NCBI GenBank assembly: GCA_965219415.1
Contig: OZ244742.1
Span: forward strand, 1,152,001-1,216,000
Length of the DNA: 64,000 nt
From: Candidatus Marinacidobacterales bacterium
Lineage (GTDB): Bacteria > Acidobacteriota > Vicinamibacteria > Marinacidobacterales > DATDRI01
Reading direction: 5' to 3'
Both the position numbers and the translations under genes were made by a program. Below, in pieces: positions 1 to 64,000 of this stretch (positions are counted from its first letter, which is position 1; every line of letters begins with the position of its first letter). The notes below the pieces were generated by a model. The model was not told the DNA's origin, searched no databases, and was given only the letters and a program-made list of their open reading frames with translations.

Positions 1-15
1 TCCGGAGCGCTAGAT

Positions 16-466
16 TTACTTCCCGTTCGGCTTACTAAAAGCATTCGCGTTCTTTCCGACCCACTTCCCGATCGCCTCCACGACTTCTGCACTCGCCTGG
101 TACAGATCGCCTTCTCCGACGAAGGTCTTAAGGGTATCCCCAACGGTAAGAACCGCCTCCACCCGAATCCGCCGTTGCTCCGGGCTCCATTCCTCCTTAG
201 GTCAAGAAGGTCGTTTCCCCGAAGGGAGCGAAGGAATCGACCCCCACTAGCTCGATCTGAGCGTGCGCTGGCTCGGGCTCGGTGACGACGTCGAACCGGT
301 TCTGCTCGCGACCTTCGGCCGCTAGTCTCCGGCAAAAAAACGCCGTCAGATTGTCCGGGGTCTCGCTTCCGCTGAAACAGTAAAGGAGGGGTCGCCGGGA
401 TTCTTGGAGAGGGGGTGGACCCAGCGAGAATGCGACTGAGAGTATGATGCCCAAGACGATGCTCAT
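16..466 (-). pseudogene. Hypothetical exported protein, frameshifted
   Basis: Hydrophobic N-terminus (MSIVLGIILSVAFSLG). The ORF stops at 197, but a shifted frame (KEEWSPEQRRIRVEAVLTVG...KPNGK*) stays open to TAA at 16-18. Confidence 0.5.
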
Positions 467-598
467 TGGCAGCCTCCCAGGCTACATTATACCCTCCTAG
501 CCGGCCACCGCTCCCCTTTTGACTTTTCGGAGACTACGGGGCTATTTTCGCTCCCGTGGTTCGGTGCCACAACCTCTCTTAAACGGAGCTTTGTCACG

Positions 599-2587
599 GT
601 GACTCGAAAAGATTCGTCGGCGCCCCGGAGCCCCTCCGCGCTCAGCCGATGGCTTTCGAAATACCCGCTGCTCACTCTGGCCACCCTCGGCTTCGGAGCG
701 GCGGGTGTTCTACTCTGGCACTTCTCACGGCTGTCTTCCGAGCTGAGAGAGGCAGCGACGATAGAAAGTGCCGCCCGGTACTCCGAAGTGCTCGCCGAGT
801 TTCGAACGATCTACACGTCGGAGGTGGTGTCTCGGCTACGACCTCAGGGCATCGAAGTCACTCACGACTACCGATCGAAAGAACGTGCCATCCCACTCCC
901 CGCCACGCTGGCCTGATTCTTGGCGAACGAATCGGCAGAAATGGGTCCTCCGTCCGGGTGAGGCTCTATAGCGAATACCCTTTTCCGTGGCGTGAAGACG
1001 GGGGTCCGAGAAACGAGTTCGAACGGGCTGCCCTCGGCCATTTGAGGCGAACGCCGAACCGACCCTTCTTTCAATTCGCCGAGCTCCAGGGTCGACCCAC
1101 GCTGCAGTACGCAACGGCAGATCTCATGAGATCCCAGTGCATAGGTTGTCACAACTCCCACCCCGACAGTCCCAAAAGGGACTGGGCAGTGGGAGACGTG
1201 CGAGGCGTCCTCGAGGTCATCTTACCGATGGACAACGTGGAAGCGGTGGCTCGAACTGGGCTCAGAGGCACGTTGCTCCTGACATTGACCCTCATTCTGA
1301 CGGGCCTTGGTCTACTGGCCGTCGTAATCACCGGGCTCCGGCGCTCCTGGAAGATGGAGGAAAGACTGCAGGCACAACTGCGCCATTCTCAGAAGATGGA
1401 AACTATCGGAACGTTGGCGGGCGGCATCGCTCACGATTTCAATAACGTTCTGACTCCCATCCTCGGCTACGCGAACATGGCCCTTCGAGACACCCCTCCC
1501 GAAAGCCGCACCTATTCCGACATTCAGCACGTCGTCAGCGCCGGCAAACGCGCCAAAGAGCTCGTGAATCAGATTCTGACATTTAGTCGACGGACGGAGT
1601 GAGCCGGAGCGCAAACCGATCCAGATCGCACTCATCGTCACCGAGGCGCTGAAACTTCTCCGCTCTTCCCTGCCGTCCACGATCGAGTTCCGCCAAAACA
1701 TCGACCCGGATTGCGGTACTGTGCTTGCCGATGCGACCCAGATTCACCAGGTCCTTATGAATCTGTGCACTAACGCCTTTTTCGCCATGAGCGAGAACGG
1801 AGGGATGCTCGAAGTGAATCTGGATGTCGTGGAGTTCGACGACGAACTCGCGCGACCCCATCCCAAACTCGCTCTCGGACCTTATGTGAGGCTGACCGTC
1901 AGCGATTCCGGCCATGGAATGGATCCCGAGACCAGGGACCGCATCTTCGAACCGTTCTTTACGACCAAGGGCGTCGGCAAAGGGACCGGCCTCGGCCTTT
2001 CTGTAGTCCATGGAATCGTCGTGAACCACGGCGGCCAGATCACTGTATACAGCGAGCCCGGCTTGGGAACTACTTTCCACGTCTACTTGCCGCGCTCGGA
2101 GGCCCCGGCAGAGGAGCGAAAGGCGGCCCGCGTCCACCCGGAGGTCGTCATCACCGGCAGCGAACAGGTGTTGGTCGTGGATGATGACGAAGAGGTCGCT
2201 CGAATGGCGGAACAAATGCTGAAAAGGCTCGGTTACCGCGTAACGGCGTTCACCAACAGCGCCGAAGCCCGGGATACGTTCCTCGCCCACCCCGAGCGAT
2301 TCGACATCGTCATCACGGATCAGACGATGCCCCAGCTAACCGGCGTCGAACTGGCCAAGGAGCTGCTCGCCGCCCGGCCCGACCTACCCATCATTCTGAT
2401 TAGCGGTTTTAGCGAGCTCATCACTGGGGCGAAGATCAAGAAACTCGGGATTCGGCACTACCTCATGAAGCCCCTGGTCGGCGGCGAGCTTGCGGCTACG
2501 ATCAGACAAGTCCTAGATAAGGATGATGAAAGGGAAAAAACGAGACGCAAGAGGAGGGATGAGCGATGGCCCAAATTCTTGTTGTAG
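599..2587 (+). pseudogene. Hybrid sensor histidine kinase (Tll0287/DUF3365-like heme-c sensor, HisKA, HATPase, receiver) with two frameshifts
   Basis: TM helix, CIGCH heme-c motif, H-box LAGGIAHDFNN, PFFTTK..GKGTGLGL, receiver (VLVVDDD, ITDQTMP, KP). Split by a 1-nt loss near 914 and a CGGA duplication at 1591-1598. Confidence 0.9.
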
Positions 2588-2922
2588 ACGACAACGACGA
2601 TATACGGGAAATGCTCCGGCAACTACTGGAACGCGCCGGCCATGATGTCTCCGACACCCACAACGCGGACGAGGCGTTACAGAGCTACCGAGACAAGCCG
2701 GCGGATCTCCTCATCGTCGATCTACTGATGCCAGATAAACAGGGCATGACCAGCATCCCGGAGTTCCTGCGGGAGTTCCCAGACGTTAAGATCATTGCGA
2801 TTTCGGGGGCCGGCCGGGAGTTTCTCGCCATCGTCAAGAAGCTCGGCGCCCAACGCGCATACACCAAGCCTTTGGAGCTCGATGAGCTGATGCAAGGCGT
2901 CCAAGAGCTCCTTGGCGATTGA
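2566..2922 (+). CDS. Single-domain response regulator receiver
   Basis: ILVVDDN, DLLIVDLLMP, IIAISG and TKP motifs; overlaps the kinase 3' end. Confidence 0.92.
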   Translation: MAQILVVDDNDDIREMLRQLLERAGHDVSDTHNADEALQSYRDKPADLLIVDLLMPDKQGMTSIPEFLREFPDVKIIAISGAGREFLAIVKKLGAQRAYTKPLELDELMQGVQELLGD

Positions 2923-2932
2923 GGAGGAAGGA

Positions 2933-3391
2933 ATGCAACGAATGATTATACTCGTTTCGCTCATAGTCTTCGCAGCTTCCGCGGTCATCGCGCAGGAAGC
3001 CGATCAACAAGTCGCCGAAGAGATCATCGCCATCACGAAGGCGCAGTGGGCGGCCGAAAAGGAAAAGAACGTAGCGGAAGCGATGAAGAACGTCGCCGAC
3101 GAGTACACCGAGTTCAACCCCAACTCCCCGTTCCGCGTCGATGGGAAGGCGTTGGCTGTCCAAATCCAAGAGGTCCTCTCCACCGGAAACGGCAGATCGG
3201 TCTTGGCCGAGATGGCCAATGAGAAGGTCCAGGTCTATGGGGACGTCGCGATCCTCACCTACAACTATTTCGGCGCGGTCAAGGACGAGAACGGCAACAT
3301 TCAGCAAACACCCGCCAAGTCGACTCGTGTCTACGCGAAGAAGAACGGAAAGTGGATGCTCGTCCACGCCAACTTTGCGGTCGCAAATTGA
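2933..3391 (+). CDS. Exported NTF2/SnoaL-like (DUF4440) protein
   Basis: GAGGAGG RBS, signal peptide, VQVYGDVAILTY...TRVYAKKNGKWMLVHANF. Confidence 0.85.
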   Translation: MQRMIILVSLIVFAASAVIAQEADQQVAEEIIAITKAQWAAEKEKNVAEAMKNVADEYTEFNPNSPFRVDGKALAVQIQEVLSTGNGRSVLAEMANEKVQVYGDVAILTYNYFGAVKDENGNIQQTPAKSTRVYAKKNGKWMLVHANFAVAN

Positions 3392-3402
3392 GAGGACAAC
3401 TT

Positions 3403-3912
3403 CTACGAGCAGGACCGGTAAACAAGCATTCCCAAAACCCCGGCCACCACCCCCAGAAGGAGCGTGATCACAGTCTTGGTCCTCGACGTTCCCCCTTGCG
3501 CCTGGGTTGAGATCATCTCGCCGAAGGATGCGGCTTTGACTTGCTCATCCAATTGTTCGACAACGGCGATGGCCTGCTCGGTGGGTTTGACGTACCTCTT
3601 CACTCCGCTCTGAACGTCCCACATCTGGACCATGACGTACTGCAGACGAGCTAGTGAAGACAAAATGTCGTGAAACTCTGTCCCCAGCACCTTGCCGGCT
3701 GCAACGTCGTAACCGACATCCGCCGCTAATTGCGGCTCTTGGACCCACCCGTGTTTTTCGATCTTCCTCCCCCCGGGACTCTCGAGGCGAGAGCCATCCG
3801 CGCCTCTTGGGCTTGTGTCGGTGGGGCGGTGAAAGTTGACGAGAATCGTCAGGACTCTTTTCTCGTCCGGAGTTAGTTTGTCCGTCACGACATGCTCTCG
3901 AGGAATCCTCAC
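3403..3912 (-). CDS. Hypothetical protein with C-terminal membrane anchor
   Basis: 169-aa ORF with C-terminal TM (VITLLLGVVAGVLGMLVY). Its GTG start overlaps the extended rhodanese stop (GTGA). Confidence 0.6.
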   Translation of the reverse strand: MRIPREHVVTDKLTPDEKRVLTILVNFHRPTDTSPRGADGSRLESPGGRKIEKHGWVQEPQLAADVGYDVAAGKVLGTEFHDILSSLARLQYVMVQMWDVQSGVKRYVKPTEQAIAVVEQLDEQVKAASFGEMISTQAQGGTSRTKTVITLLLGVVAGVLGMLVYRSCS

Positions 3913-4406
3913 GGATTCATTTTAATGGGCACCCCGAGCCCCGTCTCCACCGGATGGCCCCCTAGATCCCATGCACCGAAACCACCTTTCAGCGCCGAAA
4001 CATTCGCGAATCCTGCCGTCTTGAGCACAAGCGCCGCACGGGCGCTAATCTCTTCGGCCTGTCACGTGCAGTAGGTGACAATCGAAGCATCGCGACTGAT
4101 CTCTGGAACGCGTTTGCCGAGATCGTTAAGGGGAATGGAGATAGCTCCGGGAATGTGTCCTCGCAGGAAGCTGTCTCGGTTCCGCACATCGATGACTATA
4201 ACGTTGGGCTCTTTTGGCCTTTCGAGGAGGGACAGGAAATCTTCGAGCGAGATTCGTGCAATGTCCGTCTTGCCGAACTCCTTGTTGCGCTCGACCGATC
4301 GCGGTTCTTCAGAAACAGCGGGGACGCGAGCATCGGAGGGCGGCCCCTCGCAAGCCGCGGCCAGCAGAAGCGACGCAAGAATCACAAGCGATCCGTAGGC
4401 CTTCAC
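3909..4406 (-). CDS. Rhodanese-like lipoprotein, probable selenoprotein (in-frame TGA at 4062-4064)
   Basis: Lipobox LLAAAC, IDVR...F..GHIPGA, IVTYCT-TGA-QAEEISARAALVLKTAGFANVSALKGGFGAWDLGGHPVE, final TGA at 3909-3911. Confidence 0.85.
4030..4046 (-). promoter_or_regulatory. Candidate bacterial SECIS hairpin
   Basis: AGCGCC-CGTGC-GGCGCT stem-loop starting 15 nt 3' of the in-frame TGA. Confidence 0.6.
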
Positions 4407-4636
4407 ATTGTCCTTCCTTGTCCTTCCTTCGGTTTGTGGAGTTGGTCGGGAAACGGGTAGCTCCCCCTCAAGAAATTATACGCGAATCTGGCCTTTCGAG
4501 CGATCGGGAGCCCTGTGGATTGACATTGGAAGGCGGTGGGTCTAGCCTACCGCCCAGCGTTCTAAAAGCCTCCCTCATTCCAGCCGGTTACAAGGAGGCA
4601 TCTAATAAGAAAATACCCTTTCATGCGGGGGAAATC

Positions 4637-5140
4637 ATGACGAAATGTGAATTCTTATTGACCGCGGGGGCGCTGCTCGCCGTTATTGCCTGCGGCCCCC
4701 CGCCCGTCCCGCCACCCGAAGCGACACCCGAGATCGACATCGAAGCAGAAAGAGCCGCGCTGACCGAAGCCGCCAACCGCTATAACGAGAGCGGCCATTC
4801 GATGGACATCGACGCTATGGCATCCCTTTACGCAAGCGACGCTTTGGTGATGCCTCCCAACATGGAGACGCAGGAAGGGGCGGAAGGAGTCCGCGAGTTC
4901 CTGACCGCCTTCAAGGAGCTCCCCGGTTTCGAGGTCAGCTTCGGAACGCCGACCGTCGTGGTATCCAAGGGAGCCGACATGGGCTACACGCTCGCCGATA
5001 TCGAGCTCTCGTTCGACGGCCCGGATGGAAAGCCGGTGAGCTCGCGGGAACGTGATTTCCATCTTTGGAGAAAACAGGCAGACGGTTCTTGGAAGATTGT
5101 CGTTGACATTTGGAACTCGCCGGTTCCCGCAGGCGAGTAG
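4637..5140 (+). CDS. SnoaL/DUF4440 family lipoprotein
   Basis: Lipobox VIAC, Pro-rich linker, LYASDALVMPPN, SKGADMGY, WRKQADGSWKIVVDIWNS. Confidence 0.85.
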   Translation: MTKCEFLLTAGALLAVIACGPPPVPPPEATPEIDIEAERAALTEAANRYNESGHSMDIDAMASLYASDALVMPPNMETQEGAEGVREFLTAFKELPGFEVSFGTPTVVVSKGADMGYTLADIELSFDGPDGKPVSSRERDFHLWRKQADGSWKIVVDIWNSPVPAGE

Positions 5141-5170
5141 CAGAAGTTGCGAACTGATAAAAGGAGGGGC

Positions 5171-5445
5171 ATGAGGAGCTCCTCTTCGTTGCTGTCTTCC
5201 CTTGTGCTGTTCTTGGTGTGTTCGTCTGCAGTGCCGCCCGTTCCTTCCATCGACCTCGAAGCCGAGAACGGGCGGCGCTCCACGAAGCGGCCGACGCGTT
5301 CCAGGAGGCTGCCCCGTCGATGGATGTCGAGACGTTTCAACGCGTCAGAGAATTCCACCTCTGGAAGAAACAGGACGACGACTCCTGGAAGATCGCTATC
5401 GATATCTGGAACTCGGGGACTCCCCCACTAACACAGGGCCAATGA
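5171..5445 (+). pseudogene. Internally deleted paralog of the upstream SnoaL lipoprotein
   Basis: IDLEAE..AALHEAA and FHLWKKQDDDSWKIAIDIWNS match both ends of 4637-5140; the middle is missing and there is a frameshift. Confidence 0.8.
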
Positions 5446-5475
5446 AAATCACAGAGCATGGGAGATGTCGTGTCT

Positions 5476-7128
5476 ATGACAAGCAAAGTGGGAAGCCTGA
5501 TCATGCTGGCGGCGGTCTTCGCCGCAGGAGCGAGCAGGGCGGAGGAAAGCCCAATGGCCGGCGGCTACGATGACCTGGTAGCGCTGTTTGAAGACTGGCG
5601 GCAGTTCGAAGAACCGCCCTTGCTCGACGGGGCGCCTGACTACACGGCGGAACGATTCGCCGCGGCCTATGCAAAACTTGCGGATTACCAGGGTCGCCTG
5701 AAGGCGATCGACGCAAGTGGTTGGCCCATCGAGCAACAGGTCGACTGGCACATCGTGCGCGCCGAAATGAACGGATTCGACTTCAACCACCGCGTGCTCA
5801 AACCGTGGGTGCGTGATCCGGCGTTTTACCAATCAGTGTGGACCGAGAAGAGTGACGTCCCGGCGCACGAAGGACCGACTCACCACGCGGTGCTGGAACT
5901 GTGGACCTACGAATTTCCGCTGTCCGCCGGCGAAGAGCAGCGCCTGATCGGTGATCTGCGGGTGATTCCGCCACTCATGACACAGGCACGTGGCAATCTG
6001 ACCGGCAATGCGCGCGATCTTTGGGTAGCCGGCATCCGAAACATCGAGGGACAGCGAGCGAATCTCGATCTGATCGTCGGGAAAGTAGGGCCGGATGCGA
6101 GCGCCGAGCTAGAAAAGGCGCTAAAGGCCGCCAAAACGGCGACCGACGAGCTCGTCGCCTGGCTCGAAGAGCAGGCACCGTCCAAGACCGGGCCCTCCGG
6201 CATCGGCAAAGACAATTACACTTGGTACCAGCAGAACGTCCATCTCGTCCCGATGACTTGGGAAGATGAAGTTCGTTTGCTGAAACGAGAACTAGACCGT
6301 GCCTGGTCGTCCCTGCGCCTCGAAGAGCAGCGCAACCGTGACTTGCCGCAGCTGGTCGCCGCTTCGACGCCGGAGGAATACGATCGCCGCGCCGATGAAG
6401 CGGCGACGAAGTTCATCAAGTTCCTGCGAGAACAAGAAATTCTAACGGTGAAAGACTATATGGATCCGGCTCTGCGGGAACACCTCGGTCATTTTGTTCC
6501 CGAGGAAGAACGGAATTTCTTTCGGATCGCGATGCACTACGATCCCCTGTCCCTCTATACACATTTCTATCACTGGTTCGATCTGGCACAAATGCGCGAT
6601 GAACCGCACAAGAGCCTGATTCGACGAGCCCCTCTGCTTTACAATATTTTCGACAGCCGAAACGAGGGCACCGCGACCGGAGTCGAGGAAATGTTCATGC
6701 ACGCCGGGCTCTACGACGATAACCTGCGTTCGCGCGAGATCGTCTGGATCCTGCTCGCACAACGTGCCGCCCGTGGTCTCGGTTCACTCTACGCGCACGC
6801 CAACGAGATGACCATGGCGGAAGCGGGGACGGTCCATGTCGAATGGACGCCGCGGGGTTGGATGAGCGCCGAGCTCGACCTCCTCAAGTTCGAACAGCAG
6901 CTCTATTTACGCCAGCCTGGTTACGGCACGAGCTATGTCACCGGGAAATACTTGCTCGAGCGACTCATGGGCGAGTACAGCAAGGAACTCGAAGCGCGCG
7001 GCGAAGAGTTTGTCATGGCTGATTTCTTCGATGAGCTCAACGACGCTGGCAGTGTCCCCATCTCACTGGTTCGCTGGCAAATGACCGGTCGCGACGACGA
7101 GATCAAGATGATGATGGGTGAGGACTAG
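5476..7128 (+). CDS. DUF885-like exported protein
   Basis: Signal peptide; C-terminal [15 protein letters not shown]...[13 protein letters not shown] pattern typical of DUF885. Confidence 0.7.
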
Positions 7129-7152
7129 CTCGAGAGAAAGCTCGACACTCTG

Positions 7153-8133
7153 GTGCGCGATTTTCCGGTCATCGATATCTCCACACTCCATGGCGCCGGA
7201 CCGGCCCGGACCGCGCTGGCCCGACAGATCGATACCGTCTGTCGCGACATCGGCTTCGTTGCGGTGACCGGACACGCCGTGCCCGGCGATATCCTTGACG
7301 ACATGCGGGCGGTGACGCGAGCCTTCTTCGATTCGCCTGTGGAGAAGAAGCTCGAGGTCAAAATGCCGTATGCGGGATACCCCTACGGTTACGCACCCTT
7401 CCAAGCCGAGGCTCTGGCAAAGTCGCGAGGGCACGAAACGCCGCCGGACCTCAAGGAAACGTTCAGTATCGGCCCGATTCATCTACCAGAAGGAGATATC
7501 CGCAACGAGGAAGACGCATTCCGCTTCGCGCGCACGCAATGGCCCCGCGAGCCCGAGGCATTTCGTGCGATTTGGACCCGCTACTTCGACGCGTTGGCGG
7601 AGTTGTCCCGTGTCGTGATGAGGGCGTTCGCACTAGCGCTGGATCTCCCCGAGGATTTCTTCGAGGACAAGATCGACCGCCACGGTAGCGCCCTCCGGGC
7701 CCTCGACTACCCGCAGCTTCGCGCGACGCCTTTGCCAGGCCAGTTCCGTGCCGGTCCACATTCTGACTACGGGAGCCTGACCATCTTGCTGCCCGAGGAC
7801 GGCTCCAGCGGACTCGAGATTCAAACCGCGGATGGCAGCTGGCGCGAGGTGCCTCCGGTTCCCGGCGCGTTCATCGTAAACATCGGCGACTTGATGGCGC
7901 GATGGACCAACGACCGCTGGGTATCGACGATGCATCGGGTGGTCGGCTCGGCCGACGGAGGTTGGCGCCGCCGTCGGTCGATCGCTTTCTTCCACCTCCC
8001 GAACTGGGACGCGTCGATCACTTGCCTGCCCAGCTGCGTGGCCGATGGCGACGAGCCTAAGTATCCGCCCGTTGTCTCGGGCCCGTATTTGATGCAGAAG
8101 TTTCGGAGTACCCTGCTCAGCCGCAATGGTTGA
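7153..8133 (+). CDS. Isopenicillin-N-synthase-like 2OG-Fe(II) oxygenase
   Basis: PVIDIS, IGFVAVTGH, HSDYGSLTIL, VNIGDLMARWTNDRWVSTMHRV, RRSIAFF. Confidence 0.93.
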   Translation: MRDFPVIDISTLHGAGPARTALARQIDTVCRDIGFVAVTGHAVPGDILDDMRAVTRAFFDSPVEKKLEVKMPYAGYPYGYAPFQAEALAKSRGHETPPDLKETFSIGPIHLPEGDIRNEEDAFRFARTQWPREPEAFRAIWTRYFDALAELSRVVMRAFALALDLPEDFFEDKIDRHGSALRALDYPQLRATPLPGQFRAGPHSDYGSLTILLPEDGSSGLEIQTADGSWREVPPVPGAFIVNIGDLMARWTNDRWVSTMHRVVGSADGGWRRRRSIAFFHLPNWDASITCLPSCVADGDEPKYPPVVSGPYLMQKFRSTLLSRNG

Positions 8134-8205
8134 GCTCGCCGCCAGCCCTTGGTCGTGTGAAGAATCGCCAACCTCGTGCGACAATGAGGTATAGCGCTCA
8201 AATCC

Positions 8206-8723
8206 ATGGCCTTCAAAGGACGACTCGAGACCACGCCGCTGTTGGAGCTCATCCAGCTCCTCGCCTATTCGCGAAAGAGCGGCATCTTGATGGTGGAGGC
8301 CAAAGAAACGAGAAGACTGGTGATCTTCCAAGAGGGAAACGTCGTTTGTACCTACAGCCCGACTACCCATTCGTTGCTGCTCAAGGCCTCCAAGGAAACG
8401 GACCCGGACCGTCGCTTGTCGCTGCGGCGGATCCAAGCCTTGATTTCACTGGGGGAGCTCTTCGACCAGGCAGAGGGAGACTATCACTTTGTCAGGGGGT
8501 CGAAGCCGGTGGCCAAATTGCAAGACCTCAGCATCAAAGTTTTCTACGACGACGGGGCTTTGGATTCCGGTGACTTGCTGGTGGCGTTGGAGAGGACGAT
8601 GTCGGCCGAAGATCCACAAGTGGCCCGGGCCGCACCGTTGCCCGAGCAGGATTATTCCGATCAACGGCGCCACCCTCGCTACGCCCCGATCATCATCAAA
8701 GGTGAGCTCGTGGTGTCGGGTAG
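8206..8723 (+). pseudogene. DUF4388 (PatA-N-like) protein with start of a PilZ-like domain, truncated by an IS
   Basis: MAFKGRLETTPLLELIQLL..SRKSGIL; RRHPRY (RxxxR) motif just before the junction with IS256 sequence at ~8724. Confidence 0.75.
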
Positions 8724-8973
8724 GTGCATTAGACCAAGGGGGACCAACGAACGGATCATCTCTACCTTGGCGTCCAGCGCGAGTTCCCCGTAATCCTCGT
8801 GCCTCACCATCTCGACCTCACCCAAACGACGCGACTTCTTGCGTTTCTTGACCGAACGTAGCAGACTTCCCATCTCGGCTCCTTTCTTCGCGGCTTGATT
8901 TTGTTTTGTCCAACGCCATCAAACCACGGGGTTTGGAGCCGTTTCAATTCCCAACTAAGATTGGCACACTTTC
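8724..8973 (-). mobile_element. 5' fragment of IS256 type A
   Basis: Near-identical to the 5' ~250 bp of the copies at 13404-14837 and 39011-40445, including the terminal IR. Confidence 0.95.
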
Positions 8974-9047
8974 CTGCTTTCTGGCGGGTAAGTCCGTGTT
9001 TAGAATATGAACGCTTGGCTTTGTGTTGGTGTTTTGCAGGTTGGAGC

Positions 9048-9134
9048 GGGGACAGTTCGGGGACAGTCATGAATCCATGGTAGCGCAATCAATAAGTTAC
9101 CGCAGCACTTTGGATTGGAAATCCTCGGCGTCGG
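9048..9134 (+). other. att-like site: arm-type direct repeats, IHF site and degenerate tRNA-Phe core
   Basis: GGGGACAGT at 9048 and 9059; AATCAATAAGTTA (WATCAANNNNTTR) at 9087-9099; GGATTGGAAATCCTCGGCGTCGG resembles tRNA-Phe GGACTGAAAATCCTTGCGTCGG. Confidence 0.55.
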
Positions 9135-9224
9135 TTAGGCGCGTAGGAGTGAGAGCGAGACTCATGAGGTAGAATCCAAGAGCGAGAGTCTCTGGTGGGG
9201 GGAATGAATGTCGAGGCAACAGGG

Positions 9225-10593
9225 GGATGTGTGCCGAGGTCCGTGGAAAAAGAACGGTGCCCTCCACTCCGTCATCAGAGTATCATATCAGGCGGCAACC
9301 TCTGCGTGTTCGAGAACCTCGCTCAGACGTTGGTAGCCGTCGATGCGTCGTAGTTGAATCTGGCCAGAGGCGATAAGCCCAAACAGCAAAGCGACCGCGG
9401 ACTCCTCGCTGGAGAACGACGCTTGGGTTTTCGTCCGGCGTCGAAACTCGCGGTTGAGATTCTCCAGAGCTTTGGTCGTTCGAAACGATTTCCACATGGC
9501 ACGAGGGAATTCGTAGAAGGTCAGCAGCTGATTACCGGCCTCCTCTAGGCTTCGGACGACGGCCGGCGCGAGAGGCGTCCACTTGGCGACGAGCTCGTCA
9601 TAGGCTTTGCGAGCATCGAACCCGTTCTTGGCGTAGACGATCCGGTTGTAGTCACGCCGGAGCTCACGGCGTGCGTGCGCCGGGCAATGTTGGAGCAAGT
9701 TGGCGTGCTTGTGCTCGGTACATCGCTGCAACCGGCACCCCGGCCACTTCTCCAGCGCTTTCGTCAGCCCCTTGTGGCCGTCGCTGATCACTAGCTTGGG
9801 AGCCCGGAGTCCTCGAGCCTGGAGTCCCTCCAGCACGGAGCCCCAATGCGTCGAGGCTTCGCTCACCGCCAGACGCAATGACAACAGACGTTTGTGCCCG
9901 TCTGGCGCGACCCCGAGCGCGGCCAGTACGGGTACGCTGATCACACGTTTCGCCATCCGCACTTTCAGGTGGAAGCCGTCCAGGTAAACGATCGCGTAGA
10001 CCTCCTCGCTGAGAGCACGGTTCTGCCATTCCTCGAAGCGCTCCTTCAGCCGGCTAACCACGCGAGACACCGCGCTCTTCGATAGGTGCTCCTCACCGAG
10101 CAGTGGTTTCAGCGCTTTGCGGACCCGGCGGGCTATTCGCGCCCGACAAGTACGTCCCCAAGATCGCCTCGTCGACCTCACGAGTCCGGCGCGGCGTACC
10201 GGGGCAACAGCTCGCTCCTGAACTCTGTCGTCTCTCCCGTTTCCTCGTCTCGCACGCGGGCTCGTGGCACCCGGAGCTCGCGAGTTCCCACCGACGTCGT
10301 CACGCGACGGGTTTCGGCTCCGTTGCGATATCCACGGCGGTCTTCCGCACGCTCGTAGCTACCACACCCCAGCGCTTGGTTGACTTCTTCCTCGAGCACG
10401 ACCTCGATCGCCTCCAGTACCCGCTTACGCAGCCGAAGTTGGACGAACTCCCGGTACTCGCTTACAGACTCCTTCGATATGGTGGTAGGCTTTTTCATGG
10501 CGTAATCCTCCTCCTCGCCTTTCCAGGCGCGGTTTCGTTTTGCTTAACCGGAGGTTACGCCATTCTTATTTCCACGGGAAGCGGGACGGATCC
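9225..10593 (-). mobile_element. IS256 family element type B, frameshifted transposase (9288-10498)
   Basis: Imperfect IRs GGATGTGTGCCGAGGTCCGTGGAAA / GGATCCGTCCCGCTTCCCGTGGAAA; 8-bp TSD CAACAGGG (9217-9224, 10594-10601); YRNG, YLDG, ISDGHKGL and QRC motifs split near 10150-10190. Confidence 0.92.
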
Positions 10594-10937
10594 CAACAGG
10601 GCTACCGCTGGCAACCCTTTATCCTCTTATAAAGCCGCCCTCCGCCCGATAACAGCTCCGGCCATCACTCACCCCACGCTACAATCCATTGCAAACAAGT
10701 CACCTGGAGTCACTTGAAAACCTCCCACCGACCCGATTAGAAAGTCGCACCCGCTTTGTACACGTGCTATAAGGCAAGTGATCGATGGAACCTTCCAATA
10801 ACTGTTGAACTAAACCGCTTCGCGGTAGTCTTTTACGCCACCAACCGAGTCGTTTGCGTAAGGACATGCAAAAGGCTCCCCTCGTGAACTAGGGTGTTCG
10901 AGCCAATGAATCAACCCGTTCACGAAAGGAGCCAAGT

Positions 10938-11801
10938 ATGTCTAGCATACTACGAACCCGGATGATCGAGGATCTCCGGATCCGCAACTATTCCCAGCGA
11001 ACGATTGAGTGCTACGTGAGCCACGTAGCGCGATTCGCGGATTACTTTCGCCTCTCGCAGGAGAAGTTGAGCGCCGAGCACATTCGAAGATACCAGCTTT
11101 TCCTGGTGGAGGAGAGGAAAGCGTCCTGGTCGATGTTCAACCAGGCGGTCTGTGCATTGCGCTTTTTGTACTGTGTGACCTTGGGAGGAGCGGTCACAGT
11201 GGAGCAGATACCTTACGCGAAAAGGGAGCAGAGGTTGCCCGAGGTATTGAGCGCGAAAGAGCTGGGACGTTTTTTCTGCAAGGTAAAGAATCTAAAGTAC
11301 CGGACCATCCTGAAGACCATGTACTCGTCAGGGCTTCGTCTGTCAGAGGCATTGCACCTGAGGGCGGGCGACATCGACAGCGAGCGGATGGTGATCCGTG
11401 TGAAGCAGGGAAAGGGTCGTAAGGATCGCTATGTAGAGCTGACGCCAACGCTTGTAGAGCAGCAGCGTGATTACTGGCGGGAGTATCGTCCAAAGAGGTG
11501 GTTGTTTGAAGCGGAGAGCCAGGAGACTCCCGTGACGCCGTCGCCTGTCCAGAAGACTTGTCGTTTAGCGGCCTTGAAGGCGGGACTGAGAAAACGGGTG
11601 ACGACGCAGACGATGCGTCATTGCTACGCGACGCATCAGTTGGAAGCGGGCACGAATCTACGGACGCTCCAACTACGGTTGGGTCACAGCAGTCTGAACA
11701 CGACAGCGATCTACCTTCACGTGGCGGCGGGGGCATCTCAGATGAAGCGTGAAGTGGTGGATCTGCTCGAGAACGTTTCGGAGGCCGACGAGCTCAAGTG
11801 A
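10938..11801 (+). CDS. Tyrosine recombinase of the IS91-associated type
   Basis: N-terminal SAM-like LRIRNYSQRT; GLRLSE, KGRKDR, MRHCYATHQLEAG, LGHSSLNTTAIY. Confidence 0.93.
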   Translation: MSSILRTRMIEDLRIRNYSQRTIECYVSHVARFADYFRLSQEKLSAEHIRRYQLFLVEERKASWSMFNQAVCALRFLYCVTLGGAVTVEQIPYAKREQRLPEVLSAKELGRFFCKVKNLKYRTILKTMYSSGLRLSEALHLRAGDIDSERMVIRVKQGKGRKDRYVELTPTLVEQQRDYWREYRPKRWLFEAESQETPVTPSPVQKTCRLAALKAGLRKRVTTQTMRHCYATHQLEAGTNLRTLQLRLGHSSLNTTAIYLHVAAGASQMKREVVDLLENVSEADELK

Positions 11802-12931
11802 GCGGACATCGGCCGGAAGTGGCCGATGTCATCCGCGAGTGCGGGGCAGCGTATCTGAAGCGCTACCGGCCTTCGCGAGAACAATGGCAAGTTCTCAATG
11901 CGGTGGTTCAGTGCCGGACGGCCGCTCTGGGAGGCCATCTGAATCGGTGTGACCGATGCGCTCACGAGGTACCGGTCTACAACTCGTGCCGTAACCGGCA
12001 TTGCCCGAAGTGTCAGGGGGCGGCTCGAGCGGATTGGCTGGAGCAACGCGAGCAGGAGCTACTCGACGTCGAGTACTTTCACGTCGTCTTCACGCTTCCA
12101 AGCGAGCTGGCTCCGATGGCGCTTCAGAATCGTCGCGCCGTTTACGGGATGTTGTTCCGTGCCGCTTCCGAGACACTACTGACGCTCGCTCGAGACCCGA
12201 AGCATCTGGGTGCCGAGATCGGCTGCATGGCGGTTCTACACACCTGGGGGCAGAACCTACACGCGCATCCGCATCTGCACTGCATTGTTCCGGGCGGCGG
12301 CATCGGCCTCGACGCCGAGCGGTGGGTGAGCTGCCGAGACGGTTTTTTTCTGCCCGTCCGGGTCTTGAGCCGGCTCTTCCGGGGCAAGTTCACAGCTCAA
12401 CTCCAACGGGGTTGGGAGCAGCAACAGCTCGCTTTCCACGGAGGCCTTCGCGATTTAGAGTATCCCCAGCGCTGGGAAGCTTGGCTCCAGCCACTTCGAG
12501 ACAAAGACTGGGTGGTCTATGCCAAGCCTCCATTCGGCGGTCCCAAGCAAGTGCTCAAATACCTCGCCCGCTATACCCACCGCGTCGCGATCTCCAACCA
12601 CAGGCTCGTGTCTGTGGAAGACGGAAAGGTCGCCTTTCGTTGGAAAGACTACGCCCACGGTAATCGCCAACGCACGATGAGCTTGGACGCCGTGGAGTTT
12701 CTGAGACGGTTTCTGCTCCATGTGCTTCCCAAAGGTTTCGTCCGCGTTCGCTACTACGGTTTTCTCGCCAACCGCCATCGAGCAGAAAAACTTGCGCGGG
12801 CACGAAAGTTCCTGGACGGAGCAAAGTCCAGTTCCGTCAACGACGACGTTTCCGAGCTCAAACAAACGGATGGGACGCTGCAGCAGCAGGTAAGGTCCAG
12901 ACTTGGGAAACCTCTCACCCTCCGTCAATGA
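11798..12931 (+). CDS. IS91 family (Y2 HUH) transposase, C-terminally truncated
   Basis: Zn-binding CRTAALGGH..C..C..YNSCRNRHCPKCQ, LHTWG..L..HPHLHC, YLARY, FLLHVLPKGFVRVRYYG. The usual C-terminal Cys ribbon is absent. Confidence 0.92.
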   Translation: MSGHRPEVADVIRECGAAYLKRYRPSREQWQVLNAVVQCRTAALGGHLNRCDRCAHEVPVYNSCRNRHCPKCQGAARADWLEQREQELLDVEYFHVVFTLPSELAPMALQNRRAVYGMLFRAASETLLTLARDPKHLGAEIGCMAVLHTWGQNLHAHPHLHCIVPGGGIGLDAERWVSCRDGFFLPVRVLSRLFRGKFTAQLQRGWEQQQLAFHGGLRDLEYPQRWEAWLQPLRDKDWVVYAKPPFGGPKQVLKYLARYTHRVAISNHRLVSVEDGKVAFRWKDYAHGNRQRTMSLDAVEFLRRFLLHVLPKGFVRVRYYGFLANRHRAEKLARARKFLDGAKSSSVNDDVSELKQTDGTLQQQVRSRLGKPLTLRQ

Positions 12932-13195
12932 CCGAACCCTTCGCTCCTTGAGAAGCGACCTAACTTCGTCGACGAACGTGCAACGCCAATCCACTTGGTC
13001 CATTCGAGCGGTACTGTGCTCAAGTTTTGCGTCACAGTAGGCCTTTACTATTACCGCAGCTTGCTCCAGGCCGATCATTCCTCCGGGTTGTGGCTTCAAC
13101 GATTGCTCAATCGCCAATCGGATCAGAGTCTTTTCGATATAGAGGTCGTTGTGCCGGTACGATACCGGGCTGACTTCTAATTGCAACGTGTTCAT
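12870..13195 (-). CDS. Hypothetical island protein, 3' end lost at the IS91 junction
   Basis: ATG with upstream GGTGGAAG; the ORF runs antisense into the IS91 transposase. End coordinate approximate. Confidence 0.35.
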
Positions 13196-13403
13196 TTTTC
13201 TTCCACCCTATTCACGGTCTCCCCGGTATCGAGCCTTGCCGTGATTGGCGAGGTTACGAGTCGGAGGCTTTGCCTCTGTACCTGCGCCAGATGAATTTCC
13301 GTTTGAACGGCGCTCGCTGTGAGTTTCTGTTGTGTCCTGTAGATCCATGTTCGGAATGTAGATGCGATCTGTCAAGGAAAATCTTTCGGGTCAGTCTTCG
13401 GCG

Positions 13404-14837
13404 GAGTCAAGCCCATTCTTAGTTGAAACTCTCCACGGCTCACGTTTAAGCGACCTTCTTCTTCGATACGGTTGATGTCTTCGCCTCGATCTTCAGTTCC
13501 CGCTTGAGAGCTTCGCGAAGCTTGGGAAGATGGCGGTAGCCCACCACCTTCCTCAAGCGCGGTTCGATGTCTACGAGCGCCGTTGCCAACCAGCGCTGGC
13601 GTTGGCTCGAGTTCTTCCAGTGGTCGACCTTCGCGCAGCGTTCCTCGACGAGAGCATTGACGGACTCAAGGCAGTTCGTCGTCTTGAACGAACGGCCCAG
13701 CACCGCGTGCACGCCGAGTCGATGCAACGTCAGCGTCTCCTCGAGGCCTTCCTCCAGGCTGCCAGCTGCGGATTGGTTCCGCTCTTCTAACTCACCGTGG
13801 AGTTGCTCAAGCGCAGTGAGGGCCTCTTCGTACTCCGGCCTGTTGTAGGCCCACTGGAGCCGCTTGCGCCATGACGCCTGCTCGCCCTTGGACAGGTAGC
13901 TCACTACGTTTTCACGTTTGTGCCACTGGCAGCGTTGTATCAGGGCCCGCTTACGGAATGCCTTCTTGACTGCCGCTTGGAGACCCTTGCCGCCGTCGAT
14001 GATCACCAGCAGACCCTGGGAGATATCGAGTCCCCGCTCGAGCAGTGAACGCAGGAACGGCGTCAACACCTGCGCGTTCTCCGTGTCCGTCTCCACGAAG
14101 CCCAAGAAGCGTTTTTCCCCGCAAAGCGTGATGCCCAGAGCCACGACCATCGTTGCCTCGGCGAATGTCTTCCCATCCAGAAACAGCGCCACCACATCCT
14201 CGCCGGTCAGATCCCGTTCCTGCATCTCCCGCAGCTTCGCAGCGCTCGCTTGCACGAACCCTCGGGACACCGTTGAGCTCGACAGCCCGATGGCGCCCGG
14301 AATCGCTTCCGCTGCCGCCTCGTAGTTGCGACAAGAGATTCCGTAGAGAACTCGTTTCAGCAGAAGATCATTCACCTCACCGCCGTGGCTCACCGCCTCG
14401 TAGCAGCGAAGCGGAATCTCTCCTCCCTCGATGCTCCGAACCCGTGGCACACGGATCGGTACCCGCTGGCCGCCAAGCCCTACCGTGCCCGGGTTGCTTC
14501 CGGGACGGCGACCGCGCTCCAGCTCGTCCTTGCGAGAGTATCGCTCTCCCGCCAACGCCTTCACTTCGTCGTCGAGCAACTCGTGAACGTGCATTAGACC
14601 AAGGGGGACCAACCAACGGATCATCTCTACCTTGGCGTCCAGCACGAGTTCCCCGTAATCCTCGTGCCTCACCATCTCGACCTCACCCAAACGACGCGAC
14701 TTCTTGCGTTTCTGACCGAACGTAGCAGACTTCCCATCTCGGCTCCTTTCTTCGCGGCTTGATTTTGTTTTGTCCAACGCCATCAAACCACGGGGTTTGG
14801 AGCCGTTTCAATTCCCAACTAAGATTGGCACACTTTC
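13404..14837 (-). mobile_element. IS256 type A full copy
   Basis: Terminal IRs; 8-bp TSD CTTCGGCG (13396-13403, 14838-14845). A 1-nt deletion near 14712 relative to the other copies puts the native start out of frame. Confidence 0.95.
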
Positions 14838-14950
14838 CTTCGGCGTAACGTCAGTTCGTTGTCCCATACAATCTGCCTGACAATTCTCGGCGAAGCCGCT
14901 TGCCGGGTGTGTCGCCCATGGTGTCTGTAAACCAATTCTCTGGCGCTCAC

Positions 14951-15431
14951 TCAAACCGCACAGACCAACTGTTCCTGCTGTTTGGTTACAACTTCTGTCA
15001 TTCCTCGATCTTGTATCCGACCCAGGATCCGCCCATTCTCGTACGCACCCCTCTTCATGACCGAGGAGTAACCTCCCGCTTCAATCCCACGGACCGTCTC
15101 TTTCGTGATCCAATGCTGGTTTTGAGTAAGATCGTCTTGAATTTTCTTGGCCAGACGCCGTAGCGACTTCTCGTCCTTCAAAGGGCTGCTCTCTGGCTTC
15201 TCGTCCGATGAGCCCTTCATGGTCACTTTTATCTCTTGGGATTCTTTCGAGACGCGCCCAGATTCTGGTGTCTCGTAGCTTGTTGCCACCCGCCTGAATG
15301 TTTCGAGGTGCTTTCTTCAAAGCGTCTCCGAACAAGGTTTGATTCTTGTAATACGCTGGGCTGTCCGCATTGGACCAACCATCGACTAGCTGCCGCGCCG
15401 CCACTAGCTCAGGACTCACCTGATGCTTCAC
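14951..15431 (-). pseudogene. Hypothetical island gene(s), probably frameshifted
   Basis: Two overlapping minus-strand ORFs (15081-15431, 14951-15289) behind a GGAGG RBS; no recognisable motif. Confidence 0.3.
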
Positions 15432-15725
15432 CGGCTTGGGTTCCTCCTTGGCCTCGTGAGGGGACGCAGGGGGGGCTCTTCAAGAGTTGGTGAACCCTCC
15501 AGCGGGAGATATCAGTCCGCGAAGCAATGGCCCTGATACTGTGCGCGTCCTCGCGTAGCTTTCTGACCTCGGCCTCGGTCTCGGGCGACAGCTCCAGACG
15601 GGGACGACGGCTGTCTGGAAACTTGTCCGGAAGCCACTTGTCCGGAAACCTCTCCAGGCTTCAATTCCACACTTAACCCGTTGAGGCCAACCGCTGGCCG
15701 GCACTTGACGCCGTTTCGGTTGGCT

Positions 15726-17125
15726 GAGTTATAACCAGAAGTTGTGGATCGCCTGAATGAGAAAGGCGGCGTATCCTTCCATGTAAGACAAAGGCCAAAC
15801 CGGTTTTAGCGAACCGGAGGAAGGAAACGCCACCGATGCTGAGGATACAAGATCCACCGAAGGAAACGAAACATGAGGAAGTCGGGACTGCGCTCGATGA
15901 GCTGGCTCGTGAGGGGGCGCGTCGAATGTTGATGACGGCGCTGGAGGAGGAAGTCGGAGACTACATCGAAAGCCACTCTCCGGAACGAGACGAGAACGGA
16001 CACGCGAGCGTAGTCCGCAACGGTCGAGCTCGAGCCCGCAAAGTGACGATGGGCTGCGGAACGATGGAAGTCGAGGCGCCGCGAGTCAACGACAAGCGGG
16101 TGATCGATGGAGAACGTCAGCGCTTCACGAGCAGCATCTTACCTCCGTATATGCGTCGCTCCCCGAAGGTGAGTGAGGTTTTGCCGTTGCTGTACTTGCG
16201 CGGATTGTCGACGAACGATTTCGGGCCTGCGCTGAAGGAGCTGCTGGGCGAGGAGGCTTCGGGGCTTTCGTCGACGGCGATCACGAGGCTGACGGCGAAA
16301 TGGCAGTCGGAGTACGAAGAGTTTCGGAAACGAGACTTGAGCCGCGAGGATTACGCGTACATCTGGGTCGACGGCGTTCACTTCAATGTTCGTCTCGAAG
16401 ACGACAGGCTTTGCACCCTTGTCGTTCTTGGTGTTCGGGCGGATGGGACGAAGGAGCTGCTCGCGGTGGAGGACGGTTATCGAGAGAGCGAGGAGAGCTG
16501 GGCGTACGTGCTGAGGGAACTAGATCGCCGCGGGATGAAACCTCCTCTTCTCGCCATCGGAGACGGCGCCTTGGGATTCTGGGCTGCGGTTCGAAACGTA
16601 TGGCCGGAAACCCGTCACCAGTTGTGCTGCGTTCACAAGACAAAAAACGTCCTCGACAAGCTACCGAGGCGTCTTCATGGCCGTGTGAAGAGCGCCCTGA
16701 ACGAGATCGTCAAGGCTGAGACCAGGGAGCAGGCGGAAGAAGCTCTTGAGCGGTTCGAATCGGACTACGGGGCCAAGTACCCCAAGGCTGTCGCATCCCT
16801 GACCAAGCACCAGGACAAACTCCTGACGTTCTACGATTTCCCCGCCGAGCACTGGGAGCACATCCGAACCGCCAACCCCATCGAGTCGGCGTTCGCCACG
16901 GTGCGACTCCGGCAGAGAGTTACCAAGGGAGCAGGCTCCCGTTCGAAAACCCTCCTCATGGCCTACAAGTTACTCGACATGGCGAGCCAACGATGGCGCC
17001 GGGTGAACGCCCCCGCACTTGTCGCTCGGATACTTGAGGGAGAGAAGTTCGTCGACGGATTAAACGAAGAAGCGAGGAACGCCGCTTGACTCAGAAAGTT
17101 GATCCACAACTCTTGACAATATCTC
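15726..17125 (+). mobile_element. IS256 family element type C, intact transposase (15836-17089)
   Basis: IRs GAGTTATAACCAGAAGTTGTGGATC / GATCCACAACTCTTGACAATATCTC; 9-bp TSD CGGTTGGCT (15717-15725, 17126-17134); YIWVDG, AIGDGALGFW, TANPIES. Confidence 0.95.
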
Positions 17126-17146
17126 CGGTTGGCTTCAAATGGACCT

Positions 17147-17725
17147 CTATCCGGCTGAGGGCTGAAGGTTTTCGGAGCTGACGAAACAATCTAGATCTGC
17201 TTGTACTCTTACAGTGTCAGCAGTCACGTCACGGTTTCTCGAACTCCATCCCCTGCGTCTCATTGTCTGGGCTACAACCTTCCACTTGAACCCGTACCTA
17301 GACGCGCGCTTCTTCAGGGACTTTATTTCTGAACGTGAAGGCTGGCGGGTGAACCTGGAGAGCAACGCCGACACAGTTCCCCAGGGAACCCTCTGCGACT
17401 CGATTACCAGCAAGGCGGAGGTGAGGCTGATACCCCTCTTCCAGAAAGCCTTGACGAGTTGGGCGTGAGTCGCCTTCCTGGAGCACCCAAACATGAGCTG
17501 CTTGAAGGCGGCACTCTTTCGAGTGGGAACGAAAAAGTTGGCCTTGCACCGGGAGTGCCTGTGGAGCGGACAGTCGCCAAGGAACCGCGGCCCTTTCTTG
17601 GAGAAGCCTACGACCTGGGCTAGCTGCTGAGTCTTGGGGCGTTTGAGGATTTCCTCAATCCTGTCCCGTTCGACTTGGTTGAGTTGCATGCCCAAATTCC
17701 TTCTTGACAGTCGGAGTCGGTACAC
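17147..17725 (-). CDS. Basic hypothetical protein with CHC2-like zinc-finger signature
   Basis: GDCPLH...FFV...MFGC...GISLTSAL resembles the primase CHC2 Zn-binding domain. Confidence 0.45.
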   Translation of the reverse strand: MYRLRLSRRNLGMQLNQVERDRIEEILKRPKTQQLAQVVGFSKKGPRFLGDCPLHRHSRCKANFFVPTRKSAAFKQLMFGCSRKATHAQLVKAFWKRGISLTSALLVIESQRVPWGTVSALLSRFTRQPSRSEIKSLKKRASRYGFKWKVVAQTMRRRGWSSRNRDVTADTVRVQADLDCFVSSENLQPSAG

Positions 17726-17833
17726 GGTGGAACAGATGTTCTGAGCTCAACGCGTATTCGCTCCTATGAAAGGAAAGGGCCGCTTGGAGAGAGCAGCCTT
17801 TTCGGATCTTGGCGGTCACTTCAAATGTCATTA

Positions 17834-18019
17834 CTACCCGGCGGCCTCTGCTTTCTGCTTCTTGCGACGTATCCAGTCTAGGACGCGCTTGGATTCTTCC
17901 TTAGCAACCACCCTCGTGGCGCGCGTGGCGAGCTGCTTGTCTATGCCCAGCTCTCGCTGTAAGCGTCTGGCCATAGCCGTCTGACGTGGTGTCAGCAGCT
18001 TCTGTTTCTTGCTAGTCAT
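17834..18019 (-). CDS. Small basic hypothetical protein
   Basis: AAGGAAGG RBS, 61 aa, Lys/Arg-rich, divergent from xis/int. Confidence 0.5.
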   Translation of the reverse strand: MTSKKQKLLTPRQTAMARRLQRELGIDKQLATRATRVVAKEESKRVLDWIRRKKQKAEAAG

Positions 18020-18293
18020 GTCGTGAATCCTTCCTTACCTAAAAGCGTAGCACGCCTCGTCCGACCTTTGCCTCGTTTGGCTTAACCGACCCCCTAACGT
18101 CTGGTAAGCCTGATATTTGCGTTAGGGGCTTTGTGCGCACCGAAGACTGGAAAACGATCCTCAGCCCCCCCCTGGATGTAACACGGGCCATTCCTCCACG
18201 ATGAAATCGGGGCTCCGTCTACCAACCGATTACTAGTTCTTGCGGTATCGCTTCAGGCCGTGCGATCATGTCCACCTTCCAGTTAGGAACACC

Positions 18294-18626
18294 ATGGATT
18301 TAGCCATTGCCGAGAGAAACCCAGAGGAAGTAGCCCCAGAGGAAATCCCCAGTGTTATTGGCCGATTGGAGGCGCTCAAGACGCGACTCAAGGCGAGGTT
18401 GTTTCGCTTCAATGACAATTCACCTGGCGAACAGAAACCATCGAATGGGGACGACCGTTGGCTCACTGCAGAACAAGTGGCCGAGCTACTCCACGTAGAC
18501 ATTCGCTGGGTCTACCGACAAACCGGGAAGTGGACTTTCGCTCGAAGATTGTCCCCACGAAAGATCCTTTTCAGTGAGGCTGGACTAAGGAAGTGGATGG
18601 AGAGTCGGCCTAATGCGGCGACGTAG
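18294..18626 (+). CDS. Excisionase-like HTH protein
   Basis: WLTAEQVAELLHVDIRWVY...ILFSEAGLRKWM; overlaps the integrase start. Confidence 0.8.
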   Translation: MDLAIAERNPEEVAPEEIPSVIGRLEALKTRLKARLFRFNDNSPGEQKPSNGDDRWLTAEQVAELLHVDIRWVYRQTGKWTFARRLSPRKILFSEAGLRKWMESRPNAAT

Positions 18627-20067
18627 AGATCGCGGTTCGGGAACTATTTACAAGCCCAACAAGAACTCCTCTATTTGGTGGTTCTCCTATTGGGTTCGTG
18701 GTGAGCGAATTGCAGAAAGTTCTAAGTCCAAGAACCGGACAGACGCTGTAAAGCTCCTTCAGAAGCGGCTCGCAGAGATCGCATCGGGCAAACCTACTGG
18801 GCCACAGGTGGACAAGACTTCGTTCGAGGACCTCGCCAAGATACTCATTGCCGACTACGAGAAGAACAGGAGACGTTCGACAAAGCGGGTCCAACGAGCA
18901 ATAGAGAACCTGCGAGAGTTCTTTGGCGACTACCAGGCCACGCAGATTACATCGGACCGCATCTCGGCGTACGAAGTCTCTCGTCAAAGAGAGGGAGCTG
19001 CGAACGCCACGATCAACCGAGAGTTGTCCGCACTGAAGCGGATGTTTCGTCTTGGGCGCACGGCTCGAAGAGTTGCCGAGGCTCCAGAGATTTCGATGCT
19101 CCAGGAGGACAATGCTCGGAAGGGCTTCTTTGATCGAGACCAATTCGAGGCGGTAACCGCAAACCTACCCGAGGACATTAAGCCGGTCGTTGAAGTTGCA
19201 TACATAACCGGATGGCGAGTCGCCAGCGAGATACTGACTCGGGAGTGGAAGCACGTTGACTTCGGGTCCCGTTTCCTCCGTCTGGAGCCGGGAGAAACCA
19301 AGAACCGTAAAGGTCGAATGTTCGCCATGACTCCGAGGTTGAAAGGGGTCCTAGAGCGTCAGCGAGAGCGGACGACAGCTATCGAGAAGGCGACGGGTCA
19401 GATTATTCCCTGGGTCTTCCATCGAGAGGGTAAGCCGATCAGGCGGTTTGATAGGTCGTGGAAGACAGCGTGCCGCAAAGCAGGCGTTCCGGGGAAGCTC
19501 AGGCATGACTTCCGACGCACTGCCGTCAGGAACCTAGAGCGGGCAGGCGTTGCGCGATCAGCGGCGAAGGCCATGGTGGGCCATCTTACGGATTCGATTT
19601 ACAACCGCTACGCTATCGCGGATGAAGCCATGCTCCACGAGGGGGCAGAAAAACTCTCAGTTCTCCACGAGAGAGAGAGAGCAATCCCGAACGAAGGGTC
19701 CTTCCTCTCAAGTCTCACCAGAAGCGCGGACGCTAAGCTCAAACTAAGCTCAAATCCTTCCGAACCTGTTCTTCGGCCAAGAAAAGAGATTGTTTGTTTT
19801 GAAGGGATTAACTGGTGCCGAGGGACGGAATCGAACCGCCGACGCAAGGATTTTCAGTCCTTCGCTCTACCGACTGAGCTACCTCGGCACCCAAGGGAAG
19901 CGCCAATTCTAGCGGAGGGCGTCAAAAAGTCAAGGCGAACGCACGCCCCGGCCAGTATCCTGCCTCGTCCGGACGAGATCAGTGGGTGGTGGGCTGCCGC
20001 TCCGAGACCTTGGCCTTCTCGCGCTTGCCCTTGCCGTCGCTCGCGACATTCTCGGCGGGCTCGGTAG
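18613..20067 (+). CDS. Phage-type tyrosine integrase; ORF reads through tRNA-Phe
   Basis: RGSGTIY arm-binding N-terminus, [36 protein letters not shown]...YNRY. Recognisable homology ends near 19680. Confidence 0.9.
19813..19888 (-). tRNA. tRNA-Phe (GAA)
   Basis: 76 nt GCCGAGGTAGCTCAGTCGGTAGAGC-GAAGGA-CTGAAAA-TCCTT-GCGTCGGCGGTTCGATTCCGTC-CCTCGGC-ACCA. Confidence 0.98.
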
Positions 20068-21076
20068 GAGCTGCCTCCGGGTCAGGGATCAGCCCCAACT
20101 CTTGGCGAAGCTTGGTCTCGATCTTGTTGACGATGTCGGTGTTCTTAATGAGGAACTGGCGGACGTTTTCTCTTCCCTGCCCGATGCGCTCGCCCTTGTA
20201 GGAATACCAAGCGCCACTCTTGTCGACGATGTTCCGGGCGACCGCGAGATCGAGGAGATCTCCTTCCTTGGAAATGCCTTTGCCGTACAGGATGTCGAAC
20301 TCCGCGTTCTGGAACGGTGCCGCCACCTTGTTCTTCACAACCTTGACGCGCGTACGATTGCCGACAATGGCGTCTCCGTCTTTGAGAGCTGCAATGCGAC
20401 GGATATCGAGTCGCACCGAGGAGTAGAACTTTAGAGCCCGGCCGCCAGTGGTGGTTTCCGGATTCCCGAACATGACACCGATCTTCTCCCGGATCTGGTT
20501 GATGAAGATGAGACACGTATTGGACTTCGAAACGATCGCGGTGAGCTTACGCATGGCCTGCGACATCAAGCGCGCCTGGAGACCCATTTGAGCATCGCCC
20601 ATTTCTCCGTCGAGCTCGGCGCGTGGCACCAGGGCAGCGACCGAGTCGATCACCAAAACGTCCACCGCGCCGCTGCGGATGAGGACTTCGGTGATCTCCA
20701 GTGCTTGTTCCCCACTGTCGGGCTGACTGACCAACAGATTGTCGGTGTCGACGCCGAGAGCGTTGGCGTAGACGGCGTCCAAGGCGTGCTCGGCATCGAC
20801 GAAGGCCGCCATACCGCCCACCTTCTGTGCCTGCGCGATTGCGTGAAGCGCGAGCGTAGTTTTACCCGAGGACTCTGGTCCAAAGATCTCGATCACCCTT
20901 CCTCTGGGTAGGCCGCCGACTCCTAGCGCGGCATCGAGCGAGATCGAGCCTGTCGAGATGGCAGGGACGTCCAACGTCTCACGCGATCCGAGCCGTATGA
21001 TGGCCCCTTTGCCGAACTGCTTTTCGATCTGGCTGACCGCTATGTCGATGGCCTTCTCCCGTCCGTTCTCAGCCAT
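19979..21076 (-). CDS. recA: Recombinase RecA
   Basis: [55 protein letters not shown]. Confidence 0.99.
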
Positions 21077-21341
21077 GGGTCTCCTTTCAGGAAGCTATCC
21101 TCGTAGCTCCTGGCATTGAATTCCGTTGGGAATTCCGGCCAAATCCACCAATCACCTGGCCGTGGGTTTCCTATATGAGGCTCGCGCCAGTCTAGGGCTC
21201 TGGCCTCTTCATAGTCAAGACGAAATCCGCGTGGAAAAGACTCCCTCGGAAGGGCCACAATACCACATCTCGGGCCGCGTGTTCAATTCACCACCCGATA
21301 TGGGGGTTCACCAGGTGCCACCCACTTGGTACCCTGGAAGC

Positions 21342-21869
21342 GTGCCTACTCCGGTTGGTCATTCCTTAGGTGGACTGGCGGTTTACCTCGCGGCGCGGTG
21401 GCCTCAGAAAGACTGGTTCCTCGTTGGCGGGGTTGCGGTCTCGGCGGTACTCCCCGATCTCGACTTCGCCATCCAGCCCTTCGCCGGCCGAAGCTACCAC
21501 CGTTACTTCTCGCACAGCCTCGGTTTCTCGGTACTCTTTGCCGTGGCCGCCTACCTGATCTTGAAATGGCTCGGAAGGACGTCTCCACGACGAGACGCCG
21601 TGCTCATGGGAGCGGGATACGTTTCCCACATCGTCTTGGACCTTTTCTCGCACGACACGCATCCGCCGTTCGGCATCCAACTCTTTTGGCCCTTTTCGGA
21701 TGGGTTCGTCATCACGCCGGTCCAAATCTTTCCCGAGGTTTGGAGAGGGAGCGTGGCCGTTCTCTTCGGCCTCCACAACTGGTTGGCGGCAGGGATCGAA
21801 TTCCTTGTGCTGCTGCCGTTCGTGGTTTCGTTATGGTGGCTTCGCGGTCGCCGCGGTCAATCCGAGTAG
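21342..21869 (+). CDS. YdjM-like membrane metal-dependent hydrolase
   Basis: [34 protein letters not shown]. Confidence 0.88.
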
Positions 21870-22711
21870 GTGTAAAAGCCGCGCCCGCTCTTCCGACCTA
21901 GGTAGCCCGCATCCACCATCTTCTTGAGCAGTGGGCAGGGGCGATATTTCGGATCGCCGAAACCGTCATGGAGCACGTTCATGATGCTCAGGCAGACGTC
22001 GAGTCCGATGAAGTCGGCGAGCGTCAGCGGTCCCATCGGATGGTTCATCCCTAACTCCATGACCGTGTCGATCGCTTCCGGCGTGCCCACACCCTCCATC
22101 AGCGTGAAGATCGCTTCATTGATAAGCGGCATCAGCACGCGATTGGAAACGAAGCCGGGCGCATCGTTGACCTCGACCGAGGTCTTTCCGAGTTTTTCCG
22201 AGAGGCCGCGGGTGAGCTCGTACGTTTCGTCCGAAGTTGCAATGCCGCGAATGATCTCGACCAGCTTCATCACCGGCACCGGATTCATGAAATGCATGCC
22301 GATGAAGCGATCGGCGCGCGATGTCGTTGCGGCGAGCTTGGTGATCGAGATGGAGGACGTGTTCGAAGCGAGCACCACCTCCGGGCGGACGAGCTTATCG
22401 AGCTCACGGAAGAGCTCCTGTTTGATCGCAAGGTCCTCGATGATGGCCTCCACAACGAAATCGGCGTCCTTGAGACCGTCTAGCTCTAACCCCGAACTGA
22501 TTCGCTTCTTGGCGCCGTCCGCCACTTCGGCGGGAAGCTTTCCCTTGTCCACCATTCGCTTGAGGTTGCGCTCGATGTTGGCGATTCCGCGCTCGACGAA
22601 CTCAATCTTGACGTCCCTCAAGTAGACGTCGAACCCGGATTGCGCGAAGACCTGGGCGATGCCGTTGCCCATAGTGCCGGCGCCGATGACTCCGATTTTG
22701 CGTATGTTCAC
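21857..22711 (-). CDS. hbd: 3-hydroxybutyryl-CoA dehydrogenase
   Basis: [48 protein letters not shown]. Confidence 0.96.
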
Positions 22712-22726
22712 GAAAGTGCTCCTGCA

Positions 22727-22758
22727 CCCTCACCCTACCCTCTCCCACTGGGAGAGGG
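22727..22758 (+). repeat. REP-like palindrome CCCTCACCCTACCCTCTCCC..GGGAGAGGG
   Basis: CCCTCTCCC/GGGAGAGGG hairpin; second copy at 41325-41359. Confidence 0.8.
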
Positions 22759-22804
22759 AAAAGAGGAATAAGAAACGCTCGCCGGCGGGCCTCCGGCCCG
22801 TTAG

Positions 22805-23986
22805 CTAAACCAGCTCCACGGCCAGCGCCACGCCGTTGCCGCCGCCCAAACACAAAGCGGCGACACCGCGCTTGGCGTTGCGATCCTTCAGCGCATAAAG
22901 CAGCGTCGTGAGAACGCGCGCACCGCTCGCACCGATGGGATGGCCGAGGGCCACCGCACCGCCGTTGACATTGACCCTTGCGGGATCGAGCTTCAACTCC
23001 TTCGTCACCGCACACCCTTGGACGGCGAAGGCCTCGTTGAGCTCGATGAGATCGACCTCATCCAACTTCCACCCTGTCTTTTGCATCAGCTTCTGGATGG
23101 CGGGGACCGGCGTCATCATGACCCACTCGGGCTCGAGGCCGGAGATCGCTTGTCCCACGATGCGAGCCATGGGCTTGAGATCCAGCCGTCGCACCTCGTC
23201 CGCCGAGGCGACCAATAGGGCCGCGGCCCCATCATTCATACCCGGGGCGTTGCCGGCGGTAACGGTTCCGTCTGACTTGAAAACCGGCTTCAACTTCCGG
23301 AGCGTCTCGATGGAGCTATCCGGTCGCACCGACTCGTCGTCTTCGAGCAAGACCGCCTTGCCCTTTCGCTGAGGAATCGAGACCGAAAGGATCTCGTCCT
23401 TGAACTTCCCGTCCTTAATCGCCTGCGCCGCTTTCTGATGACTCTTGAGAGCGTACTCGTCCATCTCCCCGCGCCCGACCTCGTACTTCTCCGAGACCAG
23501 CTCGCCGGTCATGCCCATATGGAAATCGTTATAGATGTCCCAGAGTCCATCGTGCACGGTGGCGTCGATGAGCTCCCCGTGCCCGAGCCGCAAGCCCTGG
23601 CGAGCCCCCGGAGACAAATAGGGCCCGTTGGACATGGACTCCATGCCTCCGGCAACAATGACGCCGGCGTCGCCCGCAGCAATCGCCTGCCGGGCCAACA
23701 TGACGGCCTTCAGACCGGAGCCGCACACCTTATTGATGGTCAACGCCCCGACCGCGGGTGGAAGCCCGGCGCCGAGAGCCGCCTGGCGGGCCGGATTTTG
23801 TCCCAACCCGGCTGAAACCACGTTGCCCATAATCACTTCCTCGACTTGCTCTGGCTTGACTCCCGCCCGTGCCGCTGCCTCCTTGACCACCTTCGCACCG
23901 AGCTCGGTGGCCTTGAAGCCTTTGAGAGCGCCGAGAAACTTCCCGATGGGTGTGCGAACTGCGCTAACGATAAAAGAGTCCTGCAT
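22805..23986 (-). CDS. Acetyl-CoA C-acetyltransferase (thiolase)
   Basis: [42 protein letters not shown]; start at MQDSF. Confidence 0.97.
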
Positions 23987-24462
23987 CAATTCTTCTCCTT
24001 GCCGGCCTGAATTTGAGCCGCCAGATAGCGCGTCGCGGTGCGAACCATCGATTCGCGAAGCCCGGAATCGCCGATGCTTTCGGCAGCCTCGATGATCGCG
24101 GACGAGGGCTCGACCGGCTCGGGGGCGAACGTAGACGGCGCCTCTGGCACGGTTTGCGAAATCGGTTTGCCGTCGATCACGAAACGAATCCGTTTGACGG
24201 CGCGGAATCCCATAGCCGCATTCAAGCGCGGGCGAATCTCGTTCTGGAGTTTCATGATCATACGCCCCCAAGCGACATCCTCGACCCGGACGGTCAGAAT
24301 CCCGTCCTGCAAGGAAGCCGGTTCCGAGCGCGCCGCGAGCTCAGAACCCACCGCCGCGGCCCACTTGAGGCCGATGAGCTCGACCGAGAAGACGCGGTCA
24401 CGGCTCTGAGGCGGTAGCGCCCGCCGAATCAGCTCGCCAACGGAACGTGGACGACTCTTCAT
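23986..24462 (-). CDS. DciA / DUF721 family protein
   Basis: [24 protein letters not shown]...W...I..RLN...VKRIRF. Confidence 0.8.
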
Positions 24463-24653
24463 TACCTCTATTATAAGCATGCCCAACCGAGCCACAGTAT
24501 CTATCGCTCTTGTTCCGGTTTCCTGATATAGTGTGCCCGCTTTCCAGAGGGGGGAGCGCAGGATTGCAGCCCGGAGCCTTGAAATACTTCCCTTTCTCAA
24601 ACCCATCTTGGAACACCATACTTCTCCCCAGTTCTGGAACCTAAGGAGGACTC

Positions 24654-25316
24654 ATGGCACCTGATAAGGCTGACAAGGCAGATAAGAAAGAAATCCCTCC
24701 CGGAAACGGCGTGTCTCGCCGGGACTTCCTAAGGGGCGGCACCGCCGGAGCACTCAGCGCCGGGCTTCTTTCGGGTGGCCTGGCCGAAGCTGCGACGCAG
24801 ACGGAAACCGCCGAGGAAGCTCTCGGCATAGCCGGTCCCGGTGCCATTCCCATGGCCTTCCGCATCAACGGAGACCGGTACACCGCCAACCTGGAGCCGC
24901 GCGTCACGCTCCTCGACGCTCTTCGGAACCATCTGGATCTGACCGGAGCCAAAAAAGTCTGTGACCGGGCGACCTGCGGAGCGTGTACGGTGCTTCTGAA
25001 TGAAAAACCCGTGTACGCCTGCTCGGTCCTGGCCATCGAGGCACAGGGCAAAGAGATTATGACGATCGAAGGACTAGGCACGCCGGATAACATGCACCCG
25101 CTCCAGTCCGCCTTCGTCGAGAACGACGCGCAGCAATGCGGCTTCTGTACCCCGGGCTTCGTCCTAGCATGCAAAGCCTTCATGGACAGAAACAGCGATC
25201 CCACCATGGAGCAGATCGAAAAAAGCCTAGGAGGCAACGTGTGTCGCTGTGGAACCTACGTTGGGATCCGCCAAGCCATCCTAGATGTGGCTGGGAAAGG
25301 AGCGACCAATGGCTGA
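24654..25316 (+). CDS. Mo-hydroxylase [2Fe-2S] subunit with Tat signal (PaoA/YagT-like)
   Basis: SRRDFL twin-arginine signal; CDRATCGACTV; QCGFCTPG; CRCG. Confidence 0.95.
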   Translation: MAPDKADKADKKEIPPGNGVSRRDFLRGGTAGALSAGLLSGGLAEAATQTETAEEALGIAGPGAIPMAFRINGDRYTANLEPRVTLLDALRNHLDLTGAKKVCDRATCGACTVLLNEKPVYACSVLAIEAQGKEIMTIEGLGTPDNMHPLQSAFVENDAQQCGFCTPGFVLACKAFMDRNSDPTMEQIEKSLGGNVCRCGTYVGIRQAILDVAGKGATNG

Positions 25317-27435
25317 GTACAAATGGCCAGAAGCCGAGGATCGATCGCTCATCGGAAAGAGGCTCACCAGGCTGGACGGGCCCCTCAAAACGACCGGAAC
25401 GGCCAAGTATTCCTTCGACGTCAAACGACCCGGCATGCTCTATGCCAAGGTCCTCCGATGCCCGCACGCCCACGCGCGCGTCACCAGCATCGATGTCTCG
25501 CAGGCGAAGGCGATGCCCGGTGTCAAGGCGGTAAGAGTGATTCAAGATGCAGGTGCGGAAGTCCAATGGTCTCTCGATGAGGTCGCCATCGTGGCCGCCA
25601 CCACCGAAGACACCGCTAGAGACGCCGTCGCAGCCATAAAAGTGGAGTATGAAGTGCTGGCGCACTTCGTCAACGAGGAAAACCTGTCGGCCGCGCCGGA
25701 GACGAAACCGGCCCAAGAGGAAACGACGGGCGATCCCGCGACGGCGATGGGGGCCGCGGAAGTCAAGCACAAGGGTAACTACGGCAACGCCATGATCGCT
25801 CACTGCTGCCTCGAATCGCACGGTCAAGTGAGCGAGTGGACCGATGCGGAGCACGTAACGGTCTGGGCCTCGACCCAAAACGTCTCTGGGATACCGGGCC
25901 AGATTGCCGAGAAAGTCGGCATCCCCGCCTCGAACGTACGCTGCATCACGCCGTTCATGGGCGGCGGGTTCGGCAGCAAGTTCAGCCCCGATCGTTGGGG
26001 CATCGAAGGCGTCGAGCTGGCGAGAGAGACCGGCGCCCCGGTGAAGCTGATGCTCGAGCGAAACGCGGAGATCGCGGTGGCGGGAGGCCGACCCTCGGCG
26101 TTTGCAGAAGTCGAAGTCGGAGCCTCCCGAGATGGAAGGGTCACCGCGTGGTCGTCCAAGTCTTGGGGCACCGGCGGCGTGGGAGGCTCGGGCACTCCTC
26201 CGCTTCCCTACATCTTCAAGTTCGAGAACCAATCTCACGAACACACTTCGGTACCCACCAACGTCGGGGGATCCCGGGCGTGGCGGGCACCCAACCATCC
26301 CCAGGGCTGTCTCATCACGATGTCGGCCCTCGAAGACATGGCCGCCAAGCTGGACATGGATCCGCTCGACCTCTTCAAGAAGAACATTTCCACGGCCGGC
26401 GAGAGGGCCTCGGTATACGAAGAGGAGCTAGGGAAAGCGGCCGAGCTGATCGACTGGAAGCGAAACTGGCACCCCCGTGGAGAGGGAAGCGGTCCGGTGC
26501 GAAGAGGCCTGGGCCTTGCGCTTCACACCTGGGGCGGACGAGCGCACCGCAGCAACTGCGAGGTCATCGTCTACCCGGATGGTCTCGTCGAAGCGAAGCT
26601 CGGAAGCCAGGACCTGGGTACGGGGACGATCACGGTGATCTCGATCGTACTGGCCGAGACGTTCGGCATTCCGCTCGAGTGGACGAAGGTCGCTCTCGGC
26701 GACAGCCGGCATCCGGCCTCGGGGCCTTCCGGAGGCAGCACCACCGTGGGCGGCGTGAGCTCGTCGACCCGTCGGGGAGCCATGGACGCACGACAACAAC
26801 TCTTCGAGCGCATCGCCCCACATCTCGAGGCGACCACCGAGGAACTCGAAGCGAAGGACGGATCGGTCCGGGTCAAGGGCGCTCCTCACCGAAGCATGAC
26901 ATGGAAAGAAGCCACGGCTAAGCTCGGCGTCAACCCCATCACCGCATCCGGCAGCAATCCTGGTCCGGGAAAACTCAACGACAGCGGTGTGGGCGGTGTC
27001 CAAATGGCGGATGTCTCGGTAGACATGGAAACCGGCGTGGTGAAGATCAACAAGATGGTGGCGGTTCAAGACTGCGGCCTCATCATCAATATAAAGACCG
27101 CGGAGAGCCAAGTCTACGGCGCGCTCATCATGGGAGTCACTTATGCGCTGACCGAAGAGAAAATCTTCGATCCGGTGACCGGCCGGCTGCTGAACGCCGA
27201 CATGGAGTTCTACAAGCTGGCGGGGATCGGCGACATCGGTGAGCTGGTCGTTCACATGATGACCGGCCCCGGTTACGATGAGCGAGGTGTCATCGGTCTC
27301 GGTGAGCCCCCGGTCATTTCTCCGGGGGCGGCCATCTCGAATGCGGTCGCCAACGCCATCGGCGTCCGCGTTCCGAACCTGCCCTTGACGGCCAATCGAG
27401 TCATTGCCGCCTTGGAAAAAGGGAGGGTGAGCTAA
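25309..27435 (+). CDS. Xanthine dehydrogenase family molybdopterin-binding subunit
   Basis: MGGGFGSK, WRAPNHPQG, SQDLGTGT, SGGSTT, GLGEPP (catalytic Glu). Confidence 0.96.
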   Translation: MAEYKWPEAEDRSLIGKRLTRLDGPLKTTGTAKYSFDVKRPGMLYAKVLRCPHAHARVTSIDVSQAKAMPGVKAVRVIQDAGAEVQWSLDEVAIVAATTEDTARDAVAAIKVEYEVLAHFVNEENLSAAPETKPAQEETTGDPATAMGAAEVKHKGNYGNAMIAHCCLESHGQVSEWTDAEHVTVWASTQNVSGIPGQIAEKVGIPASNVRCITPFMGGGFGSKFSPDRWGIEGVELARETGAPVKLMLERNAEIAVAGGRPSAFAEVEVGASRDGRVTAWSSKSWGTGGVGGSGTPPLPYIFKFENQSHEHTSVPTNVGGSRAWRAPNHPQGCLITMSALEDMAAKLDMDPLDLFKKNISTAGERASVYEEELGKAAELIDWKRNWHPRGEGSGPVRRGLGLALHTWGGRAHRSNCEVIVYPDGLVEAKLGSQDLGTGTITVISIVLAETFGIPLEWTKVALGDSRHPASGPSGGSTTVGGVSSSTRRGAMDARQQLFERIAPHLEATTEELEAKDGSVRVKGAPHRSMTWKEATAKLGVNPITASGSNPGPGKLNDSGVGGVQMADVSVDMETGVVKINKMVAVQDCGLIINIKTAESQVYGALIMGVTYALTEEKIFDPVTGRLLNADMEFYKLAGIGDIGELVVHMMTGPGYDERGVIGLGEPPVISPGAAISNAVANAIGVRVPNLPLTANRVIAALEKGRVS

Positions 27436-28421
27436 TGAACGCCTTCGAATATGCGAGTCCCTCGACCAAGAAGGACGCGGTAAAGATCCTTTCCGAGACA
27501 CCCGACAAAGCGGTGGTGCTGGCCGGCGGCACCGATCTGCTGAGCCTGATGAAGGACAACGTGGCTGCGCCGGAGCGCGTGGTGAGCATCAAGTCGATCG
27601 GCGAGCTCGGTGGAATCAGCTACGACGGTAATCACGGGCTGCGCATCGGAGCGTTGGTCACGTTGGACGAGCTCATCGGGAACGCGAAAGTGCAACAAGA
27701 CTACCCGTCCCTGGTTCACGCGATCGACGGAATCCGAAGCCCACAACTGCAGAGTATGGGCACGGTGGCCGGCGAGCTCTGTCAACGTCCCCGCTGCTGG
27801 TATTACCGGGGCGGCTTTGGACTGCTCGCAAAACACGACGGCAAGTCCATGGTGCTGGAAGGAGACAACCGCTATCACGCCATCCTGGGTAACGCCGGCC
27901 CGGCGTATTTCGTCAGCCCCTCGAGCATGGCGCCGGCGCTCATTGCCCTCGGAGCCTATCTCAAGATCTACGGGCCCAATGGTGAACGCGACCTGCCGCT
28001 CGAGAAGTTCTATCGGGTCCCGAAAGCGGATGGCCAGAAGGAATACAACCTAGCGTCGAACGAAATCGTGACCGACATCCTCGTTCCACCGGTTCAAGGC
28101 CACGCCAACGCAACCTACGAGGTTCGCCAGAAGGAGGCGCTCGATTGGCCGCTCGCCGCGGCCGCGGTGTCACTCGAGATGAAGGGTGGCAAGGTGCGAT
28201 CGGCGCGGGTGGTCCTCGGGCATGTCGCGCCCACACCATGGGCTTCCCCCGCGGCCGAGAAGGCTATCAAGGGTAAGACGCCCGACGAGGCCAACGCCGA
28301 AAAGGCCGGCCAAGCGGCCGTCCAGGGGGCGAAACCGCTCAGCATGAATAGCTATAAGATTCGACTGGCCCGGGTGGCGGTGAAACGAGCCATCCTGCGT
28401 GCCGCCGGGAAGGAGGTTTAA
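27435..28421 (+). CDS. Xanthine dehydrogenase family FAD-binding subunit
   Basis: LAGGTDL, IGALVT, SPQLQSMGTVAG, ARVVLGHVAPTPW, NSYKI. Confidence 0.95.
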   Translation: MNAFEYASPSTKKDAVKILSETPDKAVVLAGGTDLLSLMKDNVAAPERVVSIKSIGELGGISYDGNHGLRIGALVTLDELIGNAKVQQDYPSLVHAIDGIRSPQLQSMGTVAGELCQRPRCWYYRGGFGLLAKHDGKSMVLEGDNRYHAILGNAGPAYFVSPSSMAPALIALGAYLKIYGPNGERDLPLEKFYRVPKADGQKEYNLASNEIVTDILVPPVQGHANATYEVRQKEALDWPLAAAAVSLEMKGGKVRSARVVLGHVAPTPWASPAAEKAIKGKTPDEANAEKAGQAAVQGAKPLSMNSYKIRLARVAVKRAILRAAGKEV

Positions 28422-28422
28422 G

Positions 28423-28641
28423 ATGGCTTTGGACTTCGTCCCGACCGCCCGACAATCTCAGGAGTGCCAGCGTCTTCGCTCGAAGGGCATGTTCATCGAA
28501 GTAGAGCCCGATCCGACGGTGACCCACACCAGCGACGGATTCTTCTGGTGTACTCACACCATGAACTGCCTCGGCCCGGACGGGCGTGCGGCGGATCGTG
28601 ACTCCTGCCAACCCGGTCGGAGGTGCTTCGAGCAACGCTAG
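28423..28641 (+). CDS. Small Cys-rich protein (72 aa)
   Basis: AAGGAGG RBS, start 1 nt after the FAD-subunit stop; C..LRSK...WC.HT..CLGPDG...C.PGR.C. Confidence 0.75.
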   Translation: MALDFVPTARQSQECQRLRSKGMFIEVEPDPTVTHTSDGFFWCTHTMNCLGPDGRAADRDSCQPGRRCFEQR

Positions 28642-28689
28642 ATTTTGCTAAGATAGGTTCAAGTAATCCTGGCTGAAGGGAGTGGCTCA

Positions 28690-29352
28690 ATGAATAAGAC
28701 GTTCTTGGCTTTCGCGCTGGCCGCGCTTTTGGTGCCGGTCGCCGTCAGCGCAAACGGCGGCATTCGCGGCGACTATCTCGAGATCCGGACCTCGGATGTC
28801 TACACCGGACCGTGCTTCGCCAACGCCGAGGTGAATCTGACCGGCCGAGAGGCCGTTATCGCTTGGAAGGTACGAGAGGGTAGCTGGCAGGGCGTGAACC
28901 TCACCGGGCTGACCGTGGTCGCTGTGGTAAAGGCCCAGTCGACCCTGGGCGATCCGTACGAGAATCCTTACCCGGCGCGCTCGGTGATTATCGTCGACGG
29001 GAGGGCTGAGCCGGAGCAAGAGAGGGCGCTTGTCGACTTCGCTCGCACCGCCGGTGGAGAGCTCCTCGCGGACGTCGTCAAAGTCCGCAAGGAGACGATT
29101 GAAACGGACTTCGGCGGCGACAAGGGACATGCGAGTGTCAAAGCCGGCGAGCTCGTCGATCTGAAGACCCGCGCGTTGAACGACAAGGACCACCTTTGTG
29201 GAAACGAAATTGTTTATTACCCGCCGCTGACTGAGGTTTCGAATGCGATCCCGGCGTACACGCTCGCTCATGCCTTCCGGGGCGACGAGCTGAACTCCAC
29301 CTGGAGCTGTCCTCTCAAGAGGAGCGCTTTCGTAGCCGAGTTCTACCGGTAG
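28690..29352 (+). CDS. DUF1326-like exported protein
   Basis: Signal peptide; GDYLEIRTSDVYTGPCFANAE, W.V.EG, HLCGNE. Confidence 0.75.
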   Translation: MNKTFLAFALAALLVPVAVSANGGIRGDYLEIRTSDVYTGPCFANAEVNLTGREAVIAWKVREGSWQGVNLTGLTVVAVVKAQSTLGDPYENPYPARSVIIVDGRAEPEQERALVDFARTAGGELLADVVKVRKETIETDFGGDKGHASVKAGELVDLKTRALNDKDHLCGNEIVYYPPLTEVSNAIPAYTLAHAFRGDELNSTWSCPLKRSAFVAEFYR

Positions 29353-29380
29353 ACAGGACGTCTTTAGGAACACCAGTTCA

Positions 29381-29409
29381 GGCTCACCCTTTGGGTGAGC
29401 CTTTTTTTT
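29381..29409 (+). terminator. Rho-independent terminator
   Basis: GGCTCACCC-TTT-GGGTGAGCC followed by T8. Confidence 0.85.
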
Positions 29410-29422
29410 CGAAGAGGAACTC

Positions 29423-30079
29423 ATGCGACTAAACTCTCTCGTCGGCATCATTTTGTTGGCGTCCACCACGACCGCGCTCGCAACCGATCCAAGTCTGGAA
29501 CCCATCGAAGAAGCTCCGCCCGAAGAGGTCTCTGCCGCGGTTCGCGGATCCCTCGGGAGCCAAGGGTTCCGGATCCTATCGGGAGAAAAGGTCGTCATGG
29601 AGCTCTGGTTACGGAGCGAGATCCCGGTTAAACAGGGGGGCGGCAGCGGTAGCCTCGGCGTCAGCTTCGGGAATCTCGAGAAAGGGACGCTGATCGGAGT
29701 GGTTCGCTTCCCGGAGGAGTGGGAGGATTACAAGGACAATGCGATCGGCGCCGGCGTTTATACGTTGAGATACGGCATCCAACCTGCGGACGGCAATCAC
29801 ATGGGAGTCTCACAGTATCGCGACTTTGTTTTGTTGCTGCCGGCGAGCTCGGACACGGAAGTCGCAACCTCGCTCGAGTTCGATGCGTTGGTGATGCAGA
29901 GCTTCGCGTCCACCGGCGAACCACACCCGGGAATCATGGGGCTCTTTCCGCTCTATGAAGACGCTCCGGAGCCCAAGCTGATGCGGAACGAAATGGATCA
30001 ATGGGAGCTAGCCATCGACCGCGGCGTTCTGAAGATGGGCCTCGTCGTCGAAGGCCACGGCGAGCTCGAAGGCTACTGA
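29423..30079 (+). CDS. Exported hypothetical protein
   Basis: Signal peptide; GVYTLRYGIQPADGNHMGVSQYRDFVLL. Confidence 0.8.
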   Translation: MRLNSLVGIILLASTTTALATDPSLEPIEEAPPEEVSAAVRGSLGSQGFRILSGEKVVMELWLRSEIPVKQGGGSGSLGVSFGNLEKGTLIGVVRFPEEWEDYKDNAIGAGVYTLRYGIQPADGNHMGVSQYRDFVLLLPASSDTEVATSLEFDALVMQSFASTGEPHPGIMGLFPLYEDAPEPKLMRNEMDQWELAIDRGVLKMGLVVEGHGELEGY

Positions 30080-30105
30080 ACATACTGAAACGGGCTAGGC
30101 AATCG

Positions 30106-30690
30106 ATGGTCGCAGCCTTAATCCTCGCGGCTGGTGAGTCCCGCCGCATGGGCTCTCCGAAACCCTTGCTGCCTTTCGGCGAGACCACCTTTCTCGGTCA
30201 CCTGCTCGAACAATTTCTCGCCTCCCGAGCGCGTCCGGTGGTGGTCATTCTCGGCCACGAAGCGGATGCGGTTCTCGCCCAAGTGCCGCTTGGGAATGCG
30301 AGGGCGGTCGTGAACCCGGATTACCGGCAAGGCATGCTATCCTCGATCCGTGTGGGGTTGCGCGAGCTTCAGAGCGAGTCGGTTTCGGGCGCGCTCATAT
30401 GCCCCGTCGACCATCCGCAGGTCAGCGCGGCTTTGGTGGATTTGCTCATCGACCGATTCGAAGAAACCGAGGCGCCCATTGTGATTCCCGTACATCACGG
30501 ACGCCGCGGCCACCCGGTGTTTTTTTCTCAAACACTGTTCGAAGAAGTCCAGGAAGCGCCGGATACGGTGGGGGCCCGACGGGTGGTCTGGGACCACGCA
30601 TCCGAAGTACTAGAGATCCCCACCGAGGATCGGGGTATCATCGAGGATATCGACACCCCCGAGCAGTACAAGGATCTCATGGGCTCTTGA
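30106..30690 (+). CDS. mocA: Molybdenum cofactor cytidylyltransferase (MocA-like)
   Basis: ILAAGESRRMGSPK, GMLSSI, VDHP, GRRGHPV, DIDTPE; adjacent to an XDH operon. Confidence 0.88.
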   Translation: MVAALILAAGESRRMGSPKPLLPFGETTFLGHLLEQFLASRARPVVVILGHEADAVLAQVPLGNARAVVNPDYRQGMLSSIRVGLRELQSESVSGALICPVDHPQVSAALVDLLIDRFEETEAPIVIPVHHGRRGHPVFFSQTLFEEVQEAPDTVGARRVVWDHASEVLEIPTEDRGIIEDIDTPEQYKDLMGS

Positions 30691-30712
30691 CGACAGCCCC
30701 CTAGGAGGACAT

Positions 30713-31485
30713 GTGGCACGCACTCTCGCCGACTTAACCCTCAAGCTGACGCGGGAGCTCTCCACGCTCGAAGCTCGTTGCGCCAAGGAGGTCGAACAAG
30801 TGGAGCTAACGCGCGACGTCGCGCTCGCGAAGATCGGTTCTCTCGAGGGCGCCCTCAAACGCTATGATGCCGAGCTCGCCAAGGCAAAAGAGACGCAACG
30901 GAAGGCGATGCAGAAAGCCAATGAGATCCGCGACAGGGCGATCCGCGCCGCCGAGACAACCCGTCGCCCTAAGATGTCAAAGGGGGAACGCCGCTACCGC
31001 CAAGCGAAGACCGTGGCGCTCCGAGACCGAGACATCGCCTTGAGGAACGCGGAAGCGATCCGCCAGACCGCCCGCCGGAAGACGCGCGGGCGGCCCCTGT
31101 CGCAGCATCGCGCCATTCGAAGGGCCGCCGACCGCGCTTTCGAGCAAGCGGTTCAAAAAGCCCGCGAGATATACCAAACGACCCTCGAGAAGGCACGCTT
31201 TGTTTATCAATCAGCGTCGAGGAAATCCTGGAACAGGAACGACACACCATCGAGGAGGCGACGCGCAAGGCCGACCGCGCGGTATCGAACGGGGCCATTG
31301 CCTACGAGCGGGCCGTGGCCCGCGAAGAGGCCAGGTTGAAGCGTCAAACGAGCAAGAACGGCCATGCCCGCCGTGTTCAGGAGCAGTTCGATCATCGACT
31401 CTCGCAAATCCTGAGGGGCTGCGACCGAAGAAAGGAAGCGCTCTTCAGGAAATTCTCTCAGGACCGCAAGAAACTCAAGGCCTGA
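30713..31485 (+). pseudogene. Basic coiled-coil protein, frameshifted near 31215
   Basis: Ala/Arg/Glu helical composition continues in a shifted frame (VEEILEQERH...KLKA*) to TGA at 31483-31485. Confidence 0.55.
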
Positions 31486-31506
31486 CGACTTGACGACGAC
31501 CAGGGC

Positions 31507-32088
31507 GTGAAAAACTCCTTCTTGGTCCTGGCCTCGACCTCTCCGCGCCGGAGCTTCTACCTCAAGCAACTCGGCGTCTCGTTCCGGAAAGCCGCTCCCG
31601 ATGTGGACGAGCGTCCCCTCCGCGGTGAAGCGCCGCGCGTCTTCGTCCGGCGCATGGCTCTCGAGAAAGCCCGCGACGTCGCCGAGCGTCGGCCGCGCGA
31701 CTGGGTGCTGGCTGCGGACACGGCTGTCGTCTTGGACGGACACATTTTAGGAAAGCCGAAAGACGAACCACACGCCCGGCGAATGCTGCGAAGACTCTCC
31801 GGTCGCGCACATCAAGTCTTGAGCGGGATGGCGTTGGTGTCACAGTCGGCGGGTCGCGAGCTTTCGAGAGTTTCCCTCACGCGAGTCCGATTGCGAGAGA
31901 TCGGACCGGCCGAGATCCGTTGGTATGTACAAACCGGTGAGCCGGCCGACAAGGCTGGGGCCTATGCAATTCAAGGCAAGGGTGGGATCTTCGTCAAGAG
32001 CATCACCGGGTCTCCCTCGAACGTCGCCGGTTTTCCGGTCGAAGTCTTCTATCAGTTGATGCAAAAGGCAGGGCTCAAGCTGTCCTAA
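31507..32088 (+). CDS. maf: Maf nucleoside-triphosphate pyrophosphatase
   Basis: LASTSPRR, AADT, LGKP, LSGRAH, DKAGAYAIQG. Confidence 0.95.
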   Translation: MKNSFLVLASTSPRRSFYLKQLGVSFRKAAPDVDERPLRGEAPRVFVRRMALEKARDVAERRPRDWVLAADTAVVLDGHILGKPKDEPHARRMLRRLSGRAHQVLSGMALVSQSAGRELSRVSLTRVRLREIGPAEIRWYVQTGEPADKAGAYAIQGKGGIFVKSITGSPSNVAGFPVEVFYQLMQKAGLKLS

Positions 32089-32858
32089 TCTCGAGGCGCC
32101 GTCTCTCCCTCGATTCCCGCGAGCCAAGGAGAGATCTGCTCCAGCAAATCGAAGTCGTGGTTGATGAGACAAACGTGCCCATAACCGCGAAGCACCTTGA
32201 CGGTCGCTCTCGGCATACGGGCCGCCATGAAGTGAGCTTCTTCCACGGACGGGACCAGATGATCTTGATCGCTGGCGAGAAACAGTGTGGGCACCTGGAA
32301 CTCCCCGAGCCGCTCCCGAATGTCGTAGGTCCGAAGGATCTCCAGCCGGCGGATGTAACCTCTCCGACCGACGGCGCGGGTGCGTTCGAAAAATTCCGCC
32401 AAATCCTCGGGCGAGGTATGAGCCGAGTGAAGCCGTGAGCGAGTGAACCGTCGGACGAGATTCATCGTTCCCCAAGGTACGACTCGCAAGAGATGGGGGG
32501 CCAGGCGCATCCGCCACCGCTTCCGAATGGCTGGAAACGAGTTCAGGATAACGAGCCCGTGCAGCTTCTCCGGATGAGCGAGCCCGAAGCTCAGACTAAG
32601 TGCCCCACCGAAGGACTCCCCGAAAAGCAAGACCTTCTCGTTACCGCCTACTCGCCCTGCGAGCTCGTACAAGCGTTGGACTAGGGAATCCATCGTGCGC
32701 TTGGAGTCGTCCGGCAAAGGAAATGTGACGACGCGGAACCGTTTCGCCAACAGTGGGATTTGCCGATAGAACAAGAGCGCCGTGCCATCGAGGCCCGGGA
32801 TCAAGATCAGAGGCGGCCCCTCGCCCTCCTCGCGATAACCCTCTAGATTCGCTGGCAC
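32085..32858 (-). CDS. Alpha/beta hydrolase
   Basis: PGLDG oxyanion loop, GESFGG nucleophile elbow, GYGH. Confidence 0.9.
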   Translation of the reverse strand: MPANLEGYREEGEGPPLILIPGLDGTALLFYRQIPLLAKRFRVVTFPLPDDSKRTMDSLVQRLYELAGRVGGNEKVLLFGESFGGALSLSFGLAHPEKLHGLVILNSFPAIRKRWRMRLAPHLLRVVPWGTMNLVRRFTRSRLHSAHTSPEDLAEFFERTRAVGRRGYIRRLEILRTYDIRERLGEFQVPTLFLASDQDHLVPSVEEAHFMAARMPRATVKVLRGYGHVCLINHDFDLLEQISPWLAGIEGETAPRD

Positions 32859-32955
32859 GTTCCAGTCTTCAACAATGCGTCCACCGCATTGTCACACGTT
32901 GCCGACAGGTCGCCCACAGGGTAACCCACACGTTTTGAACAGGTTTTTCCACAGC

Positions 32956-33252
32956 CTACATTCCCCCCCTTCCAGCCGTCTTGAAGCGACCGACTTTCCT
33001 ATAAACGTCCTTGCGGTGCCGGATTCTGATGACGAGGATGACGACGTTGTCGTTCTCGAGGCAGAAGATAATTCGGTAGCTGCCGACTCGCGCTCGGAAG
33101 GTCTCGTCGTCAATCTTTTCAGTGTCTGGCTGAAGCGGATCCCTAGCCAAGGAGAAGAGCTTCTTGTCGACGCGCTCTCGTATGTCCTGGGGTAGCTTTT
33201 CGAAATCACGCTCAGCATGCCTTGTGAAGTCGATCTCGTGAAAATCTGGCAA
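32956..33252 (-). CDS. RelE/ParE family toxin
   Basis: FRARVGSYRIIF, IRIRHRKDVY. Confidence 0.9.
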   Translation of the reverse strand: MPDFHEIDFTRHAERDFEKLPQDIRERVDKKLFSLARDPLQPDTEKIDDETFRARVGSYRIIFCLENDNVVILVIRIRHRKDVYRKVGRFKTAGRGGM

Positions 33253-33253
33253 G

Positions 33254-33508
33254 TCACTTCTTCAGGCCGAACTTCTGACGGATCTGGCTATAAGGAATCC
33301 GCTCATCGGATTCGGCAAGAGCCTCCCGGGCAGCAATGAGATCAGACTCGTTCTCCAAGGCCTCCAGGACACGTAGATCCTCCATGGACACGATAGCGAA
33401 CACCTCCTTCTTATAGCTGGACACAGTGAATCGCTCACCGGCGTATGCGACCCGCTTGCCCACTTCAGAGATGTTATCCCTGACCTCAGAAATCTTTAGT
33501 TTGTTCAC
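33254..33508 (-). CDS. Phd/YefM family antitoxin
   Basis: ISEVRDNISEV..RV...GE, AIVSMEDL; directly upstream of the toxin. Confidence 0.88.
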   Translation of the reverse strand: MNKLKISEVRDNISEVGKRVAYAGERFTVSSYKKEVFAIVSMEDLRVLEALENESDLIAAREALAESDERIPYSQIRQKFGLKK

Positions 33509-33526
33509 GATGACCTCCTCTCATGC

Positions 33527-33570
33527 TGTACAATATGTACAATTTATACAATTAACACATTTTGTACAAT
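33527..33570. promoter_or_regulatory. TA operator: TGTACAAT repeats with 9-bp period
   Basis: TGTACAAT at 33527, 33536 and 33563, TATACAAT at 33545, in the AT-rich region upstream of the antitoxin. Confidence 0.7.
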
Positions 33571-33633
33571 TAGTATAAGTTAGTAACCATCCGAAGTCAA
33601 GGGCTTGGCGGCTTTGGATTAAATTCTTTAGAA

Positions 33634-34051
33634 TTAAGTGGATGGAAGCCGGCGTTTAATATCATCACCCGGGAGCCAGTTCTGTTCGACGAGCCGGGGC
33701 CCCTGATTCGTGAAACAAAGGACGCTCACCGACGCATTCTCGGCGGAAAGCCTCCGGTAGTCGGCGATGGGCATGGAGAGATAGTGGGTCAGGGAGACGT
33801 GGAGCGGGTCGCCATGGGATACGACCGTCTCCCCTTCGTTCTCCACGCGAAGTCGCAATGGGAGTCGCGGTCTCGAGCGCCCGTTGCTGGGGGCTCGAGA
33901 CCACCCTCGCGATGGGAAGCTGGCCCAGGATCTCGGCAAGGGTGGCAACCTGCTCGCGACCGCGGGCATTCAATCCGACGTCGATGCGGCCGAGTAGTCT
34001 CCCCTCCTCGTTCCAATCGGTGAGGCCGTGGCGCACCAAGAGAAGATTCAA
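33634..34051 (-). pseudogene. Histidine phosphatase family, internal deletion
   Basis: LVRHG, SSPQQRALETA, then a jump to VVSHG in another frame; the central part is missing. Confidence 0.85.
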
Positions 34052-34896
34052 CGGGAAGGGCCCTGCGGGGTGGCGGGCTCGTAGTGAATGGTAATCTCGG
34101 CGCGACCGTAACGTTCCACGATCATTTCTTCGAGCCGCTCGGTGAGGTCATGCGCTTCGCGGAGATCGTTCTCGGTGACGAACAGCGTCAGCTCCACGAA
34201 TTTCCGACCCCCGTGTAAGTGGCTTCGGATATCCTCCACACCGACGACACGCGGCAGTCCGATGGCCATTTTGCGAATGGCTTCCGCATCCACCGCGGCC
34301 GCATCGAGCAAGGTGGGAACCGTTTTCTGCAGTATCTGGAAACCACTCCAGGCGATAAAGGCGGAGATGAAGAGGGCCAAGATCGCGTCCCAATGAAGGT
34401 AACCCTTCATGACGAAAGGAAGCCCCGCTAGCACGGCTGTCGTCACCAACACATCGCTTTGAGTATGAACCGCATCGGCATACAAGAACTCGCTCGAATA
34501 GCGACGCGCCGCCCGTTTCTCGTAGATCACTACGAACACGTTGACGATCAGCGTCACGATCATGACCGCGAAGGTCACGCCGGTGATCTCGAACGTGGGA
34601 GGCGCGTCCGCAAACAAGCGACCGAGTGCTTGCTTGCCGACTTCATAGCAGGTAATGAACATGAACCCGGCGATGCTGAACGCGCCGAGGGTCTCGATCT
34701 TCCCGTGGCCGTAGGGATGGCCTTCATCGGGTTCTTTGGCGGCAAGACGTAAGAGAACCAGCCCCACGACATTGTTGATGGCATCGATGGACGAGTGCAG
34801 GCCATCGGAGATGACCGCCAGGGAGTGAGCCATGATCCCGGCGGTGAGGCAGAGGACACGCCGGGTACCGGCTCGCCGAAGGCCATCCTCGATAGG
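34048..34896 (-). pseudogene. Cation diffusion facilitator, 5' end interrupted by IS3
   Basis: SLAVISDGLHSSID, HPYGHGKIE, ADAVHTQSD, IHYEP. Start codons (ATG TCC CCT A) now lie at 35892-35901 beyond the IS. Confidence 0.85.
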
Positions 34897-35340
34897 TGAA
34901 GTGACCCCGCTTTCGTGGACAGGTTAAGAGTTAGGGATCAAGCGTCGCGATAGTACCTCCTTTCGAATTGGATAGGCGAGCAATAGTCGATGGCGGAGTG
35001 TCGTCGTCGCGGGTTGTACCAGCCTTCGATGAAATCGAAGGTCGCCATGCGCGCCTCAGCGTGGTAGCAAAACGACCGGCGCTCGATCAGCTCGCACTCG
35101 AGCGTCGCGAAGAAGCTCTCGCACATCGCATTGTCGTAACAGTCCCCGACCGAACCCATCGACGGTCGCACCCCGGCCTCCCGGCATCGCTGGCCGAACG
35201 CTAGTGACGTGTACTGCGTGCCCTGGTCCGAGTGATGGATGACGTCGCCGGGCTTGCGTTGGAACAGCGCCATGTCGAGGGCGCTCAAGACGAGCGACGT
35301 CCGCAGGTGGGTAGCCATTGCCCATCCGACGATGCGTCGG
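34897..35340 (-). mobile_element. IS3 family element, 3' part
   Basis: RRIVGW, HHSDQGTQY, GDCYDNAMCESFF, YNPRRRHS; IR TGAAGTGACCCCGCTTTCGTGGACA at 34897. Confidence 0.93.
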
Positions 35341-35850
35341 GGCTCCTTCTGGTACGCGTTCACCGGCTCGGACGCCGAGCCGGCCGATGTGCGCATTCGC
35401 CTCCGCGTTTTCGTCGGGGCGGAAGAAGCGGCTCTGCTCCTCGACGACAAGTACGACACGGTGGACAAAGAAACGAAATTCAACTCCTTCACTTTTTCTC
35501 CCGGTGACACGAAGATCCTATCCACAAGCGACGGTTATACCTGCGGCCTCGAGGAAACGGGGGAGGGAAGCGACAAGGGAGCAGTCTTGGTGCTCGGATT
35601 GCCCGAGAGCACGACCGACCGCCGTGTTTTGGTGCGCCTGCTCTATCAAGTGAACGATGGATCCGGGGAGTTCCCTCGCTGGACGAATGCGGTATCCCGT
35701 TCCTTTCCAGTCCCTCTCGAGCCCGGTAAGGAGAGTTTTCTCGTGCTTCTCCAAGACAACGGCGGGTTAGAGTTTTCGGGGGTCTTCAGGAAGAAAGATG
35801 AAGAACCTGGAAAGCTTCCAACTGCGGGTCCTGAGCTCCGAGGTGCGAAG
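35341..35850 (+). pseudogene. 3' part of an exported protein, inverted relative to its 5' part
   Basis: GSFWYAF... continues the minus-strand ORF 36712-37110, which ends LDIRGG. Confidence 0.75.
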
Positions 35851-35901
35851 CGCCTCGTAGTTGATCGGGACGGAGACTCACCTCCCTCCAAATGTCCCCT
35901 A

Positions 35902-36716
35902 TGGACTTGACCCGCTTTCGTGGACACCTAATCCTTTGGGAGACAGGAGTCCACGATGTCAAAGCAGGGAAACAGATACGCGGCCGAATTCCGGCGCCAA
36001 ATGGTAGAGCTGGTGCGAGCTGGCCGCGGCTCCGAAGAGCTGGCGCGAGAGTTTGAGCCCTCGGGCCAGACGATCCGGAACTGGGTGAACCAGGCGGATC
36101 TCGACGAGGGTCGCAGGCAGGACGGTCTGACGAGTGAGGAGCGTGCGGAGCTCCGCCGCCTGCGACGGGAGAACCGTCAACTACGGTTGGAGCGGGAGAT
36201 CCTCTCAAAAGCCGCGGCCTGGTTCGCTCGGGAGACCGAGTCGGTACCACCGAAACCTTCCGATTCGTGAGGGCGAACCAGGATTCACTACCGGTTGCCA
36301 CGATGTGCCGACTGCTGGACGTCTCCGCCAGCGGCTACTATGCGTGGCTTGAGCGTGCCCCGTCGGCCCGCGCGGTGTCGGATGCGGAGTTGCTTGAGAA
36401 GATCCGGGCGATTCACACCGCGTCGCGGAGCACGTACGGCGCGCCGAGGATTCTCCACGAGCTACGAGAGACACACGAGCTCCACGTCTCACGCAAGCGT
36501 GTAGCGCGGCTAATGCGCGAGGCTGGCATTCAAGGTGTTCACCGGCGCAAGAGGGCGCACACTACGATTCGCTGTGACGACGCCCGTCCCGCCCCCGATC
36601 TCGTCGACAGGAATTTCGAGGTGGACCGGCCCGACCGCCTGTGGGTCGCCGATATCACCTACGTGCCCACGTGGTCGGGCTTCTTGTTCCTCGCCGTCGT
36701 GCTGGACGCCTTCAGC
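35902..36716 (+). mobile_element. IS3 family element, 5' part (orfA 35956-36270, orfB to VVLDAFS)
   Basis: IR TGGACTTGACCCGCTTTCGTGGACA; orfA HTH LRRENRQL..EREIL; orfB YGAPRI, WVADITY. Confidence 0.93.
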
Positions 36717-37110
36717 CCCCTCGAATGTCCAGCGCGATCACCGAGCGGCCGGCGGGCCGCGGTGCCCGTTTGACTGGCTTCGGCGCCGGCGGTTTGGCGG
36801 TAGGCGTTGCCTTTTTCTCCGGCGGTTTCTCGGCAGCCGGCTCGGCTCCCTGGTAGTCGATTTGCTTGATGTCGGTCTTCGGAATGACCAAGTTCCCGTA
36901 GCTGGTCTTCAGAGTAATCGCACGCTCGCTCGCCCCGATCACGGACCCGTGAAGGACGTCACCATTGTGGAGGTAGATCACCTCGGCGATCCTCGCCAGG
37001 GGTAGGAGGAGTACGGTCGCAAACGCGAGCATCGCCACGAGCCTACGCCGATGCCCTGAAAAGCCTGACAAGCTTGAAAGGAAAGATACGAACGATTTGT
37101 CTTGCGCCAA
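36717..37110 (-). pseudogene. 5' part of an exported protein
   Basis: Signal peptide, IYLHNGDVLHG, Pro/Lys linker; cut at the inversion junction. Confidence 0.75.
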
Positions 37111-37232
37111 GTTCCTTCTCCTGAGCGACTTGTAGTCGCGCCGTCCGCCTATTATATCTCGAACCGCCCGACAAGCTCATCGGGCTGTGCAGCCCTGACG
37201 TGGTAGAATGCCGGCCCGCCGGGTAGCTTAAA

Positions 37233-37919
37233 ATGAAATCTCAAGACGCTACTGCTCTGCTCGTAAGCTTTGCCTACCTTTTGGGCCTGCTCGTGGCCGC
37301 GGTGTTGGCGCACCGATTCCTCAGCGTCAAGAGCCTCTACACCCGGAAGCTCGTGATCGTCGGCACCGGCATGTGGTCGATCCTAGCGGTGAGACTCTTC
37401 TCGTCCTGGGAATGGGCCATCGCGCCGCCCCTAACACTCACTCTTCTTTACTACCTCTCCTACCGCTACGACCTTTTTGAGGCGATCGAGGACCACGAGC
37501 GCGTCAACATGGGATTGGTGCTCTTCCCTGCCGCCATCGCTCTATTACTGGGCTTGTTTTGGCGACCGGGCACGCCGCAGGACGCCGGCTTCCTCGCGGT
37601 GGCAGCGTTGATGGCGGGGACTTGGGGTGACACCGTAGCCGCTTTGATCGGGCGCCGATACGGAACCCGCCGTTATCGTATGTTGGGCCATCGTCGAACG
37701 ATGGAAGGAACGCTGGCGTTGTTCTTAGTATCCGGCGTCGCCATGGCCCCGGTTCTGGCGATCATGGGGGCAATGGACTGGCACCAATCGGTGGCGTTCG
37801 CCCTGATAGCGTCGACCGTCGTGGCTTTGGTCGAGATCGTCTCCTTTTATGGGAGCGACAACCTCACGATTCCCCTCGCCGCGGCCGTCACTCTATCTCT
37901 ACTGACCCGGCTCAGTTGA
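37233..37919 (+). CDS. Phytol/dolichol-kinase-like (CTP_transf) membrane protein
   Basis: TRKLV, WGDTVAALIG, RTMEG, E......DNL.IP, multiple TMs. Confidence 0.8.
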   Translation: MKSQDATALLVSFAYLLGLLVAAVLAHRFLSVKSLYTRKLVIVGTGMWSILAVRLFSSWEWAIAPPLTLTLLYYLSYRYDLFEAIEDHERVNMGLVLFPAAIALLLGLFWRPGTPQDAGFLAVAALMAGTWGDTVAALIGRRYGTRRYRMLGHRRTMEGTLALFLVSGVAMAPVLAIMGAMDWHQSVAFALIASTVVALVEIVSFYGSDNLTIPLAAAVTLSLLTRLS

Positions 37920-37936
37920 GTCCAGGGCAACCGAAT

Positions 37937-38152
37937 TCAGTAGCGTTCGACGGGGACGCTCTCCGATGCTTCGGCCGCTTCGGCGGCCAGGATGACGGTG
38001 CTGCTGATAGGAAGGTAGGCTTGGTACATCTTGTCCTTCACTTCCAGGGTAACGTCGTAGTATCCCTGCTCCTTGACGTTTAAAAGCCTTCCCTTAGCGC
38101 CCTTCACACCCAAGGCGTCGTTGTAGACCCGGATTGCATCGCCAGCATCCAT
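37937..38152 (-). CDS. Small hypothetical protein
   Basis: AAAGGAG RBS; TTGACG-N18-TACAAT promoter at 38215-38186. Confidence 0.75.
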   Translation of the reverse strand: MDAGDAIRVYNDALGVKGAKGRLLNVKEQGYYDVTLEVKDKMYQAYLPISSTVILAAEAAEASESVPVERY

Positions 38153-38211
38153 CGAACACTCCTTTGATTAGAGGTGAGTTACTTCATTGTAAGGTAGGGC
38201 ACCGGAACCCG

Positions 38212-40750
38212 TCAACCGCTTGAGGAAGAAGAGATTAGGCAGGAGTAGACAGGCCCCGGCTCGCGTGCGAGGCTGCTTGAGCGTCGGTATCGTTCCATTA
38301 CTTCTTTCCCGTAGTCGCACTCGGCGAGATACCTGTTGTGCGCGGGACACATCATCTGGATGTTCTCCGGGCTGTGGTCACCGCCACGAGCAAAGGAGTT
38401 CGGCCGTCATTGAGGGTGGTTGCCAATCTAAAGCTAGCCAGACGGCGATGGAATTGGAGTGCCTGCCGCTCGTTACAGCGTCTACCTTGTGCGTCCACGA
38501 AGGTGCAACGGTCCCCATCGCGCTCGCTGACCGCACGCCTCACTGCGGCCGGGATATAACGTGACGACGGCGGTGTGTCGGACTCCTCGACGCTCTTTCT
38601 GGGGCTTTGGTCTTGCCAAAGCGCTTCGCCTCGAGTCGCTCGAGCTTCTCGGTCACGGCCTCTTCTATGATTGCCGCCAGGTCGCCATCGGGAACCGAGC
38701 CTCGCATGAGCCCGCGCAGACGTTCGATCTTGTCCTTCAGCTCTGAGCTCGCCGTGAACTGGACTTTGTAGCGGGCAGGCGCCAGAGGCATCATCGGCCT
38801 CGGCTCAGCGGGCCTCGGCGACACAACTGCGTCTGAACACAGTTAGGCTGCCGGTACCTTTGGGCTCGCGGGAAGCTTGCGTATTGCGGGCGCAACATCG
38901 GGCTTCGGCGCGATCTCCGCCACCAGCTCTTCGATCCTTGCCTTGGACTTATGCTCAGCACGCGGCAGAACAGTATCCCGGTTCGCCTCGGTAAGGTATG
39001 GCGAAACCTTGAAAGTGTGCCAATCTTAGTTGGGAATTGAAACGGCTCCAAACCCCGTGGTTTGATGGCGTTGGACAAAACAAAATCAAGCCGCGAAGAA
39101 AGGAGCCGAGATGGGAAGTCTGCTACGTTCGGTCAAGAAACGCAAGAAGTCGCGTCGTTTGGGTGAGGTCGAGATGGTGAGGCACGAGGATTACGGGGAA
39201 CTCGCGCTGGACGCCAAGGTAGAGATGATCCGTTGGTTGGTCCCCCTTGGTCTAATGCACGTTCACGAGTTGCTCGACGACGAAGTGAAGGCGTTGGCGG
39301 GAGAGCGATACTCTCGCAAGGACGAGCTGGAGCGCGGTCGCCGTCCCGGAAGCAACCCGGGCACGGTAGGGCTTGGCGGCCAGCGGGTACCGATCCGTGT
39401 GCCACGGGTTCGGAGCATCGAGGGAGGAGAGATTCCGCTTCGCTGCTACGAGGCGGTGAGCCACGGCGGTGAGGTGAATGATCTTCTGCTGAAACGAGTT
39501 CTCTACGGAATCTCTTGTCGCAACTACGAGGCGGCAGCGGAAGCGATTCCGGGCGCCATCGGGCTGTCGAGCTCAACGGTGTCCCGAGGGTTCGTGCAAG
39601 CGAGCGCTGCGAAGCTGCGGGAGATGCAGGAACGGGATCTGACCGGCGAGGATGTGGTGGCGCTGTTTCTGGATGGGAAGACATTCGCCGAGGCAACGAT
39701 GGTCGTGGCTCTGGGCATCACGCTTTGCGGGGAAAAACGCTTCTTGGGCTTCGTGGAGACGGACACGGAGAACGCGCAGGTGTTGACGCCGTTCCTGCGT
39801 TCACTGCTCGAGCGGGGACTCGATATCTCCCAGGGTCTGCTGGTGATCATCGACGGCGGCAAGGGTCTCCAAGCGGCAGTCAAGAAGGCATTCCGTAAGC
39901 GGGCCCTGATACAACGCTGCCAGTGGCACAAACGTGAAAACGTAGTGAGCTACCTGTCCAAGGGCGAGCAGGCGTCATGGCGCAAGCGGCTCCAGTGGGC
40001 CTACAACAGGCCGGAGTACGAAGAGGCCCTCACTGCGCTCGAGCAACTCCACGGTGAGTTAGAAGAGCGGAACCAATCCGCAGCTGGCAGCCTGGAGGAA
40101 GGCCTCGAGGAGACGCTGACGTTGCATCGACTCGGCGTGCACGCGGTGCTGGGCCGTTCGTTCAAGACGACGAACTGCCTTGAGTCCGTCAATGCTCTCG
40201 TCGAGGAACGCTGCGCGAAGGTCGACCACTGGAAGAACTCGAGCCAACGCCAGCGCTGGTTGGCAACGGCGCTCGTAGACATCGAACCGCGCTTGAGGAA
40301 GGTGGTGGGCTACCGCCATCTTCCCAAGCTTCGCGAAGCTCTCAAGCGGGAACTGAAGATCGAGGCGAAGACATCAACCGTATCGAAGAAGAAGGTCGCT
40401 TAAACGTGAGCCGTGGAGAGTTTCAACTAAGAATGGGCTTGACTCGAAACCTTGGCGGCGCCGGTCAGATGAATTCGACCATCCTCCAGCATCCTCAGGG
40501 GCCCCGGGTGTTTTCGCGATGCCCGGGCGACTCGGATTCGGAGATAAGCCTCGGCCTCCGACATATGTAACGCCTCGGTGCAATACGTAAACATCGAGGG
40601 GCAAGCTTCACGCGCGTAGAGGCGCCGCTCGTCCACTTCGGCAATGTGTGCGACGAGCTCTGACTCGACGCGTCGTGATTGCTGCACTAGCCCAGACAAG
40701 CGGTGGAGTAGCTCATCGTCCGAAATCGATTTCAATAAGTTCTTAAACAT
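38212..40750 (-). pseudogene. DUF222/HNH endonuclease-like gene interrupted by IS256, with further lesions
   Basis: ISDDELL..L..LV..SRRVE..LVAHIAEVDERRLY, PLAPARYKVQFTAS, VRRAV.ERDG.RC...GRRC, ENIQMMCPAHN. Confidence 0.85.
39011..40445 (+). mobile_element. IS256 type A full copy, intact transposase (39111-40403)
   Basis: 8-bp TSD GAAACCTT (39003-39010, 40446-40453); FLDG, IIDGGKGL, QRCQWHK, TTNCLES. Confidence 0.96.
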
Positions 40751-40967
40751 GTGTCGTCCCCCTCGACACTAATATAACAACGCACTTTTTTTGACCTTGA
40801 GACGACGTGAGTCGGGAGGAACGTGCTTCGACGAAATTTTTGTCTTGAAGTTACTAGGCGTTGACTAGAGCGTCAACGCACGCCTTAGAGATGGCACTGC
40901 GGAGACAACAAGGAGATCGAAAAAGCTTGTTGCGGAATCTTGTCAAGAGAAAGATTCAATTTTTTTT

Positions 40968-41318
40968 CAGCATGATGTTGCCCGGCTTCAAGTCTCGATG
41001 CACGACGCCTTGGCGATGGGGCCTTGTCTAAAGCGTCAGCGATTTCAATCCCGTGCCGTAAAGCTTGATGCCGTTCTCGCTGCCGATGTCGTAAAGCGTG
41101 CAGATGTGTGGATGGTTCAGGCTGGATACGGCGCGGGCTTCACGCTCGAACCTCTGGCGGACTTCGGTATGGCTGGCTACGTTGGACGGAAGGACTTTGA
41201 TGGCAACGGTACGATCGAGCCGGGTGTCTTTGGCCTTGTAAACCTCACCCATGCCGCCTGCACCGAGAGGTGCCAGGATTTCATAGGGACCCAGCTTGGC
41301 GCCGGGATTGAGTGACAT
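40968..41318 (-). pseudogene. Ser/Thr protein kinase N-terminal remnant
   Basis: [24 protein letters not shown], internal deletion, then HRDLKPGNIML, after which it is truncated. Confidence 0.88.
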
Positions 41319-41324
41319 CGGAAC

Positions 41325-41359
41325 CCCTCACCCTACCCTCTCCCCAAACGGGGAGAGGG
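41325..41359 (+). repeat. REP-like palindrome, second copy
   Basis: CCCTCACCCTACCCTCTCCCC-AAAC-GGGGAGAGGG. Confidence 0.8.
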
Positions 41360-41438
41360 AATAAAGGACGGAAGCCATCATCGTTACCCTGAAAATAGCC
41401 CTGCACAGGCTGAAAAGTCAACGAGTAGATGTGTAACA

Positions 41439-41460
41439 CAACTGCGTCTGGACGCAGTTG
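41439..41460. repeat. Palindrome CAACTGCGTC-TG-GACGCAGTTG
   Basis: Perfect 10-bp arms; 41436-41459 matches 38821-38844 at 22/24 nt. Confidence 0.7.
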
Positions 41461-41485
41461 GGCGGGAACGGAGTCAGGAAAATGC

Positions 41486-42829
41486 TCAGTTCTCTCGCTT
41501 CGAGAGACACTTCCGGATGATATCCAGCCCGGCATCAATCTCCTCTCGGCTGACCGTGAGCGAGGGCCGAAATCGCAGCGACCGCACCCCGCAACCGAGA
41601 ATCAGCAACCGGTTCTCATAGGCATCATCCCGAAGCCGATCGCGGGTGGCCCGATCCGGGAGGTCGAAGGCGCACATCAAACCCCGGCCTCGCACGTTGG
41701 TGACCAGTTCTGGGAACTCCGCGCGGAGCTCCTCGAGTGCCGCCAGTAGGTAAGAACCGGCCGTCGCCGCATTCTCGACCAGCCGCTCCTCGTCGATGAT
41801 CTCGAGGTACCGTTGGAACCGAACCATGTCGGTTAAGTTCCCACCAAAAGTAGAATTGATTCGAGCCGACTCCGCGAAGACGTTCTTCTCGACCTCGTCG
41901 AGACGACGGCTGGCGAGTAAACCACAGACCTGAGCTTTCTTCCCGAAACACAGCACGTCGGGTTGAACTCCGAAATGTTGGTAGGCCCACATCTTTCCTG
42001 TGAGGCCCACGCCGGTCTGGACCTCGTCGAGGATAAAGAGGAACTCGTTCTCATCGGCCAGGTCGCGAATCTGCTGGAAGAACTCCTTGCGAAAGTGGTT
42101 GTCGCCCCCCTCTCCCTGGATGGGTTCGAGGATGAGCCCGGCGATGTCGTCCTTGTTGTCGTGAAGCGCTTGCTTGATCTGCTCAACCGCTCGACGCTCC
42201 AGCTCCACCACCGACCTCTCGGACTCCTCGTCCAACGGAAAGTGGATCTTGGGGTTGACGATTCGAGGCCAGGGAAACTTGGGGAAGTATTGAATCTTTC
42301 TCGGATCGGCGGTGTTGGTCATGGAAATCGAATAACCGGTTCGCCCGTGGAAAGCCTCCTCGAAGTGAATCATTTGCTGCCCACGTTCGCCTGAGACACC
42401 GCGCTCGATGTTCTTCCGAACTTTCCAGTCGAAGGCCGCCTTCAGCCCGTTTTCTACCGCTACAGTTCCCCCCGCGACCAAAAACAGGTGCGGCAGGTCT
42501 TCGGGGATGGCGATCCGCGAAAAGGTCTCGACGAACTCGGCCATCTCGACGGTATACACGTCGGAGTTGGTTGGATTATGGATAGCCACTCCGGCCATTT
42601 TGGTGCGAAACGAATCCTCTCGAACGCGAGGATGATTGAGCCCGACCGGGTTGCTGGCAAAGAACGAAAAGAAATCCAAGAACTTCGTTCCAGACCGACT
42701 GTCGAAAAGATACGCTCCTTGACTGCGCTCGAGGTCGAGCACCAAGTCGTATCCATCCGCCAGTAAATGCTCGCCCAGTCCCGCATGCACCTCACTGGGG
42801 CTTATCTTTTTCGACTTCGTTTTGACCAT
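41486..42829 (-). CDS. lat: L-lysine 6-transaminase
   Basis: HLLADG, FLDFFSFFAS, PTNSDVY, AVENGLKAAFDWK, EPIQGEGGDNH, DEVQTG, FGKKAQ. Confidence 0.93.
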   Translation of the reverse strand: MVKTKSKKISPSEVHAGLGEHLLADGYDLVLDLERSQGAYLFDSRSGTKFLDFFSFFASNPVGLNHPRVREDSFRTKMAGVAIHNPTNSDVYTVEMAEFVETFSRIAIPEDLPHLFLVAGGTVAVENGLKAAFDWKVRKNIERGVSGERGQQMIHFEEAFHGRTGYSISMTNTADPRKIQYFPKFPWPRIVNPKIHFPLDEESERSVVELERRAVEQIKQALHDNKDDIAGLILEPIQGEGGDNHFRKEFFQQIRDLADENEFLFILDEVQTGVGLTGKMWAYQHFGVQPDVLCFGKKAQVCGLLASRRLDEVEKNVFAESARINSTFGGNLTDMVRFQRYLEIIDEERLVENAATAGSYLLAALEELRAEFPELVTNVRGRGLMCAFDLPDRATRDRLRDDAYENRLLILGCGVRSLRFRPSLTVSREEIDAGLDIIRKCLSKREN

Positions 42830-43127
42830 GACTCGCTCCTACTCAGGACGTCCTCGAGATTGGCACAACCCTAGACTCGAATTTGGGAGTATCGGATGAC
42901 TCGGCTGATTTCCGTTCGAGCGGCGATACCGGGCGGCTTAGGTAGCCCCGAACAGGTAGATCTGAAACAGAACGTGGTCTAGCTGCCTGCTAGCAATGTT
43001 CATCTGACTTGCCCCATTTTACCACCGCCTCCAGGCCACGGCCAGGCTCGCTTCCATGCCGCGACGAGAGCTATAATTCCCCCGGCTCTGTCGATGCGCG
43101 AAAACCCAATAGACTAGCGAGGAATCC

Positions 43128-44156
43128 GTGAGCGACGACTCATTCGATGAGGTGGACGACATCGGCTTCCTTCGCGACGCCCAGCTCTTCCGCGACATGC
43201 CCGATGAAGTCCTCCGCGCCATCTCGGCGCAAGCCAGAACCGTGACCTTCAACGCGGACGAGACGGTGGTCAAAAAGGGCGGCCCGGGTGACCGTATGTT
43301 CGTCGTGAAGAGCGGAGCGGTCGAGGTGCTAACCCCCACAGAATCGGAAGATGAGGATGAGGCTCGCCCGCTCGTCTACCTCGGCAAGGGGGAATGCTTC
43401 GGTGAGCTCGCCATCCTGACCGAGTCCGTTCGACAGGCGGATGTTCGAGTGCCCGAGGAAGCCCAGTTGCTGATCATCGAGCACGAGCTTTTCGATGAAC
43501 TGATGAAGGCTCACGCGGGCTTCGCCGGCCAGCTATGCGTCATCTTGGCGCACCGTCTGGTCAAGCTGCTTCAAGGCCTTCCCATGGACGAGAAGAAGGA
43601 GCTCCAGGGAAATCTGCAGAACTTCGACTTGGCTACCATCGTCCAGACGTTGATCTCTTCCGGCCAAACGGGCGTCATGACTCTGACGTTGGCCCGGAAG
43701 CCGGTAGCAAAACTCGCCTTCCATAGCGGCAACATCTTCCGCGCCAGCTATGCGAACCGGAGCGGCGATGAGGCGGTCCATCATCTCTTTCAAGTACCAC
43801 CGCAGGCGGAATTCCGCTTCTCTAGCACCGAGGATGAAGATAAAGGGAAGGGACCCGATCCGGGGATCACCGTGCCCGCCATGGCGTTGATGATGGATTC
43901 GGTCCGCCTGCAAGACGAGCTGTCCGTCTTGCGAGAGCAGCTACCATCCGAACGTACGAGCCTTAGGCGGGGGGACTCGGAGGATTTCACGCCTCCGGCC
44001 GATGGTGAAATCGGGAAAACCGCTCAGGCCATTTGGACACGCCTCGAGAAGCCGGCGACGGTCGGTGAGCTCATGGACGAGGCGGACTGGTGCCATTATC
44101 ATGCCGCCATCGCGTTGATCGGGTTATTGGAATCGAAACAGGCTCAGCCAGCTTAG
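43128..44156 (+). CDS. cNMP-binding plus DUF4388 protein
   Basis: GGPGDRMFVVKSG, GECFGELA...RQADV, then LQGNLQNFDLATIVQTL...QTG. Confidence 0.85.
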   Translation: MSDDSFDEVDDIGFLRDAQLFRDMPDEVLRAISAQARTVTFNADETVVKKGGPGDRMFVVKSGAVEVLTPTESEDEDEARPLVYLGKGECFGELAILTESVRQADVRVPEEAQLLIIEHELFDELMKAHAGFAGQLCVILAHRLVKLLQGLPMDEKKELQGNLQNFDLATIVQTLISSGQTGVMTLTLARKPVAKLAFHSGNIFRASYANRSGDEAVHHLFQVPPQAEFRFSSTEDEDKGKGPDPGITVPAMALMMDSVRLQDELSVLREQLPSERTSLRRGDSEDFTPPADGEIGKTAQAIWTRLEKPATVGELMDEADWCHYHAAIALIGLLESKQAQPA

Positions 44157-44173
44157 CATTCGAGAGGAAACTC

Positions 44174-45094
44174 ATGAGGATTCCCCTTCTTCTGTTGCTC
44201 ATCACGTTGCTGGCCGGTCTCGCGCCCGCTTGGTCCCAAAACGCCCAAGAAATCGAGGCCACCGAAGCCCCCGCCGACCTCTCTTTCCCAATTCCCGAAA
44301 ACTTGGTGCTCGATTTCCGTGTGTTCGAGTCGCGAACGCAATACCCCGACTACGACGCGATGGGAGCCCTCAACTTCTTCATCAACACCGACGGGCGAAC
44401 CGTCACCGCAACGCAATGGCCCGGCACCATCGCCAAGAAGGTGCCGGAGACTTTTCTCGCCGCGTTGATCTACGACACGGTGGCGGTGGTGGACGGCGTC
44501 AGCCGCTTCGAGTGGAGCAAGGGGTCTCGAAGCATCAAGTCCGAGATTCGAATCGAGAAGTTCCATCCGGCGGGAACTTTCAAAGCCCAGCTCGAGTCTC
44601 AGTTCGTGCGGGGTAGCCGTACGATGAAGGAGCTGTCACGCGAGCTCGAGCTACAGATAAAACGGACGGCGGTTTGGAGCACTACTGAGCTCGAGATGGC
44701 CGCCACCGATTACATCTCACACTTCCGCGAGTACAAGGATCGCGACAATCGGGGTCAACTCTACGAGATGCTGCGCCCTTACACCTTTTTCCTGATCCTC
44801 GCGGTGACCCCCCGCGTCCTGACCGCAGAAGAGGCCGTTCCGCCTCGAGCGCTATCGCTTCCCGCCGATGCCGAGCTGCCGCTCTTGGAAAACCCGACCG
44901 GCTTCCCTCTACAGGGAACCATCGTTCTGGGCTTCGGCGTCGATGAGTCCGGGGCGCCGGTGAACCCGCAGGTCCTCCGCTCTACTCTGCCCGAAGCCAA
45001 CATTCAGGTCCTCGAGCAATCGGCCCTGTGGCGGTTCCCGGCTTCGGTAGATCCCGGCCGCGGCGAGATCGAGATCGAGCTCGAAGTTCCCTGA
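44174..45094 (+). CDS. Exported protein with C-terminal TonB-like domain
   Basis: Signal peptide; QGTIVLGFGVDESG...VLRS...WRFP. Confidence 0.65.
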   Translation: MRIPLLLLLITLLAGLAPAWSQNAQEIEATEAPADLSFPIPENLVLDFRVFESRTQYPDYDAMGALNFFINTDGRTVTATQWPGTIAKKVPETFLAALIYDTVAVVDGVSRFEWSKGSRSIKSEIRIEKFHPAGTFKAQLESQFVRGSRTMKELSRELELQIKRTAVWSTTELEMAATDYISHFREYKDRDNRGQLYEMLRPYTFFLILAVTPRVLTAEEAVPPRALSLPADAELPLLENPTGFPLQGTIVLGFGVDESGAPVNPQVLRSTLPEANIQVLEQSALWRFPASVDPGRGEIEIELEVP

Positions 45095-45220
45095 GGGCCG
45101 CCTGGCGAGGCTGCTAGCGGCAAGCGCCCGTTTTGGCGCCAGGCACTCTTAAGCTGTTCCTGCCGAAGGTCTTAGCTTTTTGACTCACCCCAAATCTCAT
45201 GCTAACTTGCTGACCAGGGC

Positions 45221-46534
45221 ATGGAAACAACTCTTTCTCAAGACCAATTAGTTCTGGTCACGCTCCTCGTCAAACTCGGCGTGATGGCGTCCATCGCCAG
45301 CCTCCTGGGCCGCTTCGAAGCGTTCAAAAGGCTGCTTCAACGTGAGGAGCTCACGCTCACCGAGAAGTGGATCTTCGCTTTGTTCGCCGGCATGCTGCTA
45401 TCGAGCGGAGTCGGCATTCGAATTCTCCTGAATTACAACGCCGCCGACCTGTCCTTGTCGGGAACTCTTCTGATCGGGCTACTGGCGGGACCCATCGCCG
45501 GAGCGGCAGTGGGATTGATGGTGGGGGCCCCGGCAGTGGGCCACGGCGAGTTCATGGCCTTGCCGCTCGGCGCCCTCTACGGCGTCGCCGGAGGCATCGT
45601 TCGCGAGCTCTGCCGCAAGGAAGACATCTGGAGCTTTTCCCCGCTGATTTTTCTCAACCTCTACCGAATCGGAAAGACCGCCATCCGCGACCGCATCTTC
45701 GATTGGCAGGTCGTGATCTTCGGCGTGACTGTGGCACTCGAGTCGCTCAGGATCTTCGTGGGCTCGGAGCTGCTGCCGGGCACGGTCTTCTACTTAGGCT
45801 CCAACAACGCGTGGGTGATGTTGGCCATCTACATCTCGACCCTTTCGTGTCTCGGCATTCCGCTCAAGATCTGGCACAACATCCGGCTGGAGCAAAAACT
45901 GCGAGACCGAGAGGTTCTGGTGGTACGGGCGCGGCTCAAGGCCCTCTCCAGCCAGATCAATCCTCATTTCTTGTTCAACACCTTGAACTCCGTGGCTTCG
46001 GCCATTCGTACCGACCCCGAGGTGGCGAGGGGCTTGATCCGCAAGCTCTCCAGCATCCTACGAAAGCTCACCCAGGAGCAGGAGAACTTCATTCCCCTGC
46101 GGGAGGAACTGGAGTTCATCGACTCCTACTTGGACATCGAATCGGTCCGTTTCGGAAGCGGAAAGCTCGTCGTTGAAAAGGAAGTCGAACGGGCCGCGTT
46201 GGAGACCTTCGTTCCTTCCATGATCGTCCAGCCGCTAGTGGAAAACGCCATCAAGCACGGAATCTCGAAGCGGTTAGAAGGAGGGCGCATCATCATCCGC
46301 GCCCATAGCGAAGACGGGCGGGCGATCATCGAGATTGAGGATAATGGGACGGGCCAGCCTCAGGAATCTCAGGACGAGCCGGGGTTGGGAATTGGTCTAA
46401 CCAACGTCAACGAGCGACTTCAAGTGATTTACGGTGAGAAATGCCAGCTGGGACTCACTAGAATCTCGGGGCGGGGAACGGTGGCTCGGCTCGAGATCCC
46501 CCAGGTCGACTTGTCCTACCTAAGGGCGAGCTGA
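45221..46534 (+). CDS. LytS-family sensor histidine kinase
   Basis: Multi-TM N-terminus, LSSQINPHFLFNTLN, QPLVENAIKHG, DNG, GIGLTNV. Confidence 0.95.
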   Translation: METTLSQDQLVLVTLLVKLGVMASIASLLGRFEAFKRLLQREELTLTEKWIFALFAGMLLSSGVGIRILLNYNAADLSLSGTLLIGLLAGPIAGAAVGLMVGAPAVGHGEFMALPLGALYGVAGGIVRELCRKEDIWSFSPLIFLNLYRIGKTAIRDRIFDWQVVIFGVTVALESLRIFVGSELLPGTVFYLGSNNAWVMLAIYISTLSCLGIPLKIWHNIRLEQKLRDREVLVVRARLKALSSQINPHFLFNTLNSVASAIRTDPEVARGLIRKLSSILRKLTQEQENFIPLREELEFIDSYLDIESVRFGSGKLVVEKEVERAALETFVPSMIVQPLVENAIKHGISKRLEGGRIIIRAHSEDGRAIIEIEDNGTGQPQESQDEPGLGIGLTNVNERLQVIYGEKCQLGLTRISGRGTVARLEIPQVDLSYLRAS

Positions 46535-46535
46535 C

Positions 46536-47303
46536 GTGGCAATACGCGCCCTGGTGGTCGATGACGAGCGGTTGGCCAGGGATGAGCTCTGCTTTCTTCT
46601 CGAATCCTTCCCGGAGGTCGAGGTCGTCGGCCAAGCTAGCAACGGCCTCGAGGCGGTGACTCGGGTCCAGCAACTGCAACCCGAGCTACTCTTCCTAGAC
46701 ATCCAAATGCCCGGCCTGGACGGGTTTCAGGTTCTAAGAGAGCTCGTTGGCAAGGAGAGCGTCCCTCCGTGCGTGGTTTTCGTGACCGCCTACGACCAAT
46801 ACGCCATCCAAGCGTTCGAGATCAACGCGGTCGATTATTTGCTCAAGCCGGTCGAGAAGGTGCGCCTCGGCGAGGCCATCGCCCGTTCCCGGCGACTGAT
46901 TAGCGAAGAAGCGCCGCTGGCGGATCAGCTTGGACGCATTCTCGGCGCCCTCGACAAAGAGACGTCGCTCAAGCGCATGGTCGTCAAGGTCGGCGAGCGC
47001 TTCATGCTCGTGGACTCGAAGGACATCATCTACGCAACCGTGGAAGGCGGCATCGTGACCGTCGCTACCGACGAGTGGACAGGGACTTCCAATCTCCGCA
47101 CTCTGGACGAGCTCATCGCCAACCTCGACCCCGACGTGTTTTGGCGCGTGCACCGTTCTTACGTCGCAAACCTGCGGCGCATCAAGGAAGTGATTCCCTG
47201 GTTCAATCGCACGCTGCAGCTCAAGATGGCCGATGAACGCGAGACCGAGATCCCGGTGTCACGTTCCCAAACGCGCCGGCTAAAGGAGCATTTCAAACTT
47301 TAG
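46536..47303 (+). CDS. LytTR family response regulator
   Basis: VVDDE, FLDIQMP, TAYD..A..AF, DYLLKP, FWRVHRSY, PVSRS. Confidence 0.96.
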   Translation: MAIRALVVDDERLARDELCFLLESFPEVEVVGQASNGLEAVTRVQQLQPELLFLDIQMPGLDGFQVLRELVGKESVPPCVVFVTAYDQYAIQAFEINAVDYLLKPVEKVRLGEAIARSRRLISEEAPLADQLGRILGALDKETSLKRMVVKVGERFMLVDSKDIIYATVEGGIVTVATDEWTGTSNLRTLDELIANLDPDVFWRVHRSYVANLRRIKEVIPWFNRTLQLKMADERETEIPVSRSQTRRLKEHFKL

Positions 47304-47398
47304 ATCGGCGGAACGGCTCACCGTTTCGGATCACGTGATCCAGAAGAGGCGTGCCCCTCCTCGGGCCCCATAACTCTGGATTGATGACCAGCGCCCCT

Positions 47399-47626
47399 CT
47401 AACTGAGCTCTCGGAGACGCTTCCAACAACTTTCCTTCAAGGCCGCCCGTAACCCACCTTGCCCATAGCTGGCATCGCGCAAGCGGAAACGCGGCTTGCT
47501 GCCGTAGTCCTCGAGTGTGCGCCGCAACCCCTCCTCTAGCAAAGCACGGACCGTGATGGGCTCCTTCGCGGCAATCCGTTCGGCCTCGCGCAAAAGGGCA
47601 TCGGCAATCTCGACCGTCGTCTTCAT
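47399..47626 (-). pseudogene. VapB-like RHH antitoxin, cognate toxin deleted
   Basis: MKTTVEIADALL..A...A......R.L.EEGLR; only an LVINP remnant follows. Confidence 0.65.
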
Positions 47627-47663
47627 ATGGGTAACCATTCTATAAAAGCCATATATGTTGCAA

Positions 47664-50600
47664 TCACTCTCCAGTTCTCGGTCTGCCGCGACCCAGACGG
47701 GTGAGGCGTTGCCTTGCATCCTCGACGGCTAGCTGGTGCTCAGAGTCCGCACCATCCCAGAGCTCGATGAACCGACGGTAGTGTTCGATCGCCTTCTCCG
47801 TATCGCCAAACTCCTCGTAGATTTGAGCCCGCCGAAGGTGAAGCATCGCCTTGTAAGGCTCATCCCACCAAACGAAGGATTCATACCAGCCGAGAGCTTC
47901 TTGATAGCGTCCCAACATCCTAAGGATCTCGGCTCGCAGGAAGCGCTCGCGGTTCTGGAGATAGAATCCGCCGGCAACCGAGAACACGAATTGACTCGGA
48001 TGGGCCCGCATTTCCGCCTCTTCGAGTAGCTGGAGTGCTACTTCCGAGCGGCCGGCGTTGAAAGCTATCTGCGCCCGTATGCCGCGGGCCAGGTCTTGCG
48101 GCAGCGACTCGGATAACTCCGGCCCCGAAAGCTGCTCCAGTTCGACCGCAAAGGGCTCGGCAAGACCGCCTTCGCCCAATTCAGTACCCACCAAACCTAA
48201 TAAATAGACACGAAGAATAGGATGGAGTGCCGGTGGAACCGGAAAGTAGAAATCGGGCGAGATGCTCGATCGGGTCGAAGCCGGATCCCAATCCATTAAT
48301 TCTTGACGAATCGTTTCGAGGTCGGAGCGGCTTCGGGTGACAAAAGGAAGGGCCGCGCTGTCCGCCAAGAACTCTATGCTCTGTGCGGGATAGACAGACG
48401 CCGCTTCGGCAAAGTGCTGCTGCGCTTGTTCCCAATTCTCTCCCCTTGTAGCCAAGCGTCCGAGAAACAAGTTTCCCAAACCTCTCAGATCCGGCGGACG
48501 AGACGGTTCCGTCATAAGCTTTACGATCGACGGCACGGGTCGTCCGAAAGCGAAACGACCGATCTTTCCGAGGGCACGGTCGCCTGCGGTTCGCAGCTCG
48601 GCGGTAACGCCCTCGATGGCCCGATCGTCCTTCCGCCGAAACGCATCCAAAATCCGCCCTTCTGGGCTTGCCTGAAAATCCGGCAACAAACGTACGAGAC
48701 GTTCCGCTTCTTCAACCTCCACTACCCGAGCCAGCGCGAAAACGATTTGCCTATTCTGAGGATCGAGCTCGATAGCTCTTTCGAGATACTCTCTCGCCTC
48801 GGTCCGGGGACGCCCGAGCCTCCAGTTGTAGAACATCTTGGTGGCGCCCAGCATGTACAAAGCATCGATGTCCTTGGGCTGTCGCTCGAGGATGGCCTCA
48901 AAGAGTTGCTCGGCCTGCTCGCCGAGGCCACGGTTCATAGCGTCATAGGCGCGAAGGCGAAGCCGGTCACGCTCCGCCAAACGTTCAGCGTGCTCCAAGG
49001 CCCGATCCAAGAACTCGAGCGTCGGATGCATTTCCCAAGCAAAGCCGGCGACGTAGCCGAGCTTGCCCCAGGCGAGGGCAAAAGTAGGATCGAGTTCGAC
49101 CGCTTTCTCGAAGGTGAGGCGCGCTTCCTCGAATTTCAGATCTCTGAGAGCCCTTTCGCCTTGGAGATAAGCCTTCAAGGCCGGTAGGGACTCCGTAGTC
49201 ATGGCGGCGATGGTGCCGAGCTGTCGTTCCGCCCCGCTTCCCTGGCCGGCCAACAGCTGCGCCGAGAGATTATCCACCAGCGAAAAGAGATCATCCTCGC
49301 TGCCCTCCGCACTAGCCCGCGAGGATGCCGCCGCCGTTCCAGTCGCATCGTAGACTGTTGCTTGGATGCGTAGCCGCCCGCCCGCTTCGACGATCGATCC
49401 CAGAACATAATGTGCCGCATTGAAATGTTGGGCGATTGCTTTTCCTGCCGCGGGGTCGATCTCTCGGGTTTGTTGCTCGTTCACATGTGCCAGCAACGTC
49501 TTCGGATCGACGGTCGGTACGGAGTCAGTATCTAAGGTGGTACTGAGAAGATCGACCATGGCTTCGTCGAGATAAGCAAAGTCGCCCCTTCCTCGCACGT
49601 CGAAGGGTAGTACAGCGATCGCCCTCGGCAGGATCTGATCGACCGCAGGAGAGTTTCCGTTCGCGATCCAAATCTGCCAAACGACAACCGCGACGAGTAG
49701 TACTCCAACGAGCGTAGCGGTCGCACCTAGAAGTCCCGGTCCCCTTTTGGCACTGACGGCCGGGCGAACCGTGGTCACGGCCGTCTCGTCGCTCGGGGTC
49801 GAAAGCGCGTCGACGAACTCGCCTATGGAGGAATGCCGGTCCGCGGGCACTTTGGCCAGGGCATGCAGGATCGCATGCTCTACAAATTCCGGAACGTTCG
49901 GGCGTACTGTGCGTATTGGTGGCACGGTATCCGTTAGGTGACGTGCCAGAACCGCCTGAGTCGTGCCTCCACTGAACGGAGGATGCCCGGCGAGAATCTC
50001 GTAGAGAACGCACCCCAGACTGTAAATGTCACTCCGCCGATCTACTTCACGCCCGCTCGCCTGCTCCGGGCTGATGTAAGCCGGCGTTCCCATCGCCATG
50101 CCCGTCTCAGTCAGCTTCTCGTCGCCGGCGTCCGCAGCCGCGGTCGCCAACCCGAAATCCGCGACCATGGCGCGTCCCTCGGAGAACAAGATGTTTCCGG
50201 ACTTGATGTCACGGTGAACGATCCCTTGTTGGTGTGCGTGGTCGAGGGCGTCCGCCACTTCTCGCGTGATTCGAAGCGAGTCATCGAGGGAAAGTTGTTT
50301 TTCGCGCTGTAGCTTGGTCGCGAGCGTCTCGCCATCGACGTAAGGCATGACGTAGTAGAGAAGCCCGCCGGCCTCGCCCGAATCGAAGAGCGTCAGAATG
50401 TGCGGGTGCTGAAGACGCGCTGCAGTGCGAATCTCCCGCAGGAAACGTTCCGTCCCCAGCGCTGCCGCGACCTCGGGACGCAAGACCTTGATGGCTACGA
50501 GCCGATCGTGCTTGAGATCGCGGGCTAGGTAGACGACGGCCATCCCGCCACGGCCCAACAGCCGCTCGATCCGGTAGCTATCGCCTAGTGCGGATTGAAA

Positions 50601-50818
50601 CGTCTCGAAGAGACTCCCGTCATGGGCCTCACGCCGAGCTTCCTCGCCAAGAAGCTTCTCCAGGACGTTCCCACCACCTCCGCGAGCAAAGAGAAGGGAG
50701 TCGACTTCATTCTTGAGATCGGTATCGGAGCCGCAGGCCTCGCTAAGGTAGGACGTGCGCTCGCGCGGTGATCGATCGAGTGCCCCGCCTTGACGCGCTG
50801 CCAGCGGTCCGGTTTCAC
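47664..50818 (-). pseudogene. Ser/Thr kinase, TM, TolB-like and TPR domains; N-terminal frameshift near 50785
   Basis: GRGGMAVV, VAIK, HRDIKSGN, DFG, GTPAYISPEQ, IAVLPF, TPRs. The leader PDRWQRVK...ERTSYLSEACGSD is split across frames; the 964-aa ORF 47664-50558 is otherwise open. Confidence 0.8.
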
Positions 50819-50876
50819 GGGTCTCTATTATGTTCGATTCTGGCAGGTGCAGGTTAAAGGCTAGCTCGGCGCCTAG

Positions 50877-53517
50877 CTAGTGGAAGTTCGTTACGACGAA
50901 GAGGTCGGCGCCCTCGCTGGAGTCGGACCTCTCGTACAAAAGCCATTTCCCATCCGGTGAAACGGCTAGCCCGCCGTTCCCAACACGCTTGCCGAGAAAA
51001 ACGACCTCCGTGGTAGTTTCCGATTCCAGATCGAACCGCTGGGCGAATGCACCGTCCGGTCGGCCGAAGTCGATATACAAGATGCTTTGCCCCCAGAGGG
51101 TCCAGTTGGTCGACCCGATGTCTCGCTCCAAAACGATCTCTTCCCGGTCTCCGTCAGTGGTTGCTCGGAAGATAGTCGCCGGGCCGAACTTCTTCGTGTA
51201 GTAGATAAATCGCCCGTCGCTGGACAGGAAAAACACGTAAACTGTCTTCTCCATCACTCGCTGAGCCTCGCCGCCGGCCGCGGGGACCCTCCAGATCCCC
51301 TTTTCCAGTTGGCTGACGTAGATCCACCGACCGTCGGGGGACCAGATCCCGCCACCGCCCTCCGCCATCAATCTCGGATCAAATCCGCCGTCCACGTCGA
51401 TGACATGGGCTGTGTGGATTCCCGTCTCCATAGTATCGGTGAAAACGATTTGGTTGCCGTCGGGGGACCACTGAGGCCACAGGGCCCTCGTTCCTAGGTT
51501 GGGAAACCGACAGCACGCGTCTCCTTCGCTCGAACAGACCCAGATCTCATATCGTCCCATTCGTTCCGATACAAAGGCTATTTCTCGCCCATCCGGGGAA
51601 AACCTCGGCTGATGGTCTCTGCGGCGGGAGGAGATAAATCTCTTGGCTTGCACCGGTCGTCCCGCGGCTGGCCCGCCGACCCGCCAAATGTCACTGTTCC
51701 CCACGGATTCGGAGTAGACCAACGTCTCCCCTGATATGGTGACCCCGTCCGCATTCTCCCCAAAGGGAACAAGGGAAGGCTCACCTCCGGTTGCCGGGAT
51801 GCGCCACAATCGACTCCGGTCGCTCTCCTCTCGCCACGAGACAAACACAATCGATTGGCCGTCTTCAGTCCAGTCCAAACCCGAAATATAGACCTCATCA
51901 TGAGTCAGCCTCGTCGCCTCTCCGCCCTCGACAGGCTGGAGGAAAACCTCATCGTTGGAACCCTTTCCACTTTCGCGAAGGAAGGCGAGGGTTCGTCCGT
52001 CGGGTAAGAAAACAGGACCGTGGTCAGCGATCAACAACCCCGGGTCGGCGTCCGGGAAGGGCGATGTGACTCTCCGTTTTTGGCAGGTGTCCATGGAAAT
52101 GAGAAAAATGGCTCGGTGTCCTTTCTCCTCCCAGGTATCTACAGTCGCCAGGTACTTGCCGTCCGGCGACCAGTCCAGCCCTTCTCCTCTCCCGGTCCGT
52201 ATCGTGGTGATCCTCCTCTCGGACCCGCCGAGCTCGGGGACGTTGAAGATCCCGTTTTCGTCTTCTCCCTCCAAGTAACGCAAGAAAGCAACCTCACTGC
52301 CATCGGGCTTCCACGTTGGGTGGGCGATTCCGCCTGAGGCCACGCGTAAAGGCTCGCCTCTTCCGCCTCCGCCCACGGCGTGGACGAAGAGCCCTGGCTC
52401 CTCAGCATCTGTTCCACTCCACGCGAACGCCACTTTGGTTCCATCCGGAGACAGGGCGGGATGGTACTCGCTTCCCGGGAGATCCGTGAGCGGTTTGGGT
52501 GGTTGTGGTGGTGGTCTCGTATCTCGAAAGATCAAATAGGCCACAATGCCAATTGCCAGTGCCACGACGGCCACGATCGCCCATCTCACTCGGAAAGGCC
52601 CACTTTCCTTCCGCAAGTCTTGAAGCGCATCCACCGACACGAACTTCCCGGAGTCCATCTCATCTCGAACGTCTTTGAGCGTCACCAAGAGATCGCCCAT
52701 CGATTGCCAACGACGGTCCGGATCCTTTCGCAGCGCTCGCAGAACGAGCTTTTCCAAATCGAGCGGAATCGACGGGGATAGCTCACCCACTCGCTTCGGC
52801 TCGTCGCGAAGAATGGACGCGAGAATAGAAAGCGTCGTGTCACCGGAGAACGCTTGTCGACCGCTGATCAACTCGTATAAGACCGCGCCGAAAGAAAAGA
52901 TGTCGCTCCGAGCATCGACCGTTCGGCCTTGCGCCTGCTCGGGAGACATGTAGGCCGGCGTTCCCAGGATGAGACCCTCCTGAGTCAAAGGAGCCTCTCG
53001 GTCCTTCGTCGCTCCTTCTTCGCTAGGCTCGGAGGCTTCCGTCAGCTTGGCAAGACCCAAGACCAAAGTCCAGAATCTTCACTCGCGCGTCGCTGGTCAC
53101 CATCACATTGTCCGGCTTCAGATCCCGGTGCACGATGCCTTCTTGATGGGCACGCGCCAGTCCATCGGCGACTTGGATGGCGATATCGAGCTTCTTGGGA
53201 AGGTCGAGCTCTCCCAAGCGGATGACCTCGCGCAGTGTGCGTCCCTCCACGTACTGCATGACGATGAAAGAGACGCCTTCTTCTTCGGCGATATCGTGGA
53301 TGGTAATGATATTGGGATGATCGAGAGCGGAAGCGGCGCGCGCCTCTCGGATGAACCTCGCCCGCCTTTCGGGATCGGAGACCGCGTCCGGGGGCAAGAC
53401 CTTGATGGCGACCGGCCGCTTCAGCCTAGTGTCGAGCCCTTTGAAGACCTCGCCCATGCCCCCGGCACCGAGCCGTTCCTCGATGCGGTAGTGGGCGAGA
53501 GCGTCGCCAGGCTTCAT
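50877..53517 (-). pseudogene. Ser/Thr kinase with PD40/WD40-like propeller, frameshifted
   Basis: HRDLKPDN; DFGLAK broken by a CAAGACC tandem duplication at 53051-53064; GTPAYMSPEQ; many SPDG repeats. Confidence 0.92.
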
Positions 53518-53629
53518 TTTTCGAAGGTTTCTTTGTGTCCGGGAACTAGGAGAGTCGCCGGCCCGTCATGTCCGTCCCAGACTGTGGCCCAAGTATACCT
53601 CTATGCTTGAGTGGAGATGGGGATCGAAC

Positions 53630-54346
53630 CTAAGTGTAGCTCACGGCGTTAAGGAGATAGCGGATTTCCGCCTCGACCTGATCCTCGCTCGCCACGGTGT
53701 CGGCGACTTCATCTCGCAACACTTGGCCGAAGCGGCGGCGCAAACGATGGACGCCTGTCTTAACAGCACCTTCGCTCGTCCCAAGCTCTTCCGCGGCGAG
53801 CTTGTAGGGTAGCTGAGGTTCCTCGCCCAAGAGGTAGGGTTTGAACTGCTCCAGTTGATCCGTCTTCCCCGCTTTGGTGAGCTCGAGAACTAGGCGGTCA
53901 TAGACGCGCTTGAGAAGACGCTTCGCCCATTGCCGCTCGTAGAGCTTCTCTGGCGTCAACCCATCTGCCGGCTCCACAAGATAACGGCGTTCTGCCTTGT
54001 CTGTATCGAGTGAAAGGTGTAGCTCGCCGCCGCCTCGTTTCTGCGCGTGGGCTTTGTCCCATTCGTTGGCGAGAAAATGTTTCAGCGATGCCAACAAGAA
54101 CGAGCGGAACCGCCCGTCTTCCTGGCGGACTTCTCTCAAATAATCTTTCTCTAGAATACGCAGAAAATAGGCTTGCGTCAGATCGGCGGCCTGGTCAGGT
54201 TCGTAACCCATCCGCCTGACGAAGGCGTACAACGGATACCAATACGCTTGGCAGAGGTTGCCGAGAGCCTCTCGACCCTCGGGGGTGCGTTTGTTTCCCG
54301 CAGCGAGGACCAAACTCCAGTTGGTGGTGTGGAATCTCTGGTTCAT
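53630..54346 (-). CDS. ECF RNA polymerase sigma factor (STK-associated type)
   Basis: FHTTNWSLV, LCQAYWYPLYAFVRR, GRFRSFLL, EGAVKTGVHRLRRR. Confidence 0.92.
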   Translation of the reverse strand: MNQRFHTTNWSLVLAAGNKRTPEGREALGNLCQAYWYPLYAFVRRMGYEPDQAADLTQAYFLRILEKDYLREVRQEDGRFRSFLLASLKHFLANEWDKAHAQKRGGGELHLSLDTDKAERRYLVEPADGLTPEKLYERQWAKRLLKRVYDRLVLELTKAGKTDQLEQFKPYLLGEEPQLPYKLAAEELGTSEGAVKTGVHRLRRRFGQVLRDEVADTVASEDQVEAEIRYLLNAVSYT

Positions 54347-54487
54347 TCGTGAGCCCTGGGGTGAAAAATGACGTTCAGTTCACGAGTTCACACTTTGAGC
54401 ATACCGACCGTTTCTCGTCAACGCAAAGAAAACATTAGGTTTGTCTCCCTAACCATCCTACCGCTCAAAGCAAGTCACCCGGCGCCC

Positions 54488-54517
54488 GTAACCTTTGCTC
54501 CGTTTTGCTTCTGTATG
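54488..54517 (+). promoter_or_regulatory. Possible ECF-type promoter for the TonB-dependent receptor
   Basis: GTAACC -35-like element followed by CTGTATGT, upstream of 54570. Confidence 0.35.
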
Positions 54518-54569
54518 TAGTGGAGAGCGGGAAATGAAGGCGAAATCAAGCCATCCCAGGAGCTGACTA

Positions 54570-57442
54570 ATGAAACTCTTTCCTGTTAGGGCACTCTGCC
54601 TTGGTCTCTTCGTTCTGTTCGGCTCGCTGGCATATGCTCAGAACGGCAAAATCACCGGCAAAGTCACGGATGGCCAAGGCGGCGTGCTTCCCGGCGCCAC
54701 CGTCGTATCGAAGAATGTCGATACGGGGATGGGTTACACCTTGGCGACCAACGCCACGGGCACGTACGTGTTTCCCTCCCTTCCGCCAGGTGAGTACAAG
54801 GTGGCAGTCTCCATGTCTGGGTTCAGGACTTACGAGCTCAACGGGCTCCGGCTGAGAACAGGCCGCAGCCTCACAGTCGATGCTGCCCTTTCGTTATCCG
54901 GGGTCGAAGAAACCCTCACCGTCACCGCTGAGACTCCCTTGATCCAGACTCGAGAGTCGAAAGTCGGAGGCGTCGTCGACGACGTCCAAATCGAGAACGT
55001 ACCGATCAACACGCGCGACGTGCAGCAGCTCGCGCTTCTCGTCCCGGGAGCGAGAATCGCGAATACGTTCGACCCCACGAAGACGCGCGTCCCCGCCATC
55101 AGCTTCGGCACCAACGGCTCCGGCCGTGGGATCCTCTATCTACTCGATGGTGGCGATAACACCGATGAAGTTGTGGGTGGCATCGTGCAGCAGGTGTCGA
55201 TGGACTCGGTCCAGGAGTTCGAGGTCGTGATCTCGCGCATCAAGCCTGAGTTTGCCCGCGCCTCGGGGGGAGCCATTTCGATCGTTACCAAATCGGGAAC
55301 CAACGAGTTTCACGGCTCGCTCTTCGAGTTATTTCGCGACCGGAGCCTCAATGCGAGAACCGAGCAGGAGAACCTCGCCGACCTCGAGAAGGGTCCGTTC
55401 AGACGCCACCAGTTCGGGGGCAACTTGGGCAGCCCCATCGTTCGAGACAATGCTTTCTTTTTCGTGACCTACGAAACGATCGTCGAAGACGTCTTTTCGG
55501 TTCTGGGAGTTCCACCGGAAGTTGAAGCCCTCTACGACCCCAAATTCCTCAAGGAGCATGGGGGTCTCGGGAGAGTCGATCAACCCTACCGCCGCAGCTA
55601 CTTGTCGGCGAAATACACACAGCAATTCAACGCGCAAAACCGGCTCGATGTTCGTTTCGCGCTCGAGGACAACCAGCGCGAGGGTGATCACGTCGGCGGC
55701 GGACCAAGGGGTCAACCGGACCCGTGACAACTCGACGATTCAGACCAACGATCTATGGAGCATTCTTGGGCGGGTGCAGACGATCGTGGGTACGCAAGGG
55801 CTCAACGAGCTCGTCTTCCAGGCCAGCGATTGGACCAACATCATCCTGGGTGTACGACAACCCGACTTCCAGACAAGTGTACCCAACTTTGACTTTCCGA
55901 GCCTGGTGGTTGGGCAGAACGGAATCGCTCCGCAAAGGACGTTCCAGCGGAAATACCAGTTCCGGGATACGTTCTCCTACTCACTCGATAACCACGATAT
56001 CAAGTTCGGCGGCGGCGTCCTGCGATGCGATCCCTGCGGGGGGGGAGTTATTCTCCAACGCGCCGTTCTTTGTCTACGCGAACGATGGTGACCCCATCGA
56101 CCAACCCCTGTGGTTCACGCGATTCGAGAAACTTCCCCCGATCGAGTTCCCCAACACGGTCTACGGTGGATTCATCCAAGACGATTGGCGTATCGGCGAG
56201 TCGCTGACTCTCAACCTCGGAATCCGCTACGACTATGAGCATGGCGCGTTATCGAACGTTCCTTACGGCGACACCGGGTTGCATCTCGTCGACGATCCCC
56301 GCAGCCCTTACTTCGGCCAGGGGAACTGCCGAGGAGAGTTCAACGGCGTCCCGAACGCCTTTTGCCTCGAAGACGACGGTGACAACTGGGCTCCGCGCAT
56401 CGGTTTCGCGTATGACATAGGAGCCCGCGGCGAGACGGTGGTCCGCGGAGGTTGGGGGCGCTTCTATGACAGGATCATCAGCAACGCCACGATCTTCACG
56501 TTCACCGATGCGATTGGAGTTCGCGGGATCTCCCTTTTCATGCCAAGCTTTGGACCCGACAATACGCCGCCTTTCGATGAACTCATCGAAAGCGGTGGGT
56601 TCGTGATCAATGGAGATAACATCGTGGCGCCTGGCTTTGAGCTCCCCTATTCGGACCAGTTCTCACTCGGCTTCAGTCACCAGATCACTCCGACTCTAGC
56701 CTTCGACGCCGATTACATTCGATCGAACGGGCGCGACCGCGGAAAGCGATTCGACCAAAACGAAAGGTCCGTCCCCTTTGACCAATCCTCTCGCCTGTTC
56801 TCCCCAGACGTACGCGGTCGTGTCCGCGTCATCGACTCTATTGGCGTAGATGCCTACGACGGACTCCAACTCTCTTTTCGAAAACGTTATGGGAACAACC
56901 TGCAATTCACGCTCAACTACACTCTCGCCGATCTGCGAGGAAACTCCGAGACCGGATTCAGTGGAAGTGAGGAAGCCGAATGTATTCCCTGCATTGGGGA
57001 TGACCGGGATATCGGCCCCTACCGGAACGATACGCGGCACAACTTCATTGGAAGTTTTATTGCCACACTTCCGTCAGACTTTCAGGCCTCCATGCTTGTC
57101 ATGATGGAAAGCGGCCGGGCGCGAACCGCGGAGTCGGTCTTCGACTTGAACGGAAACGGACGCCGCAAGGACTTCACGCCAGGCCCCACCGGCGAACCCG
57201 CAGGAAGAGGCAATTTCCGCGGCGAGCCGGTCTACAATTTCGACCTGCGGGTTGCGAAGTTCTTCCGGTTCGGCGGCCAGAAGGAGCTCCAGGCCATCTT
57301 CGAGGTGTTCAACGTCTTCAATCGCGTGCAAAGGCAACGCCACTTCGAGGAAGTGTTCGAATCACCCAACTTCGGTGAATGGGACGGCAGCGTCGCGCTT
57401 CCGCAGCGCCAAATACAGCTCGGGGTCCGATTTACTTTCTAG
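54570..57442 (+). pseudogene. TonB-dependent receptor (Oar-like, carboxypeptidase-regulatory N-domain) with two frameshifts
   Basis: ITGKVTDGQGGVLPGATV, SVQEFEV, TKSGTNEFHGS, QDDWR..LTLNLGIRYD, APRIGFAYD, C-terminal QLGVRFTF; frame changes near 55710 and 56030. Confidence 0.92.
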
Positions 57443-57546
57443 AGCGGCCCGAGCCCTTCTCCTCTCTACGCCTACTTGTAGTATCGTAGGCTTGTCGAGA
57501 GACGTCCCTCTCGCAAACCAATTCTTTGATCCGGAGGAGTAAACGG

Positions 57547-60000
57547 GTGCAATCTAATCGCTTCCTGAGCCTTGCTGCCCTCACTGTTCTAACCCTTTCG
57601 CTCACGGCTTGGCCGCAGGGAGCCAGGGCACAAGCCCAGCAAGACGGGACCGGCTGGCCGCAGTTCCGAGGACACAACGTCGACGGCATCTCGACCGAAC
57701 GGGCCGTCTTCTCGAACCCGCCCGAGTTCAGCCTCGAGATCGCTTGGAAAAAGTCCATCGGTAGTGGCTATTCGGGAATCGCCATCGCCAACGGGCTGGG
57801 TGTGACGATGTTCGAGGCGGGAGAAGCCAGCGTGGTCGTGGCGTTCGATGCGGCGACCGGGGAAGAACAATGGCGCTTCGAGATCGGTCCCCGTCATCAA
57901 GGGCTCAATGGCTCATATGACGGTCCCATCTCAACTCCCCTTATAACCGGAAATATCGTGGTCGCCCTCGATCCGTGGGGGCGGTTGGTCGGTCTCGATG
58001 TGTTGGCCGGTGAGCTGGTGTGGTCGATCGATCTCCCGAAGGAGCTCGAGTCCAAGAGGCCCCTCTACGGCTATTCGACGTCACCGATTCTCTTCGACGG
58101 TACGGTCGTAGTACAGATCGGGTCGCCAGATGCCGCGGTCGCAGGACTGGATCCAGAGACCGGGAAGCGATTATGGACGGCTGGCGCCGACGAGATCGGT
58201 TATCAGAGTCCGGTGGCGCTCACGACAAACGGCCGCCGTCAAGCAATCGCCGCCGGTCAGAAGAAGTTGATGTCCATCGATCCATCGACCGGCAGACTTC
58301 TCTGGGAATACGACCACGGTGGCGGGGGCATCATCGGTGCCGCAAGCCTGGTCCCCGTCGCCGCCGGCCAGGACAGGCTGTTCCTCGCCAACAAAGACCA
58401 GTCGTCCAAACTCGTCGAGCTGACCGAGGACGCGAACGGCGTAGTCGCCCACGAGAAGTGGCAGAATAGGACAATACGCAACAGCTACACCGTGCCGCTC
58501 TACCATGATGGCTATGTCTATGGGTTCAGTAGCCGGTTCCTCACTTGCGTCGACGCTGCCACGGGACAAGCCGCGTGGAGATCGCGGCCGCCCGGCGATG
58601 GCTTCGTGATCCTCGTTGACGGACACTTGGTCATCCTGACGAAGAACGGCAGCGTACATGTCGCAAGAGCGAGTCCCGAGAGCTACCAGGAAGTAGCGAG
58701 CCTCCAGCTATTCGAAGACCTTGCCTGGACACCGCCGGCTTTCGCCGATGGCCACATTTACGTTAGGAGCCTCGGCGAACTGGCGCGGGTGGACATCCGG
58801 CCGATGACGATCCTGGCCGAGGCAGAAGCCGCTCCGAAGGATATGGCTCCTCCCCAGGAACGGTTCCAGCAGTTCTTGGTCGACGTCGCCAAGATGGAAC
58901 GACCGGAGGACAAGCGAGCCGTCGTCGATCGTTTTCTTGATTCCATCGAACAGTTCCCCTTCATCGAAGGGGAGAATCGTGTTCACTTCATCTACCGCGG
59001 GCCCGGAGAGGACCTCGCCATCGGCGGGGACATGGTCGGATCGCGTCAGGAAAGCCCTATGGCCCGAGTGAAAGGGACGGACCTGTTTTACTACTCGACC
59101 GAGCTCGAGCCGGACGCCCGGGTAAACTACCTCTTCATTCGGGACTACGAGGAGATCACCGACACCCGCAACCCGAGATCGACGACCACCGGCATCTACG
59201 GGCCGGATATGGAACTCACCGGAAGTGACGACAACCCCATGGCGATGTCATGGGTGGCCATGCCCCGCTGGCAGGCGCCCTCCCATTTGGCGGAACCTCC
59301 TGCCGATGCATCGCGCGGCCGCATCGTGACCCACGAATTGGAGAGCAAGGTCTACGAGGAATCGCACAAGGTTCACATCTATCTACCGGCGGGTTACGAG
59401 GAGACCAACACTCGCTACCCGGTTGCCTATTACCACAGCGGTCGCGGCGCACTCGAAAGAGGCGAGGTGCCCAAAAGCTTGGACAACCTGCTGGGCAAGA
59501 AGGTTGCGCCCTTCGTCGCGGTCTTCATCGAGCGCGACTCGGAGTTTTTTCCGACCAAATACGTCGACATGTGGTCAGACGAGGTCGTGCCTTTCATCGA
59601 TGGAAACTACCGAACCATCGCTACGCCGGAGGGACGCGCCAATATAGCCGGCGGCTTCGCTGGATTCCATGCGCTCTATCTCACAGTCAAGCGGCCGGGT
59701 ATCGTCGGCAAGGTCGCCGTACAATCCGTCGCGTTCTTGGATTTCCAATTAGTTCCGTTCGAAGGCCTCGTGCGCACCGCCGCCGAGCAGCCCCTCGACA
59801 TCTATATCGAGTGGGGTACCCACGACATGCAGAATCCTCAAGAGGCTTGGGACATCCGCGACGCGGATCGCAAACTCGTAGAGTTCCTAACCAGTCGCGG
59901 CTACTCCGTCGCCGGAGGCGAGGTGCACGATGGTACGGGATGGTCGAGCTGGAAGAACCGCACCGACCGTGTGTTGGAAAGCTTGTTCCCGCTCGATTGA
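57547..60000 (+). CDS. PQQ-like beta-propeller fused to a Fes-like esterase fold
   Basis: Signal peptide, WPQFRG, repeated DA.TG...W, then IYLPAGYE....YPV, PFIDGNYRT. Confidence 0.88.
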   Translation: MQSNRFLSLAALTVLTLSLTAWPQGARAQAQQDGTGWPQFRGHNVDGISTERAVFSNPPEFSLEIAWKKSIGSGYSGIAIANGLGVTMFEAGEASVVVAFDAATGEEQWRFEIGPRHQGLNGSYDGPISTPLITGNIVVALDPWGRLVGLDVLAGELVWSIDLPKELESKRPLYGYSTSPILFDGTVVVQIGSPDAAVAGLDPETGKRLWTAGADEIGYQSPVALTTNGRRQAIAAGQKKLMSIDPSTGRLLWEYDHGGGGIIGAASLVPVAAGQDRLFLANKDQSSKLVELTEDANGVVAHEKWQNRTIRNSYTVPLYHDGYVYGFSSRFLTCVDAATGQAAWRSRPPGDGFVILVDGHLVILTKNGSVHVARASPESYQEVASLQLFEDLAWTPPAFADGHIYVRSLGELARVDIRPMTILAEAEAAPKDMAPPQERFQQFLVDVAKMERPEDKRAVVDRFLDSIEQFPFIEGENRVHFIYRGPGEDLAIGGDMVGSRQESPMARVKGTDLFYYSTELEPDARVNYLFIRDYEEITDTRNPRSTTTGIYGPDMELTGSDDNPMAMSWVAMPRWQAPSHLAEPPADASRGRIVTHELESKVYEESHKVHIYLPAGYEETNTRYPVAYYHSGRGALERGEVPKSLDNLLGKKVAPFVAVFIERDSEFFPTKYVDMWSDEVVPFIDGNYRTIATPEGRANIAGGFAGFHALYLTVKRPGIVGKVAVQSVAFLDFQLVPFEGLVRTAAEQPLDIYIEWGTHDMQNPQEAWDIRDADRKLVEFLTSRGYSVAGGEVHDGTGWSSWKNRTDRVLESLFPLD

Positions 60001-60023
60001 CGGCGTCTCTGCTCAGGAAATGT

Positions 60024-60722
60024 TCAGGAAGCCGAGGACTCAGCCCTGAGGCGTCGGACCCGAGCCGCGTAGGAGCGTGCGGCGCTCTCTTCATCCAGGC
60101 GGAGGAACTGCGCGTACTGTCGGACAAAATTCTTGAGATAAATCTCCACCGGTAGACGGTCCAGCCTCTCTTCTTCGATATAGCCGAGCATGGTCACACC
60201 AATCTTCGTCTCGTGAGAGATGGAGCGAAGATCCACCCCCGCCGCTTCGCGTGCCTTCTTGAGGAAAGCGCCCGACGCTTCTTCCTTGATACCTAGGGTG
60301 ACCTTGGGACGTTCGGGAGGCTCCTCGGATCGCGCCGGAATCTCCACCAATCGAGGGTAGGCCATCTCGGGAGCCGCGGAGGACCCCGATATCGAAGGCT
60401 TGGGCGAAGTTGTCGCGGCAACCCCTGCCGGAATTTCCGGGATTGTCGGCGCCGGTTCAGGACTCGTTGACCTGGCACGACTCGAGAGGCGCTGATCGTA
60501 GAGGCGTCGGCTGTCCTCGGCAACGAGCGTGTGGTAGGCCTCGGTGACGCGCTCGAGGATCTGTCGCCGCTCTTCCGGAGTCAGGATGGCGGCCGAAACG
60601 ACCGACTCGCTTGCGTAAACGTCGCGAGCTCGCTCATAGGCGGCTTGGATCTCTTCCGTCGTGGCGCGGTCGTTGATCTCGAGGACTTCGTAGTAGTTCT
60701 GGTCCGAGGGACGGTCCAACAT
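60024..60722 (-). CDS. J-domain-like plus RodZ-type HTH protein
   Basis: NYYEVLEI...AT..EI..AY...EAY.TL.....R.LYD; GAFLKKARE, TKIG...L..IEE, YLKNFVRQYA. Confidence 0.85.
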   Translation of the reverse strand: MLDRPSDQNYYEVLEINDRATTEEIQAAYERARDVYASESVVSAAILTPEERRQILERVTEAYHTLVAEDSRRLYDQRLSSRARSTSPEPAPTIPEIPAGVAATTSPKPSISGSSAAPEMAYPRLVEIPARSEEPPERPKVTLGIKEEASGAFLKKAREAAGVDLRSISHETKIGVTMLGYIEEERLDRLPVEIYLKNFVRQYAQFLRLDEESAARSYAARVRRLRAESSAS

Positions 60723-60734
60723 AGTCGAACCGAG

Positions 60735-61919
60735 CTAGCCCGACCCGTTGCCGTTGGCGCCGTTCTTGATGGACGGGCTGGACGACTGGAGAAGATTCAC
60801 CGCCGCCTTCTCGAGACTCTGACCCGCCTCGGAGTCCGGGAACACCAACATGAAGGGTTTCTTTCGGCGGTTGGCTTGCCAGACGACGTCTTCATATTTA
60901 ATCGCGCCCAAACACTCGACCTCGATCCCCAGGTGCTTGCGACACACACTGGCCATCGAAGAACCTAGCCGCTCGTCTTCGGGGTAGCGAATCTGGTTGA
61001 TGATCAGGCGGGGACGAAACGATCTGGCCCTCGCCTTGAGAGCCTGCCCCGCCGCCTCGTCCTTCTTCTCCACCGCCTCGAGGAGATCGAACGGCGTGCG
61101 AATCCCTCGACGATTCTTTTCGTCCATCGCTTCCTCGATGACGGCACGCACTCCGCTGCCCTTTACGGCCGACCACAGATGGCGATAGAAACTCATCTTG
61201 AGAAAGCGATAAGCGTTCTCGATCGAGCTCGGCTCGGGAACGACGACTAGAAGGCCCGCTTCTGCCAGCAGGAAAAAGTCGGCGATATTGAACGAAATTC
61301 CGGCACCGATGTCCAGGAAGATGTAGTCGGCTTTGATACTTCGGATCTTGTTCAACAGACGCGTCTTTTGAAAGTACTTGAGGTTGGATGCGGTCAGATG
61401 GTCGTAGGCACCACTGATGAGCCCGAGGTTCGGGACGCCGGTCTCCATGATGACGTCTTCGATAGTAGAGACACGGCGGCTGATGAAGTCTCCGAGGCCT
61501 ACTTTGGGCGCGCTGAGGCCCAAGGCGGTATGGAGATTGGCTCCCCCAAGATCCGCATCGATGAGGACGACGCGGCGCCCTCTTCGCGCGAGGCAGATGC
61601 CCAGGCTGCTGGTGATGAGGCTCTTGCCGATGCCTCCTTTGCCACCCCCGACCGCCACGATGGACCGGCCCGGTGGTACGGGGTTCTCGTCCCCGGTTCG
61701 CTTCAGGCTTACCGCGGCTGGGACGACCTCGGCCACAGCACCGCCCCCGGCACCCATGGCGGCGGCGCTCAAGCGGGATTCTTCATGCCGCGCCCCCGGG
61801 CCGTCTAGCAGGCCTCGGGAGACACCGAACCCACTCGCTGACAGTTGACTCTTTGGGTTGGAGCCCAATCTCCCCCCCACGGAAGGCTTTTCGGGAAAAA
61901 CCGCTCCCGGCGGCTTCAT
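60735..61919 (-). CDS. MinD/FlhG-like P-loop ATPase
   Basis: GGKGGIGKS, DADLGGANLH, LDIGAG, PEPSSIENAYRFLK; start uncertain. Confidence 0.88.
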   Translation of the reverse strand: MKPPGAVFPEKPSVGGRLGSNPKSQLSASGFGVSRGLLDGPGARHEESRLSAAAMGAGGGAVAEVVPAAVSLKRTGDENPVPPGRSIVAVGGGKGGIGKSLITSSLGICLARRGRRVVLIDADLGGANLHTALGLSAPKVGLGDFISRRVSTIEDVIMETGVPNLGLISGAYDHLTASNLKYFQKTRLLNKIRSIKADYIFLDIGAGISFNIADFFLLAEAGLLVVVPEPSSIENAYRFLKMSFYRHLWSAVKGSGVRAVIEEAMDEKNRRGIRTPFDLLEAVEKKDEAAGQALKARARSFRPRLIINQIRYPEDERLGSSMASVCRKHLGIEVECLGAIKYEDVVWQANRRKKPFMLVFPDSEAGQSLEKAAVNLLQSSSPSIKNGANGNGSG

Positions 61920-62190
61920 GTTTCGATTCCGGAATCTAGAAGAAGGATGACGGCTACGAACCAAACTGTATCAGAGGTTGGGCTTAGGGTCAATAGGCGT
62001 CTGGCGCCGCCTAAACAGGCAATCACGTCAAATGACGCCTGAACGACGACATTCCCGCCTGGGAGCTCGATGAAGGCACCGCCGTGTTTCGCGACGCTAG
62101 AACTTAGGAGCTTCCCCACACGAATCAGGGAGAAACCGACCAGATCCCCGTCAGGAAAACTTTTTGTTGCAACAACTTAGCGGAATAGGC

Positions 62191-63564
62191 TCATTGCGTG
62201 GACGGTCCCCCTGGCATGGAGAGCACCGCGGGCACTGGGACCCCGTTGACCGCGGCAGGCTCGAAGTCGGCGCGGACGATGGCCATCAACATAAGAGGCA
62301 TCGGACCCTGGCCACTACCGGACAACTGCGCAGCTACCACGTTACCCTCGTGGTCGATGAGGAGCGCCAGGCCACTCTCTTCCGCGTCCCTCCGAGAACG
62401 GATCCAGCTGGGCCGCGCGATTTCCTTCTTGACGGTCGGCGGCTGGTAATTGGCGTCTTTCGCCTCCACCGCCCGAAGGGCCACCACGAAGGGTGCGGCG
62501 TCGTGGAGGAGGTAGTCAATATCGTCGCTGAAGGCGGAGCGGAACTCCTGTTGAGACCTCTGGAGGTCGGAATTGATCGCATAGAGATAGCCCAGTTGTA
62601 GATGCGCCTCGGTGTCCTTCGGATGCAACTCAACGAGAGCCTCGAAAAGCCCCAGTGCGTCCTCCAGGTTTCCGGCCAATGCGTGCGCGCGTGCAAGGAG
62701 GCGCAGGGCGCGCGTCTTGTCCGGCGCCGCCTGAAGCACCTCACCCAACCGATCGATCGCATCGTCGTAATTCCGCTGTGCCAACAAGGCTTCGCCAATG
62801 AGGAGCTGCGATTCGAGCCGCTCGGCGTCCGAAGAAGGCAGGAACGTGGCGAGCCAATTGATCGCCGACTCGTACTTACCTTCTTCGATGTAGACGCGCG
62901 ATTTCTCGATAGGGTCCTCGACTCCGATGAATTCCAAGACCGGCTCCGGCCGGGTGGGCTTGAGCGCGAAGTGGCGGGCGGCCTCGATGCCCCCTCGTGA
63001 GAGGCTAGCCGCGAACTTCGGATAGTTTTCTTCGATTCGCGAAAGGGTTTGCTCGTACTCATCCACGACACGCCAATTGTGCCCCTTGTGCACGATCCCG
63101 GTCTGGTTGACGCCAGCGGTAATGGTTCCGATATAAACCGGCCGATCCGCCGGAACCTCGAAGGTCGGGAACTTTTCGTCGCCCCGGGGTGAGACATAGA
63201 AACGCTGCTTTACAGGCCGGAACTTTTGCGGATCCATGGCCGTGCCGCGGGGAAAGTAGGTGGCCTCGATGCCGGTGATCCGATATCGGCCGGGTGGAAT
63301 GAGCTCTTCGATGTACCCCAGACCGTCCGTAATATCTAGGTATTGAGATTTTTCGGTCCCTACCTCGATCAGTTTGATCCGACGTCCCTTGAACTGGGGT
63401 CCCGAGAACTGTCCCTCGAACCGGCCGAGGACAACAGACCGCTTCTTCGAGGCCACATCGTCCCAGGATCGATCTCGCTTGAGGTCCTGCGCGAGGGCCG
63501 GCCAAGCCGTGGCCATGGCGATCAAGGCTCCGCACGTCATCACGACCTTAGCTAATTTTGGCAT
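62191..63564 (-). CDS. Exported TPR protein with TonB-C-like tail
   Basis: Signal peptide WPALA, TPR helices, FEPAAVNGVPV. Confidence 0.75.
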   Translation of the reverse strand: MPKLAKVVMTCGALIAMATAWPALAQDLKRDRSWDDVASKKRSVVLGRFEGQFSGPQFKGRRIKLIEVGTEKSQYLDITDGLGYIEELIPPGRYRITGIEATYFPRGTAMDPQKFRPVKQRFYVSPRGDEKFPTFEVPADRPVYIGTITAGVNQTGIVHKGHNWRVVDEYEQTLSRIEENYPKFAASLSRGGIEAARHFALKPTRPEPVLEFIGVEDPIEKSRVYIEEGKYESAINWLATFLPSSDAERLESQLLIGEALLAQRNYDDAIDRLGEVLQAAPDKTRALRLLARAHALAGNLEDALGLFEALVELHPKDTEAHLQLGYLYAINSDLQRSQQEFRSAFSDDIDYLLHDAAPFVVALRAVEAKDANYQPPTVKKEIARPSWIRSRRDAEESGLALLIDHEGNVVAAQLSGSGQGPMPLMLMAIVRADFEPAAVNGVPVPAVLSMPGGPSTQ

Positions 63565-63641
63565 GTACCCTCCTCGCTGACAGGCGTATGGATACCTCGT
63601 ACCACTCGAGCCGGCCGGCCGCAAGTGCGCCCCGTCACCGA

Positions 63642-64000
63642 CTAGCGACGTCGTATCGCCCGCAACCGATTCAGGGTGCTGGACGTCTTCTGCGCATCGG
63701 GATTGCTCTTGTCCGGAAACATCTGGTACGCCTTGGTAAGCGTCTGCTCGGCGAGCGAGTAGTGTTGCTCCTCGAAGTATTCGTGACCGATGCGACTATA
63801 GAGCGAAGCGATCTCTCCTTGCAGCGTCGGGTCCTCGCCCCGCACCATCTGAGCCAGCTCGAGTTGGTCAATGGCTTCTTCGTATCGCCCGTTCTGCAAA
63901 GCCAAGAAGCGACCGTACGCCGTGTAGTACTCAGGAGCTATGTCCGGATTGATCTTTGCAGCATCCACCGCTGCTTTGTAAGCCACTTCGGCGTCTTCCA
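63642..64000 (-). CDS. TPR protein, 3' part (runs off the window)
   Basis: YGRFLA...GRYEEAI, IGHEYFEEQHYSLAE. Confidence 0.7.
   Translation of the reverse strand, partial: EDAEVAYKAAVDAAKINPDIAPEYYTAYGRFLALQNGRYEEAIDQLELAQMVRGEDPTLQGEIASLYSRIGHEYFEEQHYSLAEQTLTKAYQMFPDKSNPDAQKTSSTLNRLRAIRRR

Follow-up and report, generated by a model that had tools for sequence, protein, structure and literature searches.

Does the in-frame TGA that cuts short a rhodanese-like reading frame at this locus end the gene, disable it or encode an amino acid? In the window (the whole stretch of 64,000 nucleotides that was analysed), the list of open reading frames gives a protein of 114 amino acids at 4062..4406, ending at the first TGA. 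The initial annotation proposed a 165-amino-acid frame that continues past this codon, through the C-terminal half of a rhodanese domain, to a stop at 3911–3909. Reading of the sequence confirmed this frame and all of the coordinates given for it on the minus strand. Translated with TGA as selenocysteine (Sec, U), it yields 165 residues, reading ...IVTYCTUQAEEISARAALVLKTAGFANVSALKGGFGAWDLGGHPVE... across the first TGA and on towards the terminal TGA. We assign a probability of roughly 0.93 to the reading in which the gene at 4406–3912 would encode a 165-residue selenoprotein, with TGA 4064–4062 decoded as Sec. The whole explanation, a Sec-decoded and exported Cys-x-Sec rhodanese, is a little less secure and still highly probable. 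The features that enter the argument are as follows.

3912..4406, minus strand: predicted full selenoprotein coding sequence, 165 codons with TGA 4064–4062 as Sec (from translation, the Pfam Rhodanese score and orthologue alignment).
4410..4429, minus strand: tandem 10-nt repeat, AAGGAAGGAC twice, purine-rich and Shine–Dalgarno-like, just 5′ of the start.
4404..4406, minus strand: GTG start codon (V-K-A-(Y/H)-G lies at the same place in orthologous frames, and database proteins begin MKA(Y/H)G).
4350..4406, minus strand: putative signal peptide with lipobox, residues 1–19 (MKAYGSLVILASLLLAAAC), from a lipobox-type pattern match with a putative lipidated Cys19.
3933..4259, minus strand: rhodanese domain, residues 50–158 (AlphaFold2 model, Foldseek and PDB profile search).
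4068..4070, minus strand: TGC, Cys113, which closes the central strand at the catalytic-Cys position of rhodaneses and is shared by all 40 sequences of alignment A2.
4062..4064, minus strand: in-frame TGA, predicted Sec115.
4030..4046, minus strand: candidate bacterial SECIS hairpin, stem AGCGCC/GGCGCU and loop CGUGC, with an apical loop that begins 21 nt past the UGA.
3909..3911, minus strand: terminal stop TGA, overlapping the GTG at 3912–3910.
3403..3912, minus strand: downstream gene, 169 amino acids from GTG 3912 or 161 amino acids from GTG 3888, the latter 20 nt past the stop.

Orthologue alignments span residues 1–162 of 165, and the orthologues stop three residues sooner, again at TGA (...PIQ-TGA). 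The tandem repeat may be the ribosome-binding site; ten letters at 4408 are missing in one contig of run X7. A scan of 3250–4700 returned no sigma-70-like promoter, and no RNA run carrying the locus was found among the sequencing runs searched.

The TGA occupies the same codon in three orthologues with 67–79% identity (the same-genus genomes G001, at 76%, and G002, at 67–68%, and the metagenome contig L068, at 79%) and in 24 remoter homologues, which brings the number of other TGA genes to 27, down to around 30% identity. Whether homologues carry Cys or a conserved TGA here was a check suggested by the initial annotation, and both are seen: the column of residue 115 in alignment A2 (n = 40) holds 28 TGA and 12 Cys, and this column and Cys113 are both invariant in these terms. 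In a 401-genome sample of the phylum, the best 29 foreign loci divide into 22 with TGA and 7 with Cys. The nearest relatives with a sense codon (P0013–15) read IVTYCTCGG. A search of metagenome contigs for related loci added one orthologue (L068) and one unrelated rhodanese; a single-protein search of genome contigs returned only distant rhodaneses, from Sporosarcina and several metagenome-assembled genomes, which were left out of the counts. A slip of assembly does not account for the TGA: contigs of four public runs (one possibly the source of this assembly) from four studies cover 4062–4064 with no alternative letter.

The SECIS-like hairpin that had been proposed 15 nt after the TGA was confirmed. 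A spacer (4061–4047) leads into the arms AGCGCC (4046–4041) and GGCGCT (4035–4030), which enclose the loop CGTGC (4040–4036); the stem has 6 bp and the local energy is −10.0 kcal/mol. The hairpin falls within published limits for bacterial SECIS elements, namely a loop of 3–9 nt, a stem of 4–16 bp, a G in the first two loop positions, a distance of 16–37 nt from the UGA and a minimum free energy of ≤−7.5 kcal/mol (PMC13188914, legend to Fig. 2A, the source of our numerical rules; the available text of PMC1088965 does not give them). A 19-nt hairpin within these limits occurs in 26 of the 28 TGA forms and in none of 8 Cys forms.

Five core pairs are kept in all 28 TGA forms (140 of 140 cells). 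Compensatory changes comprise five GC>CG and two CG>UA, with four GC>CG in the outer pair, and a switch of serine codon family from AGC to UCC is offset by a change on the opposite stem arm. The seven-pair helix is paired in 92.9% of cells, compared with 29–56% for slid partners; none of 500 shuffles reached the observed value, a significance that is overstated because the homologues share kinship. The hairpin overlaps the codons of the conserved peptide S-A-R-A-A-L, so its conservation is partly at the protein level; the core pairs still form in two of the eight Cys forms (L030 and L075). Folded in a 71-nt context, the sequence is not unusually stable relative to shuffles (z = −1.05), and the case for the hairpin thus rests on conservation among homologues rather than on the energy of a single sequence. 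In an Rfam scan of 3850–4450 with E values up to 10, the sole match was a chance one to a snoRNA, and no family covered the hairpin.

The genome also encodes the machinery for Sec insertion, another check that had been suggested. We found tRNA-Sec (69.7 bits, anticodon TCA), SelA (475.8 bits), SelB (58.5 bits) and SelD (328.3 bits), the last of which itself has an in-frame TGA, at GUASK. In the single-contig relative G001, tRNA-Sec, SelA and SelB lie on the same molecule as the orthologue of the present gene.

That the gene is instead a pseudogene, its TGA a nonsense mutation of a former Cys codon and its downstream frame decaying, was raised in the initial annotation as the finding that would overturn the proposal. 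Such a mutation would need a single base, because TGA is one base from TGC or TGT; Cys homologues exist, and gene callers stop at the codon. We regard this as extremely improbable, given that the same codon is TGA in the 27 other genes and that compensatory changes accompany the conservation of the hairpin. Pairwise dN/dS of 0.18–0.45 on the 3′ side of the TGA matches the 0.26–0.34 on the 5′ side, and the orthologues have no frameshift and no second stop before the common C terminus. Conservation of the TGA together with purifying selection beyond it excludes a nonsense mutation, and the four independent runs argue against an assembly error copied from one record to another.

If the frame is intact, the UGA could still mostly terminate translation, leaving a 114-residue fragment as the real product and the downstream part rarely or never made. 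Release factor 2 competes with Sec decoding at UGA. The fragment, however, would end one residue past the catalytic Cys, and its rhodanese fold would be missing the last strand–helix units; both the downstream half and the hairpin are under purifying selection, which indicates that the full-length product matters, and we consider this explanation very unlikely. Just as unlikely, in our estimation, is readthrough in which near-cognate or some other suppression places Cys, Trp or Gly at the codon. The 12 Cys homologues show that this column tolerates Cys, and in other systems the Sec machinery itself inserts Cys under selenium shortage. Against this stand a SECIS-type hairpin, canonically spaced in all 28 TGA forms, and a complete Sec machinery that includes a Sec-containing SelD. 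TGA serves as the stop of ordinary genes in the window, this gene included, and genome-wide recoding of TGA is therefore not indicated. On the comparative evidence the gene is Sec-decoded, and this is the reading that we carry forward.

The full-length product is a rhodanese. The readthrough protein scores 65.5 bits against Pfam Rhodanese (PF00581; residues 60–146, profile 5–99 of 102; gathering threshold of 22.2), compared with 42.7 bits over profile positions 5–68 of 102 for the truncated form. The AlphaFold2 model has a mean pLDDT of 83.7, with 10-residue blocks of 82–98 over residues 51–160. The top Foldseek matches are all rhodanese domains (3tp9, 3nhv, 3ilm, 5ve5, 1yt8 and YgaP), and a PDB profile search found 1yt8 at 1.2e-40. 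Cys113 aligns with the Cys of ‘VYC--RTGGRS’ in 3tp9, and the model strand at 108–112 ends just before it. The active-site loop reads Cys113-Thr-Sec115-Gln-Ala-Glu-Glu, with YCTU at residues 112–115.

Ahead of the domain, residues 1–49 have low pLDDT (55–68), and a Pro/Glu/Ser-rich linker of around 30 residues separates the putative signal peptide from the rhodanese domain. The segment ILASLLLAAAC matches a lipobox-type pattern modelled on the PROSITE lipoprotein rule; at the same place G001 has LLLVTSC, and G002 has LLLVPSC, which fails this pattern. The lipobox pattern suggests that the selenoprotein may be anchored as a lipoprotein. Homologue N termini are lipobox, signal-peptide-like or membrane-anchor-like, and an extracytoplasmic location is likely.

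The overlap of the terminal stop with the GTG of the next gene, described in the initial annotation as GTGA coupling, is present. Coupling itself is uncertain: orthologues of the next gene align only from residue 5–9, so that translation may really begin at GTG 3888–3886. The downstream gene is probably co-transcribed with the selenoprotein gene, as no terminator-like site was found between them on the minus strand and one lies at 3367–3352. It adjoins the selenoprotein gene in all three orthologous loci (G001, G002 and L068), in which it is 80–86% identical, and was not found beside the distant homologues. Its protein has a hydrophobic C-terminal segment, no Pfam or NCBIfam match, and no ESM Atlas match of ≥0.9 or family there. 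Across 85 flanking open reading frames at 31 family loci, we found no shared operon partner. Three of these loci (L071, L086 and L092) adjoin a fused 4Fe-4S/NrfD-type gene, of which this window has none, and the Cys-form relative L095 adjoins a DsbD-type gene. The neighbours are heterogeneous and therefore indicate no pathway.

How the protein might be made and work can be sketched as follows. The hairpin at 4046–4030 would recruit SelB with Sec-tRNA(Sec), and UGA 4064–4062 would be read as selenocysteine; UGA 3911–3909, with no such hairpin after it, would terminate translation. The selenoprotein would then be exported and lipid-anchored outside the cytoplasm, where Cys113 and Sec115 may form a reversible selenenylsulfide or carry sulfane sulfur as a persulfide or selenopersulfide. 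Redox or sulfur-carrier chemistry at Cys113–Sec115 is plausible, at somewhat less than even odds. If it operates, the protein would be an extracytoplasmic redox or sulfur-carrier module rather than a classical thiosulfate:cyanide sulfurtransferase. The ‘sulfur/selenium transferase’ label of the initial annotation is a guess, and the basic residues that mark the loop in classical thiosulfate sulfurtransferases are missing here.

A broader and more doubtful proposal is that a phylum-wide clade of exported Cys-x-Sec rhodaneses, missed by the curated family model, acts as an extracytoplasmic selenenylsulfide relay, a chemistry that to our knowledge is undescribed for the rhodanese fold. If the clade is real in this sense, its forms would be lipoproteins, secreted proteins, membrane-anchored proteins and fusions to VTT/DedA-type membrane domains. 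If they act as a relay, sulfane sulfur or reducing equivalents would pass between partners in the envelope, for example complexes of DsbD or NrfCD type, and within the genus the partner would be the conserved membrane protein of no known family that is encoded directly downstream.

Current annotation does truncate the gene, as had been predicted: 11 database proteins end at ...IVTYCT. At least 11 public protein clusters, four of them NCBI-sourced, are fragments of 111–149 residues that end one residue past the catalytic Cys. On the reading favoured here, a public protein of 114 residues is really a selenoprotein of 165. A widened model NF041203, or a second model beside it, would correct the family, which has TGA in 22 of the best 29 foreign loci in the 401-genome sample. 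As a small, probably exported protein whose Cys-x-Sec loop is invariant, the product is also tractable for studying what selenium contributes to extracytoplasmic sulfur chemistry, and the locus is a clean illustration of how Cys/Sec pairing and SECIS covariation can be used together.

Rhodanese selenoproteins with a CxU motif are not a new kind; the literature has included them since 2005. The rhodanese-like ‘form 3’ (NCBIfam NF041203, rhodanese_LYCAU) is listed in two reviews (PMC13188914 and PMC9312934), both of which credit the CxU protein to Zhang and Gladyshev 2005; in the available text of these reviews it is only a predicted table entry, with no tested function. NF041203 is the best NCBIfam match of the present protein (model 16–125 of 126). 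The score of 70.7 bits, or 64 in the genome search, falls short of the cut-off of 115, which makes the protein a divergent relative outside the curated model. The 9 TGA and 2 Cys forms of the wider clade that were scanned reach 64.6–89.4 bits, all below the cut-off. The genomes G206 and G328 each carry both a protein of this clade and a true member of NF041203; the two are thus paralogous lineages. Proteins of both have one rhodanese domain, whose central strand leads into Cys-x-Sec, and two NF041203 members above the cut-off (L109 and L110) have the same C-T-U, a signal-like N terminus and a hairpin at the same offset (AGCGCC-CGUGU-GGCGCU and AGCGCC-CGUGU-GGCGUU, respectively). L109 and L110 share the motif C-T-U-P-x-E-x-T-S-A-R and read FCTU; the loop here is TYCTUQAEE, with no Pro after Sec.

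GlpE, PspE and YgaP have the same fold (Foldseek matched YgaP 5hbo and 5hbl, and the profile search matched GlpE 1gmx and PspE 2jtq), with Cys at the same strand end. Escherichia coli PspE is periplasmic and YgaP is membrane-anchored, and these proteins thus lie outside or at the membrane. The classical GlpE/PspE group is defined by a Cys with a five-residue loop of basic or Gly residues (CRTGGRS) and by an equivalog score; here the loop is of another kind and the scores are far below the cut-offs (GlpE, 34.5 versus 102; PspE, 30.1 versus 102). Relative to 3tp9, the loop from Cys to the conserved Ser is two residues longer (YC--RTGGRS versus YCtCpaeetS), Glu replaces the basic loop residues of the classical enzymes and Sec provides a second redox residue. 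Sud of Wolinella succinogenes, a periplasmic transferase of polysulfide sulfur that serves polysulfide reductase, has a single Cys and no Sec; as a small exported rhodanese-type protein and proposed sulfur carrier it offers a speculative functional parallel. The available text on Geobacter ExtH/ExtI (PMC5877670) has no bearing on this rhodanese family. TsoB (NF045694, UxxxxU) is described as a selenoprotein resembling a rhodanese/DsbD fusion (PMC13188914). The present protein matches the rhodanese part of TsoB weakly (24.6 bits, far from the cut-off of 805) and has one Sec and no DsbD membrane domain, whereas TsoB has two Sec; what the two have in common is a Sec-bearing rhodanese domain, which in TsoB is tied to an envelope thiol-redox module.

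The rhodanese gene of the window is a real selenoprotein gene. Its frame starts at GTG 4406–4404 on the minus strand and, on inspection of positions 3700–4700, meets its first in-frame TGA at 4064–4062, right behind ...IVTYCT; past this codon, translation continues as QAEEISARAALVLKTAGFANVSALKGGFGAWDLGGHPVETGLGVPIKMNP up to TGA 3911–3909, for a total of 165 codons. The frame, the TGA, the length and the second TGA, together with the position and arms of a hairpin, had all been described in the initial annotation and are present in the minus-strand sequence. The main features are as follows.

4406–3912, minus strand: rhodanese gene, with TGA 4064–4062 read as Sec115
4046–4030, minus strand: hairpin AGCGCC-CGTGC-GGCGCT, 15 nt past the TGA
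3403–3912, minus strand: downstream gene, 169 amino acids from the overlapping GTG 3912 or 161 amino acids from GTG 3888

The open reading frame list for the window gives only 114 amino acids for the rhodanese gene. Reading through raises the Pfam Rhodanese score from 42.7 bits (profile positions 5–68 of 102) to 65.5 bits (5–99 of 102). Contigs from four public runs, from four studies, hold no letter other than TGA at codon 115, one of the four runs being a possible source of the assembly itself. A 10-nt purine-rich unit, AAGGAAGGAC, occurs twice in tandem at 4410–4429 (minus strand), abutting the GTG start on its upstream side; 10 letters are missing at 4408 in one contig of run X7, and the copy number of the unit therefore differs among strains. 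The Logan contigs of runs X7 and X10 terminate and overlap exactly near the TGA/SECIS region (4054–4083), and strain variation close by may be the cause.

The same-codon TGA is kept in two genomes of the genus (G001, 76% identity; G002, 67–68%) and in one metagenome contig (79%), with the motif IVTYCTUQ(A/S)E. Eleven database proteins of 66–99% identity all terminate at ...IVTYCT, showing that gene callers truncated every one at a single codon; the public annotation records of the gene are truncated, as had been predicted for standard annotation. Among 401 genomes sampled across the phylum, 89 give a match at E ≤ 1e-13, and in the best 29 foreign loci of that scan the aligned codon is TGA in 22 and Cys in 7. 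An alignment of homologues, proposed earlier as a check on the codon, comprises 40 protein sequences, in which the invariant columns are D73, G87, Y112, C113, position 115 (conserved TGA, hence Sec, in 28 and Cys in 12), G132, G142 and W146; the closest relatives with a sense codon read IVTYCTCGG. Across four close orthologues, dN/dS is 0.26–0.34 before the TGA (65 codons) and 0.18–0.45 after it (41 codons), and the half of the gene beyond the TGA is therefore translated. The alternative raised in the initial annotation, that the TGA is a nonsense mutation, is contradicted by this downstream constraint and by the conservation of the codon.

The hairpin's pairing is conserved among the TGA forms. 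In a gap-free nucleotide alignment of all 28 TGA forms (63 nt counted from the TGA), the core of five pairs (columns 20–24 with 30–34) shows standard pairing in 140 of 140 cells. Both partners have changed in a compensatory way at two of these pairs (from GC to CG in 5 sequences, from CG to UA in 2) and at the outer pair 18–36 (from GC to CG in 4); the GC to CG change accompanies a switch of Ser codon from AGC to UCC, and the CG to UA change consists of two synonymous third positions. The seven-pair helix is paired in 92.9% of cells, versus 29–56% with the partner shifted by 1–3 columns, and neither the observed pairing nor the covariation was matched by any of 500 shuffles, a count that is no probability value because the sequences are kin. 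Columns 24 and 30, third positions of an Ala and an Ala/Val codon, are invariant in 28 of 28 sequences though fourfold degenerate. The bacterial SECIS consensus, as set out in the legend of Fig. 2A of PMC13188914, has a loop of 3–9 nt, an upper stem of 4–16 bp, a G within the first two loop positions, 16–37 nt from UGA to apical loop and a minimum free energy of ≤ −7.5 kcal/mol. The window hairpin (loop CGUGC of 5 nt, stem 6 bp, spacing 21 nt, −10.0 kcal/mol) lies within these constraints, as do 26 of the 28 TGA forms and none of 8 Cys forms; the two failing TGA forms reach −6.6 kcal/mol, computed on a bare 19-nt piece. The hairpin overlaps codons of the conserved peptide S-A-R-A-A-L, and its five core pairs still form in two Cys forms (L030 and L075). 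No Rfam match was found to the hairpin region, and no unusual stability for the window fold in a 71-nt context.

All four Sec components named for a search in the initial annotation are present in the source genome (8.05 Mb, 3 contigs, completeness 96%, contamination 8.45%): tRNA-Sec (69.7 bits, gathering score 47; called by ARAGORN as SeC with anticodon TCA), SelA (475.8 bits), SelB (58.5 bits, matching the wing-3 domain) and SelD (328.3 bits, with its own in-frame TGA at ...CAGUASK). This selD, on contig C3, is itself a selenoprotein gene, its TGA lying within ...VTCAGUASKLSP with a hairpin directly after. All of these genes are on contigs different from that of the window, so we examined the single-contig genome G001, where the orthologue shares its molecule with tRNA-Sec (70.9 bits), SelA (474.3 bits) and SelB (58.5 bits). 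G002 (completeness 91%) has tRNA-Sec and SelA; SelB was not found there by the wing-3 family search. In two genomes a family member adjoins selB, one a Cys form (L076) and one a Sec form (L085).

The downstream gene is adjacent in each of the three orthologous loci, those of G001 and G002 and the metagenome contig L068, at 80–86% identity, more conserved than the rhodanese gene; it was not found beside distant homologues or elsewhere among the loci searched. Its product ends in a hydrophobic segment and has no Pfam or NCBIfam match and no convincing Atlas match. The GTGA overlap proposed to couple the two genes is present, but orthologues of the downstream gene are alignable only from residue 5–9 on, so that the overlap is possibly not the true start. 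On the minus strand, no terminator-like site lies between the genes; one follows the downstream gene (3367–3352). Several DUF4440/SnoaL-like genes surround the pair (2566–3391 and about 4600–5140), some with lipoprotein-like N termini, and a response-regulator gene is close by, preceded by a gene that by eye resembles one for a histidine kinase. The labels DUF4440 and response regulator are carried over from the G001 locus, in which gene order is identical. Neighbours differ across 31 family loci: fused 4Fe-4S/NrfD-type genes and tandem Usp each occur beside 3, selB and YceI each beside 2, and a DsbD-type gene beside one Cys form.

Residues 1–19 (MKAYGSLVILASLLLAAAC) fit a lipobox-type pattern, approximated from the PROSITE rule, and residues 20–49 form a linker that is modelled with low confidence and contains much Pro, Glu and Ser. 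The AlphaFold2 model (mean pLDDT 83.7, pTM 0.69; 10-residue blocks over 51–160 averaging 82–98) places the domain among solved rhodanese domains in Foldseek (best 3tp9, E 9.3e-9, rmsd 1.9, 106 columns, followed by 3nhv, 3ilm, 5ve5, 1yt8 and YgaP). Cys113 lies directly behind strand 108–112, the site of the rhodanese catalytic Cys. Against YC--RTGGRS in 3tp9, the profile-aligned loop YCtCpaeetS is two residues longer, with acidic residues in place of the classical Gly/Arg. Family N termini are lipobox-type, signal-peptide-like or a single membrane anchor, and some members sit behind a fused VTT/DedA-type membrane domain. From these features we infer a protein located outside the cytoplasm in which Cys113 and Sec115 would act as a pair, as a selenenylsulfide or a persulfide/selenopersulfide carrier and not as a thiosulfate:cyanide transferase.

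Other Sec-rhodanese architectures were encountered. Three loci (L035, L040 and L042, in G024, G030 and G036) have TGA in place of the catalytic Cys (VVYUAVGGRS) and a fused rubrerythrin-type domain (L035 scores 41.4 bits against Pfam Rubrerythrin). A third type (L021 and L036, in G057 and G055) carries YCGSPTUPLG or YCGSDTUPLA, fused with an ion-channel domain (Ion_trans_2, 44.4 bits for L021). The C-x-U loop and hairpin of the window's gene recur at the C terminus of membrane proteins, behind a VTT/DedA-type partner in L025, L032 and L098 (Pfam support from L025, VTT_dom 49.2 bits) and behind a long hydrophobic N-terminal stretch in L116–L118.

Of the NCBIfam models, NF041203 ('rhodanese_LYCAU, rhodanese-related (seleno)protein') matches best, scoring 70.7 bits where the cut-off is 115. 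This cut-off is reached in none of the 61 relatives, a set that, here and in the orthologue search, includes one unpublished genome (G007) on which no claim depends, and is passed in 2 of the 401 phylum-sample genomes, each with one TGA (G206, 118.5 bits; G328, 116 bits). These two members (L109 and L110) have a signal-like N terminus and the motif IVTFCTUP(N/S)EGTSARVAL. Their hairpin lies at the offset seen in the window's gene and reads AGCGCC-CGUGU-GGCGCU in L109; L110 differs by the 3′ arm GGCGUU. Both genomes also encode a protein more closely related to that of the window (L075 and L074), and 11 of 11 scanned members of its clade score 64.6–89.4 bits; the presence of both types in the same genomes identifies the clade, as judged from sequence, as a paralogous sister of NF041203 proper. 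The CxU kind is tabulated among predicted selenoproteins in PMC13188914 and PMC9312934, with credit to Zhang and Gladyshev 2005, and is entered in PMC9312934 as 'COG0607 form 2, CxU'. The protein is judged to be a divergent, newly added member of a kind already known as a prediction, outside the curated model.
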